A DNA stretch of 60,842 nucleotides, counting the filler. It is 6 parts of 6 records of this genome, joined end to end, with 100 filler letters (N's around TTAATTAATTAA, not from the genome) between each part and the next. Parts side by side here need not be neighbours in the genome. Positions count along the whole stretch, not along the records: positions 52,072 to 60,842 come from SRR31156797_18268; 5 more parts are not named here. One strand, given 5' to 3'. The translations under genes were made by a program, and so were the position numbers. How positions within the stretch are numbered: position 1 is the stretch's first letter; each line of letters opens with the position of its first letter. The notes under the pieces are model-generated. The model searched no databases. It was given only the letters and a program-made list of their open reading frames with translations, and was not told where the DNA came from. Shown here piece after piece: positions 1 through 60,842 of this stretch.

Positions 1-132
1 CAATACAACCATCCGCCGCAGGCGGCGCTTTCCATTGTCACTAATTGAAACAATCAATTTTATTTGATAGTGATAAATGTTGACTTCAAAATTGGAGTTC
101 GCAGGATTCATACAGAACCCTATTTAGTAGTA

Positions 133-633
133 TTATAGCTCTTTGAAACATACTGGATTAAATTCAATATTCATTCCTGAAAAAGCTATTTCAACATCTT
201 TTAGAGGATTTGACTCACTATAATACAGATGAGAGGAACATTTGCAGCCGCCTGAACCAAAATCAGGTATATGTATGCCAAAAGAGTCGTAAAGCTTTTT
301 CGCAAGCATACACTCCATGGAATCCTCTGAAAAAGCATACACCACACAGGTTAACTCAAAAGCAGGTGAAAACGAAAGATAATCCACATGCCAACGAGGC
401 TTTTTGTCCTTATTAAGCGAAAGCAGTACGTGGCGCTTTACTCGTTTAAGACCGCCGAAGCCCAGCGCTGAGCCCACATAAATGTAGTATCCCGGCCTGA
501 ATTCAATATCTTTAATCCTGCCTGCATCGAGCTTGCAACCTTCGCATTTAAATATGAGACAGTAAACCCCTTTATCTGGAATATCCGGGAAATCGGTCTT
601 ACATTGCATATGGAACATTTCCAAAGAAAGCAT
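133..633 (-). CDS. DUF123 / GIY-YIG (Uri superfamily) nuclease-like protein
   Basis: KGVYCL...YIYVGSA, WHVDY, FGS.GC.C.SHL motifs typical of DUF123; true start may be a few codons downstream. Confidence 0.8.
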   Translation of the reverse strand: MLSLEMFHMQCKTDFPDIPDKGVYCLIFKCEGCKLDAGRIKDIEFRPGYYIYVGSALGFGGLKRVKRHVLLSLNKDKKPRWHVDYLSFSPAFELTCVVYAFSEDSMECMLAKKLYDSFGIHIPDFGSGGCKCSSHLYYSESNPLKDVEIAFSGMNIEFNPVCFKEL

Positions 634-667
634 TAAATCATTTCCTGTTAAACCCTTACTGATAACT

Positions 668-1027
668 ATGCCTGAAGAAATGAAAGATGCGAAAAATGTG
701 AAGGGATTTAAACCAAGGGCAGTGACCTATGCAAAGAGACTGGACGAGGACTTTTCAGAAGCTGTTGCAGGATTCTACAGTTCCGTGTGGGAAGAAAGGG
801 AAGGCGGACTTTCCAAAAAGCAGAAACATCTGATGGTATTTGCCATGGCCTGTGCCAACCAGAAGACAAACAGTGCCGTAAAGATACTTCAGAGATTGAA
901 AAAATATGGTGCAAGCTCCCAGGAAATATATGATATAATGATGCTGGCTGCGTGGACAGGCGGAATACAGAACTTTACCAATTTCACTCCGAAAATTCTG
1001 GAAGAAATGGAAAGGCTGGAGTTCTAA
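668..1027 (+). CDS. Carboxymuconolactone decarboxylase (CMD/AhpD-like) family protein lacking CxxC
   Basis: GGLSKKQKHLMVFAMA...KYGASSQEIYDIMMLAAWTGG matches the CMD helical repeat. Confidence 0.75.
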   Translation: MPEEMKDAKNVKGFKPRAVTYAKRLDEDFSEAVAGFYSSVWEEREGGLSKKQKHLMVFAMACANQKTNSAVKILQRLKKYGASSQEIYDIMMLAAWTGGIQNFTNFTPKILEEMERLEF

Positions 1028-1041
1028 ACCCCGGCTTCAAG

Positions 1042-1329
1042 TTATAGTATAACAAACAGTGGCATAAGGAACCTGATAAGAACATATATCTGGACCAGAA
1101 GAATTAAAGGCATTCCTATCTGGAAACTGGGGTGTCTTGTTTTATGGCGGAAGAAATACATTCCGATAATCGAACCAACGCTTCCACCCGCAATAGCCCA
1201 CATAAAAAGAGTCTTCTCGGGAATCCTATATTTATTCTTTTTTGCTTTTCTTTTATCGATCCCCATAAGGGAAAAGCCTGCAATATTTACCAGCAGTAAA
1301 TACGCAAAAAATATAAGGGTTGTGTCCAT
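1042..1329 (-). CDS. DUF1294 family small membrane protein
   Basis: GIDKRKA...RIPEKTL...GGSVG...FRHKT; start reassigned to ATG 1329 (MDTTL). Confidence 0.85.
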   Translation of the reverse strand: MDTTLIFFAYLLLVNIAGFSLMGIDKRKAKKNKYRIPEKTLFMWAIAGGSVGSIIGMYFFRHKTRHPSFQIGMPLILLVQIYVLIRFLMPLFVIL

Positions 1330-1466
1330 AGCTTTTATTTCACCAGATATACTATAAATATTCCTGATTAATGCTTGAAAGGATTGGAGTATAAAATAAG
1401 TATTCACAGGAATATTGACTCTGGTGATTAATACAGTAGATTAGCTGGGTGGTTATGATGACAATT

Positions 1467-1871
1467 ATGACAAAAAAATGGCTGATATTGATAACAATAT
1501 TAATGCTTGCAGGCGTTCTTGTTAGCGGATGTGCTGACACTGCAGAAGAGACAGTTGTAGAAGAAGAAACAGTAACCGAGGATGTAGAGGAAGAAGTTGC
1601 ACCAGTGGGAGACGGTACTGATTATGGCGTAATAATGGAATACTACGGCATGATGAAGCCATCTGAACTTGAATTGAACAGGGGCGACACTATTGCATGG
1701 AGAAACGGGAAACCACAAGGCACCTACACTCTTATCAGTGATGATGGACTTTTCGAAAACCAGGTCATGGATCACAACGACGCATATTCACACACATTTA
1801 TGGACAGCGGCACTTACACTTTCAGTGTAGAGGATGTTCCTGACATGACACTTACTGTTACGGTAAGGTAA
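1467..1871 (+). CDS. Lipoprotein with cupredoxin-like domain (type-1 Cu ligands absent)
   Basis: Lipobox VSGC, acidic linker, GDTIAWRN...YSHTFMDSGTYTF...M.LTVTV cupredoxin pattern. Confidence 0.7.
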   Translation: MTKKWLILITILMLAGVLVSGCADTAEETVVEEETVTEDVEEEVAPVGDGTDYGVIMEYYGMMKPSELELNRGDTIAWRNGKPQGTYTLISDDGLFENQVMDHNDAYSHTFMDSGTYTFSVEDVPDMTLTVTVR

Positions 1872-1910
1872 AAGTACTGTGCAAAAATCAAATTTAAACT
1901 AAAACTGATA

Positions 1911-1941
1911 TTTGAGGCTAATTGCCTCAAATCATTTTTTT
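1911..1941. terminator. Hairpin plus T-tract between convergent genes
   Basis: TTTGAGGC-taatt-GCCTCAAA followed by a T-run. Confidence 0.5.
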
Positions 1942-1955
1942 ATTTGTTCAAAGAG

Positions 1956-2369
1956 CTATTCTTCTTTCCTGAAGTCCAGTGACACGGAATTAATACAGTA
2001 TCTTTTCCCGGTAGGTTCGGGTCCGTCGTCAAAAACATGCCCCATATGGCTTCCACAGCGACTGCACACAACCTCAATCCGTTCCATGAAATGACTGTTG
2101 TCCTCTTTAAGCGCAACTTTGTCATCTGAAACCGGTTTGAAAAAACTGGGCCATCCACTGCCGGAATCATACTTAGCGTCCGAACTGAATAACTCCTGAC
2201 CACATGCAGCACAGATATAGACACCTTTCTCCTTGTTAGCATAATACCTGCCGGTAAATGGTGCTTCCGTGCCTTTTTGGCGTAGTACAATGAACTGGTC
2301 GTTGTTCAGTACCTCTTTCCACTCTTTATCTGACTTCTTTATTTGTTCTTCCAATTTTAAGGTCCCCAT
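1956..2369 (-). CDS. msrB: Peptide methionine-R-sulfoxide reductase
   Basis: [43 protein letters not shown]; start set at ATG 2369. Confidence 0.96.
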
Positions 2370-2550
2370 GAAAATGTCCCCATATTCGCATAAATAGATG
2401 ACGTAAATAGCACACAATTAAGAAAAAATACAGTTACTAATAAAATATCCAGATAAATATAAATATTATTCCTGAGAAATTTAATATTACAGGACTGACA
2501 AACTCCTATATGGGATTAGTTAGACACCGGGAAATTTAAGGGGAATACAA

Positions 2551-2880
2551 ATGTCTGATTGGATAGCATACTATGAAGACAACAAGCAGAATGCTTTGGT
2601 AAGAATTAAGAACATGTCTCTTTCCACAAGATACCGAAAGGAACTCAGTTGCTGGATCAATAAGTACCTTGATCCATTTTCAGTTGCAAGAATAATCTCT
2701 TTTGAGAGAGTTGAAACTCCAGACCCTTATTTGAGAATACGCATGGAAGCAGAGAAGGATCTTGAGTTCACTCTGCTTACAGCTACCAGTAAGGATAGAA
2801 GTAACAATGATATGCTCTTTTTTGAGAGCAACCTTCTGCTTCTGTTCAACCTTATGCTCAAACATATAAGGACAGCTTAA
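2551..2880 (+). CDS. Hypothetical protein
   Basis: 109-aa ORF with purine-rich RBS (AAGGGG) filling the space between recognised genes; no motif recognised. Confidence 0.6.
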   Translation: MSDWIAYYEDNKQNALVRIKNMSLSTRYRKELSCWINKYLDPFSVARIISFERVETPDPYLRIRMEAEKDLEFTLLTATSKDRSNNDMLFFESNLLLLFNLMLKHIRTA

Positions 2881-3003
2881 ATCCGGACAAATACTTTTGC
2901 AAATTGCGCAAAAGAAGTATTCAGGATTTGATAAAGAAAAGGATAAATACAAATATCCTGTCTATTAGTTTCATCCCTCTTTTCCGGGAAGAAGGCACAT
3001 TCA

Positions 3004-4443
3004 TTGCACGAACGAAGTAAACTCTTAGCTGACGAAAGCATAGGCAAGCTCCTTTTTAAATTATCTGCTCCTGCCACAATAGGAATGCTAGTCCAGGCTC
3101 TGTACAACCTGGTGGATACTGTTTTTGTAGGACAGGCACTGGGAGAAAACAGTGTGCAGGGAATTGCAGGAATTGCAGTGGCATTTCCAATCATGATGAT
3201 AATCATGGCCATCGCCCTTGCAATCGGTATTGGCGGTTCGTCCATGATCTCACGTAGCCTTGGAGAACAAAATCAGAAAAGGGCAGAAAACGTAATGGGA
3301 AATGTATTGTCCCTCGTACTGTTGATAAGTGCACTTATTTTCATACTGGGCAGTCTGTTCATAACACCCATTTTACGCCTTTTCGGTGCAACTGATACAA
3401 TACTGCCCTATGCAACGGACTACCTGAGTATCATACTCTACGGATCGATATTCTTCATGTTTGCCCTGGCAATGAATAACGTTGTCCGTGCAGAAGGAAA
3501 CGCTAATGTAGCAATGTATACAATGGTGATATCGGCTCTTGTGAATATAGTGCTTGATCCGTTTTTCATCTTCAGCTCAGGATACATCGAATTTACCTTC
3601 CTCGCTAAGCTGGGAATTACAATTGAACCCTTTTACGTCTATGGCCTGGGATTGGGAATTAGGGGAGCAGCTATTGCCACGGTCCTTGCACAGATAACCG
3701 GTGCCCTGTTCCTTGTATGGTATTTTGCATCCGGCAACTCAAGTCTCAGGTTCCACACAAGATACCTTAAACCAAAATGGTACATCGTAAAAGAAAGCAC
3801 CTCCATTGGAATGGGACCCCTTGCAAGGAATGCCTCGAGCAGTCTTGTGGTAATCATCCTTAACAACATACTACTGGCTTATGGTGGAGGAGATGTTTCC
3901 ATAGCTATTTTTGGTGTTGTCAACCGTTTATTCATGTTCACTTTTATGCCAATGTACGGCATAGTACAGGGATTGCAACCAATTGTAGGATTCAACTATG
4001 GTGCAAAGAACTTCAGCCGGGTGATAGAATCAGTGAAACTCTCAATACTTGTCACAACTACCATGGCAGTCTTTGGATTCATATTACTCATAGTATTTCC
4101 TGAACAGTTATTCAGTATTTTCACCAAAGACCAGCAACTCATATCTTCCGGAAAATCCGCAACACGCATAATGGTACTGGCACTACCCCTTGTAGGTTTT
4201 CAGGTAGTAGGAGCATCACTGTACCAGGCCCTTGGAAAAGCAAGACCGTCTTTTATGCTTGCGATGAGTCGACAATTATTGTTCCTGATACCGCTGGTAA
4301 TCATCCTGCCACAGTTCTTCCAGATTACAGGAGTGTGGATGGCTTTCCCGTTATCAGACAGCCTTTCATTCCTTCTCACCCTGGTAATGGTACTCAGGGA
4401 GTTCAAAATATTATCATCAATGAACAAAACAATCTCTTCCTGA
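3004..4443 (+). CDS. MATE family efflux transporter
   Basis: QALYNLVDTVFVG, NIVLDPFFI, GIRGAAIAT, QPIVGFNYGAK; about 12 hydrophobic segments. Confidence 0.93.
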   Translation: MHERSKLLADESIGKLLFKLSAPATIGMLVQALYNLVDTVFVGQALGENSVQGIAGIAVAFPIMMIIMAIALAIGIGGSSMISRSLGEQNQKRAENVMGNVLSLVLLISALIFILGSLFITPILRLFGATDTILPYATDYLSIILYGSIFFMFALAMNNVVRAEGNANVAMYTMVISALVNIVLDPFFIFSSGYIEFTFLAKLGITIEPFYVYGLGLGIRGAAIATVLAQITGALFLVWYFASGNSSLRFHTRYLKPKWYIVKESTSIGMGPLARNASSSLVVIILNNILLAYGGGDVSIAIFGVVNRLFMFTFMPMYGIVQGLQPIVGFNYGAKNFSRVIESVKLSILVTTTMAVFGFILLIVFPEQLFSIFTKDQQLISSGKSATRIMVLALPLVGFQVVGASLYQALGKARPSFMLAMSRQLLFLIPLVIILPQFFQITGVWMAFPLSDSLSFLLTLVMVLREFKILSSMNKTISS

Positions 4444-4489
4444 AGGATAATCCAACCATTTAAAAACCATCAGGACAATTCTAGAATTC

Positions 4490-6031
4490 ATGTCATATGA
4501 GAACGGACCAATTATTCTGATGATACTCGACGGCTGGGGACACACCACTGAAGAAAAGGGAAATGCAATCATGGCAGCAAAAACCCCTGTACTTGATTCA
4601 CTAGTTGAGAAATATCCTTCATGCCTGTTGCAGGTTTCAGGCGAAGGTGTGGGACTTCCCCAGGGCCAAATGGGAAATTCCGAAGTTGGACATCTCAACA
4701 TCGGCGCCGGCAGAATAATCTACCAGGACCTTACACGCATCAATAAAGACATAAAAGAAGGCTCTTTTTTCAAAAACCAGGTGCTTCTTGATGCCATGGA
4801 TAACGTAACAGAGAATGATTCATCACTGCACCTCATGGGACTGTTCTCATACGGTGGCGTGCACAGTCATATGGACCACATGAGAGCCCTTGTAGAAATG
4901 GCAAAAAGCACCGGCGTTGAAAGGGTTTACATCCATGCGTTCCTTGACGGAAGGGATGTACCACCACAAACAGCCTTGGATGACATGAAAAAACATGAAG
5001 AGTTCTGCAAAAGTACAGGCATAGCTCAGACAGCAACGGTTTCCGGCAGGTACTATGCAATGGACCGTGACAAACGCTGGGACCGCATAAAGCTGGCCTA
5101 TGATGCATTAACACTTGGAGAAGGCATCAAAGCGAAAGATGCAGTGACAGCGGTAAGCCAGGCATATGAAAAAGGCGAAAATGACGAGTTTGTCAAGCCA
5201 ACTGTTGTAACCGATGAAGAAGGAAAGCCTGTTGCAACGGTCAAAAAAGGGGACTCAGTTGTTTTCTTCAATTTCCGTCCTGACAGAGCAAGACAGATGA
5301 CATACGCATTTGTAAATAATGATTTTGAAGGTTTTAATAGGTCCGAAAAACCTGAAGTTCACTACGTCTGCATGGCAGAGTATGACGAAAACCTTGATGT
5401 CCCGATTGCATATCCCCCTGAGACAATAAAAGAGACACTTGGTGAAGTCCTGAGCAATAACAACAAGAAACAACTTCGTATTGCCGAAACCGAAAAATAT
5501 GCCCATGTGACCTTTTTCTTCAACGGTGGCGTTGAAAAAGAAAATGAAGGAGAGGACAGGTACCTCATACCATCACCAGATGTTGCTACCTATGATCTTA
5601 AGCCTGAGATGAGTGCATATGAAGTTACAGATGAACTTGTGGACAAAATAAACTCCGGCAAGTATGATGCTATTATACTCAATTTTGCCAATATGGATAT
5701 GGTTGGTCACACCGGAATTGTTGAAGCAGCCATCAAGTCAATCGAATCAGTGGACAAATGTGTTGGAAAAATCATTTCCGTAATTATTGAAAAGGGTGGA
5801 GCTGCACTAATAACAGCGGACCACGGCAATGCTGAGAAAATGATAGACTATGATACCGGAAAGCCACATACTGCACATACTTCCAATCCAGTGAGATGTA
5901 TCCTGGTCAACGGGAAAGAAGGAATGGAATTGCAGGACGGGAAACTCTCAGACCTGGCACCAACCATGCTGGAAATTATGGATATAGAAAAGCCTGAGGC
6001 AATGACAGGAATGTCATTGATAAGGAAATAG
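4490..6031 (+). CDS. gpmI: 2,3-bisphosphoglycerate-independent phosphoglycerate mutase (bacterial type)
   Basis: [54 protein letters not shown]. Confidence 0.96.
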
Positions 6032-6057
6032 AATAGAACATAAAGGGAGGGGGATTC

Positions 6058-6675
6058 ATGAAAAGATTGTTTTTAGCATCGTCTTTTGAGGATGTTGCCG
6101 ATTATTTTGAAGATTTTGCAAATGAAACGGTCAAAGGAAAAACGGTAACTTTTATTCCTACAGCAAGCGTTCCGGAAGAAGTAACATTTTATGTTGATGA
6201 TGATAAAAAAGCGCTTGAAGAACTGGGCTTAATTGTTGATGAGTTAAATGTATCAGAGTACTCTGAAAAGGAAATTGAGAATACACTGGAAAAGAACGAT
6301 TATATTTTCATTTCAGGAGGAAATACATTTTACTTGCTTCAGGAGTTGAAAAGCACAGGGGCAGACAGGCTCATAGTTGAACAGGTCAAAAAAGGAAAGA
6401 CATACATCGGTGCATCGGCAGGTTCAGTAATCATGACATCTGACATTGAATACGTGGACAAGATGGATGACAAAACCAAAGCTGAGAAACTAAGCGACTA
6501 TCAGGCTCTTGGAATTGTTGAATTTTACCCATTGCCGCATCATACAAATCCCCCTTTCGAAACCATTGTTGAGGAGATAATCAGCGATTTTGAAGGGAAA
6601 ATTAATCTGGTTCCAATAAGCAACACTCAGGCTATAGAAGTTAAAGACCATAGTTTCAAAGTAGTAGGAAAATAA
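6058..6675 (+). CDS. Peptidase S51 (dipeptidase E) family
   Basis: FIPTAS, ISGGNTFYLL, GASAG nucleophile elbow, LPHH. Confidence 0.88.
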   Translation: MKRLFLASSFEDVADYFEDFANETVKGKTVTFIPTASVPEEVTFYVDDDKKALEELGLIVDELNVSEYSEKEIENTLEKNDYIFISGGNTFYLLQELKSTGADRLIVEQVKKGKTYIGASAGSVIMTSDIEYVDKMDDKTKAEKLSDYQALGIVEFYPLPHHTNPPFETIVEEIISDFEGKINLVPISNTQAIEVKDHSFKVVGK

Positions 6676-6716
6676 GGAACAAAACTGGATCAATAGATCC
6701 TTTTTCCTATAGTGGC

Positions 6717-7733
6717 TCAAAACCATTTATCCAGTGTGCTCTGGCCGCTTCCAGAAGATGCTTCGAGGCGTTCCAGGGCCTTTGTAACCCTGTCCTGCGA
6801 AAAATCATGTTTGTTGCATAAGAAAGATACAACTGCATCAAAATCAGGTTTATTCCACTTCAGGGAATAATCATCAGTTACCGGAGGATTCTTAAAGAAA
6901 TCCCTTATCTCCTCAAGATGCAGGATCTCAAGCTCTTTTGTCTCAAGGACATTTTCTATTGTTCCGTGTTCCTTTATGAGTTTGAGAGCCGTCTTTGGTC
7001 CTACGCCCTCAAGACCCTTATTATAGTCAGTACCAACACAAAGCGCAATATCAATAAGTTGCGAGTGGTTAATCTCAAGCTTGTCCAGGTTTTCCTTCAG
7101 ATTGATAGTCTCGGGCTTTACATCCACATAGATATTCTTCTTTGGAAGCTTTCTCTTTCCTGAAACCGTCAGGTTCCTGACAACAAGCGGGGAGCCAAAA
7201 AGAAGTGAATCATAATCCTGTGATGCAATTTTATCAGCATCGCCTTTCCTTACCATATAAGCTGCCTGTGCTTCCCCTTCAGAAGGTGCATCCACATAGG
7301 GAATGCCCAGTGAATCCAGCAACTTCTTAGAATCATCAACAACTGTGACATCAACCTTTGCAGATGCCTGAGCGTACTTATATGCCTCTTCAGCAAGCCC
7401 TTTTTCCTTTGCCTCAGCCCACTTTGCTTTTGCATTTTCACGGGTTTCAGTACGCTTTTTAATCGTAGCTGATTTCCACTCAGGTGGCTTGCCATCAAAA
7501 ACAAAGACAGGTTTCACTCCTGCCTCTATGATATTAGTCATCCTGTAAAGGATACCTGACAGGTGAGACGTTACATTGCCCTCCGAGTCCTTAAGCGGAG
7601 TTCCATCTCTCTGCCGTATTATGCTTAAGAATTGGTAAAGTGTATTAAAGGCATCTATTGCCACTACATCTAAAGAAAGGTCAGATACCTCAATTGTGCT
7701 CCTGTCAAGGAGCTCACCTATATCAACACCCAT
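6717..7733 (-). CDS. fen: Flap endonuclease 1
   Basis: MGV start, [44 protein letters not shown]-terminal PIP box QSTLDKWF. Confidence 0.97.
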
Positions 7734-7771
7734 GTGAGATCATAAGGATTTTTAATATTTGTGCGGGCCCT

Positions 7772-8086
7772 TCAGCCCTCACGGTTAATAAGCCCATTGC
7801 TTTCGAGTCTTACATCAATTACAGAGTCGTCGTTTGCGTCTATTTTGCCTACTTTAAAGATATTGCCTACCCTGTCAATAAGCTGCGTCCTGGTTACCTG
7901 GACCTGATGAAGGTCACCTGAATCTTTATTTTTATGGATTACTACAAGGTTATGTTGATCATCGTTGTTCTTTCCAAGCTTTGACGCCACATTCTTAACA
8001 AGTTGCTCAAAGTCAGAATAGATTAAGATTTCAGAACATTTCCCTGCTTTCTTTATTATTCCTATTGGTTCTAAATTAATGCGCAT
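7772..8086 (-). CDS. Small protein resembling a degenerate TsaA/TrmO beta-barrel
   Basis: LEPIGII N-terminus and LIDRVGNIFKVGKIDANDDSVIDVR C-terminus echo TrmO; RBS GAGGTG. Confidence 0.5.
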   Translation of the reverse strand: MRINLEPIGIIKKAGKCSEILIYSDFEQLVKNVASKLGKNNDDQHNLVVIHKNKDSGDLHQVQVTRTQLIDRVGNIFKVGKIDANDDSVIDVRLESNGLINREG

Positions 8087-8187
8087 TTACGCACCTCTTA
8101 TAGATAGAGATAATTCTTAACATCCTACAACAACTTAGTTAATATGACTTTCGGGATTAGTTTAACATTATAAATATTAGTCAAGAA

Positions 8188-8511
8188 TTATCTATATCTT
8201 CTTTTGTCCATAGCATCTGCCATATCATCCATTTTCAGGAGAACTTCATGCATCCTGGCATCAACATTGTTCTCTACGCTCTGGACATTGATCCTCAACG
8301 AACGTTCCTTTGCCGCAAGCATGTTGTCTATCTTACGCAGACGAATATCAACAGACAGTATCATGGCGGCCAGTGCACCTACCATAACAACAGCAGACAA
8401 GATAATCAAAGCATTTGCCGGACTGTATTTGAACCTTCCAAGCCATTCATATGTTAATACAAATGAAGACACGATCATTACAACTGAAAATATAATGTCT
8501 CTGGTTTCCAT
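8188..8511 (-). CDS. Hypothetical two-TM membrane protein with coiled-coil tail
   Basis: Two hydrophobic helices then a heptad-like helix; RBS AGAGGG. Confidence 0.65.
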   Translation of the reverse strand: METRDIIFSVVMIVSSFVLTYEWLGRFKYSPANALIILSAVVMVGALAAMILSVDIRLRKIDNMLAAKERSLRINVQSVENNVDARMHEVLLKMDDMADAMDKRRYR

Positions 8512-8731
8512 TCTGATCCCTCTCTTCTTTAATATGGGCTGTTTTGCTTTTATAATATATAAGTCTAGTTTTAAATACAGAATTCCCTTACTACCAGTAT
8601 CACATCATATCGTTAATAGCTTACTAATTTCTCGTGGAAATATCCCTGAAGGAAACAATCGTTAAGACGATTTTTAGCTACTACAATAGAGAAAAAGAAG
8701 ACGTGGTATCTGCTCTTAGACGATCCTTGTG

Positions 8732-8780
8732 AAAAAAAGGATGCTGCATTTCCCACATGAGAGAATAATGCAGGCATCCT
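8732..8780 (-). terminator. Stem-loop plus U-tract after the ArsR/Fe-S gene
   Basis: Minus strand AGGATGCCTGCATT...AATGCAGCATCC-TTTTTTT, 10 nt after the stop at 8790. Confidence 0.55.
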
Positions 8781-8789
8781 CAGATGTCT

Positions 8790-9590
8790 TCACAGATATT
8801 CCATAAGAACCCTTAGATGCTCGAGATTTACTGCATATTTACTGTCATTCAACACTGTACACCTATCCAGTGTTGTTTCCCCGGCTATCAATCGTATAGC
8901 AAAAGAGTAGCAGCTTTGTTCACCACATGTATGGCAATTAGCTTTACTAGGGAGATACTTGTAGATCTCGGCATGATCAACTCTTATTTTGTCCCTTACA
9001 GTAGGAGTAACGCCTTTTTCGATGGCCTCATTTATGGTATCCTTGAGGTCATCAAGAATCAGCATTGCCTCTTCTGAATTATTGATCATGGTCAAAGTGA
9101 TAGCACCTGTGGAATAAACAGTGATCATTCTGTTTCCATTCTGGATGATCAATACTCCAAGATTCTCCGAGTATCTTGACCTTGGAAAAAGTGATTCCAG
9201 CAACATAAGAACACCACCCAGAGGAGGTTCCAGACGGGCAATAATCCTGTATTTGCTTGAGTCTGCAATACAGGGAAGAAGCTGCCTTATCTCTACAACA
9301 TCAATAGGTTTAGCTCTGGAGAGATCATTATTTGCCTCTGCAGACTTGCTCGTCCCGGGCGCCATAAAACTCCTGCCAAAATCTGTTATTTCTACAATCT
9401 CATCCTTTACAACTATCATTTCTGCCTGTTGCAGATGCTGCAAATGATAGTTTAGCATAGACTGTCCGACAGCCTCTCCAATCTCTTTCTTTGACCTGCT
9501 TCCTTCATTAAGCAAGTCCATAATCTGTCTTCGAGTAACGTTTGACATGGCATTGCTCACACACTTAATCTTCACAGCAGAATCTGTCAT
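8790..9590 (-). CDS. ArsR-type HTH fused to a putative Fe-S cluster domain (COG4871-like)
   Basis: AMSNVTRRQIMDLL...LNYHLQHL HTH; LLPCIAD; NCHTCGEQSCYSFA...C Fe-S motif; start set at ATG 9590. Confidence 0.82.
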   Translation of the reverse strand: MTDSAVKIKCVSNAMSNVTRRQIMDLLNEGSRSKKEIGEAVGQSMLNYHLQHLQQAEMIVVKDEIVEITDFGRSFMAPGTSKSAEANNDLSRAKPIDVVEIRQLLPCIADSSKYRIIARLEPPLGGVLMLLESLFPRSRYSENLGVLIIQNGNRMITVYSTGAITLTMINNSEEAMLILDDLKDTINEAIEKGVTPTVRDKIRVDHAEIYKYLPSKANCHTCGEQSCYSFAIRLIAGETTLDRCTVLNDSKYAVNLEHLRVLMEYL

Positions 9591-9633
9591 CTTAATCGCC
9601 CCCTTATAGATCTTTATTGATTTAGAAAATATC

Positions 9634-9972
9634 CTATTTTGAGTTTCCGCAACACAAATTGTTCTTTTCACAATCTTTATCTTTAAGATCGCTGAAAATA
9701 TTGTCATACACCTTTGTCCATCCTAATTGGGAACCACCTGCAATGAACATTGCAACAGCAATTGCTTCTGCAATTTCTTTTTTATTAGAACCTTTTGAGA
9801 TAGCCCTTTGTGAATGCACTTCAGTGCAGTACTCACATCTCATCAGAACGGATGATGCAACAGCTATAAGCTCCTTTGTTTTCACATCAAGAGAAGTTTC
9901 TGCAAATATGGAATTGCGCATTTTTGCAAAATGTTCAGCCGTTTCAGGCAATTGTTCATTTAAGAATGACAT
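9634..9972 (-). CDS. CMD/AhpD family protein with CxxC and Cys-rich tail
   Basis: LDVKTKELIAVA...RCEYCTEVH...EIAEAIAVA; tail DCEKNNLCCG. Confidence 0.87.
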   Translation of the reverse strand: MSFLNEQLPETAEHFAKMRNSIFAETSLDVKTKELIAVASSVLMRCEYCTEVHSQRAISKGSNKKEIAEAIAVAMFIAGGSQLGWTKVYDNIFSDLKDKDCEKNNLCCGNSK

Positions 9973-10165
9973 ATACAAACCTCGTACATTCCAGGGCCCC
10001 TATAGCACAAATATGCATAATGTGCAAATCAAAAAACGTTGATATCAACAGAAAAGTTGCTAATTCATACGAGAGTGAACACAATCTGGGCGTCCGCGTA
10101 CTAAATTCAGTCTGATCCCCTAATTTTCAATAAATTACTTATGTCAAACAGAAGTTTTCATAATT

Positions 10166-10519
10166 ATGCGATGTTGTCCGGAAGATCCTGTGATAAGACT
10201 AATGTGGAAAGAAGAGATGGATCAGGAAAAGGAAATGTCTCCTGAATTAGTTGAAAGTATATGCCAGTACCTTAAAGTGCTTGCAAATCCTACCCGCCTT
10301 CGGATAGCATATCTTTTGTCAAAACGGGACCATTGTGTCTGTGAACTGGTCTATAAGATAGATCAAAAACAAAACTTGATATCCCATCATCTGTCAGTTA
10401 TGAAACAAAATGGGATAATTGAATCTTATAATCAGTCAAAATGGAAATACTATCGTCTAAGCAACGATATCAGCCCTGTTCTCAAACTCTTTGAGCAAAA
10501 CAAAAAAGAGGATGCATAA
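10166..10519 (+). CDS. ArsR/SmtB metalloregulator
   Basis: LKVLANPTRLRI, HCVCEL, QNLISHHLSVMK; N-terminal CC. Confidence 0.9.
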   Translation: MRCCPEDPVIRLMWKEEMDQEKEMSPELVESICQYLKVLANPTRLRIAYLLSKRDHCVCELVYKIDQKQNLISHHLSVMKQNGIIESYNQSKWKYYRLSNDISPVLKLFEQNKKEDA

Positions 10520-10643
10520 ATAGTATTAATTATTTGAAAAATTAATGAACAGATACGCAACTGGAACAATTTAATATATTAAACTGGACAATAAGGGAAC
10601 ATATTAAAAATAAATATATCTTTGATATTTTTAACCAGATTAC

Positions 10644-11594
10644 GTGACATATACAAATGGAGTTGCATCATTGAGTTCAGAGACGAGTATAAAAGACTAC
10701 TTCCCGATGTTTGTAATGGCAGGCATCATACTTGTAGTACAGATCACAGCATTGCTTTTAGCAACGCCTATGGATGCTAATAACATGCAGGCCTTTGAAG
10801 ACCCGGATTCCACTTCAAATGCCATATATTACATTGGAGTTATCCTCGTATTCACATTCTTTCTGCTGATTGCTATTAAGAAAAAACTGGAATGGATAAT
10901 ACAACTCGTCATACTACTTGCAGTGGGAGCTACCATGTATTATGTATTCTTTGCTCTCCTGTCACTTTCCAGTGTATCGGCAACGACGAACAATACCATT
11001 TCCATGTTAACAGCAGCAGCACTTACAGTACTACTCTATAAATTCCCGGAATGGTATATCATCGATACCGTCGGACTGATAATCGGGGCGGGAGCCAGTT
11101 CAATCTTTGGAATATCCCTTTCAGTACTTCCGGTAGTTGTGCTTCTGCTATTGCTTGCCATATACGATGCAATATCCGTTTACAAAACAAAACATATGAT
11201 AGACCTGGCAGAAGGTGTAATGGATATGCGCCTCCCAATCCTCTTTGTAATTCCAAAGCATCTCAAATATTCATTTATAAAGGACTCCTTTGACAAGGAA
11301 GAAGGAGAAGAAAGAGAAGCTTTCTTTATGGGACTCGGAGATGCCATCATGCCAACTATACTGGTAGTATCAGCAAACGTATTCCTTGTACAGAAAGCAA
11401 CAGTAAGTTATATAGGGTTCATATCCTACCCGGCCCTTGGTGCAATGATCGGAACCATCATAGGGTTCATAGCACTCAGTATACTGGTAATGAAAGGAAA
11501 ACCACAGGCAGGACTCCCATTCCTCAACAGTGGTGTCATACTGGGATACATAATGGGCGTACTGGCCTCCGGGGCTGGAACTCCCTTCTACTGA
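10644..11594 (+). CDS. Presenilin-family (GXGD) intramembrane aspartyl protease
   Basis: AIYDAISV and MGLGD catalytic aspartates, PQAGLP motif, about 9 TM segments. Confidence 0.92.
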   Translation: MTYTNGVASLSSETSIKDYFPMFVMAGIILVVQITALLLATPMDANNMQAFEDPDSTSNAIYYIGVILVFTFFLLIAIKKKLEWIIQLVILLAVGATMYYVFFALLSLSSVSATTNNTISMLTAAALTVLLYKFPEWYIIDTVGLIIGAGASSIFGISLSVLPVVVLLLLLAIYDAISVYKTKHMIDLAEGVMDMRLPILFVIPKHLKYSFIKDSFDKEEGEEREAFFMGLGDAIMPTILVVSANVFLVQKATVSYIGFISYPALGAMIGTIIGFIALSILVMKGKPQAGLPFLNSGVILGYIMGVLASGAGTPFY

Positions 11595-11645
11595 CCCTTT
11601 TTAATTTCAAAATAGGGCCTTAATTAAAAGGCCTGACATTCTTTT

Positions 11646-12110
11646 TTAGTCTTCTTCAGGAAGCTGAGAATTGATATTACATATGGAACAATTAGAATCA
11701 GAAAGACAGGAATCCGACTCATCGAACTCTGTGTCCACAGCACGTGTACCTTCCGCAAGGACAGCTGAAGTTGATACGCTGCTTGCTATGAGGATGGAAT
11801 CAAATATCTCTTCCCTTGAGACACCAAGTCTTTTAGCCACCCTTACATGAGTCTTCATACAGTGCTCACAGCGCAGTGCCGATGCCACAGCTATACTAAT
11901 GAGTTCAACGGTCTTCGGATCCATGCGCTTAAACTCACGCATGATACTGTTCTCATAGATCATGCGTGATATGAAGATCTCAGGCATATCCTTCATGAAG
12001 TTAGTTATGTAAGGGATCTCACCATATCGCTTCTCAACGTCAGCCAGAATGTCTTCAACGGCCTCTTCCGGCTCCTTGTCAAGGATCTCTTTTATCTTTT
12101 CAATTTCCAT
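11646..12110 (-). CDS. CMD/AhpD family protein (CxxC) directly downstream of mmp7
   Basis: MDPKTVELISIAVASALRCEHCMKTH...GVSREEI; tail CLSDSNCSIC. Confidence 0.87.
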   Translation of the reverse strand: MEIEKIKEILDKEPEEAVEDILADVEKRYGEIPYITNFMKDMPEIFISRMIYENSIMREFKRMDPKTVELISIAVASALRCEHCMKTHVRVAKRLGVSREEIFDSILIASSVSTSAVLAEGTRAVDTEFDESDSCLSDSNCSICNINSQLPEED

Positions 12111-12141
12111 AATAACCCCATGTATGGTCTTTAACAGGACA

Positions 12142-13080
12142 TCAGGCTGTAAAGCCTACCTCAGATTCACGTTTGATCTTGATCAATATATAGTTTTTCA
12201 TTTTGGACTTTGTGATCGAAGCCATATCAGAGAGCTTTACACCCTCATCGAACTCAAGGTTCTCCACCCTTTCGTGGAATTCATCATATGGCAGTTTCAC
12301 ACGCATGCCGTCAAGCTGGAGCGTTACAGGAGCAGGTGAGTAAACATCGAATATCTCAGGTATCTGCTCATGGATCTCTTTCATGACCCTTGGAGGCAAC
12401 ACAGCTAGTGGGTCCTTTGCAAGGTCTTCGCGCATCTTCTCCACAACTTCAACTACCTTTTCCAGCAAGATATCAAGTGCACTCAGTTCACCAGGTTTTC
12501 TCATACGATGAGCGACCCTTCCAACACCGCCAACATAAAGATCTGCATTCTCCACTTCCTCGGTCTTCACGTCAAGGGGCCCCCCTGTAACAATCTTAGG
12601 AATAGTTACGCCTTCAAGGAGCTTTGGCTTCTTGTTCTTTATGCAATCACTAAAAGTACCGAAAGAGAAGACAGCAAGGTCATGCTCGTTGATCAGCTTC
12701 CTTTCATAGTTATCAGAAAGTGATACTCTTCGGCCCATACCCCTTGCAAGACCGATCATATTGGTATTGGAACCACCACGCCTCATAAACTCCGCCACAT
12801 CACATGCAGAGTGTGGCAGGTGGTGTGATGCAAGTGTAGGAGAAACAACAGCTATCTCAGTACCTGTAAGTGGTGCACGTTCAAGTTTTCCAAGTAGCTT
12901 TTTTCCAAGTTCCTCGATAAGATGGACATCCTCCCTTGGAATAAGCATGACAAGTGTGACCTCTGTGGCAGCAGGTACCTTCTGTATAAGGTAGCCTCCA
13001 AGATCCTCCAGAAGTTCGGTAATGAGAGTGTGCTGGTGTATACCACCCTCGTAGATATAGGGTTCCAGTATCGCTGCCAT
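12142..13080 (-). CDS. mmp7: Methanogenesis marker protein 7
   Basis: YEGG...EDLGGY, GTEIAVVSPTLASHHLPHSACD, NMIGLARG; position in marker cluster. Confidence 0.9.
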   Translation of the reverse strand: MAAILEPYIYEGGIHQHTLITELLEDLGGYLIQKVPAATEVTLVMLIPREDVHLIEELGKKLLGKLERAPLTGTEIAVVSPTLASHHLPHSACDVAEFMRRGGSNTNMIGLARGMGRRVSLSDNYERKLINEHDLAVFSFGTFSDCIKNKKPKLLEGVTIPKIVTGGPLDVKTEEVENADLYVGGVGRVAHRMRKPGELSALDILLEKVVEVVEKMREDLAKDPLAVLPPRVMKEIHEQIPEIFDVYSPAPVTLQLDGMRVKLPYDEFHERVENLEFDEGVKLSDMASITKSKMKNYILIKIKRESEVGFTA

Positions 13081-13676
13081 TATTCAACCTCCATTAGCTC
13101 TTCGGCAATATCCCGGGCTTCCTGTATCCATTCAGGTTTAAGGATATCCTCACTGGCTGCGAACACGAATCTATGACCATCCAGTGAATGGTAGCGTACC
13201 CTGAAGCCTTCCGGAGTTGCTCTTATAGCCAGCTCCACCAATCTTGACTGAAGGGTTTTTTGAGGATCTGCGACAACCAGATTTCGCAGTTCTTCCACAT
13301 CGCTATCCAGATCCTCCACTGTCATGATAAGGGTCTTCCTTTCCGGCTGCCGTACACCTGCGCGTCCGTATTTTGCCCATAGTTGTTCAAGTAGTTCAGG
13401 CAGGTATTTTTCCTGTTCTATTGCGATAGTGATCTCTTTTGTGATCTGGTTGGTAATATCAACACTACCCATATCAGCTACTTTCACCATTGGCTGGCTG
13501 CCCCTCAGGACAACAGCCATAAGGAAAAGGGACTCTTCGGGCCTGACTCTGGCCTTTATCCTGCCTATGGCACCGCCAAGTACCAGTTCTGTGATGATAT
13601 CAGCGACTATGCTCTTGTAAGCATCTGCTTCTGACTGGACAGGGGACTCTACAATGAAAGTCTCAAGGGCATCCAT
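13080..13676 (-). CDS. mmp17: Methanogenesis marker protein 17
   Basis: LWAKYGR...QPER, RATPEGFRVR; between mmp15 and mmp7; start ATG 13676. Confidence 0.87.
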   Translation of the reverse strand: MDALETFIVESPVQSEADAYKSIVADIITELVLGGAIGRIKARVRPEESLFLMAVVLRGSQPMVKVADMGSVDITNQITKEITIAIEQEKYLPELLEQLWAKYGRAGVRQPERKTLIMTVEDLDSDVEELRNLVVADPQKTLQSRLVELAIRATPEGFRVRYHSLDGHRFVFAASEDILKPEWIQEARDIAEELMEVE

Positions 13677-13680
13677 AGAA

Positions 13681-14922
13681 TTACTCCTCCACATATCCTG
13701 ATGACAGTAAAGCACTTCCTACTGCACCAATGAGGTGGGAGTTAGGTGGTACGAGAACATTGATCTTGAGCAGTTCACCAAGGGCCTTTGGCACACCTTC
13801 GATAAGTGAGGAACCGCCAACAAGGATCAGTGGTTCCTTCACATCGACCTCCTGAAGCTGCTGTTCGAATATCTGCTCTACGACACTGTGACATGCAGCA
13901 GCAGCAACATCCTCCGGTGTTGAGCCCTTTGCAAGTGAGTTGACAAGTGACTGGATACCGAAAACAATACAGTAACTGTTCATATCCACATTCTGTTCCA
14001 TACCTTTAACAGCGAGGGCACCAAGCTCTGTGATATCTACACCAAGCCTCTTTGCGGTCATGTCAAGGAAACGACCTGATGCACCTGCACAGATACCGCC
14101 CATTGTGAACAAGCCAGGAATTCCGTCATCGACTGATATCGCCTTGTTGTCCATCCCACCGATATCGATAACTGTAGCATGTCCCTTCTGGGAATCAGCA
14201 AGATATACAGCACCCTTGGAGTTCACAGTGATCTCTTCCTGGATGAGTTTGGCATCGAAGTGTTCACCGATCAGGAAACGACCGTATCCGGTTGTACCAA
14301 TAGCCTGAATATCTTCCTGCTTGACACCAGCCTCCTCAAGAGCCTGGTTAAAAGCCTCTGTTGCACTGTCGATCACCTTGATAGTCGGAACCCAGCCAGA
14401 ACCTATGATCTCGTTATCCCTCATGACAACTGCCTTTGTGGTTGTGGAACCGGAATCGATACCTGCAGTAAGCCCGCTCTGTTTTTCCCTTGCGAGCAGG
14501 TGCCTGCGCCTTGCAATAGTTGTAAGAGCTTCCATACGGGTCAGCAGGGTAGCTGCCGTAGTACGTTCTGTAAATGAATAACTGATAACTGGAAGTTCAG
14601 AATGTTTGTTGATGTAACGACGAACCTCATTTCTGACAATGGCAGCCTCGGCACATCTGAAGCATGAGGTGATGAATACACCATCAACATCTGTGAGCCC
14701 TTCTACAACGGACTTTGCCCTTGCCATCATGAGACGAAGGTCAGGACTTGCAGCCTCGATACCAAAGTCCTTGCCAATGTCATCAAGTATATTAATCTCT
14801 ACCTCAGGATACACCAGTTTTGCGTTAACGCTCGCTGCAACTGATTCAAGCTCACCGTGGACACCCGCGTATTCGGAACCACATGATACGAGAGCAACCT
14901 TTACAACAGCTTCTTCCTTCAT
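13681..14922 (-). CDS. mmp15: Methanogenesis marker protein 15 (BadF/BadG-type ATPase activator)
   Basis: [52 protein letters not shown]. Confidence 0.92.
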
Positions 14923-15380
14923 TCTTCATCCTCCGCGGCAGTCTCAGGCAATGACTTCAAAAACTCTGCGATGGTGTAGACGAATTCCTGCCCTTCATCG
15001 TCAGATTCCGGGAAGTTCAGCTCAAGGAGAGGCATATCGCGGCTTCTTATGAGATACTTTGTAAGCTCGTTGGTACGCGCACAGCCCATGCAACCGAATG
15101 CCATTGGTGATTCACCTACAATGATGCCGGCCTCTGCCTCATCTATCATCGGACCCACCAGGGCCATCCTTCCTCTGACACCTGCCGGAACTTCAACCGC
15201 CGCATATTTGAGACCATGTTTTGGCTCCTCTGCAGTGATATTCATAGGTGGTGAATCAACACCAACAGTAGTGACCTTTTCCTTTATCTTCTCCATCATT
15301 GCTATAGGTGTGTGACCGAACCTCTGGACCAGGTCAGAAAGGATCAGACTGTTTGTAGGGTATATGATAACTTTTGCCAT
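14919..15380 (-). CDS. mmp5: Methanogenesis marker protein 5
   Basis: [46 protein letters not shown]. Confidence 0.9.
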
Positions 15381-15389
15381 TGTATTGCC

Positions 15390-15830
15390 TCATACGGTGG
15401 ATTCTATCAGATCCTGAAGCTCTTTTACTTCAAGTTTTTTCTTGTGTTCTGTTTCCTTGAGAGGAACATGCTGGTCGTACTTATCAAGAGCATTGCCGAT
15501 CATGGGAAGCATCATTGCCTCTTCCTTGAGGAAATAAAAGCCAGGTCGTGAACCTCCTCCACGGGAAGCACGACAGCGCCTGTCATCTCCGGGAGGGAAT
15601 CCTCGTTCTTTTACAAATATATGGTTCCTGTCCAGATCGACTATCTCTTTAACCACTTTATTCACAGATCCCCTTGGACCTGTTACCATGGTTCCAAAAC
15701 ATGTTTCCTTAATAACTATATCAGTACTGGATTCGTATATCTTCATGGCAGCATCGATAGGTAGCACACTATCGGAGCTTGTTACAACAAGTTTTGTTAT
15801 GACATCCTCTTTGTCATCGGCCATCTTCAT
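15390..15830 (-). CDS. mmp6: Methanogenesis marker protein 6
   Basis: IKETCFG, IFVKERGFPPGDDRRCRA.RGGG.RPGF. Confidence 0.9.
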   Translation of the reverse strand: MKMADDKEDVITKLVVTSSDSVLPIDAAMKIYESSTDIVIKETCFGTMVTGPRGSVNKVVKEIVDLDRNHIFVKERGFPPGDDRRCRASRGGGSRPGFYFLKEEAMMLPMIGNALDKYDQHVPLKETEHKKKLEVKELQDLIESTV

Positions 15831-17281
15831 TCCTCCCTGCTGCGTTCCAGAATATACATTATATCATTGTCCTTGAAATGCTTGAGTTTCTCAATATCAA
15901 GTATCTTCCCTATGATATTGGTATTTGCAAACTTCTCACCCGTAGGTCCGAAAAGATCATCATCTGTTGTCTTTACACCCACCATACCTGCTCTCTTTGC
16001 GGCCTGGTTGGTAACACCTATTTCACCTGCTACGGTCATTTTCGGAGAGTTCTCAGGGAAGATCTCCTTGTAGGATTCTGCCGGTTTCTCAGACTTGAAG
16101 ATATAAGTGTTCTCATAGGTCATCATCACAGGAAGCACGCCCACAGGATTATACTGAAGACCCACAGCGTGCCTGAAGAAATCAAGAGTCTTTGGAGCAA
16201 GACTGTCATAAAGCTCAATTTCCACAAGCATCTCAGGGTTTACTCCCTGAATCGTGACCTTCTTCTCCTGCAGGATTTCTATGGTCGTTGAAGGAGATTG
16301 CTTGACTATGAAACCATCGTCCTCCGTGTATCCTTCCCTGATTACTTCGATGCCTTCAGACCTCATTATCTCTTCAGCTTCACTGTTGGTCATTCCAAGA
16401 AGCATGATCTGATCAGGAACGGATTCCACCATGATTTTCTGTCCGTTCTCCGCCATCCTGGCAAGTTCAATACCCTTTACCACATGGCCTATGACAGAAT
16501 GCATGATAGATGATGTACGGTCATCCGTTGATATGTACAACTTACCGGCACCATAACCCACGGTCCTCACAAAGACAGAACCTGTTGAACGTGATTCGAA
16601 GTTCTCGTAGGTGACAAGCTCACCCTGGAACCTGTGATCAGATATGAAAGATGTTGAACCGAAGTCCACGTGAAAAGTGCCATCCCTTGTGACTGAAAAG
16701 AAGAACTCTGCACCTTCGGGAGCAAGAGGGTCGATCTCTATCTCCGCGTAGGTGAAGATCTTAGAACCGTCCTCAAGCTTAAAAGAGATATCTGTGGTCG
16801 ATATATGTTCGCCTGCCTTTTCCCACTCGACAACAGGTTCCACAGATAATATTCTGTCACCTTTTACAAGTTCAGGAAGGACATGTTTGCTGCTAATGAG
16901 CCTTGCGAACACTCCGTCATCAGGTGCTCCATACTCAGAGGCATGTTTTGCTTTACTGATGATGATATGAGTATTGGCAGCATCGCCACCACCTGCACCA
17001 AAGAGCAGGGTGAACCTTTCCATATCTGTGCTTCCACGGACTGGTTCCATGTCTGTAGGAAACGGGCCAAAGGCCAGTGCATCCCTGCTTGTCCAGCGGA
17101 CCGGTAGGTCATTGAGTTCATTAAAAAAAGATACCCATCTCTTAGAGGATGGGGAGGATTCGTCCAGCAGTTCGATCCTGAACTCACCTTTGGAGGTATT
17201 CACGACGTATTCCACAGAAGCCTGTGACTTCGTGTCTTCCCTCTCAATGAGTATTCCGACTGCTGTTCCCTTCTTATAAGG
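15827..17281 (-). CDS. mmp3: Methanogenesis marker protein 3 (cyclophilin-like), 5'-truncated at contig end
   Basis: Frame open to the spacer (PYKKGTAVG...); APKTLDFFR, GVTNQA, FGPTGEKFANTNIIG. Confidence 0.9.
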   Translation of the reverse strand, partial: PYKKGTAVGILIEREDTKSQASVEYVVNTSKGEFRIELLDESSPSSKRWVSFFNELNDLPVRWTSRDALAFGPFPTDMEPVRGSTDMERFTLLFGAGGGDAANTHIIISKAKHASEYGAPDDGVFARLISSKHVLPELVKGDRILSVEPVVEWEKAGEHISTTDISFKLEDGSKIFTYAEIEIDPLAPEGAEFFFSVTRDGTFHVDFGSTSFISDHRFQGELVTYENFESRSTGSVFVRTVGYGAGKLYISTDDRTSSIMHSVIGHVVKGIELARMAENGQKIMVESVPDQIMLLGMTNSEAEEIMRSEGIEVIREGYTEDDGFIVKQSPSTTIEILQEKKVTIQGVNPEMLVEIELYDSLAPKTLDFFRHAVGLQYNPVGVLPVMMTYENTYIFKSEKPAESYKEIFPENSPKMTVAGEIGVTNQAAKRAGMVGVKTTDDDLFGPTGEKFANTNIIGKILDIEKLKHFKDNDIMYILERSREE

Positions 17282-17282
17282 T

Positions 17283-17382
17283 NNNNNNNNNNNNNNNNNN
17301 NNNNNNNNNNNNNNNNNNNNNNNNNNTTAATTAATTAANNNNNNNNNNNNNNNNNNNNNNNNNNNNNNNNNNNNNNNNNNNN
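17283..17382. other. Artificial contig spacer
   Basis: N44-TTAATTAATTAA-N44 (stops in all six frames). Confidence 0.99.
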
Positions 17383-17876
17383 AGGACAGATTCTACTATC
17401 TTGTCAACAACATCTTCTACTTTGTCTTTCCTGCCAACCCCTATCATATGATCTGCAAATGATCTGTAAAGTACAGTCCGTTCCTCATACAGGCCATGCA
17501 ATCCCTTTTCCTTGAGCCCCACTACACCCCTTGTCGGAAGATTGGATAATCGAGACACAATTGTCCCGAAAGGAACATCAAGATAAATTATTACCGATCT
17601 TTCTTTGAAGAACTGCATTGCCTTTTCAGAATAAACCACACTGCCACCGGTTGCAATGACACAGTTATCATTCAAGTCAAGTCCAAGTATGCTCTGCTCT
17701 TCAGCCCTGACAAGGGCCATGTCACCCAGATCATTAACAATGTTCTGCAGTCCTGTGCCTGAGCCATCGATCACAAGTTTATCTGTGTCAATGAACTCAT
17801 AATCCAGCAGAGATGCAAGTTTCTGTCCGGCAGAACTCTTGCCTGCCCCTGGCATACCTATCAGAGTAATTATCAT
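17383..17876 (-). CDS. aroK: Shikimate kinase, bacterial (NMP-kinase) type, 3'-truncated
   Basis: LIGMPGAGKS P-loop, IDTD, VIATGGSVVY, LYEER. Confidence 0.88.
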
Positions 17877-17925
17877 GCGATACTTTCTCCCGACGTATTA
17901 TATTGGTGCAATTGTTCACTCCTTA

Positions 17926-19296
17926 TTAGTTAGTAAGGGACTGTATCGGAGCAGGTATTCTTCCACCCCTTGAGATAAACTGCTCAGAGCTGAAATCATG
18001 CACTGGCATCACCGGCGCACTTCCAAGGAGACCACCGAACTCTATCATATCACCAACTCTGGTTCCGGGTGCAGGAATAACCCGTACAGCGGTCGTCTTT
18101 TTGTTGATCATACCTATTGCCATCTCATCTGCAATTATGGCAGAGATCGTTGAGGACGGAGTGTTACCTGGAACAGCAATCATGTCAAGACCCACTGAAC
18201 ACACACTTGTCATTGCCTCAAGTTTGTCCAGTGAAAGAGAACCTCTCTGTACGGCCTTTATCATCCCCTCATCCTCACTAACAGGAATGAACGCACCGCT
18301 CAATCCCCCTACTGAAGATGAAGCCATTGCCCCTCCTTTCTTGACTGCATCATTGAGTAAAGCAAGTGCAGCAGTCGTGCCATGAGTACCACAACTTTCC
18401 AGGCCCATGGCCTCAAGTATAGCAGCAACACTATCGCCTATGGCAGGTGTTGGTGCAAGTGAGAGGTCAAGCACTCCAAACTGTGCATGAAGCCTGCGCG
18501 CAACTTCCTTACCAGCCATCTCACCTGTTCTTGTAATCTTGAATGCTGTCTTTTTTATGCATTCGGAAATGTCACCCAAGGTTGGTTCTTTGAGTGCACG
18601 TACCGCAGAGTTGACAACACCGGGTCCGCTCACACCTACATTGATGACACAATCTGGTTCCCCTATTCCATGAAAAGCACCTGCCATGAATGGATTGTCT
18701 TCGGGAGCATTGGCAAATACAACAAGTTTAGCGCAACCGATACCCGAATTATCCTTTGTCATCTCAGCAGTCTCTTTGATAACTTTGCCCATCAAAGCAA
18801 CAGCGTCCATGTTGATACCAGCTTTAGTGGTTGCCACATTAACAGATGAACAGACCTTTTGTGTACTTGCAAGGGCTCGTGGAATCGAGTTAATTAATTT
18901 GAGGTCTCCCGGAGTCATTCCTTTTTGGACAAGGGCACTGAAACCTCCGATAAAATCCACACCGGCATCACCGGCAGCCCGGTCAAGAGTCTGTGCAACT
19001 GAGCTAAGGTCCGTAGCATCACAACTCTCGGCAACAATGGCAATTGGAGTAACTGATATTCTCTTGTTGATGATTGGAATGCCGTAGAGATTCTGTATAT
19101 CATTTGTAGTCTTTACAAGGTCCTTAGCGTAATACATGATCCTGTCGTAGACATTCTCATTAAAGGTGTCTATATCAGGATGACTACACCCTCGCAGGCT
19201 AATCCCCATGGTGACGGTTCTTATATCGAGGTTCTCATTGCTCACCATGTTGATAGTTTCCAGGATCTCTTCAGGATGGATCATCATAAACAACAC
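17926..19296 (-). CDS. DUF711/UPF0210 PFL-like family protein
   Basis: [54 protein letters not shown]. Confidence 0.92.
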
Positions 19297-19297
19297 C

Positions 19298-19576
19298 TCA
19301 TATCCTGTGCATGAAGCGGAACATGTCTTCGTGCTGGACCTTTACATCAACACCCAGCTCTGAGCCTTTTTCAGACATAGCCTGCTGGAAAGCTGAAAGG
19401 TCAAAACTCACATCTTTCACCTGTGCGAGCATCACCATGGTGAACAGATCATCCATGATTGTCTGACTGATGTCTACAATGTTAACATTGTACTGTGCCA
19501 TTGTCTGCGTTATTCCCGCAACTATGCCTACTTTATCGATACCTATAACAGTGATTATGAAACGACTGGATGACAT
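19298..19576 (-). CDS. ACT-domain protein (UPF0237), partner of DUF711
   Basis: [13 protein letters not shown]...NIVDISQTI...[12 protein letters not shown]; start ATG 19576. Confidence 0.92.
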
Positions 19577-20002
19577 GAATATTCCTTCATTGATTTGTTT
19601 TAAGTGACTGGTTGGTAGCATAATAGATTGGATGCTATTTTGACCTGCCGATGCACACATTGTGAAAAAGATACATATAAAAAGCGCGCTGAATTAAAAG
19701 ACATTTACCATGGACAGACACTTCCTGAATAGGAAGAAGACAAAAATAATTGCGAAGAACTTAGTAAATAGAAAATTATTGTTGCCACATCAATGAACAT
19801 GAACATATTAAGATAAATAATCATATAATATTCCCATACAGAATATATTGATGGAAATATATATTAAGCTGAGTAAAAGTCAGATTTATAAGAAACCCTG
19901 AACAACAAAATGCAATAAAGTTTATATAGAATTTTCATTATGATTATTATGATGATGGTTTGAACGGCTAAGTTCAGATGATTCAAACAATCAGGAGATA
20001 CA

Positions 20003-20209
20003 ATGGTTAAAATTGTACATGCACAAACTGTACTCACGGAAGATGAACTTGCGGCTTTAAAGAAGAAATGTAATGAGTCGTCAACTAAAGAAGCCCTGAG
20101 CATGGCAGTGCAACATTATCTCGAGTGCGAGTATACCGACCTCGACGATAAAATGTGGACCAAGAAACTTGAAAAAGTGGTCCAGAAAAAAAAGCAAAAG
20201 AAAGTTTAA
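20003..20209 (+). CDS. Small ribbon-helix-helix-like protein (DUF5371-like)
   Basis: Beta-strand IVHAQTV plus two helices; RBS AGGAG; upstream of pilin. Confidence 0.65.
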   Translation: MVKIVHAQTVLTEDELAALKKKCNESSTKEALSMAVQHYLECEYTDLDDKMWTKKLEKVVQKKKQKKV

Positions 20210-20235
20210 TTCTTTTGGACAAGAGAGGAACAACT

Positions 20236-20745
20236 ATGAGTAAAGCAAACCAATTCCTTAAGGGAGAGGATGCAGTATCCCCGGTCATTGGAGTAATCTT
20301 AATGGTCGCAATCACTGTTATCCTTGCTGCAGTTATCGCAGCATTCGTATTCGGCATGGGACCACCAGAACAGGCACCACAGGCAAGTCTTAGAGCAAGT
20401 TCAACAGATGTAGGCGATAATACTACAATAAAGCTTGAGCATCAAGGCGGAGACCAGATTATACTTAGTTCAGCTAACACCAAAGTTACCATATCAGGAA
20501 ACTCCACAACAGAGGGAACTGTAGAATATGTAAGTGATCTATCCGATGCTGACACACAATTTGATGCAGGAGAGACAATGTATATATTTTATGATAGTTC
20601 CAATGATGTTGCATACATAGGAAACAGCACACTTTCAAGTGATGCTGATGACTCTGCAATCGGTGTTTCAGGCGAAACAATCAACCTCAAGATGATTGAT
20701 GTCACAAGTCAGCAACTGATTGGCGACATGAATATCAGGTTCTAA
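20236..20745 (+). CDS. Archaeal type IV pilin (DUF1628 N-terminus)
   Basis: Class III signal peptide EDA|VSPVIGVILMVAITVILAAVIAAFVFG; HQGGD motif. Confidence 0.92.
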   Translation: MSKANQFLKGEDAVSPVIGVILMVAITVILAAVIAAFVFGMGPPEQAPQASLRASSTDVGDNTTIKLEHQGGDQIILSSANTKVTISGNSTTEGTVEYVSDLSDADTQFDAGETMYIFYDSSNDVAYIGNSTLSSDADDSAIGVSGETINLKMIDVTSQQLIGDMNIRF

Positions 20746-20757
20746 ATTCAAACTTAA

Positions 20758-20784
20758 ATGACGCTTAATGCGTCATCTTTTTTT
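20758..20784 (+). terminator. Hairpin plus T-tract after pilin
   Basis: ATGACGC-ttaat-GCGTCAT-C-TTTTTTT. Confidence 0.6.
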
Positions 20785-21152
20785 CTTTATGATGTAGCTT
20801 AGTTAACTTCTAAACTTTTAATTTAAATATGATAAAACATATTAAATAAAAGTTACTAAATTAAATGGATTTATTTTCATATTGTGATTTCTAATTAAAT
20901 GGCCTCTTTTTCTAATAGCGTTTTTTTAGATAAGTATATATACTATCCAGTTCCACACACTCTTGTAAATATTTATACTCTGGATGTGGTATGTTGGAGT
21001 ACGGATTTCTGGATAATCTCAATATCCTGAAGGATAAGCAGGAAGAATTCACTGCTGGTATTTTAGGCGTATTTGATTCTTATTTCATGACCTACTACAC
21101 CTGTTGCATCCGGTACGATAAGGGACATATAGATAATTATAGGAGAGATATT

Positions 21153-21503
21153 ATGAGTGAAACAAAATTAGGTCTAAGTGAAAATATAGTTGGATTATTA
21201 GCCTACATACTTGGCTGGATTTCCGGCATCATTTTGCTTCTTATTGAGAAAGAGAACAAATTTGTGCGCTTCCATGCAGCTCAGTCCACGGTTTTATACC
21301 TTGGCCTGTTTGTTTTTAATATTGTTATTGGATTTCTCACAGGTATTGATTATATAGGATTCCTATTTGCATTAATATCAATGCTCATATCATTACTTTC
21401 GTTAGTACTATGGTTATTCCTTATGTTTAAAGCATATAAGGGTGAAATGTACAGACTGCCTGTGATTGCAGAATATGCTGACCAGCTGGAACAGAAATTC
21501 TAA
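21153..21503 (+). CDS. DUF4870-like three-TM membrane protein, copy 1
   Basis: GLSENIVGLLAY, EKENKFVRFHAAQS, KAYKGEMYRLP; RBS AGGAG, start 21153. Confidence 0.82.
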   Translation: MSETKLGLSENIVGLLAYILGWISGIILLLIEKENKFVRFHAAQSTVLYLGLFVFNIVIGFLTGIDYIGFLFALISMLISLLSLVLWLFLMFKAYKGEMYRLPVIAEYADQLEQKF

Positions 21504-21665
21504 GGAAATCAAGTATATCCAAACAAGAGAATGAAAATGTTTGTTGACCGATTTGGTCACAAACATCCATTTATATTTATTAAGATTTGCATATATGGTG
21601 CATAAATACAATGTATCTTTGCTACGCACATATTAATTATATTGAGATTAACAAGGAGAGGCATT

Positions 21666-21998
21666 ATGGGCGAAAATCAATTAGGTGTAGATGAAAATAT
21701 AGCAGGAGTAATAGCCTATGCATTGGGTTTTATTACTGGCATACTTTTATTGGTTATTGAGAAGGAGAACAAATTTATACGCTTCCATGCAGCACAGTCC
21801 ACTGTGGTGTTTGGCGGGCTTTTCATATTGAGCATTATTATGGGATTCATACCAATTATTGGATGGTTAATATTGTTGTTTTTGCCCCTTATTGGATTTG
21901 TACTCTGGCTTTACCTGATATTTATGGCATACAAAGGTAACATGTACAGGCTCCCAATCCTTGCAAACTATGCAGACAAACTTGAAGCAATGTTCTAA
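21666..21998 (+). CDS. DUF4870-like three-TM membrane protein, copy 2
   Basis: GVDENIAGVIAY, EKENKFIRFHAAQS, MAYKGNMYRLP; tandem paralog. Confidence 0.82.
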   Translation: MGENQLGVDENIAGVIAYALGFITGILLLVIEKENKFIRFHAAQSTVVFGGLFILSIIMGFIPIIGWLILLFLPLIGFVLWLYLIFMAYKGNMYRLPILANYADKLEAMF

Positions 21999-22081
21999 GA
22001 CACTATTCAACTTTGAGAAAAGAAAGAAATGTTTGCATGCCAACCCGGCATCAAACAATTATTTCTTTATCAGACGAATTA

Positions 22082-23995
22082 TCATATTCCATATATCTCA
22101 GTGCCTTTCTTGACTCTCTCTATATCCCGTTCAATAACTGAAAGCCTGTTCTTGTCAACTTTCATACCTGCAAGGCTCTCAATGAACCAGATTGATTTGA
22201 CATGGTCATCAGGCGTGAGTTTCCAGTCCGGTTTTTCCATATAGAAATCAATGCCATCTGCATAATGTAAAAGTTCTATCCTGATTTGCTCAGTGATCCA
22301 TCCCAGCTCTTCATAATATGAAAGTATGTCAGGAAGATTATTGCGACCCACAAGCTCCATTAAAAATTCAAGCCACTCCATACAAAGCTTCATATTACTT
22401 GAATTCTTGAGAATATTGGAAAGATGGACATTTTGTCCAAAGCCTTTGTGACTCCTGGCGCCCAGCTTCTTGAGCTCAGTTTCAACATATCCAGTAACCG
22501 AATCAATCTTTTCAAGCATATCAGCATCCTTATGCTCAGATTCCTGTTTGAATTCAGAAAATGCAGACGAAGTATTGCCAAGGTTATCAAGAATAGATGA
22601 AATTGATCTTGAAAACTCCATTGATGTTTCCCTGGAACCTTCTTGCACCTTTTCAATTGAACTTATCTTTGATCCGATTTCATCCAGTTTTTCTGAAATC
22701 ATATCAATACGTGCAAAGTTAGATTCATTCTCCTGAAAAGACTCATGCAATTGTACTAGAAGTGCAGTATAAGATTCAACAAGTTCTGAGACACTATCTT
22801 CTACCTTTGACAGACCTGACTTGATTGAAACATTATCGGATTGCAAAACTGAAAGATTTGATTCGAAATCACCAATCTTTATTTCTACGGAACTAAGTTT
22901 CCCTTCAACCTCTCCAAATCTTGAATCTTTGTCGGAAATAACACCTTCATTTGACTTCACAAAAGAAGAGAATGCTGTGTCAAGCTCTGAGATTCTACTG
23001 GAAAAGGCTTGAACCTCTTCCTGAATAGAACTAAAATGTGCATCAACGTTAGTGAGAGTATCTTTAAACTCACCGACATCAGTTTCAAGACTGTTAAATT
23101 TTTCATCAGAACTTTTCTTCATATCCCTTAGTTCTGAATAGAGAGATGATTGTTCAGTTAATTCTTCAGTAACACCAGACGATATATCTTCTGATAATAA
23201 GATCGATTCTCCAATTATAGCTGGAACCTCAGAGGATATTTCTTCTGAAGCGTCAACAAGCTCGTCACCAGTCTCAGGTGCGAGATTATTCTCAACAGGA
23301 ATTATATCCATGATATCTGAATCAGGCAATGATCTTTCAGGTTCATCAAAGAGATCATCATTAATTTCAGGACCCGCAGGAGATTCAAAAGGATCTGCAT
23401 TTTCCATTTCCTCCGCAGGTTTTTCGACAGGAATTACCTCCCTGATGCTATCTTCCTGTTTAACAGGAGATTCAAAAGGATTCACGCTACCTGAAGAAGG
23501 GCCATTCACAGAAGGAGCTACATCCGAAACAGAAGACTCGAAAGGATTTACGCCTGCAGGAGAATCGTTGAAAGAAGGAGATTCAAACGGTGAAGGAGAA
23601 TCACTTTCAAATGGAGAAGAGGATACAGGTGTAGCCTCACCATCCAAACCAGGCATATCCGATGAAGGATCAACCCGCATATCGTCCATTCGCTCAATAA
23701 GACTTTTTCCTTTTGTCAGGTTTTTGAACAAACCCTTTGCAATTGTAGAGATCCCTTCAATATTCCTCTTTAGTGAATCCACGTTTACATTGACTTTGGG
23801 AACCCCAATGTCAGGAAGTGTTTTTCCTGTGTCTTGTCCGACAGTTGGAGTCGACTGTGCAAATGGATTAGCACCAGGACCAGTGGACTCAAAAGGATTT
23901 GCAGCCGGAGATTGATCTTCAAAAGGATTGACACCAGCAGAAATAGAAGCATCAGGGGAAGGAGTTTCAAAAGGATTGACACCAGCGGAAGGAGA
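22082..23995 (-). CDS. Archaellum accessory protein of the FlaD/FlaE (ArlD/E) family, 5'-truncated
   Basis: C-terminal CMEWLEFL...ILSYYEELGWI...KLTPDDHVKSIWFI; long coiled coil; frame open 71 codons upstream of the called GTG, up to the spacer. Confidence 0.85.
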   Translation of the reverse strand, partial: SPSAGVNPFETPSPDASISAGVNPFEDQSPAANPFESTGPGANPFAQSTPTVGQDTGKTLPDIGVPKVNVNVDSLKRNIEGISTIAKGLFKNLTKGKSLIERMDDMRVDPSSDMPGLDGEATPVSSSPFESDSPSPFESPSFNDSPAGVNPFESSVSDVAPSVNGPSSGSVNPFESPVKQEDSIREVIPVEKPAEEMENADPFESPAGPEINDDLFDEPERSLPDSDIMDIIPVENNLAPETGDELVDASEEISSEVPAIIGESILLSEDISSGVTEELTEQSSLYSELRDMKKSSDEKFNSLETDVGEFKDTLTNVDAHFSSIQEEVQAFSSRISELDTAFSSFVKSNEGVISDKDSRFGEVEGKLSSVEIKIGDFESNLSVLQSDNVSIKSGLSKVEDSVSELVESYTALLVQLHESFQENESNFARIDMISEKLDEIGSKISSIEKVQEGSRETSMEFSRSISSILDNLGNTSSAFSEFKQESEHKDADMLEKIDSVTGYVETELKKLGARSHKGFGQNVHLSNILKNSSNMKLCMEWLEFLMELVGRNNLPDILSYYEELGWITEQIRIELLHYADGIDFYMEKPDWKLTPDDHVKSIWFIESLAGMKVDKNRLSVIERDIERVKKGTEIYGI

Positions 23996-24095
23996 NNNNN
24001 NNNNNNNNNNNNNNNNNNNNNNNNNNNNNNNNNNNNNNNTTAATTAATTAANNNNNNNNNNNNNNNNNNNNNNNNNNNNNNNNNNNNNNNNNNNN
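23996..24095. other. Artificial contig spacer
   Basis: N44-TTAATTAATTAA-N44. Confidence 0.99.
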
Positions 24096-24705
24096 GATAA
24101 CTTGAAGAATCAGCGTCTTTAAAGAAATTTAATCCGGCTTTGTAACTTATCCTGAAGTAGCTGTTATCATCATCAAGGTAAAAGTATTCTCCAGTCTCAA
24201 AACCTATAGCCGGACCTCTAAGATAGTGAAGACGTTCATTGATACCATGGAGATAGCTTGCATTAATATTAAAATACCAGCTCATGTTATCTGAATGATT
24301 GTAGAAGATCTCAAGATCTAGAAGGGCATCCGCGTAGTAGGCGACAATATCCTTAAAATCATAAGTGTAAAAACCACCAGCCGCAAAAACAGTAAAATCA
24401 ATATCTCCGACTGAATGGAACCACATGAGACTTGCTTCAAAACTTAGATCTGAATGACTCCATTCATCAGAATGTTTTGCATTCATATAAGCTGAAAGAC
24501 CTATAGTGAAATCGTAAATATCAAGATTAAAAGAAAGGTCGGAAATGATCTCAGACGTTCCTTTTCGTTGTGTTGAATCTTTACTTAAGGACGGAAGATA
24601 AGAGTCATAACCGCCACCAGCTGAAACACTGCCGTAAAAATCTACATCTTTTGCTGTGATCGTAAAAGATAGAAGGAAAACCAGTGTGAAAAAAAGCTTT
24701 TTCAT
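24096..24705 (-). CDS. Secreted, probable outer-membrane beta-barrel protein, 3'-truncated
   Basis: Sec signal peptide; alternating aromatic/polar strands (GGGYDS, FNLDIY, WYFNINASY). Confidence 0.55.
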
Positions 24706-24974
24706 ACTTTACACCCGCCTTTTCTGCCTTTTCTCTTCTTTTTTCTGCGCTCTCTTTTCTTTTCATTCCGTCGTTCTTTTTTGCGTTTTTCCGCTTTTGA
24801 ACTATCCGGTTTTTTTTCTTCTTTCTTTGTTTTTTCAGACTTCTTTTTTTTATCTACCTGTTTTTGTCCGGTTGAGGTTTCAGATTTTGGTGCAATCTGA
24901 TCAGTATCAGGTGTTTCGGCAGCAGAAAGTTGAAAGCTCAGAGCAACGATAAAACTCAAAAAAAAGTATTTCAT
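24702..24974 (-). CDS. Small secreted Lys/Arg-rich protein
   Basis: Signal peptide (LSA-AE), polybasic tail, RBS GGAGG, ATGA overlap with the next gene. Confidence 0.65.
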   Translation of the reverse strand: MKYFFLSFIVALSFQLSAAETPDTDQIAPKSETSTGQKQVDKKKKSEKTKKEEKKPDSSKAEKRKKERRNEKKRERRKKKRKGRKGGCKV

Positions 24975-24990
24975 AGTTCCTCCGGAAAGA

Positions 24991-25842
24991 TTAATTTTCT
25001 AATAATTTATAGATTAACCTGAGGTTGTTTTCAAGTTTTGTTGATTCAAGTGCCTGTAAAAGGTCCGGCATTGAGCTTTCATAACTTTTTAAAACCATGT
25101 TCTTAAGGTTTTCTTTCCTGGAATACAGTACTGATGAAACAAGGCATTTAGTTAGAGGGACGGGTCTGAATCCCATTGAGAGTAAAAGGAAAAATCGTTT
25201 TGAAGACCAGGTTAGAACAGTTGATCCTTTTTCTATTTTTGAAACATCAGATATGAGTTTTGATCTTTTTCCAAGTAAGCCTTTTATGTCTGAAATAGAA
25301 TTGCTGGTTCCTGATCCATTGTATGGTCTTACCGGAGCACAGATCGTGACAGGTTTATGTCTTTTATCTAAAGTAGAAAGCACACGAATGATATTCCTAC
25401 TTAAAATATAAAGCGATCTATAAAACTTAAGATATTCATGAGGAATAGTTTCAGGCGGCATATCAATAGCTAGATCATAAGAAGGTTCAGGGATGGTAGA
25501 GTTTATTTGTGAAAATGGAATGCTGTTACTCAACTGGTCTTTATTAAATCCTATGTCTAAATTTCCCTTGGCGATATTAATATGTTCTGTGTCAAACCTT
25601 CCAAAAGATAAAAAATCTACTCTGTTAGTAAAAAGAAGCTTTTTCAGATCAAAGGATGATGCCTCATAAGTATCCTCAATAAAGAGCACGTCACGGCCGA
25701 TCTTTGATATCATTTTTTCATGTTCACCATCACCGACATTAACTATTGAGCTTGAAAGCCCATTTTCTGCAAGAGTTCTTTTAACTTCTTTGTGGTCATG
25801 TGTTTTGTCGCTTTGGGATATGATGTATATCTTCCTCTTCAT
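24991..25842 (-). CDS. Hypothetical protein (weak GT-B/capsule-biosynthesis-like C-terminus)
   Basis: Long ORF; VLTWSS...LSMGFRPVPL loosely like GT-B C-terminal motifs; start uncertain. Confidence 0.5.
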   Translation of the reverse strand: MKRKIYIISQSDKTHDHKEVKRTLAENGLSSSIVNVGDGEHEKMISKIGRDVLFIEDTYEASSFDLKKLLFTNRVDFLSFGRFDTEHINIAKGNLDIGFNKDQLSNSIPFSQINSTIPEPSYDLAIDMPPETIPHEYLKFYRSLYILSRNIIRVLSTLDKRHKPVTICAPVRPYNGSGTSNSISDIKGLLGKRSKLISDVSKIEKGSTVLTWSSKRFFLLLSMGFRPVPLTKCLVSSVLYSRKENLKNMVLKSYESSMPDLLQALESTKLENNLRLIYKLLEN

Positions 25843-25963
25843 GATCGGGATAATAACACTCACAAAGAGCAAATCAACTAAAATCGTACCGGGAAACTAT
25901 TTAAAATTGCCTTAACGTCATTTGACCATATAATCCAAGACGGCGTTATAGAGGTTGAGGTTC

Positions 25964-26887
25964 ATGCTCGAAGATAGGATAAATACTGTTAATCACTACA
26001 TGAAGAAAAAATTTGGACGGAGAGTTGTCCGAATATCTTTTGATACAGGTTTTGATTGTCCGTGGGGAGACTGTGTTTTCTGCAAAAACTCATCATTTTC
26101 TCCCAAAACGTCTGTAAATATGAAAAATGAGACCTGGTTTTCAGATCTTAAGAAAAACAGGGACTTTCTGACAAAAAGATACAAAACATCACTTTTCTCT
26201 GTTTATTTTCAGAGTGGAACATCGACTTTTGGTCCGGAAGAAGTGCTAAAGGATTTTTATAAGAAGGCCGTAATTGATGAGAGTATTGTGTCATTTATTC
26301 TTTCAACACGTCCTGATCATATTGATAAAGAGAAAATTGAAATGATACTGGGATCTGTTCCTGAGAGGATAGATGAGATCTGGATAGAACTGGGTCTGCA
26401 GAGTGTTAGTGACAGCTCTTTGTCTTGGCTAAAAAGAGGTCATGATAAGCAGAGCTATTTTTCTGCGCTTGAAATAATAAAGAAATATGGTGGTGACAGA
26501 ATAAAAGTAGCTCCTCATATAATTCTCGGAATTCCGGGAGAGAACTATGAAGATATGGAAAAAACGGTGCTTGAAAGTGTTGACCATCCTGTAGTTAAAG
26601 GGTTAAAGTTTCATCATCTTCAAGTCCATAAAGGAACAGAGCTTGAAAAAATGTATGATGAACAGAACTTCGAACTTTTTACAGCAGAGAATTATATAGA
26701 AACTGTTTCAAGAATAATTTCGGTAATTCCTAATGAAATAGTACTTTTCAGATTGTTCACTACAACACCGGCAACCCACTTAGTTGCGCCGAAATGGAAT
26801 ATGACTACCCAGGAAGCACTTCAAAAACTTGAAGAACGCCTGATTGTAAATAAAATAAAACAAGGATGTAGAAGGGGGATGACATGA
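25964..26887 (+). CDS. TIGR01212 (YhcC-like) radical SAM protein
   Basis: DTGFDCPWGDCVFC, YFQSGTSTF, STRPD, WIELGLQS, HIILGIPGE, LKFHHL, APKW. Confidence 0.88.
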   Translation: MLEDRINTVNHYMKKKFGRRVVRISFDTGFDCPWGDCVFCKNSSFSPKTSVNMKNETWFSDLKKNRDFLTKRYKTSLFSVYFQSGTSTFGPEEVLKDFYKKAVIDESIVSFILSTRPDHIDKEKIEMILGSVPERIDEIWIELGLQSVSDSSLSWLKRGHDKQSYFSALEIIKKYGGDRIKVAPHIILGIPGENYEDMEKTVLESVDHPVVKGLKFHHLQVHKGTELEKMYDEQNFELFTAENYIETVSRIISVIPNEIVLFRLFTTTPATHLVAPKWNMTTQEALQKLEERLIVNKIKQGCRRGMT

Positions 26888-27186
26888 ATACACTTACCGG
26901 AAAACAAAAATCGTATTTAAGAGGACTGGCGCACAGTTTAAACCCGGTTGTTCAAATTGGAAAGAACGGGCTTACAGATTCAGTTCTGGAACAGATCAAC
27001 GAAGCATTGGCTAGACATGAACTTATAAAATTAAAGTTTATTGACTGGAAAGATGAGAAAAAAGAAATTGCTCAGAAAATATCTGAAAAACTAAAATGTG
27101 AGATCTGCGGATCGATCGGTCACATCTTTATTCTGTATAAACAGAACAGAGATCCGGAACAGAGAAAGGTTAAATTAAAAAATTGA
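26884..27186 (+). CDS. yhbY: RNA-binding CRM-domain protein YhbY
   Basis: LTGKQKSYLRGLAHSLNPVVQIGKNG, HELIK, IGH...LY. Confidence 0.93.
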   Translation: MNTLTGKQKSYLRGLAHSLNPVVQIGKNGLTDSVLEQINEALARHELIKLKFIDWKDEKKEIAQKISEKLKCEICGSIGHIFILYKQNRDPEQRKVKLKN

Positions 27187-27193
27187 GGTTCTA

Positions 27194-28102
27194 ATGCTTG
27201 TTTCAGTCTTTATTCCTTTTGCAAATGAAGAAGGCAATATCAAAGAACTTGTTGAAAGAGTTGAAAGGGGATGTGAAAAAGCCGCAGTTGAATACGAGTT
27301 GATCTTTGTTGATGATGGATCTACAGACAGCAGCTACGTTGTTGCAAAAGAAGCTGCAGCACATAGAGACTGGATAAAAGTATACAGACATCAGAGAAAC
27401 AAGGGCCTAACTGAGGCAATGATAACAGGGTTTAGCAAATGTAAGGGTGAAATAATCATTTTCCTTCCTGCAGACCTTGAATCTTATCCAGATGAAGATA
27501 TTCCAGTTTTAATAAACGGATTTAAGCCGGGAATTGATATCGTTTGCGGAAATAGGGTTGGAAGACGTGAGCTTAAGGTTTTTCTTTCAAGAATATATAA
27601 TGATATCAGTAACTTCCTTTTTGGAATGAAGCTGAATGATCTAAACTGGATCAAAGCTTTTAGGAGAGATTGTCTTAAAGATCTCGAACTTAGAAGCGAC
27701 TGGCATAGATTTATTGTTCCTATTCTACATGAGAAAGGTTACAAAGCCGTTGAGGTGCCTGTAAAGTGGCATAAGAGAAAGAGCGGAAAAAGTCATTTTG
27801 GATTAAAAAGGATTCCCATCTCATTTTTTGATGCTCTTGCTGTTAAGTTTGTTCTTACCTTTACAAAAGCTCCAATGAGAATCTTCGGGGCAATGGGGTT
27901 TTTGCAACTGTTTCTTTCTGTAATAATTGTCGGCTGGTTACTTTATGCTCAATTCATTCTGGGAGAAAGTGTTTTTAGAGTTAGACCTATTTTATATTTC
28001 TCTGTTGCTCTTTTTCTCTCGGGACTCATTTTTGTTTTTATGGGTTTCCTGGCTGAGCTAGTTGTTAGTCTTAGAGATGAAATAAGAAAGAAGAAGGAGT
28101 GA
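27194..28102 (+). CDS. GT2 glycosyltransferase (ArnC/DPM-synthase-like) with two C-terminal TMs
   Basis: IPFANEEGNI, FVDDGSTD, ADL, WHRFI, HKRKSGKSHFG. Confidence 0.9.
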   Translation: MLVSVFIPFANEEGNIKELVERVERGCEKAAVEYELIFVDDGSTDSSYVVAKEAAAHRDWIKVYRHQRNKGLTEAMITGFSKCKGEIIIFLPADLESYPDEDIPVLINGFKPGIDIVCGNRVGRRELKVFLSRIYNDISNFLFGMKLNDLNWIKAFRRDCLKDLELRSDWHRFIVPILHEKGYKAVEVPVKWHKRKSGKSHFGLKRIPISFFDALAVKFVLTFTKAPMRIFGAMGFLQLFLSVIIVGWLLYAQFILGESVFRVRPILYFSVALFLSGLIFVFMGFLAELVVSLRDEIRKKKE

Positions 28103-28106
28103 TGTT

Positions 28107-28994
28107 ATGAAAAAATTATCAACAGTTATTTCTATTATACTTCTCTTACTTTTAATCTGGCCTTTTATTAAAGTGAGAAGTCACCTTATAGAAAATGAAA
28201 GACCTGTAGTTGAAACAATTGAAGCATATCCTCAGCCTGATTTTGCTAAGGTCATGTTTTTAGGATACAACGCTTTCGCTGCAGACTTGCTCCTCACAAG
28301 GGCTCAATATTATTATGGAAGTCATTATGTTACAGATCACACATATACTCTACTTAATGAAATGACAAGAGTTATAATGGCTCTTAACCCTGATCTGAAA
28401 TTTGTTATTAAATTCGCTGAAGCAGCTATTTCATCAATGAAAACAGAAGCTGCGATTGATTCAGCAAACTCACTTTTACGACTCGGTGAGGAACTATTTC
28501 CTGATGATTATTTTTTTGTTTTTAATCAGGGCTATAATTATTATGTCTTTTTAAATGACATGGAGCTTGCCTTTCCACTTATGTATAAAGGAGCAAGGAT
28601 GAAGGGAGCCCCTGAAAACCTTTTTTGGCTTGTGTCTAGAGTTGCATCCATGGGTGGTGGTTATAGGTTAGGTTATGAATATACAAAAGAAAAAATTAAA
28701 AACAATAAAGACAAGAACCTTCTGCACCATTTAGAAAATGAGATGAAGCATTTTGAAACCCTACTTTTTTTAACTACAAAGATCGATGAGTATTATAAAA
28801 GATTTGGGGAATATCCTGATAAAGAATTAAAAAAGCTCGTAAGCTCAGGGATCTTAAAAGAAATTCCTGAAGATGTTTACGGAGGAGTGTACTATTATGA
28901 CCTTAAAGTGGGGATCGTAAAGACAACTTCAGAAGGAAACCCGGGCTATAGAAAACAACAGGAAGAAAAAATGAAAAAGTCGCAAGGATCTTAA
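28107..28994 (+). CDS. Membrane-anchored TPR-like protein resembling deltaproteobacterial pilin-locus accessory proteins
   Basis: N-terminal TM, LGYNAFAADLLL.RA.YYYG, helical repeats, C-terminal LV..G.L..IPEDVYGGVY. Confidence 0.5.
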   Translation: MKKLSTVISIILLLLLIWPFIKVRSHLIENERPVVETIEAYPQPDFAKVMFLGYNAFAADLLLTRAQYYYGSHYVTDHTYTLLNEMTRVIMALNPDLKFVIKFAEAAISSMKTEAAIDSANSLLRLGEELFPDDYFFVFNQGYNYYVFLNDMELAFPLMYKGARMKGAPENLFWLVSRVASMGGGYRLGYEYTKEKIKNNKDKNLLHHLENEMKHFETLLFLTTKIDEYYKRFGEYPDKELKKLVSSGILKEIPEDVYGGVYYYDLKVGIVKTTSEGNPGYRKQQEEKMKKSQGS

Positions 28995-29176
28995 CTGCGC
29001 ATAAAGTTTCAACTGTAAAATAATATCACACTGTTAAAAAACGCAACATTTTAAAAAAGAAAAAGCTCTATACATAGGAAGGTGTATAATAATATTACAC
29101 TGGTCTCGTCTTGTGGTTTCATTGGGTTTGTCTTGAAACGCTATAAAAGTTAAGGTGTTAAGGTTTTATGGCCTGA

Positions 29177-29192
29177 TGGCACAGAGTTTGCA
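29177..29192 (+). promoter_or_regulatory. Sigma54 (-24/-12) promoter
   Basis: TGGCAC-AGAGT-TTGCA, exact consensus and spacing. Confidence 0.75.
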
Positions 29193-29207
29193 ATATATAG
29201 CTCGTAT

Positions 29208-29229
29208 ATGATTTTTGATAATCATTTTT
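29208..29229. promoter_or_regulatory. Fur/PerR-box-like operator
   Basis: Inverted repeat ATGATT-N6-AATCAT; 29211-29229 matches GATAATGATAATCATTATC at 13/19; lies upstream of a fur-family gene. Confidence 0.55.
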
Positions 29230-29251
29230 GTTACCATTTTCGAGGTTGATC

Positions 29252-29461
29252 ATGTGGATTAACAGAAAAAATAAAGATTTTAAAACAAGAACAATTCATA
29301 AGGGTGCTTTTAAAGATGTGCCTTTGGAAGACTGCCGTGAAAAGCGACTTCTATCTTTCTTTAATCTGACTGAAAGCTTTGAGTGCTTTATATCTGTGGG
29401 AGCGGAAGTAGTCAATGTCGAGAAGGGTGGAGTTGCTATTCACGGTACATATTTAGCATGA
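29252..29461 (+). CDS. Small hypothetical protein translationally coupled to fur
   Basis: RBS GAGGT before ATG 29252; stop overlaps the fur start (ATGA). Confidence 0.6.
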   Translation: MWINRKNKDFKTRTIHKGAFKDVPLEDCREKRLLSFFNLTESFECFISVGAEVVNVEKGGVAIHGTYLA

Positions 29462-29877
29462 GCAGTCATATCAAAAGTGAAATACTGAAGATGCTTAGAT
29501 CTTCTAACGTTCATCTTACTGCCGATCAGATCTATTTAAAGCTTAAGGATATATTTCCAAGAGTTAGTCTTGCGTCAATTTATAGAAATCTTGAATCTCT
29601 TTGCAGAAGTGGGGATGCGGGAAAGATCTCTGTTGAAGGAAAGGCTGCGCGATATGAGTCCTGGAAAGGGGATCATTATCATATTCACTGCAGAGAATGT
29701 GGCAGAATTGAAGATGTTGCCCTTGACAATTCTTTGATGAAAGAACTTAGTAAGATCAGCTTGTTACATGGTTATAGATCAACATCTCTAAAAATTGACT
29801 TTTTTGGTGTATGTGATACCTGTAGTAAGGATAACGAGAATAGTAATAATAAAGTTTCGGACTTTGATAACGGATAG
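29458..29877 (+). CDS. fur: Fur/PerR family regulator
   Basis: HLTADQIY, VSLASIYRNL, HYHIHCRECG, GVCDTC; start ATG 29458. Confidence 0.9.
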   Translation: MSSHIKSEILKMLRSSNVHLTADQIYLKLKDIFPRVSLASIYRNLESLCRSGDAGKISVEGKAARYESWKGDHYHIHCRECGRIEDVALDNSLMKELSKISLLHGYRSTSLKIDFFGVCDTCSKDNENSNNKVSDFDNG

Positions 29878-29905
29878 CTTTTTTTAAATTTATGGAGGAA
29901 TTTTA

Positions 29906-30005
29906 NNNNNNNNNNNNNNNNNNNNNNNNNNNNNNNNNNNNNNNNNNNNTTAATTAATTAANNNNNNNNNNNNNNNNNNNNNNNNNNNNNNNNNNNNNNN
30001 NNNNN
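29906..30005. other. Artificial contig spacer
   Basis: N44-TTAATTAATTAA-N44. Confidence 0.99.
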
Positions 30006-31330
30006 TGCATCGTCACCATTCACAAAACCAGTATAACTTACCGTAAATTCAGGATTAGCCTCTCCGTAGGTCTTGTTTTTATCATCAGCAGTTACTGTGA
30101 GTTCAGTTTTTTGAATGTTTAAAGTGGCATTCACATAGTTAAAATTGTAATTTTCATCAATACCTCCCGAGACAGTAATATCTACTTCTCCGGCATTTGT
30201 TAAAGCATTAGCAGTGGATGAAGCGACAGGTTCTGTATCAAGTACACTTGCATCTTCGCCATTCACAAAACCGGAATAATTGAAAGTAAAAGCGGGATTA
30301 TCATCTCCATAGTTTTTACTTGCGTTATTTGCAGTTACGACAAGTTCTGCTTTGTTGATGCTAAGAGTACCATTTTTATTAATAAAGCTGTAATTGTCAG
30401 CTTCCCCTCCGGTTAAAGTGATATCGGCTGCACCTGCACTTGTAGTTGTGTTGGCAGCTGAACTGATTGTTGGTTCGGCAGTTAAGGCAGTAACATCTTC
30501 ACCATTTACAAAGCCAGAATAACTTTTTGTAAAGGAAGGATTGGCATCCCCATAAGTTTTATTTTTATCATCAGCAGTAACTGTAAGTATTGCTTTATTG
30601 ATTACTAAAGTTCCATTTACATAGGTGAAGTTGTAGTTGTTCGATACTCCTCCAGAGACCGGAATTAGGCTTGATCCAACACCTGTAAATGCGTTCGCAC
30701 TTGAATTGGCAGTTGGAAGAATGCTAAAGACACTTGCATCTTCACCATTCACAAAACCTGAATAGCTTATCGTTAACTCAGGATTACTTTCACCATAAAT
30801 CTTGCTTTTATCATCAGCTGTTACCGTAAGTTCAGTTTTTTGAATGCTTAAAGTGGCATTCACATACTCAAAACTGTAATTGTTATCGGTACCTCCTGAG
30901 ACTGTAATATCTATTTCTCCGACATTTGTTGTGGCATCAGCAATAGACGAAACGGTAGGTTCTGTAGTGAGTACGCTTGCATTCTCGTCATTTACAAAGC
31001 CTGAATAGTTGAAAGTAAAAGCAGGATTCTCATCACCATAGTTTTTATTCGCATCATTTGCAGTAACAATAAGTTCTGCTTTGTTGATGCTTAAAGTTCC
31101 GTTTTCATTATTAAAGCTGTAGTTGTCAGCTTCGCCTCCGGTTAGGGTAATGGTAGTTGAACCTGCATCAGTAGTTTCGTTGGCAGTAGAACTGATTGTT
31201 GGTTCGGCAGTTAAAGCAGAAACATCTTCACCATTTACAAAGCCACTGTAGCTTTTTGTTAAGGCAGGATTGGCATCCCCATAGATTTTACTTTTATTAT
31301 CAGCACTTACAGTTAATATTGCTTTATTGA
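30006..31330 (-). repeat. Coding tandem repeats (81-aa MBG units in a 729-nt three-unit super-repeat)
   Basis: GCTTTATTG at 31321 and 30592, GCTTTGTTGATG at 31078 and 30349 (both 729 nt apart). Confidence 0.85.
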
Positions 31331-34300
31331 TCGTTAATTCTTGTTGGACCTTAGTTGCAGCATTGTAACTATAATTTCCTTCCTGAGAGGCAGTAATGGT
31401 AACTTTACCTGATCCCAGGATTGTGATTTGATTTCCACTAATTGCAATAATTGAGGTATTTGAACTTTTATATACCACAGGTAAGCCAGAAGATGCACTT
31501 GCGATTAATGGGAAAGAAGCATCTCCATAGGTAACTGCATTCAGAGCATTGAAGCTTATCGTTTGATCTGTTTTTAGTGTCGTGAAACTTAGTTCTTCGC
31601 CATAGTTTGTGCCCGAATCATTTGTTGAAAATGCTCTAATATAATAGGTCTTTCCTCCTAAAAGGTTATTAATATTTCCAGAAAATTCACCGGTTGCAGA
31701 TGCAGCTCCTTTATCAAGTATATGATTTAAAATTGTTGGAGATGGATCAGTACTCCAGCAAAAACCGTGGGCAGTAGGTGGTGTGTCTCCAAGATCTAAA
31801 ATATTTCCATTAGCTGTCGCGTTTTGATTTGTAACAGCAGTAATACTTTGTGTTTTTACCATTGGCAAAGGACTCATTGTATAAAGAAAAGCTTTCCCAT
31901 TATGTGGTAATTCAAAATCTCCAACCATGACCTCATCATAGCCATCCTTATTCACGTCACCAATAATTGAAATAGAATTTCCCAAGTTGACAATTCTGCT
32001 TTCTTCAATTATTGTGACATCAGGATTATTATCCATTTCGGCACTTCCATAATAAAAATAGGTTCGTTCATTACCAAAATAACCAGTTCGCTCTCCAATA
32101 GCAATATCATCATAACCATCTTTATTGATATCACCACCTCCGGTTACAGATTCTCCAAAATAACTATCACCTCCCTTACCTGTTAATGTTACATCAGGAA
32201 TATTGTCCATTTCGGTTCCTCCATAGAAAATATAAGTACGACCGGTGTTTGAGTTAATAGAATAATCTCCAACGATAATATCGTCAAATCCATCCTTGTT
32301 GACATCTCCTGCTCTTGAGACAGATTTCCCAATTTCAGATGCTTTCCCTTCTGATATGGAAACATCAGATACATTATCCATACTTGAACCACCAAAATAA
32401 ATATCGGTTCCATTCAATGCTCCAATTGCAACATCATCAAAACCATCTTTATTCACATCACCTGCTCCTGAGACTACTAAACCAAAATTGTTATTATTGA
32501 TTAAGGTATTCATTATCAAATCGGGCGTATTGTCCATTGTTGATCCACCATAATATATATAGGAACGCCCCTTGGAGTTATAACCATATGCTCCTACTAG
32601 TACGTCGTCAAAGCCATCTCGATTCACATCGCCTGCACCAGAAATAGAGCAGCCAAAATAATTATTGATTTCCTCTCCAGTCATGATTACATCAGGGTTA
32701 CTATCCATATCAGTGCCACCAAAGAAAATATAGGCACGTCCTTTATTTGAGACATAAGCCTCGGCACCAATCATCACATCATCAAAACCATCATTGTTAA
32801 CATCTCCAATTCCGGCTACCGAGTTTCCAAAATATGTATTTACGCCTTCGCCTCCGGTCATTATTACATCTGGAGTATAATCCATTTCTATACCTCCATA
32901 ATAAATGTATGCACGACCCGTATTTTCATTAAACCCTTGAGCTCCAACTAGCATATCTTCAAAGCCATCATTATTAACATCTCCAGCACTTGAAATAGAT
33001 TTACCAAAGGAGTTTTCTTTACCCTCACCAAGAATTTGAAAATCTGCTAGATTATCCATTGTATCGCTACCATAATAGAGCAAAACTCGACCATTATAAT
33101 CGTCATATGAACCGTGCCCAAATAGCAAGTCATCATAGCCATCTCCGTTGATATCACCACTTGTAGTTAAACGAAAACCATCATAATAAGAATCTTCTGT
33201 TATTGTTATGTCCGGGTAATTGTATAGCCTCTCTCTTCCAAGGTGTATATATATGCGACATTTTTTATGTTCGTACGAATAATAAAAAGAAACCACATCG
33301 TCATAACCATCTTTATTAACATCACCTGCTCCAGATACCAATATACGTTTATTATAGCCTGACAAGGCATTATCCTCCACTAAGTAGTTATCATAGTGAT
33401 TGTCCATATCTAAACCTCCATAATACAGGAAAGTTCTACGATCCGAATAGTAAGATCTGCCTCCAACTACAAAATCATCAAACCCATCATTGTTTGCATC
33501 GCCAACTTCAGACATCGATATGCCAAAGCTACCACCTTCTGTTTCACCAGTTAATATTAAATCTGGAGTTGTATTCATATTTGCTCCACCATGATAAACA
33601 TATACACGACCTGTGTTTGAACTGTACCCATAAGCGCCAATAAGAATATCTGCGTATTCATCATTGTTAATATCTCCAGCCTCAGATATAATAGTTCCAT
33701 ATCTATCACCTGGTGATTCCCCTGTCAAAATTAAATCAGGAACATTATCCATAGTGACACCACCATAATAAATATATACTCGACCTGTATTGGAGTTATA
33801 TCCATATGCTCCGATCATAACATCTGCATAACCGTCATTGTTAAGATCTCCTGTTCTTGATATTCCATAACCAAAATGATGTTCAGGCCCCTCTCCGAAC
33901 AAAACTAAGTCGGCTACATTGTCCATTTCAGCACCTCCATAAAAAATATAGGCTTTCCCTGTGTTTGAATTGTGTTCATCACTTCCTACTATGATATCAT
34001 CATAACCATCCTGATTGATATCTCCAGCTCCTGATACCGCATCTCCAAATGAAGCATCTCCCAAATCTCCTTCTAAAATTAAATCTGGTGTATCATCGAA
34101 TTCCTTACCTCCATAATAAATAAAAACACGGCTTGTTGGATAGTAGCTGTCTCGTCCAGTTATGGCTATATCATCATACCCATCATTGTTAATATCCCCA
34201 ACAATATCAGTGTAGAGTCCTAAACCAGAATTACCACCTGTATTATTGGATTCCTCAAAAGTTTCCAAAAGCTTTTGAGCATTACTATTGATACTTCCGC

Positions 34301-34346
34301 TAAGAAGTAGGATAAGAACAAAGCCAATTAGAGTAAAAATTTTCAT
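30006..34346 (-). CDS. Large secreted surface protein: 14 FG-GAP (integrin-alpha-like) repeats, FN3-like domain and MBG repeats; 3'-truncated
   Basis: Signal peptide MKIFTLIGF...NA-Q; 14 GD(I/V)NxDG(Y/F)xD-type motifs; TYYIRAFSTN..GT.YG; at least 6 LTVTADDK.K.YG..NP repeats. Confidence 0.9.
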
Positions 34347-34992
34347 AAAGTAGAATGTATTAGGTATAGAGAAATTTTGTTGTGATCTTAACAAGATATT
34401 ATTCATTAATTATCTAAATCGTATTTATTTAATGAATGAAACAAATATATATATTAAGTACTAAATTGTTAGTTTAATCAATAGATTTTAGTACACATAT
34501 ATATAATTGTTGTTATGTAAATATTAGCTCTACTGATCTATTCTAAAGCTTTTAGGGGCAATATAGATTTACTCTAAATTTAAAATTTTGGAATCTACAT
34601 AATCACAAGAATTAATTCTATGAAGTTTTTGGATGAAAATAATGGTGTTTAGTTTGGGAAGATGAAGGTTGTGTTTTTGTGATTTGATCATATTTCAGAC
34701 TGAATAAGATGATAATAGAATCGTTGTTATCCTCTATGACTTATATATTAATAACAGGATAATAAAGGTAATGATCTCCAAATGCAATAGAGTTGCCTGA
34801 AAAGTAGGTTTAGTACAAGAAAGTAGTTAAGGTGTGTGAAGGTTTTGATCTTTTCTGTTATAAAATATTTGAACCAGAGCAAAAATATATTGAATACTGA
34901 TCTTAGTATGTTTTATGTTTCGATGTACAATAATATTGTTTAATTTTAAGAATCAAGCCTTAAAAGGTGTTAACTTAAACATATAAATAAAG

Positions 34993-36351
34993 ATGGCATT
35001 CTATTCTTATTTTGATTCTCCGAATTTATACCCTAATAAATTTGATTTCCATCAAGAGGGTGGATCACCCAAGCTGCTTGATAAATTAATGCAATTCATT
35101 CAGGAGAGAAAAGATCGTATTCAGCAAATAGATATAGCTTGGTATTTGTTCAATAACCGTGTATTTTATAATTTTTTGAAGGAGCTGGTTCACGGTGGAA
35201 TTAAAGTAAATGTTGTTACCATTCCTTTGGAAGGCTTTGATCCAAATAATCCAAAGAAAATCAAATTTAGTCGATCGAATCAGTATAGCAATCGAACTTT
35301 TTCGAAGTACGATTTGGCAAAAGACATTTTCAGTGAGCATTATAAACTGAAGAATACAGATGAATTTACGATCCGCTTTTTTCCCCATTTGTATGTTCGT
35401 AGTTCTTATGTGAAGAAATTCTCGAGAGGTAAATTACCTTATTCATTGCATATAAAGGCATGTTACATTACTATGAAAGATGGTTTTGCCTCAATTTTAA
35501 GTTCCTCTAATTTTGCTGTACGCGATTTGGTTAAAAATGAATCCTTACTTATAATCGAGAATGAGGAAGTTTACCAAAATGCATTTGAATGCTTCTTTAA
35601 AGATTTAAATGCCAATGCTGTTGATATTCACAAATTTTCACGAGAATTAAATACCAGTTGTAACAACTACCCTTTGGTTGAATCAAACAATACAGATAGC
35701 GCTTTTTTTTCAGCTCCATTTTATTTCGACTCCTCTTTTTTGATGGAAGCAAAATTGATTGATTTATTAAAAGGAGCAAAAAAAGAGATAAGAATTTGCG
35801 CTCAACATCTGGCGGCCTTTAATTATACAGTTCCATCGCAATTTCATAGTAAATTATCACATGATGTGAGGAAAAAAGGAGTACTGGGAGAACTAATTGC
35901 ATGTGCTAAAAGGGGCGTTAAAATTAGTTGTTTATCTCAAACCTTTTCAGCTCCATCAGATATAATTGGTAATTTCGAAGAGTTAAAATTTCGAAGTCCT
36001 CAAAATGTGAAGAGTTTTCAGGAATTTGCTTCGGAATTGTATAGGTGTAAAACGGTTTCCTATTTTGTGAATGAATCTGTTCATTCAAAGTATATTCTTA
36101 TAGATGATATCCTGGTTTTTTGCACTTACAATTATACGCCTACACAATTTATATATCTCGATAAGGTGAATATCTCTTCATTTAAAGAAATGCCTGAAAT
36201 TTCCTATTCGGGAATTCATTGTGAAGTTACCGGTCATGTTGTGATTACAGATTCAAAACTCGCAAAAGAGTTCGCATCGAATTTTGATGATATTTGCAGT
36301 TGTCATGAAAGTAAGCAAGTTATATGTTGTACTGAAAAGGGATGTGTGTAA
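34993..36351 (+). CDS. Phospholipase D superfamily protein with two HxK motifs (putative nuclease)
   Basis: QIDIAWYLF, LHIKACYIT...SSNF and VHSKYILIDD...TYNYT; no signal peptide or TM. Confidence 0.8.
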   Translation: MAFYSYFDSPNLYPNKFDFHQEGGSPKLLDKLMQFIQERKDRIQQIDIAWYLFNNRVFYNFLKELVHGGIKVNVVTIPLEGFDPNNPKKIKFSRSNQYSNRTFSKYDLAKDIFSEHYKLKNTDEFTIRFFPHLYVRSSYVKKFSRGKLPYSLHIKACYITMKDGFASILSSSNFAVRDLVKNESLLIIENEEVYQNAFECFFKDLNANAVDIHKFSRELNTSCNNYPLVESNNTDSAFFSAPFYFDSSFLMEAKLIDLLKGAKKEIRICAQHLAAFNYTVPSQFHSKLSHDVRKKGVLGELIACAKRGVKISCLSQTFSAPSDIIGNFEELKFRSPQNVKSFQEFASELYRCKTVSYFVNESVHSKYILIDDILVFCTYNYTPTQFIYLDKVNISSFKEMPEISYSGIHCEVTGHVVITDSKLAKEFASNFDDICSCHESKQVICCTEKGCV

Positions 36352-36377
36352 AAGGATAATTGTTAGTCTTCATTTTA

Positions 36378-36385
36378 TATCTTTG
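36378..36385 (+). promoter_or_regulatory. Bacteroidota -7 promoter element upstream of the methylase
   Basis: TATCTTTG = TAnnTTTG. Confidence 0.5.
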
Positions 36386-36442
36386 CGATGATTAAGGGGA
36401 AATTCTTAGTGTTTATTTAGGGGATTTAATTGTAGTGTTTTT

Positions 36443-37483
36443 ATGAGAGTAGTTTCTTTTTTTGCAGGTGCAGGTGGTCTTGATTTGGGCTTTGAGAAAG
36501 CTGGTTTTAAGGTGGTTTGGGCAAATGAATATGACAAGACAATTTGGGATACTTACGAGAAAAATCATTTGAATACGAAATTAGATCGTAGAAGTATTGT
36601 AGAAATTCAATCGGATGAAGTTCCTGATTGTGATGGGATTATTGGAGGACCTCCTTGTCAGAGTTGGAGTGAGGCTGGAGCCTTAAGGGGAATTAAGGAC
36701 AAAAGGGGACAGCTCTTTTATGATTTTATAAGAATTTTAGAAGCCAAACAACCTAAGTTTTTTCTTGCTGAGAATGTTAGTGGGATGTTATTGCCTCGCC
36801 ATAAAGAAGCATTGGAGAATATAAAGGAGCTTTTTAAAAATGCAGGTACTGGTTACGAATTGTCATTTAAACTCTTAAATGCATCCGATTATAATGTGCC
36901 TCAGGATCGTAAACGAGTCTTTTTTATAGGAATTCGAAAAGATCTAGGTTTTAAATTCAAGTTTCCAAGTGAAACACTTCCGAAAGTAGATCTGAAAAAT
37001 GCAATCGGAGATCTAACTTTAACTGCTATTCCAGCATTGGAAAAAAACTATTCAAATAAGGAAAATTGTATCATTCCTAATCATGAATACATGATAGGAG
37101 GCTACTCTAGTATGTTTATGTCTCGTAACAGAGTTAGAACATGGGAAGAGCAATCGTTTACTATTCAGGCAGGGGGTAGACATGCTCCGCTTCATCCACA
37201 AGCTCCTCCAATGGTTCTGGTAGAGAAAGATAAAAGAGTTTTTGTTTCGGGTAAGGAAGATTTGTATAGAAGATTAAGTGTGAGAGAATGTGCTCGCATT
37301 CAAACTTTTCCTGATGATTTTAAATTCTATTATCAAAAGGTTGCCGATGGATATAAAATGATCGGTAATGCAGTACCAGTTAATATGGCTTATTTTTTAG
37401 CTACTACTATAAAAAAACAGATTGAATTCAATAGTATAGAAAAGAAAGTTACTTCGAAGTCTTCGGAAACTAGTATCGTTTAA
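36443..37483 (+). CDS. dcm: DNA cytosine-5 methyltransferase, M.HaeIII-like (predicted GGCC)
   Basis: [45 protein letters not shown]...[14 protein letters not shown] resembles the GGCC methylases as recalled. Confidence 0.92.
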
Positions 37484-37754
37484 TTTGTACGTTTTAATTA
37501 GGATGAAAAACTTCTCTTTTTTGTTAACTAATAGTTGTAATTCAGTATTCTTATCTTTGCTGATTTACTTCACAAATTGGTTAAAATAAATGATAATTAA
37601 TCTGTATAACTATCAGGTGGATTATAGTTTAAAGATTCGAGTTAATTGATGCTTACATCAACATTTTCTATGGTTCAATACACTTGTAGTTATCTAGATA
37701 TTTTGTAGATTTGCTACTCAAAATCTTATTTAGACACAGAATAATTAAACATAC

Positions 37755-38747
37755 ATGGAATTTAAGTCAATGAATCTGAAAGAAAATGCACCTGCGACTT
37801 CGGAGGGTGATGTGGAAAATGTAAAATGCCTGATTGTTGGTTCTGGTCCTGCTGGTTACACAGCTGCTATTTATGCTGCAAGAGCCAATTTAAATCCTGT
37901 TTTAATTGAAGGATTGCAGCCTGGTGGACAGTTAACTACGACTACTGAAGTGGATAACTTTCCTGGATATGCTGATGGTGTTACGGGACCTGCGATGATG
38001 GCTGATTTAAAAAAGCAAGCTGAGCGTTTTGGTACGGATTGTCGTTGGGGACTTGTTACAGAGGTTGATTTCTCATCTTATCCACATAAGGTAATTGTTG
38101 ATGGTAAGAATGTAATCATGGCTGAAACGGTTATTTTGGCTACAGGAGCAACAGCTAAATATTTAGGTTTTCCTACCGAAGAAAAATATATGGGATCCGG
38201 AGTATCTGCTTGTGCAACTTGCGATGGCTTCTTTTATAGAGGAATGGATGTTGCTGTAGTAGGAGGTGGAGATACTGCTGCTGAAGAAGCAACTTATTTG
38301 GCAGGTCTGGCTAAGAAAGTATATTTGATAGTGCGTAAGGATTATTTACGTGCATCGAAGGCAATGCAAGATCGTGTGATGAAGACAGAAAATATTGAAG
38401 TTCTTTATGAGCACAATACGAAAGAATTGTATGGCGATGGAGTTGTGCAAGGTGCAAAGTTGATTAAAAGAATGGGAGAGGCTGATGAGCAAGAAGTTGA
38501 CATTAAAATTGATGGATTCTTTGTTGCAATTGGACATACGCCAAACTCTAAGGTATTTGCCGATTATTTAAAGACAGATGAGCAAGGGTACGTTATTACA
38601 GAGCCAGATACTACCAAAACAAATGTTCCTGGTGTATTTGCTTCAGGTGATTTAAAAGATCCTCATTATCGTCAGGCAATTACATCTGCAGGTTCAGGAT
38701 GTATGGCTGCAATGGATGCAGAAAGATTTCTGGCAGAAAGAGAATAA
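37755..38747 (+). CDS. trxB: Thioredoxin reductase
   Basis: GSGPAGYTAA, GGQLTTTTEVDNFPG, CATCDG, GGGDTA, YRQAITSAGSG. Confidence 0.96.
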   Translation: MEFKSMNLKENAPATSEGDVENVKCLIVGSGPAGYTAAIYAARANLNPVLIEGLQPGGQLTTTTEVDNFPGYADGVTGPAMMADLKKQAERFGTDCRWGLVTEVDFSSYPHKVIVDGKNVIMAETVILATGATAKYLGFPTEEKYMGSGVSACATCDGFFYRGMDVAVVGGGDTAAEEATYLAGLAKKVYLIVRKDYLRASKAMQDRVMKTENIEVLYEHNTKELYGDGVVQGAKLIKRMGEADEQEVDIKIDGFFVAIGHTPNSKVFADYLKTDEQGYVITEPDTTKTNVPGVFASGDLKDPHYRQAITSAGSGCMAAMDAERFLAERE

Positions 38748-38768
38748 CTATACAATTATATATAAGAA

Positions 38769-38843
38769 ACCCGACTACATTAAAGTGGTCGGGTATTTTT
38801 TTTTGCGTAAAAAAAACGGCATCCTTTCGAATGCCGTTCTTTG
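38769..38843. terminator. Two back-to-back intrinsic terminators between convergent genes
   Basis: ACCCGACTAC-attaaa-GTGGTCGGGT-ATTTTTTTTT (+) and A-run-AACGGCAT..ATGCCGTT (-). Confidence 0.75.
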
Positions 38844-38859
38844 ATATATCTTGAAAATA

Positions 38860-40110
38860 TTACTGATTAAAGATATCAGCAAATTTCTCGTTACTGTATT
38901 TTCCGTCTTTCAACTTCTGTGCAACATCCTTAAATGCATTAACAGTGTACTCAACATCTTCTAAAGTATGAGTAGCAGTTGGAATTAAACGAAGTAATAA
39001 TTGTCCTTTAGGAATTACTGGGTATACTACGATAGAACAGAAAATATTGTAATTTTCTCTTAAATCCATAGTAACCTGAGTTCCTTCAGCTACACTACCT
39101 GATAAATAAACAGGAGTTACAGGAGATTCAGTTACACCAATATCTAATCCAGCATCGGTTAATCCTTTTTGCAATGCATTTGATACAGACCAAAGTTGCT
39201 CACGTAATTCAGGCATTGTCTTTAACATTTCAAGACGCTTAATAGAACCTTCTACGATTGGCATTGGAAGAGATTTTGCGAAAATTTGAGATCTCATTGT
39301 ATATCTTAAGTAAGTACCAACTTCTTCGCTACATGCGATAAAAGCACCAATACCTGCCATAGCTTTTGCAAAAGTACTAAAGTGTAAATCTACCTTATCT
39401 TCAACTCCGAAATGCTCAATTGCACCAGCACCAGTTTTACCCATAACACCAAATCCATGAGCATCGTCAACCAATAAACGGAAATTGAAATCGTCTTTCA
39501 TAGCGCAGATTTCATCCAATTTACCAAGATCACCAGCCATACCGAAAACACCTTCAGTAATTACAAGAATACCACCACCTGTTTTTTCAGTCCATTTGGT
39601 AGCACGCTCTAATTCTTTACGAAGGTTATCCATATCGTTATGAGGGAAAACAAAACGCTTACCTGGGTGAAGTCTAAGACCATCCATAATACAAGCGTGA
39701 GATTCTGAATCATAAACGATTACATCGTGACGACCAACCATTGCATCAATAATTGACACCATTCCCTGGTAACCAAAGTTCAATAAGAAAGCATCTGGTT
39801 TTCCAACAAATTCAGCTAATTTAGACTCTAACTCTTCGTGAAGGCTAGTTTGCCCTGACATCATACGAGCTCCCATTGGATAAGCTAATCCCCATTTTTC
39901 AGCTGCTACAGCATCTGCTTTTCTAATTTCAGGATGATTTGCTAAACCAATATAATTATTCAAACTCCATGTTAAGACTTCTTTCCCACGAAACTTCATT
40001 CTAGAGCTAATTTCACCTTCTAATTTAGGAAAGGCGAAGTAACCATGAGCCTGCTTTGCGTATTGTCCAATATTCCCTTTTTGGGTTTTAATTTTGTCAA
40101 AAATATCCAC
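38860..40110 (-). CDS. sulA: PLP-dependent alpha-oxoamine synthase, SulA/CapB (cysteate acyltransferase, capnine synthesis) type
   Basis: HGYFAFPKLEGE, WSLNNY, PMGARMMSGQT, DDAHG, TFAK PLP lysine, RSQIFAKSLP; closely matches the Alistipes SulA sequence as recalled. Confidence 0.75.
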   Translation of the reverse strand: MDIFDKIKTQKGNIGQYAKQAHGYFAFPKLEGEISSRMKFRGKEVLTWSLNNYIGLANHPEIRKADAVAAEKWGLAYPMGARMMSGQTSLHEELESKLAEFVGKPDAFLLNFGYQGMVSIIDAMVGRHDVIVYDSESHACIMDGLRLHPGKRFVFPHNDMDNLRKELERATKWTEKTGGGILVITEGVFGMAGDLGKLDEICAMKDDFNFRLLVDDAHGFGVMGKTGAGAIEHFGVEDKVDLHFSTFAKAMAGIGAFIACSEEVGTYLRYTMRSQIFAKSLPMPIVEGSIKRLEMLKTMPELREQLWSVSNALQKGLTDAGLDIGVTESPVTPVYLSGSVAEGTQVTMDLRENYNIFCSIVVYPVIPKGQLLLRLIPTATHTLEDVEYTVNAFKDVAQKLKDGKYSNEKFADIFNQ

Positions 40111-40148
40111 GATATATGCTTTTTTGAGTTATTTTCTTTCTAACTGTG

Positions 40149-40246
40149 CAAAAGTAATCTTTTTTGAAATTAAACCAATAAATATTAAAGAATTGTATAA
40201 TATGAGGGGAAAGTATATAATAATTCAGAGGAAAACTTTATCTTTG
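40149..40246. promoter_or_regulatory. Divergent Bacteroidota -7 elements
   Basis: TACTTTTG on - strand (40149-40156) and TATCTTTG on + strand (40239-40246). Confidence 0.6.
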
Positions 40247-40277
40247 CAAAATGCAAAAAATTATAGTAGCAGAGCCT

Positions 40278-41081
40278 ATGAGAAAAATAATCTTCCTGTT
40301 CGTGCTTTTTGCCTTTGTTTTAACGGGGTGTAGCGATTATCAAAAATTATTAAAAAGTAATGATAATTCGTTAAAGTATAAAAAAGCAATTGAGTATTAC
40401 AATGCGGAACAATATGTGAAAGCCGCAACCTTGTTTGAAGAATTACTTCCTATTTATAGAGGAACAAGTAAAGCAGAAACAATAAGTTACTATATTTCTT
40501 ATTGTTCTTATGGACAAGGCGATTACATTTCGGCAGGATATTTTTTTAGAAATTTTCTAAAAACTTTTCCAGATAGCCCATATTCGGAAGAAAGTCTTTA
40601 TATGAGTGCATACTGTTATTATTTGGAGTCACCTAAACCACGTTTAGATCAGACTCCAACAACAAATGCTATTGATGCAATGCAGTTGTATATTAATCGT
40701 TATCCGAATTCTACGAGAATTTCTAAGTGTAATGATTATATAGATGAATTACAGGATAAATTGGTTTATAAATCATATTTAAGTGCAAGAAATTATTACG
40801 ATAGAGGGCATTCTCCATCGGCAATTATTGCATTACAAAATAGTTTAAAGGATTACCCAGGATCTTCGTATCGTGAAGATTTAATGTTCATGCTTTTAGA
40901 ATCGAAACATCAGTTGGCATATAAAAGTGTAGCAGGGAAGAAACGTGAAAGATATAACAATGCGAAAGAGGAGTATTTTTCTTTTGTAGATGAGTACCCT
41001 AAAAGTAAGCACATGAAGCGTGCTGAAAAAATGATTGAAGATATTGAATCATACTTAAGTAAGTTTAATACGAATAATTAA
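40278..41081 (+). CDS. bamD: Outer membrane protein assembly lipoprotein BamD
   Basis: Lipobox LTGC, YQKLLKS, TPR repeats, SPKPRLDQTPT; followed by rpoZ as in Bacteroidota. Confidence 0.9.
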   Translation: MRKIIFLFVLFAFVLTGCSDYQKLLKSNDNSLKYKKAIEYYNAEQYVKAATLFEELLPIYRGTSKAETISYYISYCSYGQGDYISAGYFFRNFLKTFPDSPYSEESLYMSAYCYYLESPKPRLDQTPTTNAIDAMQLYINRYPNSTRISKCNDYIDELQDKLVYKSYLSARNYYDRGHSPSAIIALQNSLKDYPGSSYREDLMFMLLESKHQLAYKSVAGKKRERYNNAKEEYFSFVDEYPKSKHMKRAEKMIEDIESYLSKFNTNN

Positions 41082-41104
41082 AATAGATCTAATTCTTAGA
41101 CAGT

Positions 41105-41329
41105 ATGGATTACAAAAAAACAAATGCAGCAAGTTCAACAATTACCCGTAACATGACCGAAATGAGCGAGGATGTGGGTAATGTTTATGAATCTGTAATG
41201 ATTATGGCGAAAAGGTCAAATCAGATTGCTGTTGAGCTGAAAAGTGAACTGAATAAGAAATTGCAAGAGTTTGCATCTTATACAGATAACTTGGAAGAGG
41301 TTTTTGAAAATCGTGAGCAGATTGAAATC
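41105..41329 (+). CDS. rpoZ: RNA polymerase omega subunit (Bacteroidota type), 3'-truncated
   Basis: MDYKKTNA...GNVYES...AKRSNQI...DNLEEVFENREQIEI. Confidence 0.88.
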
Positions 41330-41429
41330 NNNNNNNNNNNNNNNNNNNNNNNNNNNNNNNNNNNNNNNNNNNNTTAATTAATTAANNNNNNNNNNNNNNN
41401 NNNNNNNNNNNNNNNNNNNNNNNNNNNNN
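41330..41429. other. Artificial contig spacer
   Basis: N44-TTAATTAATTAA-N44. Confidence 0.99.
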
Positions 41430-42575
41430 AATGCTTCTTGGATTAGAAAAATGTTTGAAGAAGGAGCTAAATTAGCAGAAAAATATGGTAAAGAAAATGT
41501 ATATGACTTTAGTATAGGAAACCCTTTTGCTGAACCTCCAAAGGAAACGATAGAATCATTAGAAAAGCATATTAAAGAACCTGGAATTCATAGATATATG
41601 AATAATGCAGGTTATCCTGAAGTAAGAAAAGCAATTGCAGCAGATGTATCAAAAAATAGTAAACATGAATTAACTGAAAATAATATTGTAATGACAGTAG
41701 GTGCTGCCGGAGGTTTAAACGTTATTTTGAAGTCAATTTTGAATCCCGGTGAAGAAGTAGTGGTATTTGCACCATACTTTGTCGAATATGGTTTTTATGC
41801 TGAAAATCATGGAGGAAAATTAGTAAAAGTTTCAACTGCAGAAACAAATTTCCAACCTAATATAGAGGGCTTAAAAGAGGCTATAACAGCTAAAACAAAA
41901 GCAATTATTATAAATTCACCTAATAATCCATCTGGAGCTGTGTATAAAGCAGGAATTTTGGAAGATATGGCGAAATTAATAAAAGAAAAAGAAGAAGAGT
42001 TAGGAATAACTATTTTCGTGATTTCTGATGAGCCTTATACTAAAATTGCTTATGATAATGTTAAAATACCTAATATTTTGGATATATTTGAAAGAGGAAT
42101 AATGGTTACTTCTTTTAGTAAATCTTTGGGGTTAGCAGGAGAAAGAATTGGATATATTGCAACAAGACCGGATATGGAAAACATTGAAGAATTAATGGGA
42201 GCATTAATTTTCTCTAATAGAACTTTAGGTTTTGTTAACGCTCCTGGTTTATTTCAAAAAGTAGCAGCTGATTCTTTGGAAGCAAGTGTGAACGTAACGG
42301 ATTACTTAGAAAAAAGAGATTATTTATATGAAAATTTAACCAGATTAGGTTTTGAAATTTTGAAACCTGAGGGAACTTTTTATTTATTTCCTAAATCACC
42401 GTTTGAAAATGATTTAGAATTTGTAAAAAAAGCATTGGAGTATAATATATTATTAGTGCCTGGAACTGGCTTTGGGTGTCCCGGGTATTTCAGAATGTCA
42501 TATTGTGTTGAATTTGACATGATAGAAAGATCTATCTCAGCTTTTGAGAAATTAGCAAATGAATTGGGTTTATAA
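41430..42575 (+). CDS. Class I PLP aminotransferase (aspartate aminotransferase-like), 5'-truncated
   Basis: (NASW)IRKMFEEG, DFSIGNP, NSPNNPSG, SDEPY, SFSKSLGLAGERIG. Confidence 0.92.
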   Translation, partial: NASWIRKMFEEGAKLAEKYGKENVYDFSIGNPFAEPPKETIESLEKHIKEPGIHRYMNNAGYPEVRKAIAADVSKNSKHELTENNIVMTVGAAGGLNVILKSILNPGEEVVVFAPYFVEYGFYAENHGGKLVKVSTAETNFQPNIEGLKEAITAKTKAIIINSPNNPSGAVYKAGILEDMAKLIKEKEEELGITIFVISDEPYTKIAYDNVKIPNILDIFERGIMVTSFSKSLGLAGERIGYIATRPDMENIEELMGALIFSNRTLGFVNAPGLFQKVAADSLEASVNVTDYLEKRDYLYENLTRLGFEILKPEGTFYLFPKSPFENDLEFVKKALEYNILLVPGTGFGCPGYFRMSYCVEFDMIERSISAFEKLANELGL

Positions 42576-42662
42576 ATCAAGATAAAAAATGATAGTGCAT
42601 TTTCAAGAAATATCGATAATTAAAATAGAATTAATTTTAATTTTTAAGGGGTTGTATATTTT

Positions 42663-43190
42663 ATGAAAATATTTAAGTGGAGTATTTTAATAATTTTGGC
42701 TACTTTGATAATGGGATGTTATCCCAATGTAAAAAGTAACGACTCAGTTATTACTGAATCTGATGGACTTGTAGAAGAGTTTGATCAGGGTAACTATGTT
42801 GATAATGTTACCAGGCAGGTAAGTATTGTGTATTCAGAATCATCTGAAAGGTATTTTGTTTCTACTGACGATGGATTATTTGATGCTTTTACAACTAAAA
42901 AAATAGTGGCAGATTATTATCTTATTGAGGGAATCAAGGAAAAAAGAAAGCCGGTAAATATTTATTTGGTAAAACTTGATCAAAATAAAATATCGATATA
43001 TCAGTTTGACATTCCTAAAAGTAGATTTACTGAGCTTCAAGAAAAATTTAATGTTTCAATAATTTTTGATAAAGACGAGATTTTTATTGAAGGAGAGAGT
43101 TATAATATATATGAATTTACAAAATATTGTATTAAGAATAGATATATAAATACTGACTTTTATTTAACAAAAAAAGTAAATAATCTGTAA
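42663..43190 (+). CDS. Hypothetical lipoprotein
   Basis: Signal peptide with lipobox IMGC. Confidence 0.65.
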   Translation: MKIFKWSILIILATLIMGCYPNVKSNDSVITESDGLVEEFDQGNYVDNVTRQVSIVYSESSERYFVSTDDGLFDAFTTKKIVADYYLIEGIKEKRKPVNIYLVKLDQNKISIYQFDIPKSRFTELQEKFNVSIIFDKDEIFIEGESYNIYEFTKYCIKNRYINTDFYLTKKVNNL

Positions 43191-43215
43191 ATAAAGATTA
43201 AATTTGAGGTGAATT

Positions 43216-44136
43216 ATGTTTTGGGGCAATAAAAGATTTAAAAGTTTAGATTATGCTCTAAAAGAAGAATTTGAAGAAAAAGTATATAAAGTTTCTCTCG
43301 ATGCAGGATTCACCTGTCCAAATAGAGATGGAACTATTAGTACTAAAGGCTGTATATTTTGTAATGAAACTGGCTCAGGTGATTTTACAGGAGATCGAAA
43401 AATATCAATTACAGAACAAATTAATCAGCAATTAGAATTAATAAAAAATAAATTTCCAGATGGAAAAGTAATAGCTTATTTTCAGAATTTTTCTAATACA
43501 TATGGAGAAATAGAGTATCTTGAGCAAATTTATTCAGAAGCTCTGGCTCATGAAAGAGTTTGTGGAATTGCTATTGCAACAAGGCCTGATTGTATTAGTA
43601 GTGATGTTTATGAACTTTTGACAAAATTAAATGAGCAAACTTTTTTATGGATTGAACTTGGTCTTCAAACAGTCAAATCAGAAAGTGCAGAGTTTATTAA
43701 TAGAGGTTATAATCTTTTGCGCTTTGAAGAAGTGCTGGCTAAGTTAAATTTATTAAATATTAAAGTTGTTGTACATTTGATTTTAGGTTTGTATGGAGAA
43801 GATGAAAATGATATATTTAATTCAATTAATTATTTAAATGAAAGAGAAATTTGGGGCATTAAGTTGCACCTTTTACACATAATAAGGGATACAGAACTGC
43901 ACAGATTTTATTTAGAAAATCAATTTGAAATATTTGAAAAAGAGGAGTATATTAAATTAATTTGTAAAATAATTTCAGAGTTAAACCCAAGCACGGTAAT
44001 CCACAGATTAACAGGTGATGGAAATAAACAAACATTGATTGCACCTTTGTGGAGTTTGGATAAAAGAGCAGTTCTAAATGGAATTGAAAAGAGGTTAAAG
44101 GAACTAAATATTTACCAAGGTATAAATTTTGAGTAG
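43216..44136 (+). CDS. TIGR01212 (YhcC-like) radical SAM protein
   Basis: DAGFTCPNRDG...GCIFC, YFQNFSNTY, ATRPDC, IELGLQT, IHRLTGDG, APLW. Confidence 0.93.
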   Translation: MFWGNKRFKSLDYALKEEFEEKVYKVSLDAGFTCPNRDGTISTKGCIFCNETGSGDFTGDRKISITEQINQQLELIKNKFPDGKVIAYFQNFSNTYGEIEYLEQIYSEALAHERVCGIAIATRPDCISSDVYELLTKLNEQTFLWIELGLQTVKSESAEFINRGYNLLRFEEVLAKLNLLNIKVVVHLILGLYGEDENDIFNSINYLNEREIWGIKLHLLHIIRDTELHRFYLENQFEIFEKEEYIKLICKIISELNPSTVIHRLTGDGNKQTLIAPLWSLDKRAVLNGIEKRLKELNIYQGINFE

Positions 44137-44180
44137 AGATTTAAGAAATAGTGCGGACTTTACCCTGGAGGTGCCTAGCT

Positions 44181-45215
44181 TTGAAAAGAAAACATAGAAT
44201 TCTGATTGTAGATGATGTTGAAGAGAATATTCAGGTTGTAGCGAATATACTAAAACCCTTTAATTATTCAATTCAATTTGCAACAGATGGTTTTAAAGCG
44301 TTAAAGTGGTTGAGAAGAAGAAAGTTTGATTTGGTTTTACTTGATATAATGATGCCCGGTATAGATGGTTATCAGGTTTGTGAAGAGATTAGAAAAGATC
44401 CGGTCTTAGGAGAAACACCTGTAATTTTCCTTACCGCAAAAACAAACTCTGATGACATTGTTAAAGGATTTAATGTAGGTGGAAATGATTATATCAAAAA
44501 ACCTTTTAATAAAAATGAGTTAATTGCAAGAATTAAAACCCAATTAAAAATTATAGAAAAAAATGACTTACTCAGAGATGAGAAAAAACTATTTGAACTT
44601 TTGGTTCATGAAAAAACAGCTGAGTTAAAACAATTAACAGTATCGCTTGTGATGACATTGGAAAAAGCAAATTTATATAATGATCTTGATACGGGACTGC
44701 ATATTAAGAGAGTATGTAAATATTCAGCTTTATTGGCTGAAAGATACGGATGCACTGATGATTTTGTCGCAAAAATAGAGATGTATGCATCACTTCATGA
44801 TATCGGAAAAATTGGTGTTCCGGATTCTTTACTTAAAAAACCTGGTAAATATACAGCTGAAGAGTATAGAACAATGCAAGAACACGTAATAATAGGTTAC
44901 CAGCTTCTTGAAGAACTTCACCTGGATGATATGGTTATAAATATTGCTAAATATCATCATGAGAAGTGGAATGGAACAGGTTATGTAGAAGGACTTTCCG
45001 GTGAAGATATACCTCTTGAAGCTAGAATAGTTGCTTTAGCGGATGTTTATGATGCTTTAACCACTAAAAGGGTTTATAAAGATGCATTTACAGAATCAGA
45101 TGCAGATAGGTTAATCTTGGAAAATAAAGGGAAACACTTTGATCCGAAATTAGTTGATATATTTTTAGATTGCAAAGATGAAATTCTTGAAATAAAGGAG
45201 AACCTACATGAGTGA
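44181..45215 (+). CDS. Response regulator with HD-GYP phosphodiesterase domain (RpfG-like)
   Basis: ILIVDD...LLDIMMPG REC; LHDIGKIG, HHEKWNGTGYV, DVYDAL; TTG start after RBS GGAGG. Confidence 0.9.
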   Translation: MKRKHRILIVDDVEENIQVVANILKPFNYSIQFATDGFKALKWLRRRKFDLVLLDIMMPGIDGYQVCEEIRKDPVLGETPVIFLTAKTNSDDIVKGFNVGGNDYIKKPFNKNELIARIKTQLKIIEKNDLLRDEKKLFELLVHEKTAELKQLTVSLVMTLEKANLYNDLDTGLHIKRVCKYSALLAERYGCTDDFVAKIEMYASLHDIGKIGVPDSLLKKPGKYTAEEYRTMQEHVIIGYQLLEELHLDDMVINIAKYHHEKWNGTGYVEGLSGEDIPLEARIVALADVYDALTTKRVYKDAFTESDADRLILENKGKHFDPKLVDIFLDCKDEILEIKENLHE

Positions 45216-47190
45216 AATAAAGTATAGTAACTTAGAGGAACTTTCAAAGCTGGAATTAATAAAAATTGTTGAAGAACAACATAAAAAATTAAGTTCTCTT
45301 GAAAAAGAGAATGAACTTTGGCAGCAGCTGCAATTAAAAAATAAACAAGTAAAAGGTTTATTGACTGATATCGATAAAACTGAAAAAAAATATAAAGATG
45401 TACTTTATAACTTTCCATTACCAATTTTAATTTCTCAAAAATCAGGGAAAGTAACATTTTCAAATAAAAAAAGTGAGAAATTTGTTGGCTATACTCTTAA
45501 AGAAATAGAGAGTATAGATAGAATGTTTGAACTAATATACCCTGATCTTGTTACTCGAGAATATGTAAGAAGAAAATGGAGAAATCAAATTGAGGAGTAT
45601 GAAAGAGATGCAATCCCTATTATCCATTTGACTAATACAATTACTCTTAAAAATAAAAAAGAGAGACATGTTTCTTTTTATGCTGTAGAATTTCAAAATG
45701 ATCTGTTAATAGTTATGGTTGATCTTACAGATAAAAAGAAAATAGAAGACAAATTAATACAAGCAAGAGAAAAAGCTGATAAAGCGAATAAAGCAAAAAC
45801 TAAGTTTTTCGCAAATATGACGCATGAGATTAAGACTCCTATGAATGCAATCCTTGGATTTTCACAGATTTTGGAGCAAACATTATATGAAGATAAAGAT
45901 AAGTATTACGTTAATGCTATAAAAACAGCTGGAAATAATTTGCTGAAATTAATAGATGATCTACTTGATTTTGCTAGATTAGATAGTGATAACCTGCCAC
46001 TAAGTTATGGAAAAACCTATTTGGCAGCAATTATTAATGAGATGAAAGAGATGTTCTCTCTTAAGTTAAGGGAGAAAAATCTTAGCTTTCATATAGAGTG
46101 TGATTCTAATCTTCCTGATGTTTTTATATTGGATGAAGCCAGAATTAAGCAAATAATCTTTAATTTGATAAACAATTCTATTCAGATGACAAATAAAGGG
46201 CATGTGAAAATTTCTCTTCAAGGCCAATTAAAAGAAAAGCATCATGCGGATTTAAAAATAATAATAAAAGATTCAGGTACCGGTATGACGGATCAAAACC
46301 TTGAAGCAATTTTTAACCCTTTCTCTGGAGATAATAAAGCACTCGGTTTAGGCTTGTCTAAACGTCTAATTGATAAAATGAAAGGGAAATTGGATGTGAA
46401 AAGTCAATTAGGTAAAGGAACTGTATTTACTATTGAGCTTAACAATATTCAATATACAAATGAAGTAAGAGGAAAAGTTGATTTTATTGGTGGTGCAATT
46501 GAATTTAATAATGAAACGGTGTTAGTAGTAGATGACACACAATTGAATATTGAAGTTGTAACTGATTTACTTAGAGAAGAGAAATTAAAGCTTTTAACTG
46601 CAAAAAGTGGTATGGAAGCTATAGAAATCTTCACAGAAAATAAGGTTGACTTGATTTTTTTAGATCTAAAAATGCCGGGAATGAGCGGATATGAAACTTT
46701 GGATAAAATCAGAGAGAAGAAAAGAGAGGTTAAAATTGTAGCACTTACAGCTTCTTCTGAATCCGGAGCACAGATTTTAACACATGGATTTGATGCTATA
46801 ATTAAAAAACCTTTTGTTCGAAAAGAATTAATTGATCAGTTATCTAAGCAACTTTACGGAGCTAATAGATTTTTACATATGATTGATGTTGAAGCAGAAC
46901 AGGATCTTAAATTAACAGATGAGTTGTTACTTTCTAAAGAGGAGATAGTATTTTTTCTGGAAAATGAGCTTGAATCAGCTTGGGCAAGTGCAATAGAGTA
47001 TGAAGATGTTGATGAGATAAAAGATTTCGCAAATAGAGTTTATAATTATGCTGATAAAATAAACTTTATGGCTCTTGCTGAATATGCTAGTGATTTAAAG
47101 ATGAATCTCAAGACTTTTAATATAAAAGGCATCAGAAAAAATCTTAATTACTTTGGAACATTTATAGAAAACTTTAAAAGATCAAAATAA
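45208..47190 (+). CDS. Hybrid sensor histidine kinase (PAS-HisKA-HATPase-REC)
   Basis: MTHEIKTPMNAI, NLINNS, DSGTG, GLGL, VLVVDD...DLKMPG. Confidence 0.92.
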   Translation: MSEIKYSNLEELSKLELIKIVEEQHKKLSSLEKENELWQQLQLKNKQVKGLLTDIDKTEKKYKDVLYNFPLPILISQKSGKVTFSNKKSEKFVGYTLKEIESIDRMFELIYPDLVTREYVRRKWRNQIEEYERDAIPIIHLTNTITLKNKKERHVSFYAVEFQNDLLIVMVDLTDKKKIEDKLIQAREKADKANKAKTKFFANMTHEIKTPMNAILGFSQILEQTLYEDKDKYYVNAIKTAGNNLLKLIDDLLDFARLDSDNLPLSYGKTYLAAIINEMKEMFSLKLREKNLSFHIECDSNLPDVFILDEARIKQIIFNLINNSIQMTNKGHVKISLQGQLKEKHHADLKIIIKDSGTGMTDQNLEAIFNPFSGDNKALGLGLSKRLIDKMKGKLDVKSQLGKGTVFTIELNNIQYTNEVRGKVDFIGGAIEFNNETVLVVDDTQLNIEVVTDLLREEKLKLLTAKSGMEAIEIFTENKVDLIFLDLKMPGMSGYETLDKIREKKREVKIVALTASSESGAQILTHGFDAIIKKPFVRKELIDQLSKQLYGANRFLHMIDVEAEQDLKLTDELLLSKEEIVFFLENELESAWASAIEYEDVDEIKDFANRVYNYADKINFMALAEYASDLKMNLKTFNIKGIRKNLNYFGTFIENFKRSK

Positions 47191-47195
47191 AATAT

Positions 47196-47231
47196 AAAAG
47201 CCCTTTGCCTATTCTTTGGCAAAGGGTTTTT
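47196..47231. terminator. Bidirectional intrinsic terminator
   Basis: AAAAG-CCCTTTGCC-tattctt-TGGCAAAGGG-TTTTT between convergent genes. Confidence 0.75.
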
Positions 47232-47236
47232 ATATT

Positions 47237-48094
47237 TTATGAGAAACGATTTCTAAACGTACATTTGCTGCAAAGTATTTCAACAATTTGATTTTGCTTA
47301 AAAGCATTATAAATATTTCGTGCTCTTTCTGATTTAAGAATATTCTCAAGATTGCCTTCTTTTATATTACCCAGATTGATTATCCCATCCTGATCAAGAC
47401 AACATGGAACTATAACTCCGTTTGAGAGAATAGCTATATGAGAGTTCAAGCCCTGACATTTTCCAATATCGCTATTAAACGGCATATCCAAACTTGGCCA
47501 TTCAAATACTTCTTCAAAATTAAGATAAACTTTATCAGCTAATTTAATACCTTTTCCACGAATAAAATTTTCATTAATTTTATTAATATGAAATTGTTTT
47601 TCTAAATATTCAAGTGTAAACTCATTAGAAGAATGACCTGTGTTTTCTGTTATATTCCATAATCTTAACGAGATAAACATATTCTTAGCTGCTTTTGCAA
47701 ACGAGATGATTTTACTTAAATACTCCTGTTGTTTATTGTTATGAGCATTATTACTATCTTCAAAACTATGAAGTGAGAAATTAATTTGACGCACAGATTT
47801 TGAATTTAGTAAAATATCACTATATTCCTCTATTAGAGTTCCGTTAGTTGTAATATTAACTTTTAAATTATATTTTTCTGTTAATTGTATAATTTCTGGA
47901 AAATTAGGATGAAAAAAAGGTTCACCTTTAACATGTAAGTATATGTGATCAGTATATGGTTTTATCTCTTGTAAGATATGTTCAAATAATTCCAAACTCA
48001 TAGATTCCAGAGATCTATTTGAATCAGGGCAAAAACTACAGGACATGTTACATGCGTTAGTTATCTCTATGTATATTCGTTTAAATTTGTTCAT
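47237..48094 (-). CDS. Radical SAM/SPASM-twitch domain protein
   Basis: EITNACNMSCSFC, KGEP, TTNG, C...G.IVPCCLD...C..C. Confidence 0.9.
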   Translation of the reverse strand: MNKFKRIYIEITNACNMSCSFCPDSNRSLESMSLELFEHILQEIKPYTDHIYLHVKGEPFFHPNFPEIIQLTEKYNLKVNITTNGTLIEEYSDILLNSKSVRQINFSLHSFEDSNNAHNNKQQEYLSKIISFAKAAKNMFISLRLWNITENTGHSSNEFTLEYLEKQFHINKINENFIRGKGIKLADKVYLNFEEVFEWPSLDMPFNSDIGKCQGLNSHIAILSNGVIVPCCLDQDGIINLGNIKEGNLENILKSERARNIYNAFKQNQIVEILCSKCTFRNRFS

Positions 48095-48183
48095 ATAAGT
48101 CTCTTTTCTAATTTGATTTTTCTAAAAATAAATTCTACAGAAATATTTAACTAATGTCAATAAAAAACTTTTAAAAACTATAT

Positions 48184-48217
48184 AAAAAAAGCAAGTCTCA
48201 AAATTAGAAGACTTGCT
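48184..48217 (-). terminator. Intrinsic terminator
   Basis: AAAAAAA-GCAAGTCT-loop-AGACTTGC downstream of the 48233 stop. Confidence 0.65.
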
Positions 48218-48232
48218 CTAGAAACTACTTAT

Positions 48233-50374
48233 TTAAAATTCATATCCAATACTTAATTGGTAATAAACACCGGACATGTCAATCTCTCTATATTTTAAAC
48301 CATCTTGATCTAAATCTTGTTCAAGTGCAAGTTCCCCGTCATAGTATTTAAAATCATCAAATTTTAAATTTTTATACCCAACTTCAGCTCCAATAAGTAA
48401 ACCGCCATAATTAAGCTCAAGACCTGTCTTAGCAGCAGCAGAAACACTTTCGTCAACAGCTTGTTCAATAATATCAGCGTCTTCATAATCAGACGAATCA
48501 GTAATCTCTCTAACGTCAGTTTGATTAACGGCACCGAAACCTACATTTGCTCCGATGTATGAAACAAGAGTTCTACCGATTAGGTTAATATTGTATCTCC
48601 CACCAATAGTTAATTCAACACCCTTAACTTCATCTTCTATATTTATATTACCAATTTCCATCTCCCAGTTAACAGGCCATGATAATGCACTGAAGCCAAT
48701 TCCGAGTTTCCATTGAGATGCATCCAACTCTTTTTCTGATATATCCGTTCCGTTATTACCATAATAACCGGTTTTTCCATCAGAATAAGTTGCTTCATCA
48801 TTTTGAATCACTTTAGCATTCTGAATCGATCTTTTTATTTCAAATCGAAGCTTAATATTGCTATCGTTACTTTCTTTTGCGTACATATTTTCTTTAACAT
48901 CCAAAGCACCTCTAACAACTTTTGCTTCAGCATAGTTTTCATTTATTTCCATTATAACGATTTTACCTTTTTGCTTTCGTTTTTCTGATAAAATAAATCC
49001 GGTATCTGGATCTTTTATAATTTCTCCGTTTTTATTATCATAGATATAATAAACATCACCTTTGGCAATATTCATATTTGTTCCTAGGTTTAATAGAACT
49101 TTATTACGTTTTTTCTTAAAGATCCTACCTTGTATTTTTACTTCTTCTTTTGCTTCTCTTATTACAAAACCAGGTTTAACAATAACTCCTGAATTAAACA
49201 CTTCAAAAATTTGTCCAACTGAAACTCGGTCTTCTACACTTGTAATCCTAAGGCCTGCAATTTTATTTTTAAATAATTTATCATTAGGATGATAAATAAA
49301 GAAATCCATATGTTTTTTAACTCCAACTTCAGAACCTTTATTTATCTCTACAATTTTATTTCTTGCAATATCTAAAATTCCGGCACTAATAATAAACTCT
49401 TCATCAACAGCAGCAATAATTTTGTACATTAAATCCTCTCTGGCATCAACGATAGATTTATTTCTATTAGCGTTTTCGAATTCATTACCGTTATGGTATC
49501 CACTACCAGTTGCAGTTTTGGAAATAGTAAATTTAGCATTTTCTCTATCATAGAATTTTATTTCTAATTGAATTGTAGTTCCATAAGCATCATACTCAAT
49601 TATATCTCCGGTTTTGAAATCTCTTACTTCCTCGATTTCATCAATATAGAAACTTAAAATTTTCCCTGAAACTACATAGTCAGCTAATTGTTTATCTTTA
49701 ACAATATTAAATCTGTTAGAACTTATTAACCAGCTTGAAAATTGTTGTTCAATTGCTCCGAGAGATCCGTTTTCTGAATGACCTAGAAAATTTTCTATAA
49801 ATACATTTTTCTTCTTATTTAGAATTTTTGAAATACTTGTAATCTCTGCTTCTACCTCAGCTTTTGTAAAAACCAGGTTTTTAGTTTTACTATCTCCCAA
49901 TAATGATAAAATAGTTTGATAATTATAAAACTCGTTAATTAAATCAGAAATACTTCTTAAAGCTTGTAATCTGCTTTCCTTCTCCATAGTTTTACTTTTA
50001 GAATAGCTAGTATTAATTCTCTCGTATAATTGGTCAATCTCTCTTGAATATACAGGTATCGCACTGCTATCTAAATAAGCTTCAGTTCTGTATTGTCTTA
50101 CTTTTTCCCTAACAGTATTATATTTAACACCAATTAGCTTTATATTTGAAGATACATTCGTTTCTTTTGAAGTACTTTTGAAATACTCATCATTTTGTAC
50201 CGCTTCGATATTATAGAACTCAGAATTAACATCTACAGATATAGTGCTGGTTAATTCCTCGAGTGCAGCTCTTCGTGATTCTTTTTCATTTTTTCCGTAC
50301 CCTGTTCCAGTTAATGCTGCCATTGAAAAAGATGTTATCAATAAGCAAAGCAGGATAATTATTCCCTTTTTCAT
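48233..50374 (-). CDS. Multidomain envelope protein: LPP20-like, CsgG/FlgT-middle-like, two FlgT_C-like domains and a C-terminal beta-barrel
   Basis: Signal peptide; GYG....SRRAALEEL..I.V.V; NRFNIV..ADYVVSGKI; INKG...GV / LNLG...I.KGD..DPDTG; ends YYQLSIGYEF. Confidence 0.6.
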   Translation of the reverse strand: MKKGIIILLCLLITSFSMAALTGTGYGKNEKESRRAALEELTSTISVDVNSEFYNIEAVQNDEYFKSTSKETNVSSNIKLIGVKYNTVREKVRQYRTEAYLDSSAIPVYSREIDQLYERINTSYSKSKTMEKESRLQALRSISDLINEFYNYQTILSLLGDSKTKNLVFTKAEVEAEITSISKILNKKKNVFIENFLGHSENGSLGAIEQQFSSWLISSNRFNIVKDKQLADYVVSGKILSFYIDEIEEVRDFKTGDIIEYDAYGTTIQLEIKFYDRENAKFTISKTATGSGYHNGNEFENANRNKSIVDAREDLMYKIIAAVDEEFIISAGILDIARNKIVEINKGSEVGVKKHMDFFIYHPNDKLFKNKIAGLRITSVEDRVSVGQIFEVFNSGVIVKPGFVIREAKEEVKIQGRIFKKKRNKVLLNLGTNMNIAKGDVYYIYDNKNGEIIKDPDTGFILSEKRKQKGKIVIMEINENYAEAKVVRGALDVKENMYAKESNDSNIKLRFEIKRSIQNAKVIQNDEATYSDGKTGYYGNNGTDISEKELDASQWKLGIGFSALSWPVNWEMEIGNINIEDEVKGVELTIGGRYNINLIGRTLVSYIGANVGFGAVNQTDVREITDSSDYEDADIIEQAVDESVSAAAKTGLELNYGGLLIGAEVGYKNLKFDDFKYYDGELALEQDLDQDGLKYREIDMSGVYYQLSIGYEF

Positions 50375-50549
50375 TTTGACTCCTTTCGATCTATTATCTA
50401 AAATATTGATAATATAAATTATAGTATAGTATTAATCTTAAATTTTAAAAAGAACTTTAAAATTTTAAAATCCTATTTAAAATTTAAGTTTTGCATTTTT
50501 GGCTTCTTCCTGTATAATATTTCTAATATAAATAATATATGGAGGAAAT

Positions 50550-50975
50550 ATGAAAAAACTTATATTTGTTATGCTTATTATTAAAAGTTTGTATATCTTT
50601 GCATTATACCAAGATGGAGAATATTATGTTGAAGCTAAAAAAGAAAAATACGGTTGGAAAGCTTTTACCAAAGTGATTATTAAAAATAATCAAATTAGCT
50701 CAGTAATACACAACCGAAAAAATAAAGCTAGTAATCTTGCTTCGGAAAATTCAGAATATAATAAGAAAATGCTAGCAAAATCAGGAAGCTCAGCTGAAGA
50801 ATATGCTTTTTTAATTCCGGAGAATTATATCAAGTCAAACTACTCGTTAAAGAATATGGATGGAGTAGCCGGAGCAACGACTTCAGTGCTGCAATTTAAG
50901 CAAATGATGAAGTTTTTACTTAAAAAAGCAGAAAAAGGGAAAACAGGTGATTTCACCATAAGGTTAAAAAATTAA
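50550..50975 (+). CDS. Secreted FMN-binding (Tp15-like) flavinylation substrate
   Basis: YQDGEY...YGWK...I.NN.I; DGVAGATTS flavinylation-type motif. Confidence 0.8.
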   Translation: MKKLIFVMLIIKSLYIFALYQDGEYYVEAKKEKYGWKAFTKVIIKNNQISSVIHNRKNKASNLASENSEYNKKMLAKSGSSAEEYAFLIPENYIKSNYSLKNMDGVAGATTSVLQFKQMMKFLLKKAEKGKTGDFTIRLKN

Positions 50976-51111
50976 ATTACTTCAAACTACATTGTAATTT
51001 TAACACAATTTGAGTATAAAAACAATTTAATTAAGTTAAAAAACTTATGTTATATAGTAGAAATATCGGTATGGTTATTAGATTTATGAAGTTAAAAATA
51101 GGAGTGAGGAA

Positions 51112-51909
51112 ATGTATAAAGCAGTAGCACTTGATTTAGATGGAACAATTTTAAATTCTAAAAGTGAAGTAACAGATAAAACGAAAAGTATTTTAAATAA
51201 AATTAGAAATAAGGGAATAAAAGTTGTAATTGCAACAGGTAGAACTTTAACTACTTCTAAACCAATAAAGGATAGATTAGATTTAAATATGCCACTTATT
51301 ACAAATAATGGTTCGAGAGTTTACGATGAAGATAATGCATTATTAAAAGAGTATTGTATTGCTGCAGAAATATTGGAAGAGATCTTGGATTTGGAAAGAA
51401 ATCATAATATTCACTTGAATATTTACGCAAATGAAAGATGGTATGTTGAAAAGGAAAACTATAATAAAAATGTAGTAAACTATCAGAAATATAATAATTT
51501 CTATTATGAATTAACTGATTTTGAAAAATTCAAAGGAGAAAGTGTTACTAAATTAGTCTATATGGGAGATCATGACGAATTAACATTACTTGATAAGCAA
51601 ATAAAAAAAATAAGTCCTGAGCTAAAAACGATGTTCTCAACGGAATACTCACTGGAAGTTATTAATGCAAAAACATCAAAAGCTGCGGCATTATTAACAG
51701 TTTTAGAAAAAGAAAAAATAAAATTAGAAGAAACGATTGCTTTTGGAGATGGATTTAATGACTATGAAATGCTTAAAAGTGCCGGGAAAGCATGTATCAT
51801 GGGGAATGCTCATTATAAATTAAAAGAGAGTCTGCCAAAGATTGAAGTGATCGGGACAAATGATGAGGAAGCAGTAGCTAAGTATCTAGAAAAAGTATAT
51901 AATATTTAA
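51112..51909 (+). CDS. Cof-type HAD-IIB hydrolase
   Basis: DLDGT, ATGR, NNGS, SKA, AFGDGFND.EM, MGNA. Confidence 0.93.
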   Translation: MYKAVALDLDGTILNSKSEVTDKTKSILNKIRNKGIKVVIATGRTLTTSKPIKDRLDLNMPLITNNGSRVYDEDNALLKEYCIAAEILEEILDLERNHNIHLNIYANERWYVEKENYNKNVVNYQKYNNFYYELTDFEKFKGESVTKLVYMGDHDELTLLDKQIKKISPELKTMFSTEYSLEVINAKTSKAAALLTVLEKEKIKLEETIAFGDGFNDYEMLKSAGKACIMGNAHYKLKESLPKIEVIGTNDEEAVAKYLEKVYNI

Positions 51910-51914
51910 AAAAC

Positions 51915-51945
51915 AGCCCTAAGAAATATTTTTTCTTAGGGCTTA
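51915..51945 (+). terminator. Intrinsic terminator-like hairpin
   Basis: AGCCCTAAGAAA-tattt-TTTCTTAGGGCT immediately after the stop. Confidence 0.65.
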
Positions 51946-51971
51946 ATTATAATGAATGTTGTAAATCTTGG

Positions 51972-52071
51972 NNNNNNNNNNNNNNNNNNNNNNNNNNNNN
52001 NNNNNNNNNNNNNNNTTAATTAATTAANNNNNNNNNNNNNNNNNNNNNNNNNNNNNNNNNNNNNNNNNNNN
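51972..52071. other. Artificial contig spacer
   Basis: N44-TTAATTAATTAA-N44. Confidence 0.99.
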
Positions 52072-52493
52072 TTCATGGCTTCAAAGGAGGAAATCGTCCA
52101 GCCTTCTCTCCGGGCATGATTGCATCCCTTGATACCGAAGCAGCTGAAGTCCAGATCCGCAGCGCCGGAGCCATGCTCCCGGACAAAAGTGTCTGCGGCT
52201 TTCAGAACGGAGCTGTTATTATTACCGCACAGACCTTTATCGGCGGTAAAAATAATAAGATGCTCCTTCGTAATTTCGTCGTAGCCTTTGACAACGGGGT
52301 GGGAACAGTCTTTTAAAGAAGCTCCCATAACCCTATGGATCTCATCCACGGCGCCACTGAAAGCCTCCAGATTAGAAAAGGCAGCCAGATGCTTACGCAG
52401 CTTGATCGAAGAAATCATATTCATGGCCCTGGTCACCTTCTGCATATTCTGAAGGGACTGGATCTTACGTCCGAGATCTCTGACGTTACTCAT
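52072..52493 (-). CDS. atpG: F1 ATP synthase gamma subunit, 3'-truncated
   Basis: [35 protein letters not shown]; start ATG 52493 overlaps the atpA stop. Confidence 0.93.
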
Positions 52494-54667
52494 AGTCCCC
52501 TCTTTGTCTCCAGAATCAGCTCTCTCAAGGTATCCACCGAACCGGCACCTGCCCACTCCTTCTCAAAGTCTTTATGCTGGACAACTGCGGCTAGTGCGGA
52601 GAGAGTAACCAGGTGGAAATGCCGCTGGTCCCTGGAGCCCACCAGAAAGAAGATGGACCTGACCGCATCACGGGACTCATCGAAACGGATACCCTTTCTG
52701 GAACGGACGATCAACAACTTGAAGGTATTCTCCTGATCCACAACAACATGGGGAACCGCAAAGAAAGGGCTCAAGGCGGTCGAGCTGGCCTTCTCCCGCT
52801 CCTCAAAGAGCTCGAGAAGAGTTTTCTGGTCAAAAGAATCATCAGCCAGAACTTTAGCAGCCTTCCTGAACAATCCCTCCCGTGAGGTATTTCTATTGTA
52901 GTCGATAACGGCGCAAGACCGGATCAGGGAGCGGAAGCGGTCCTGCTCATCCTCATCCTTACCGGAAAGGATCTGCTCCATCTCCTCCTTGACCTTGCGA
53001 GTGGAGAAATCTTTTGTATAAAGTCGCTCTACCAGCTTCAGCATATCGCGGTTAATGGAAGAAGGCCGTTCACTCATGGCGACGGAGAGATTGGCATTAA
53101 AACCGGCATCCGTTCCAGGCTTGCTGGCTCCGGGACGAAACCGTTTCTCAAAATCCTCAAAAATCCTATCCGCTTCTTCCTCAAGAATCTCATCGAAGGC
53201 TTTCTTCTCCCGCAGCCGGGACATAAAAGCCCCCTCATGCTCATCCAGGTAGTCGAAAAGATCCTTCTGATAGTTGAGCAACTTATTGCTGGGATATCTG
53301 TCCAGACGACCGGAGGTTCCGGCTTTGAGAATCATAACCTGTTTATATACATCGATGGGAGTATACTGGGGCTGTTTGAGAATCTCCGTCAGACACTCCC
53401 CTCTTTTAAGTTGGTTCTTGGTGGCACTGTCCAGATCCGAAGAGAACTGCATAAAGGCCGCCAGTTCCCGGAACTGGGCCAGATCGATCCGGAGAGAACC
53501 GGATGTCTGTTTCATAACCTTGAGCTGAGCGTCTCCACCCACGCGGGAAACGGAAATACCCACATTTATAGCCGGACGGAGTCCTGAATTGAACAGGCTG
53601 GTCTCCAGAAAAATCTGACCGTCAGTAATGGAGATAACATTTGTAGGAATATAAGCGGATACATCCCCTTCCTGGGTTTCAACGATGGGAAGAGAGGTGA
53701 GGGAGCCTCCGCCCTGGACGTCGCTCATTTTGGCGGCCCGCTCCAACAACCGGGAGTGGAGGTAAAAGATATCACCGGGATAGGCTTCCCGTCCGGGAGA
53801 GCGCCTCATAAGAAGAGAAAGTTCCCGATAGGCCTGTGAGTGTTTGGTCAGATCGTCATAAATAACCAGGGCATGTTTACCGTTATCTCTGAAGTACTCG
53901 GCCATGGCGGTAGCTGCATAAGGCGCGAGATACTGCAAAGAAGCCGGATCCGATGCGGTAGCCGCCACCACAGTGGTATATTCCATAACTCCGTAGCGTT
54001 TAAGAGTTTCTACAATCTGAACGACCGAAGAGCGTTTCTGGCCGATGGCCACATAAAAACAGTAAACCTTGTCCTCGGAGAGAGTTGTTTTCTGATTCAG
54101 AATGGTATCTATAGCAATCGTTGTCTTTCCGGTTCTTCTGTCGCCGATAATCAGCTCACGCTGCCCCCTCCCTATAGGAATCATGGAATCGATAGCTTTC
54201 AGACCTGTCTGCATGGGTTCGGAAACATCCTGACGGGCGATAATCCCCGGTCCCTTGGCTTCCACATTGTTATACACGGCAGCCTTAACGGGCCCCAGAC
54301 CGTCCAGAGGATTCCCCAGAGGATCAACCACACGACCCAGAAGAGACTCCCCTGCGGGAACCCGGGCCACATTGTGGGTCCGCTTTACAAGACAGCCCTC
54401 CCGGACCTTCTCGTGACCGGAAAAGAGAATAACTCCCACTGTCTCCTCTTCCAGATTCATAACCATTCCCTCGATGGTGAGCCCATCTTCAACTTCGATC
54501 TCGACAAGCTCCCCCATCAGAATGTTGTCCAGTCCCCATACCTGGGCGATTCCGTCTCCCGACTGTAAAACCCTTCCTACTTCGATCTCCCTCCCCTCCG
54601 GGGAAAATCCGGCAATGCGGCTTTTCAAGACATCCAGCAATTCAGCCGGCTTTATTTCTTCTCTCAT
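52490..54667 (-). CDS. atpA: F1 ATP synthase alpha subunit with C-terminal PTS EIIA type-2 domain fusion
   Basis: [56 protein letters not shown] (aa 1-510); then [19 protein letters not shown]...KGIRF...IFFLVG...HLVTLSAL. Confidence 0.95.
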
Positions 54668-55209
54668 TCTGATTTCCTATACAATACTCTTTTCAGCTGC
54701 CCAATCCTGCTTTTCAGAGACAGATCAAGCAGCCTGTTGTTCCACTGAAAAGTCATCCCCCCCATCAAATCGGATCGGGCGCACCAGTCCGCTTCCAACT
54801 TTCCGGGGATTCTCTTTCCCAGTCCCTCAAGAATATCCTGCTTCAGCTGTTTATCAGGGGAGGACACCGTTTCAATACGGACTCTGGTTACTCCCAGATC
54901 CCGATCACGCTCATCCCGCAGGGCTTCCGTCAGATAGGGCAGAGCCCCGAGCCGTCTGTTCTGCTCCATAAGCCGGACAGCCGTGCCCGTCATTTCACCC
55001 AGATAGGGCAGTAGAGCCGTCTCTATAAAGACCCGGCTTTTTTCGCTAGATGGATCCGCCGTCAGGCAGAACTCTCGTATTTCCGAGACATCTCCCATCA
55101 GTCGGTCCAGGATATCCATATCCTCTTCCAGAAGATCATGGAGATCCAGATCCCGGGAGGCTTCATACAAAGCCCTGGCATAGCGGCGGACAACAGTATG
55201 ACCTTTCAT
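54664..55209 (-). CDS. atpH: ATP synthase delta subunit
   Basis: [19 protein letters not shown]...LLDLSLKSR; position between b and alpha. Confidence 0.88.
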
Positions 55210-55688
55210 AGCTTACCCACCAGCTCTCGGCTGAACTCCCGCTCTCTCTCTCCTACGACACTGATACCTGTTACTTCTTCCGTAGCACTGCAAATAAAGT
55301 CCGCCAACTCCGTCCTGAGGGCTTCAATCATAATCTGACGTTCCTGTTCGGCCTGGCGTCTGGCCTGTTCTAATATGGCTTTCGCCTCTTTATCAGCCTG
55401 ACGGGAAAGCTTCTTCCGGAGAGCATCCCCTTCCTGACGGATATTCAAGAGGATTCTGTCGGCCTCGGCCTCGGCCTGCTTTAGAACTTCATCCCGTTCC
55501 GCTTTTATCTCATCCAGCCTTCTTTCCACCTCAGCCGTCTTATCCACGGAAGAACGGATATACTCCTCCCGCTCCTGAAGATTTTTCAGTATCACGGGAA
55601 CCACATAACGGGCGAGAATGAAAAATAGAATACCGAAGCTTATCCAGGTCCAGATGGCCAGGCCCGGTTCTAATTTGAATAAATCCAT
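55206..55688 (-). CDS. atpF: ATP synthase F0 subunit b
   Basis: PGLAIWTWISFGILFFIL...P.I...LQEREEYI plus long helix. Confidence 0.9.
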   Translation of the reverse strand: MDLFKLEPGLAIWTWISFGILFFILARYVVPVILKNLQEREEYIRSSVDKTAEVERRLDEIKAERDEVLKQAEAEADRILLNIRQEGDALRKKLSRQADKEAKAILEQARRQAEQERQIMIEALRTELADFICSATEEVTGISVVGEREREFSRELVGKL

Positions 55689-55693
55689 AAGAC

Positions 55694-55921
55694 TTATTGA
55701 AAGATAACCAGCAATCCGACGATAGCCCCGAAAAAGGCCAGACCTTCAATCAACGCAGCCATCAGAATCATATTCGTCCGGATGTCTTTCTTTTCCGATG
55801 GCTGTCTGGCAATGGCCTCCATCGCCCGTCCGCCGACCAGACCGATACCAATGCCACCTCCGCAAATACCAAGACCGGCTCCGACAACCGCGAGTGCTTT
55901 CGCAAGTAATGTTAACTCCAT
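55694..55921 (-). CDS. atpE: ATP synthase F0 subunit c (H+-type signature)
   Basis: GxGxGxG, IARQP, ALIEG; lacks the Na+-type Q...ES/T..Y ligands. Confidence 0.93.
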   Translation of the reverse strand: MELTLLAKALAVVGAGLGICGGGIGIGLVGGRAMEAIARQPSEKKDIRTNMILMAALIEGLAFFGAIVGLLVIFQ

Positions 55922-55949
55922 AATAATCTCCTAAAAATCTGAATCTCGT

Positions 55950-56795
55950 TTAATGCTCACTGGCATTGGAAATAAAAATACAACTTAAAAGGGTGAACAC
56001 CAGAGCCTGAAGAAAAACGATAAGGACTTCCAACAGGTAAGTGAACACCGCAAAAGGAACGGAAATGAAACCCATAAAGGGGCTGACGATGATGATCAAT
56101 ACCAGAAAAGAGAGTATGGCCATATGACCGGCAAACATATTGGCAAAGAGCCGGATGGCCAGAACCATAGCCTTGGTAAAGATGCTCAGAAATTCCAGAA
56201 AGGCCACGAACAGACCGATTCCAAGTCCCGTTCCCGATGGAAACAGATTCCTGAAGAAGGCTTTGAAGCCGATCTCACTGAATCCGACGATAAAGGTTAA
56301 AAGCAGAGTCATGATTGCCATGGCCCCTGTGACGTTGATGTTTCCTGTGGCGGTTTTCAGGGCGGGTATAAGGCCGATCAGATTGGCGGTCAAAATGAAA
56401 AGAAACATGGTGGCGAAGAAAGCCAGCCAGCGTCGGCCCTTCTCTTCTCCCATAACAGGATATACGATCTCGTCCTTCACATAGATAACCAGTGACTCCA
56501 GCAGCAACTGCCCTTTGCGGGGTTTCAAAGTCCTTCGCCGGGAGAATCCCAGATAGAGGCCGGAAATCAAAACTGTAGACATTAAAAGCATCAGGAGATG
56601 AACGGTCAAATACCCGGGAAGTTGAAGCTCGGGACAATAGGGAAAGAGCTCCATTACCCTGCCGTTCAAAACATGATCGAAGAGAATATCAGAAACATTT
56701 GATTCAGCTGACAGGGGTTCAGATACAAAGAGGAGAAGGAGAGAACAGGCTCTCAGGACTGTCTTTTTTCTAATTAAACTCTGGCAAGTAATCAT
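55950..56795 (-). CDS. atpB: ATP synthase F0 subunit a
   Basis: NLIGLIP, TATGNINVT, LAIRLFANMFAGH, LQALVFTLL. Confidence 0.93.
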   Translation of the reverse strand: MITCQSLIRKKTVLRACSLLLLFVSEPLSAESNVSDILFDHVLNGRVMELFPYCPELQLPGYLTVHLLMLLMSTVLISGLYLGFSRRRTLKPRKGQLLLESLVIYVKDEIVYPVMGEEKGRRWLAFFATMFLFILTANLIGLIPALKTATGNINVTGAMAIMTLLLTFIVGFSEIGFKAFFRNLFPSGTGLGIGLFVAFLEFLSIFTKAMVLAIRLFANMFAGHMAILSFLVLIIIVSPFMGFISVPFAVFTYLLEVLIVFLQALVFTLLSCIFISNASEH

Positions 56796-57085
56796 GGGTA
56801 AATCCTTATGACTTTGATTACCACCTTTCCTGAAAACTAGTCAATCACAGTTTCGGATATTGTCCTATACTGACCGACATTGTCCATTTCAATGGGTTTA
56901 TAATCCGCAAAAAGAAGATTGCCCCCTTTGATATTCCTACCGATTAAAAAATAAGGTCCCACCCTACCGGACACGACAGTACAGCCAGGTTGACCGGGGG
57001 GAGCCATCGCAGCCCGGAGGCCGTGCCGGTTCCGTTCTAACAAGCCCCGCCGCCGGGAAAAGTCTCCGGGATGGGGCAATCCATA

Positions 57086-57624
57086 TCAACTCTTAAAAGA
57101 GATCATCGACTCCTTAACCACAGAAGGATGAATATAAAACAGATCTTCCGACTGACTGCTTCGGCATAGGAGCTTCCCGTCCTTCTCATTCCAGACAGAA
57201 ACGGTGTAATTCCCGTTGCTTCCGGAAAGGCTGAATTCCCAGTGCGCGGAGTCTCCCGTCGTCTCAAGCTCTATGATATCTCTGGAATCTACCACTCCTT
57301 TGGCAATACTGTCGAAGTGGGAACTGGTACTGAGAAACTGAAACAAACCGATTAGAGGACGGGGAATCAGAAAGAGAACATTTCCTATAATATAGAGAAA
57401 GAAATTAACGGCCGAATTATAAATGTAAGAATCAGAGGCAGAAAATTAAAAAAATGTCTCAGACTGACCTGACCGATCAGAAAGTATGTGGAAAAGTAAA
57501 ACCAGCCGGTGATTGACTTACACAGACCGTGAGCCGTATTTATATCATTGCCGTCTATGGAAACCTTCCCGGCCGTGGGCTGAAGATAGCCTGTGAGAAT
57601 ACGCAGAGTGGTAGACTTTCCCTC
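57086..57624 (-). pseudogene. Collapsed relic of a GldA/GldF/DUF4340-type ABC transporter operon
   Basis: Minus-strand fragments GKSTTLRILTGYLQPTAGKVSIDG (ABC ATPase), GWFYFSTYFLIGQVSLRHFF and FQFLSTSSHFDSIAKGVVDSRDII (GldF-like permease), then a DUF4340-like tail; no start codon, frameshift. Confidence 0.7.
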
Positions 57625-57814
57625 TCCCCTGGTTGCGGAAAGAAGGAGAGAGTCTCCTGAAAAAAGAGAAAAGTAAATATGAGTAAGAATAATAAATTAG
57701 ATTTCTCACAACTCGACTATAATCAGCTTTGCTTTTTTTTTGTCAAGAAATGGGGCACCATGCTTTAACAACGTCATTTTTAGAGAAATACATATACATT
57801 CCGACATATCCCCT

Positions 57815-59467
57815 TCAAACCAACGAACACAGGGGCAGTCTGGAGGGAATAGAGTATAAAAAGCCCTGAATCAGATCACAGGGGAGCTCCATCAGACGAT
57901 GCAACTGTTCTTCCGTCTCCACTCCTTCAGCTACGATCCTGAAGCCGTTGGCCCTTGCAATCTCGCAAATACAGCGAACCATAACAAAGTCCCGTTCACT
58001 TCTATTGATTCCATCTATGAAAGATCTGTCGATCTTCAGTTCATAAAAGGGGAGCTTGTTGATATACAGAAGAGAATTATAGCCAGTCCCGAAGTCATCC
58101 AGTGAAAATTTTATTCCCAGACGGCTGAGGCTTCTCATGTTTTCTCTCACATCATCAAGATCATCTAAAAGTACCGATTCGATTACCTCAAAAATTAGAC
58201 GGTCGGTCAGAGAAGGGTGACTGTTCATCAGCGTTTCCACATAATCAATAAAGAGAGAGCTGTACAGACAGGATGGAGGGATGTTAACAGAAATCTCCGT
58301 TTGATCACCATAAAGCGAGTCAATCCTGTCCAGGTCCGACATCGCCATATCCAGAACGAGTTCCGTAAGCCTACGCGTCAGATTCAGCCGGGAGATAACA
58401 GATAGAAATTCCGAAGGAGGAATCATCCCTCTAGAGGGAGATTCCCAGCGGATCAGGGCTTCCAGCCCCATAACCCGTTGTACCGTCCGATCCCGTTTCT
58501 CCTGATAGCAGAGGAAGAACTCATTTCTCTCCAGGGCCTCTTGTATATCCGTAAAAAGATCGGCTTCATTTCTTATCCTCTCCTCCATACTGGCGGAATA
58601 TACGATATGCCTGGGCTTAAGAAAAAAAGGATAGTCTATGGCCATGGCTGCTCTATGATAGAGCCTCTGAAAACTGTCGCCATGCTTCGGATAAACCGCA
58701 AAGGCACTGTGAAGACAGAGAGAATATATCCCTCCCTCCCGCCTGAAGACATCGAACAGATCGTCCCGGAGAGCTTCCAGATATATGTTTATATCACCTT
58801 CATATTCGCTCCAGAGGGCAAATTCCACTCCCGTAAGATGGGCCGAACAGAGAGTATCATCCTCATGATGTTGCAAGGCTCTTCCGAACCTGCGGATAAT
58901 CCGGTTTCCGAACTCCCTGCCGTAAACGGTATTGATGATACGGAAGTTCTTCAGATCCAGAATAACCAGATACCCCCTGGAGCAGCCTTGAAGAATACGC
59001 TCGTCTACATAGTTCTCCATCCATTTCTGTCCCCTCATTCCCGTCTGATAGCTGATGCGCTCCTCGCTATCACGACTTCTTCCCATCCAGGTGAATGTTC
59101 CTAAAAGAATGACCAGAGTATAGAAAAGAACACTCACTTTGCTCAAATGGTGAAGAGACTCAAACTCCCTTCGATTGAAAAGTGTTCCGTGAGAGAGGAA
59201 AACTGCCGTAGACAGTGTGAGAACCATGGCAGCCGACAGAGACATCCTCTGCCTTCCGGAGAACTTCTTCCTGAAGAGCAGCCCCCAGACAGAAAGGACG
59301 ATAGAGATGAGAAAGGCGGCCTCAGACAATCGTAAAGCCCCCTGGATGACAAATATCTCAACACCCAGCATCAGAACGGAAAGCAAAGCCCCTGAGATCA
59401 TGACAATATTGAAATACGGAATCTCTTTGGCCCATCGAATTAATAACCTTCTAATATAAACGACCAT
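57815..59467 (-). CDS. Membrane GGDEF(degenerate)-EAL c-di-GMP phosphodiesterase
   Basis: About 4 TMs; DLKNFRIINTVYG...TGVEF (degenerate GGDEF); EALIRW, SVN, EVIE, DDFGTGY, KID, AEGVET, QGF. Confidence 0.9.
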   Translation of the reverse strand: MVVYIRRLLIRWAKEIPYFNIVMISGALLSVLMLGVEIFVIQGALRLSEAAFLISIVLSVWGLLFRKKFSGRQRMSLSAAMVLTLSTAVFLSHGTLFNRREFESLHHLSKVSVLFYTLVILLGTFTWMGRSRDSEERISYQTGMRGQKWMENYVDERILQGCSRGYLVILDLKNFRIINTVYGREFGNRIIRRFGRALQHHEDDTLCSAHLTGVEFALWSEYEGDINIYLEALRDDLFDVFRREGGIYSLCLHSAFAVYPKHGDSFQRLYHRAAMAIDYPFFLKPRHIVYSASMEERIRNEADLFTDIQEALERNEFFLCYQEKRDRTVQRVMGLEALIRWESPSRGMIPPSEFLSVISRLNLTRRLTELVLDMAMSDLDRIDSLYGDQTEISVNIPPSCLYSSLFIDYVETLMNSHPSLTDRLIFEVIESVLLDDLDDVRENMRSLSRLGIKFSLDDFGTGYNSLLYINKLPFYELKIDRSFIDGINRSERDFVMVRCICEIARANGFRIVAEGVETEEQLHRLMELPCDLIQGFLYSIPSRLPLCSLV

Positions 59468-60842
59468 CAGGACTTTCCTTATCCAATGACTCTAACAACG
59501 ATAATTCTCTGCTCTCCGGCTCCTGCCGGCCTGACTCGGACAAGTCCTCCTCCAGACGGAATCCGGATAGACTCTTTTTTACCCGTTCTATCAGCCCGGT
59601 GCTCTCTTTTATATTGATCTCCACATCAGAGAACGCCTTTCCGATCATTACATTGTCACGAACCACATCATCCGTAGCCTTGCTGATGGCATCTCCGTTC
59701 TTCTGAAGCTTCTCCATCTCACTGCTCAGAAGGGCGATGGAACCACTCATAACGCCCGTCTCACGGTCCACACTCTCCGAAGTGGATCTCATGCTCTCCA
59801 GGGCCTCGCTAATCTGCCGGTTCCCTACACTCTGTTCCTGAAGAGCCGCATTAAGATCGGCCTCCAGACCGATAACCACGTCCACAAGGTTCTGAATGGC
59901 TGCCAGACTCTTTGCGGCCACTCCCGTTCCCTCCGAGATCATCCGGATCCGATCGCTGATGTCCGTCATAGCGTCGCTGATAAACAGGGACTGTTGACCG
60001 GTGGTCTCCGCCAGTTTGCGAATTTCTTCGGCCACCACGGAGAATCCGGCTCCGGCGCTCCCGGCATGAGCCGCCTCAATGGCAGCGTTGATAGAAAGAA
60101 GGTTTGTCTGGGCGGCGATATCGGAGATAATCGTATTCATCTCCAGAAGCGCGGAAGATTTGTCCAGAATCCAGGCGACATCCTGACTCACATCCCCCAG
60201 AAGAGCACGCCCTTCGTCGGAGGCGCTTCTTAATTTCTGGTAATGCCCCCGGGACCGGTCGGTAACCGATGCGATGGAGTTGATCCCCGCCATCATCTGC
60301 TCCACAGCCGAAACCGATTCCATGATTTTCTCATTCAGCACGGCAACGGCGGCCGCAAGGACATCAATCCCCTCCATAAAGGCTGAAAGAGAGTTATCCA
60401 CTTCCCCCACTCCCCTGCTGTTATCAGCACACGCATCCTGCATACGTTCAACAGACAAATTCACATTGGCAAAGTTCCTGCCCGCCGTCTCCATCTTCCC
60501 GGAAAGAAGACCGTCATTGCGCCCCAAAGACTTAACGGAATCGAGGATGATCAGCAGTTTGCGGCTGAGGTCGGTTGTCAGGCTGTTAAAACCGCTTGAA
60601 AGCTGCCCGATCTCATCACGACCCCTGTACTCCATCTTCACCCTGAAATCTCCATCGGCGATAAGACGGAATTCATTGCGCAGCATTATAAGAGGCCTGG
60701 TTAAACGATGTGCAATGATCACGATGGATGTGAATATCAGGATAAGAAAGAAGACGACCAGAATAGCAACGGCCCGATAGAGATGAGACAGGCGATGATT
60801 TACAAGCTTTACGGAGATATCACTGAGCAGAAGCCAGCATCC
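59451..60842 (-). CDS. Methyl-accepting chemotaxis protein, 5'-truncated by window end
   Basis: TM plus HAMP (GRDEIGQLS..FN); IAAQTNLLSINAAIEAAHAG..GAGFSVVAEEIRKLAE; frame open to 60842. Confidence 0.93.
   Translation of the reverse strand, partial: GCWLLLSDISVKLVNHRLSHLYRAVAILVVFFLILIFTSIVIIAHRLTRPLIMLRNEFRLIADGDFRVKMEYRGRDEIGQLSSGFNSLTTDLSRKLLIILDSVKSLGRNDGLLSGKMETAGRNFANVNLSVERMQDACADNSRGVGEVDNSLSAFMEGIDVLAAAVAVLNEKIMESVSAVEQMMAGINSIASVTDRSRGHYQKLRSASDEGRALLGDVSQDVAWILDKSSALLEMNTIISDIAAQTNLLSINAAIEAAHAGSAGAGFSVVAEEIRKLAETTGQQSLFISDAMTDISDRIRMISEGTGVAAKSLAAIQNLVDVVIGLEADLNAALQEQSVGNRQISEALESMRSTSESVDRETGVMSGSIALLSSEMEKLQKNGDAISKATDDVVRDNVMIGKAFSDVEINIKESTGLIERVKKSLSGFRLEEDLSESGRQEPESRELSLLESLDKESPDGRLY

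Follow-up and report, generated by a model that had tools for sequence, protein, structure and literature searches.

How a reversible bacterial ATP synthase is stopped or redirected is a long-standing question. The known controls are, to our knowledge, few: epsilon's C-terminal domain, zeta, IF1, Mg-ADP inhibition and the hook of the mycobacterial alpha subunit. The two C-terminal helices of epsilon are an inhibitory element in many bacteria, as set out in PMC9317440. For mycobacteria, PMC8698299 describes a C-terminal extension of alpha (~514–548) in which alpha533–545 docks into gamma and blocks hydrolysis, and whose deletion activates the ATPase. A regulatory action of the PTS on a membrane protein is described in PMC11808508, where PtsN, when unphosphorylated, binds the CPA1 antiporter YcgO and inhibits it. 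Here we describe an atp operon in which the F1 alpha subunit, AtpA, continues into a PTS EIIA domain. The first-pass annotation of this DNA was aware of no such fusion, and our own searches of the openly searchable literature, including work on PTS evolution and PTS-Ntr, likewise found no published description of one.

The locus resembles each of the described systems in part. Like mycobacterial alpha, the protein bears an extra C-terminal segment at the rotor-facing end of F1; unlike mycobacterial alpha, whose segment of ~35 aa neither contains a folded domain nor receives a signal, it adds ~215 aa and ends in EIIA. The mycobacterial analogy proposed earlier thus survives as a functional parallel but not as sequence likeness, as by sequence the tail matched only four chains in the PDB, all EIIA and none from an ATP synthase. 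With PtsN (2a0j, 3urr, 1a6j) the tail shares its fold, its phospho-histidine motif and, presumably, a place in that part of the PTS which regulates non-PTS membrane targets. PtsN, at ~160 aa, exists on its own and works in trans, whereas the EIIA domain here is covalently joined to its presumed target. The epsilon C-terminal domain, zeta and IF1 address the same problem, wasteful ATP hydrolysis, but none is homologous to the tail and none is driven by a phosphorelay. By sequence, the tail is closest to modules at the C-termini of amino-acid permeases, with which it is 39% identical over 183 residues, a stretch that takes in a helical pre-domain. These APC-family modules (for example P0060–P0062, L083, L086 and L087) likewise consist of a helical piece plus EIIA, have motifs in common with the tail and occur in the same phyla, but their host is a secondary transporter and not a rotary ATPase. 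Our literature searches found no characterisation of the permease modules.

The window, by which we mean the entire 60,842-nucleotide stretch that was analysed, consists of six contigs joined by N44-TTAATTAATTAA-N44 spacers. The atp genes occupy the contig at 52072–60842 (49.4% GC), all on the (−) strand, and a search of a plasmid collection gave no match to the neighbouring low-GC contig. The operon runs atpB-E-F-H-A-G up to the contig end: atpB (Fo subunit a, 55950–56795, 281 aa; Pfam ATP-synt_A, E 8.3e-48), atpE (Fo subunit c, 55694–55921, 75 aa; ATP-synt_C, E 7.7e-15), atpF (Fo subunit b, 55206–55688, 160 aa; ATP-synt_B, E 3.5e-19), atpH (subunit delta/OSCP, 54664–55209, 181 aa; OSCP, E 6.5e-21), the fused atpA, and the first 139–140 codons of atpG (gamma, 52072–52493; Pfam ATP-synt, profile positions 1–131 of 285). 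Because the contig begins inside atpG, only 139 of the ~288 gamma residues are encoded here, and the window contains neither atpD nor atpC; by tblastn the piece aligns with residues 1–139 of the gamma subunit of another fusion locus, L003. The fused gene (52490–54667) opens with ATG and encodes 725 aa plus a stop, the length reported previously. Its TGA (52492–52490) and the atpG ATG (52493–52491) overlap as ATGA, in agreement with the overlap already noted between the two genes, and its start is overlapped in the same manner by the atpH stop. The encoded order is F1 alpha core, linker, helical piece and EIIA, so that PTS_EIIA_2 caps the ~215-aa extension of alpha.

The first 506 residues (53150–54667) form a canonical F1 alpha core. 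The Pfam domains ATP-synt_ab_N (PF02874, residues 29–97), ATP-synt_ab (PF00006, 155–374, E 4.5e-83) and ATP-synt_ab_C (PF00306, 381–506) all score above their cut-offs, and the translation contains the Walker A motif GDRRTGKT, which is invariant across the aligned fused sequences. TIGR00962 (atpA) matches residues 5–510 with a score of 746.3 bits (cut-off 484.45), and the end of this equivalog match fits the earlier estimate that the alpha fold stops at about residue 510. An alpha subunit of the alternate F1F0 (N-type) ATPase (TIGR03324) was rejected, given a score of 561.3 bits (cut-off 750.5) and a canonical operon order. In five genomes (G002, G082, G583, G634 and G706) the fusion is the sole alpha-type match, and from this and the atp operon context we conclude that AtpA-EIIA is a working alpha subunit. 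Fused proteins of this type are named in databases only as 'F0F1 ATP synthase subunit alpha'.

A protein of this length could also be produced by a chimeric join, or by a missed stop near residue 510 in gene calling, and the window is indeed a contig patchwork of 29–49% GC. The whole gene, however, lies within one contig, and another study's DNA contig, 9538 letters long, aligns with all of 52080–55300 at 10 substitutions and 0 gaps, running unbroken through 53000–53200, where the first-pass annotation had advised looking for a join. That annotation had also called for a search of other genomes: 59 of the 62 matches to the tail, counted as protein clusters, were AtpA+EIIA proteins, several of them on contigs of 1.3–5.6 Mb, and 12 species-level genomes carry the fusion. 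This recurrence and the independent contig already refute an artefact, to which we attach next to no probability. Among the 12 matches from a search for shorter proteins, none was a free-standing tail of full coverage on a long contig; the shorter matches look like pieces of fused genes, being mostly on short contigs and several of them retaining ATP-synt_ab_C. Metatranscriptome contigs of at least 99% identity cover four parts of atpH/atpA, including 52835–52985 in the tail, with carry-over of DNA a possible source, and none of these RNA-library contigs bridges 53000–53200. The AtpA-EIIA fusion is real and not an assembly artefact.

In a tree built from the alpha core only, the 13 fused rows formed one clade (SH-aLRT 99), suggesting that the fusion had a single origin. 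Its carriers are MAGs labelled Spirochaetota and Kiritimatiellota/Lentisphaerota, among which it is rare, with 3 of 401 and 3 of 301 sampled genomes. The fusion sits inside an atp operon, with atpH before it and atpG after it, in 14 of 15 loci, and the full order through atpD-atpC was present in all 10 fusion loci that reach that far. In the exception, L012, the fusion is not part of an atp operon but is flanked by an oxidoreductase gene and amtB/P-II. A gene for an HTH_17-EIIA_2 protein was considered as a constant member of the operon and rejected, as it adjoins the operon in only two loci, L003 and L011. Epsilon is 82–96 aa long in nine of 10 fusion loci and is missing its inhibitory C-terminal domain; in the one epsilon that was scanned, that of L003, ATP-synt_DE_N was the sole match. 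A short epsilon is also present in two unfused relatives (87 aa in L013, 81 aa in L033) and is therefore no mark of the fusion.

The last part of the protein, residues 591–725 (52493–52897), was assigned to PTS_EIIA_2 by profile and by fold. A PF00359 scan of the tail, suggested with the original annotation, gave a match at residues 592–720 with 66 bits (cut-off 27, E 4.8e-18, profile positions 13–143 of 144). In the predicted model the domain has a pLDDT of 80–91, and its best Foldseek matches are the EIIA-Ntr structures 2a0j, 3urr and 1a6j at TM 0.74–0.82 (target-normalised); that with 2a0j has an E of 8.6e-8, a target-normalised TM of 0.82 and an rmsd of 2.2 over 135 columns. EIIA-Mtl (1a3a) is among the matches too. 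The class named earlier, mannitol/fructose/Ntr-type EIIA, is thus upheld by profile, by sequence match to solved structures and by fold, but this does not extend to PtsN orthology: the tail was rejected as a PtsN/EIIA-Ntr equivalog by TIGR01419 (41.3 against 138.7 bits) and by NF008145 (28.8 against 221).

The predicted phospho-acceptor is His640, whose codon was placed at 52748–52750 in the first reading; the (+) strand there is atg, giving CAT on the (−) strand. His640 aligns with the histidine of AVPH in E. coli EIIA-Mtl (1a3a), a site occupied by Q in the mutant chain 2few, and Arg624 and His683 align with the R and H active-site columns of that protein, whose active-site residues we take to be numbered Arg49, His65 and His111. 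None of the three varies in any of 56 sequences, nor does His640 in a set of 13, so that loss of the histidine among relatives, which would have told against a phosphorylated tail, was not seen. On this evidence the EIIA active site is intact, with His640 as its predicted phosphorylation site.

Such an active site could also be that of a standard sugar-transport EIIA, one that serves a permease of the fructose, mannitol or ascorbate type and whose fusion to alpha is accidental. The best NCBIfam match of the tail is indeed the fruA IIA family, and EIIC-GAT permeases occur in two of five fusion genomes (G001 and G003). The fruA score, however, is 47.7 bits against a cut-off of 103.5, for which the tail was rejected as a fructose PTS subunit IIA (TIGR00848), a PF02378-type EIIC scored above cut-off in none of the five genomes, and EIIC-GAT is missing in three. 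Neither EIIB nor EIIC genes were found beside the fusion operons at the loci examined, and we consider a sugar-transport role highly improbable.

The tail might instead be a regulatory or structural module that works independently of phosphorylation, through ligand binding, assembly or oligomerisation, as the cytoplasmic EIIA-fold domain of SLC4 proteins does. SLC4/Band 3 structures are the next-best fold matches after EIIA, with Foldseek aligning 165–208 columns to the cytoplasmic domains of Band 3, AE2 and NDCBE (E 7.7e-6 to 1e-3), and they exemplify EIIA-like folds that can act without phosphorylation; the tail also falls below the cut-off of every specific NCBIfam EIIA family. Against this stand the Arg/His/His columns, invariant in all 56 sequences of a domain that is overall only ~56% identical, and the finding that all seven fusion genomes tested, which are relatives of the window organism, encode EI and HPr, although both proteins may be common in these phyla anyway. 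We regard a phosphorylation-independent role as quite unlikely.

Between core and EIIA lie two segments of different character. Residues 507–541 (53045–53149) form a linker of ~35–36 aa specific to AtpA, with the consensus GIDSGYTVNLAMALSQR...INRD. Across 56 sequences its mean pairwise identity is 0.61, compared with 0.565 for the EIIA domain, and on this comparison the linker is under selection. In the monomer model it is unfolded, with pLDDT <50, as would be expected if its folding takes place on a partner. The linker was also considered as a relocated epsilon C-terminal domain and rejected, as hhalign of tail columns 1–82 against 16 full-length epsilons gave a probability of 0.2%. Residues 542–590 (52898–53044) form a pre-domain of ~50 aa with predicted helices, which is common to the EIIA tails of amino-acid permeases. 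The AtpA linker is missing from the permease modules, whose match starts only at about profile position 28–40; in BLASTP of the tail against the permease P0060, the match begins at tail residue 38. Conservation of the linker, together with its absence from the permease modules, points to a contact special to F1.

This contact bears on whether F1 is the target of the EIIA domain or a mere anchor for it. As an anchor, F1 would tether EIIA domains at the membrane from which they act outward, binding or phosphorylating other proteins or concentrating HPr signalling, with ATP synthase activity unchanged. Free EIIA-Ntr acts in trans on many targets, as described in PMC11808508 and PMC13104625, and the fusion genomes encode 4–10 EIIA_2 domains each, in many contexts. 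The conserved linker, however, argues for more than tethering, as do sister fusions in the same genomes, four Na_H_Exchanger-EIIA and three AA_permease-EIIA proteins, all of which keep the histidine. That each of these EIIA domains sits on its own transporter suggests that control in cis is the rule here, and we hold the anchor to be unlikely. Permease-EIIA modules were found in 56 of 401 and 38 of 301 sampled genomes of the phyla that carry the fusion.

The best reading of the locus is that F1Fo is regulated in cis by a phospho-histidine. Taken jointly, that the fusion is a naturally occurring form of the F1Fo ATP synthase, maintained by vertical descent, and that it works by this mechanism has, in our estimate, an even chance of being correct. 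Each of the three alpha subunits would end in a regulatory module made up of the linker, the helical piece and a phosphorylatable EIIA. A largely regulatory PTS relay, running from PEP through EI to HPr and tuned by HPr kinase (found in four of five fusion genomes), would phosphorylate His640. The phosphorylation state of EIIA would then alter docking of the linker and module on F1, perhaps at the rotor foot (gamma/epsilon) or at the C-terminal domains of alpha and beta, a choice on which the monomer model is silent, and docking would turn ATP hydrolysis and/or synthesis on or off. The same relay may work in parallel on the EIIA-tagged Na+/H+ exchangers and amino-acid permeases, such that a single carbon/energy signal would tune the maker of the ion gradient together with its users. 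Phosphorylation itself, where the module docks and which way the effect runs are all putative elements of this scheme. More tentative, and in our view somewhat unlikely, is the specific proposal that a PEP-driven relay gates F1Fo through its three EIIA domains, together with the exchangers and permeases, that the linker is a phospho-switchable rotor latch and that the epsilon brake has been lost.

If cis regulation is correct, AtpA-EIIA would represent a new class of control, in which a signalling domain with a defined phospho-site is covalently built into the catalytic head, and it would for the first time tie the PTS directly to energy conversion, be it oxidative or fermentative. The idea lends itself to direct testing, as it involves one mutable histidine, a removable tail and a relay in which just two proteins, both soluble, take part. 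The parallel fusions of EIIA suggest a wider regulatory logic that has been overlooked in Spirochaetota and bacteria of the PVC group that are without most sugar-PTS permeases. In these organisms AtpA-EIIA may let a carbon-status phosphorelay control the main energy machine directly, and the relay, were it to act on the exchangers and permeases as well, would be a single hard-wired controller over the entire chemiosmotic circuit.

The atpA-EIIA fusion is a 725 aa ORF on the (−) strand at 52490..54667. Residues 5–510 score as the atpA equivalog TIGR00962 (NCBIfam, 746 bits against a cut-off of 484), and Pfam places alpha/beta ATPase domains at residues 29–97, 155–374 and 381–506. An alternate N-type alpha was rejected for residues 5–510, scoring 561 bits, below its NCBIfam cut-off of 750.5. 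The tail that follows matches PF00359 over the cut-off, with PTS_EIIA_2 at residues 592–720 (Pfam, E 4.8e-18, 66 bits against 27). The same strand carries atpB, atpE, atpF and atpH upstream of the fusion, and ATGA overlaps are found at both atpH/atpA and atpA/atpG. The first-pass annotation had described the ORF length, the domains, the stop overlapping the atpG start and the His640 codon (52750–52748 on the (−) strand), and was right in all points checked. Further upstream of the operon are a 550 aa GGDEF-EAL protein (57815–59467) and a HAMP-MCP chemoreceptor (59451–60842) that runs past the window end. The interval between the EAL gene and atpB (56837–57346) holds a pair of short ORFs, of 80 and 86 aa, that match nothing in Pfam; each may be an atpI/atpZ-like gene or simply non-coding.

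The six contigs of the window are separated by spacers of the form N44-TTAATTAATTAA-N44 (17283–17382, 23996–24095, 29906–30005, 41330–41429 and 51972–52071) and have GC contents of 42.5, 39.8, 35.7, 35.0, 29.1 and 49.4%, the atp contig being highest. Because contig GC spans 29% to 49%, the record behind the window may be a mixed bin. On the 29% GC contig, a secreted-looking 713 aa protein (48233–50374) neighbors a radical SAM/SPASM gene and a HAD hydrolase gene; its sole match, FlgT_C, is sub-threshold (20.2 bits against 27). The atp contig begins at 52072 within atpG, so gamma is cut short and beta and epsilon lie outside the window, and all data on the operon beyond the atpG start and on the phosphorelay come from relatives' genomes. 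A 16,040-letter Logan contig of sequencing run X1, the probable source run, matches 52080–55300 and reaches ~5.4 kb past 52072, so the organism's remaining atpG, atpD and atpC should be in public data.

That the fusion is an artefact seems to us practically negligible. Checking for a chimeric join, we found 52080–55300 covered in one piece by another study's DNA contig, with 10 substitutions and no gaps. Searching with residues 505–725 returned 62 proteins out of 2759 candidates. Alpha domains were combined with PF00359 in 59 of these, 55 of them full length (723–745 aa) and four fragments, some on contigs of 1.3–5.6 Mb; the remaining three were amino-acid permease-EIIA proteins. Of the 80 best-scoring loci in a collection of species-level genomes, 12 matched to residue 718 or further (record labels: Spirochaetota 9, Lentisphaeria 1, Kiritimatiellota 2). 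We also considered split genes, and rejected them: 12 shorter tail matches look like pieces of fused genes, since they lie mostly on short contigs and several retain the alpha C-terminal domain, and none is a stand-alone full-coverage tail on a long contig. One fused member is labelled in RefSeq just 'F0F1 ATP synthase subunit alpha'.

An IQ-TREE phylogeny of the alpha core (81 rows, tail left out) groups the 13 fused sequences in a single clade (SH-aLRT 99), with PVC-labelled members basal and Spirochaetota-labelled members in the crown. The fusion is rare in both sampled phyla: a full tail was present in 3/401 genomes from the phylum of G002, where 214/401 have an F-type alpha, and in 3/301 from that of G005. 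The fused gene is the working alpha subunit and not itself a spare copy, as it is the single alpha-type match in G002, G082, G583, G634 and G706. It is preceded by atpH and followed by atpG in 14 of 15 loci (the window, L001–L011, L088 and L089), 10 of which extend through atpD and atpC. The exception, L012 (1246–5294), is the most divergent fused member. Its fused atpA lies outside any atp operon, preceded by a GFO/IDH/MocA oxidoreductase gene and faced by a convergent ammonium transporter (amtB)/P-II pair, and is still that genome's only alpha-type match. An HTH_17-EIIA_2 gene (~230–248 aa) lies directly after atpC in L003 (14686–15432) and directly before atpB in L011 (1741–2400), and was not seen in the flanks of the remaining loci; in some members it may place transcription of the atp operon under PTS-linked control.

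When phmmer aligns the tail with E. coli EIIA-Mtl (1a3a), H640 pairs with the histidine of AVPH (Q in mutant chain 2few), and R624 and H683 pair with the columns of the conserved Arg and the second His. All 56 of 56 fused proteins and 13 of 13 loci keep the three residues unchanged. Alongside this conservation, we consider it rather improbable that the tail is a phosphorylation-independent module. The best Foldseek matches were EIIA-Ntr structures (2a0j, E 8.6e-8, target-normalised TM 0.82), with SLC4/Band 3 cytoplasmic domains ranking after them. No specific NCBIfam EIIA family reached its cut-off (PtsN 41.3 against 138.7; fruA IIA 47.7 against 103.5). Judged from sequence, the domain is EIIA_2-class and no PtsN ortholog; the mannitol/fructose/Ntr-type class proposed at first pass agrees with Pfam, the active-site alignment to 1a3a and the fold.

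The tail comprises an AtpA-specific linker (residues 507–541), a helical piece (542–590) and the EIIA domain (591–725, modelled at pLDDT 80–91). Conservation of the linker is on a par with that of the EIIA domain (mean pairwise identity 0.61 vs 0.565), and the linker's pLDDT is below 50 in both models. Over the helical piece and EIIA domain together, identity to the C-terminal module found on APC-type amino-acid permeases is 39%. This module occurs in 56 further genomes of the 401 and in 38/301, in ORFs of ~610–660 aa, and has 192 representatives at E <= 1e-30 in a 50%-identity library, most starting at profile position 28–40. Given this identity and wide occurrence, the tail looks to have been recruited from a permease-type regulatory module, and the linker looks like the portion invented for, or kept by, ATP synthase.

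A displaced epsilon domain was rejected as the linker's identity (hhalign probability 0.2%). Epsilon is 82–96 aa in nine of 10 fusion loci reaching atpC (e.g. L003:14469–14735), the L004 copy being broken; the L003 epsilon, the sole one scanned, matched the beta-sandwich domain only. According to PMC9317440, two C-terminal epsilon helices inhibit hydrolysis in many bacteria, and both are missing from the short epsilon of the fused clade. A short epsilon is not fusion-specific, as it also occurs in two unfused relatives, L013 (Fibrobacterota label, 87 aa) and L033 (Spirochaetota label, 81 aa); other unfused relatives have 125–151 aa. The beta DELSEED loop is retained in 10/11.

The phosphorelay survey covered five genomes, those to which L002, L003, L006, L009 and L011 belong. 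HPr and EI were present in all five, and also in G082 and G110 (7/7, counting fusion genomes alone); two of the five (G001 and G003) have extra EI-type frames of 744–767 aa. HPr kinase is present in four of the five, adjoining HPr. PF02378 EIIC reached cut-off in 0/5, EIIC-GAT was found in 2/5, and a sugar-transport role for the fused EIIA domain appears very improbable. Each surveyed genome has 4–10 EIIA_2 matches, and two have V-type ATPase subunit I over cut-off. Seven other large EIIA_2 proteins (L081–L087) were examined from G001, G002, G003 and G005, which also carry the AtpA fusion. In four of them the EIIA_2 domain is fused to a Na+/H+ exchanger and in three to an amino-acid permease, and all seven keep the RE..ST..A.PH histidine.

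Our favoured reading, to which we give about an even chance, is regulation of F1 in cis through the phospho-state of His640, via HPr~P. HPr~P would phosphorylate His640, whose phospho-state would change how the module, with its conserved linker, engages F1, and this would alter hydrolysis and/or synthesis. A rotor-latch version of cis regulation is plausible by analogy, because PMC8698299 describes an alpha533-545/gamma lock in mycobacteria. It is unlikely, if conceivable, that F1 instead serves as a membrane anchor for signalling in trans. As the first-pass annotation had supposed, we found no description of an AtpA-EIIA fusion in the full-text literature open to search (not subscription-only papers or supplements), including when 'PTS EIIA type-2' was paired with 'ATP synthase subunit alpha'. 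'ATP synthase', 'ATPase', 'fused' and 'fusion' never occur in a 2026 PTS-Ntr review, nor 'ATP synthase' in a 2008 PTS evolution paper. Both the machine and the domain are known; their combination is new and testable.
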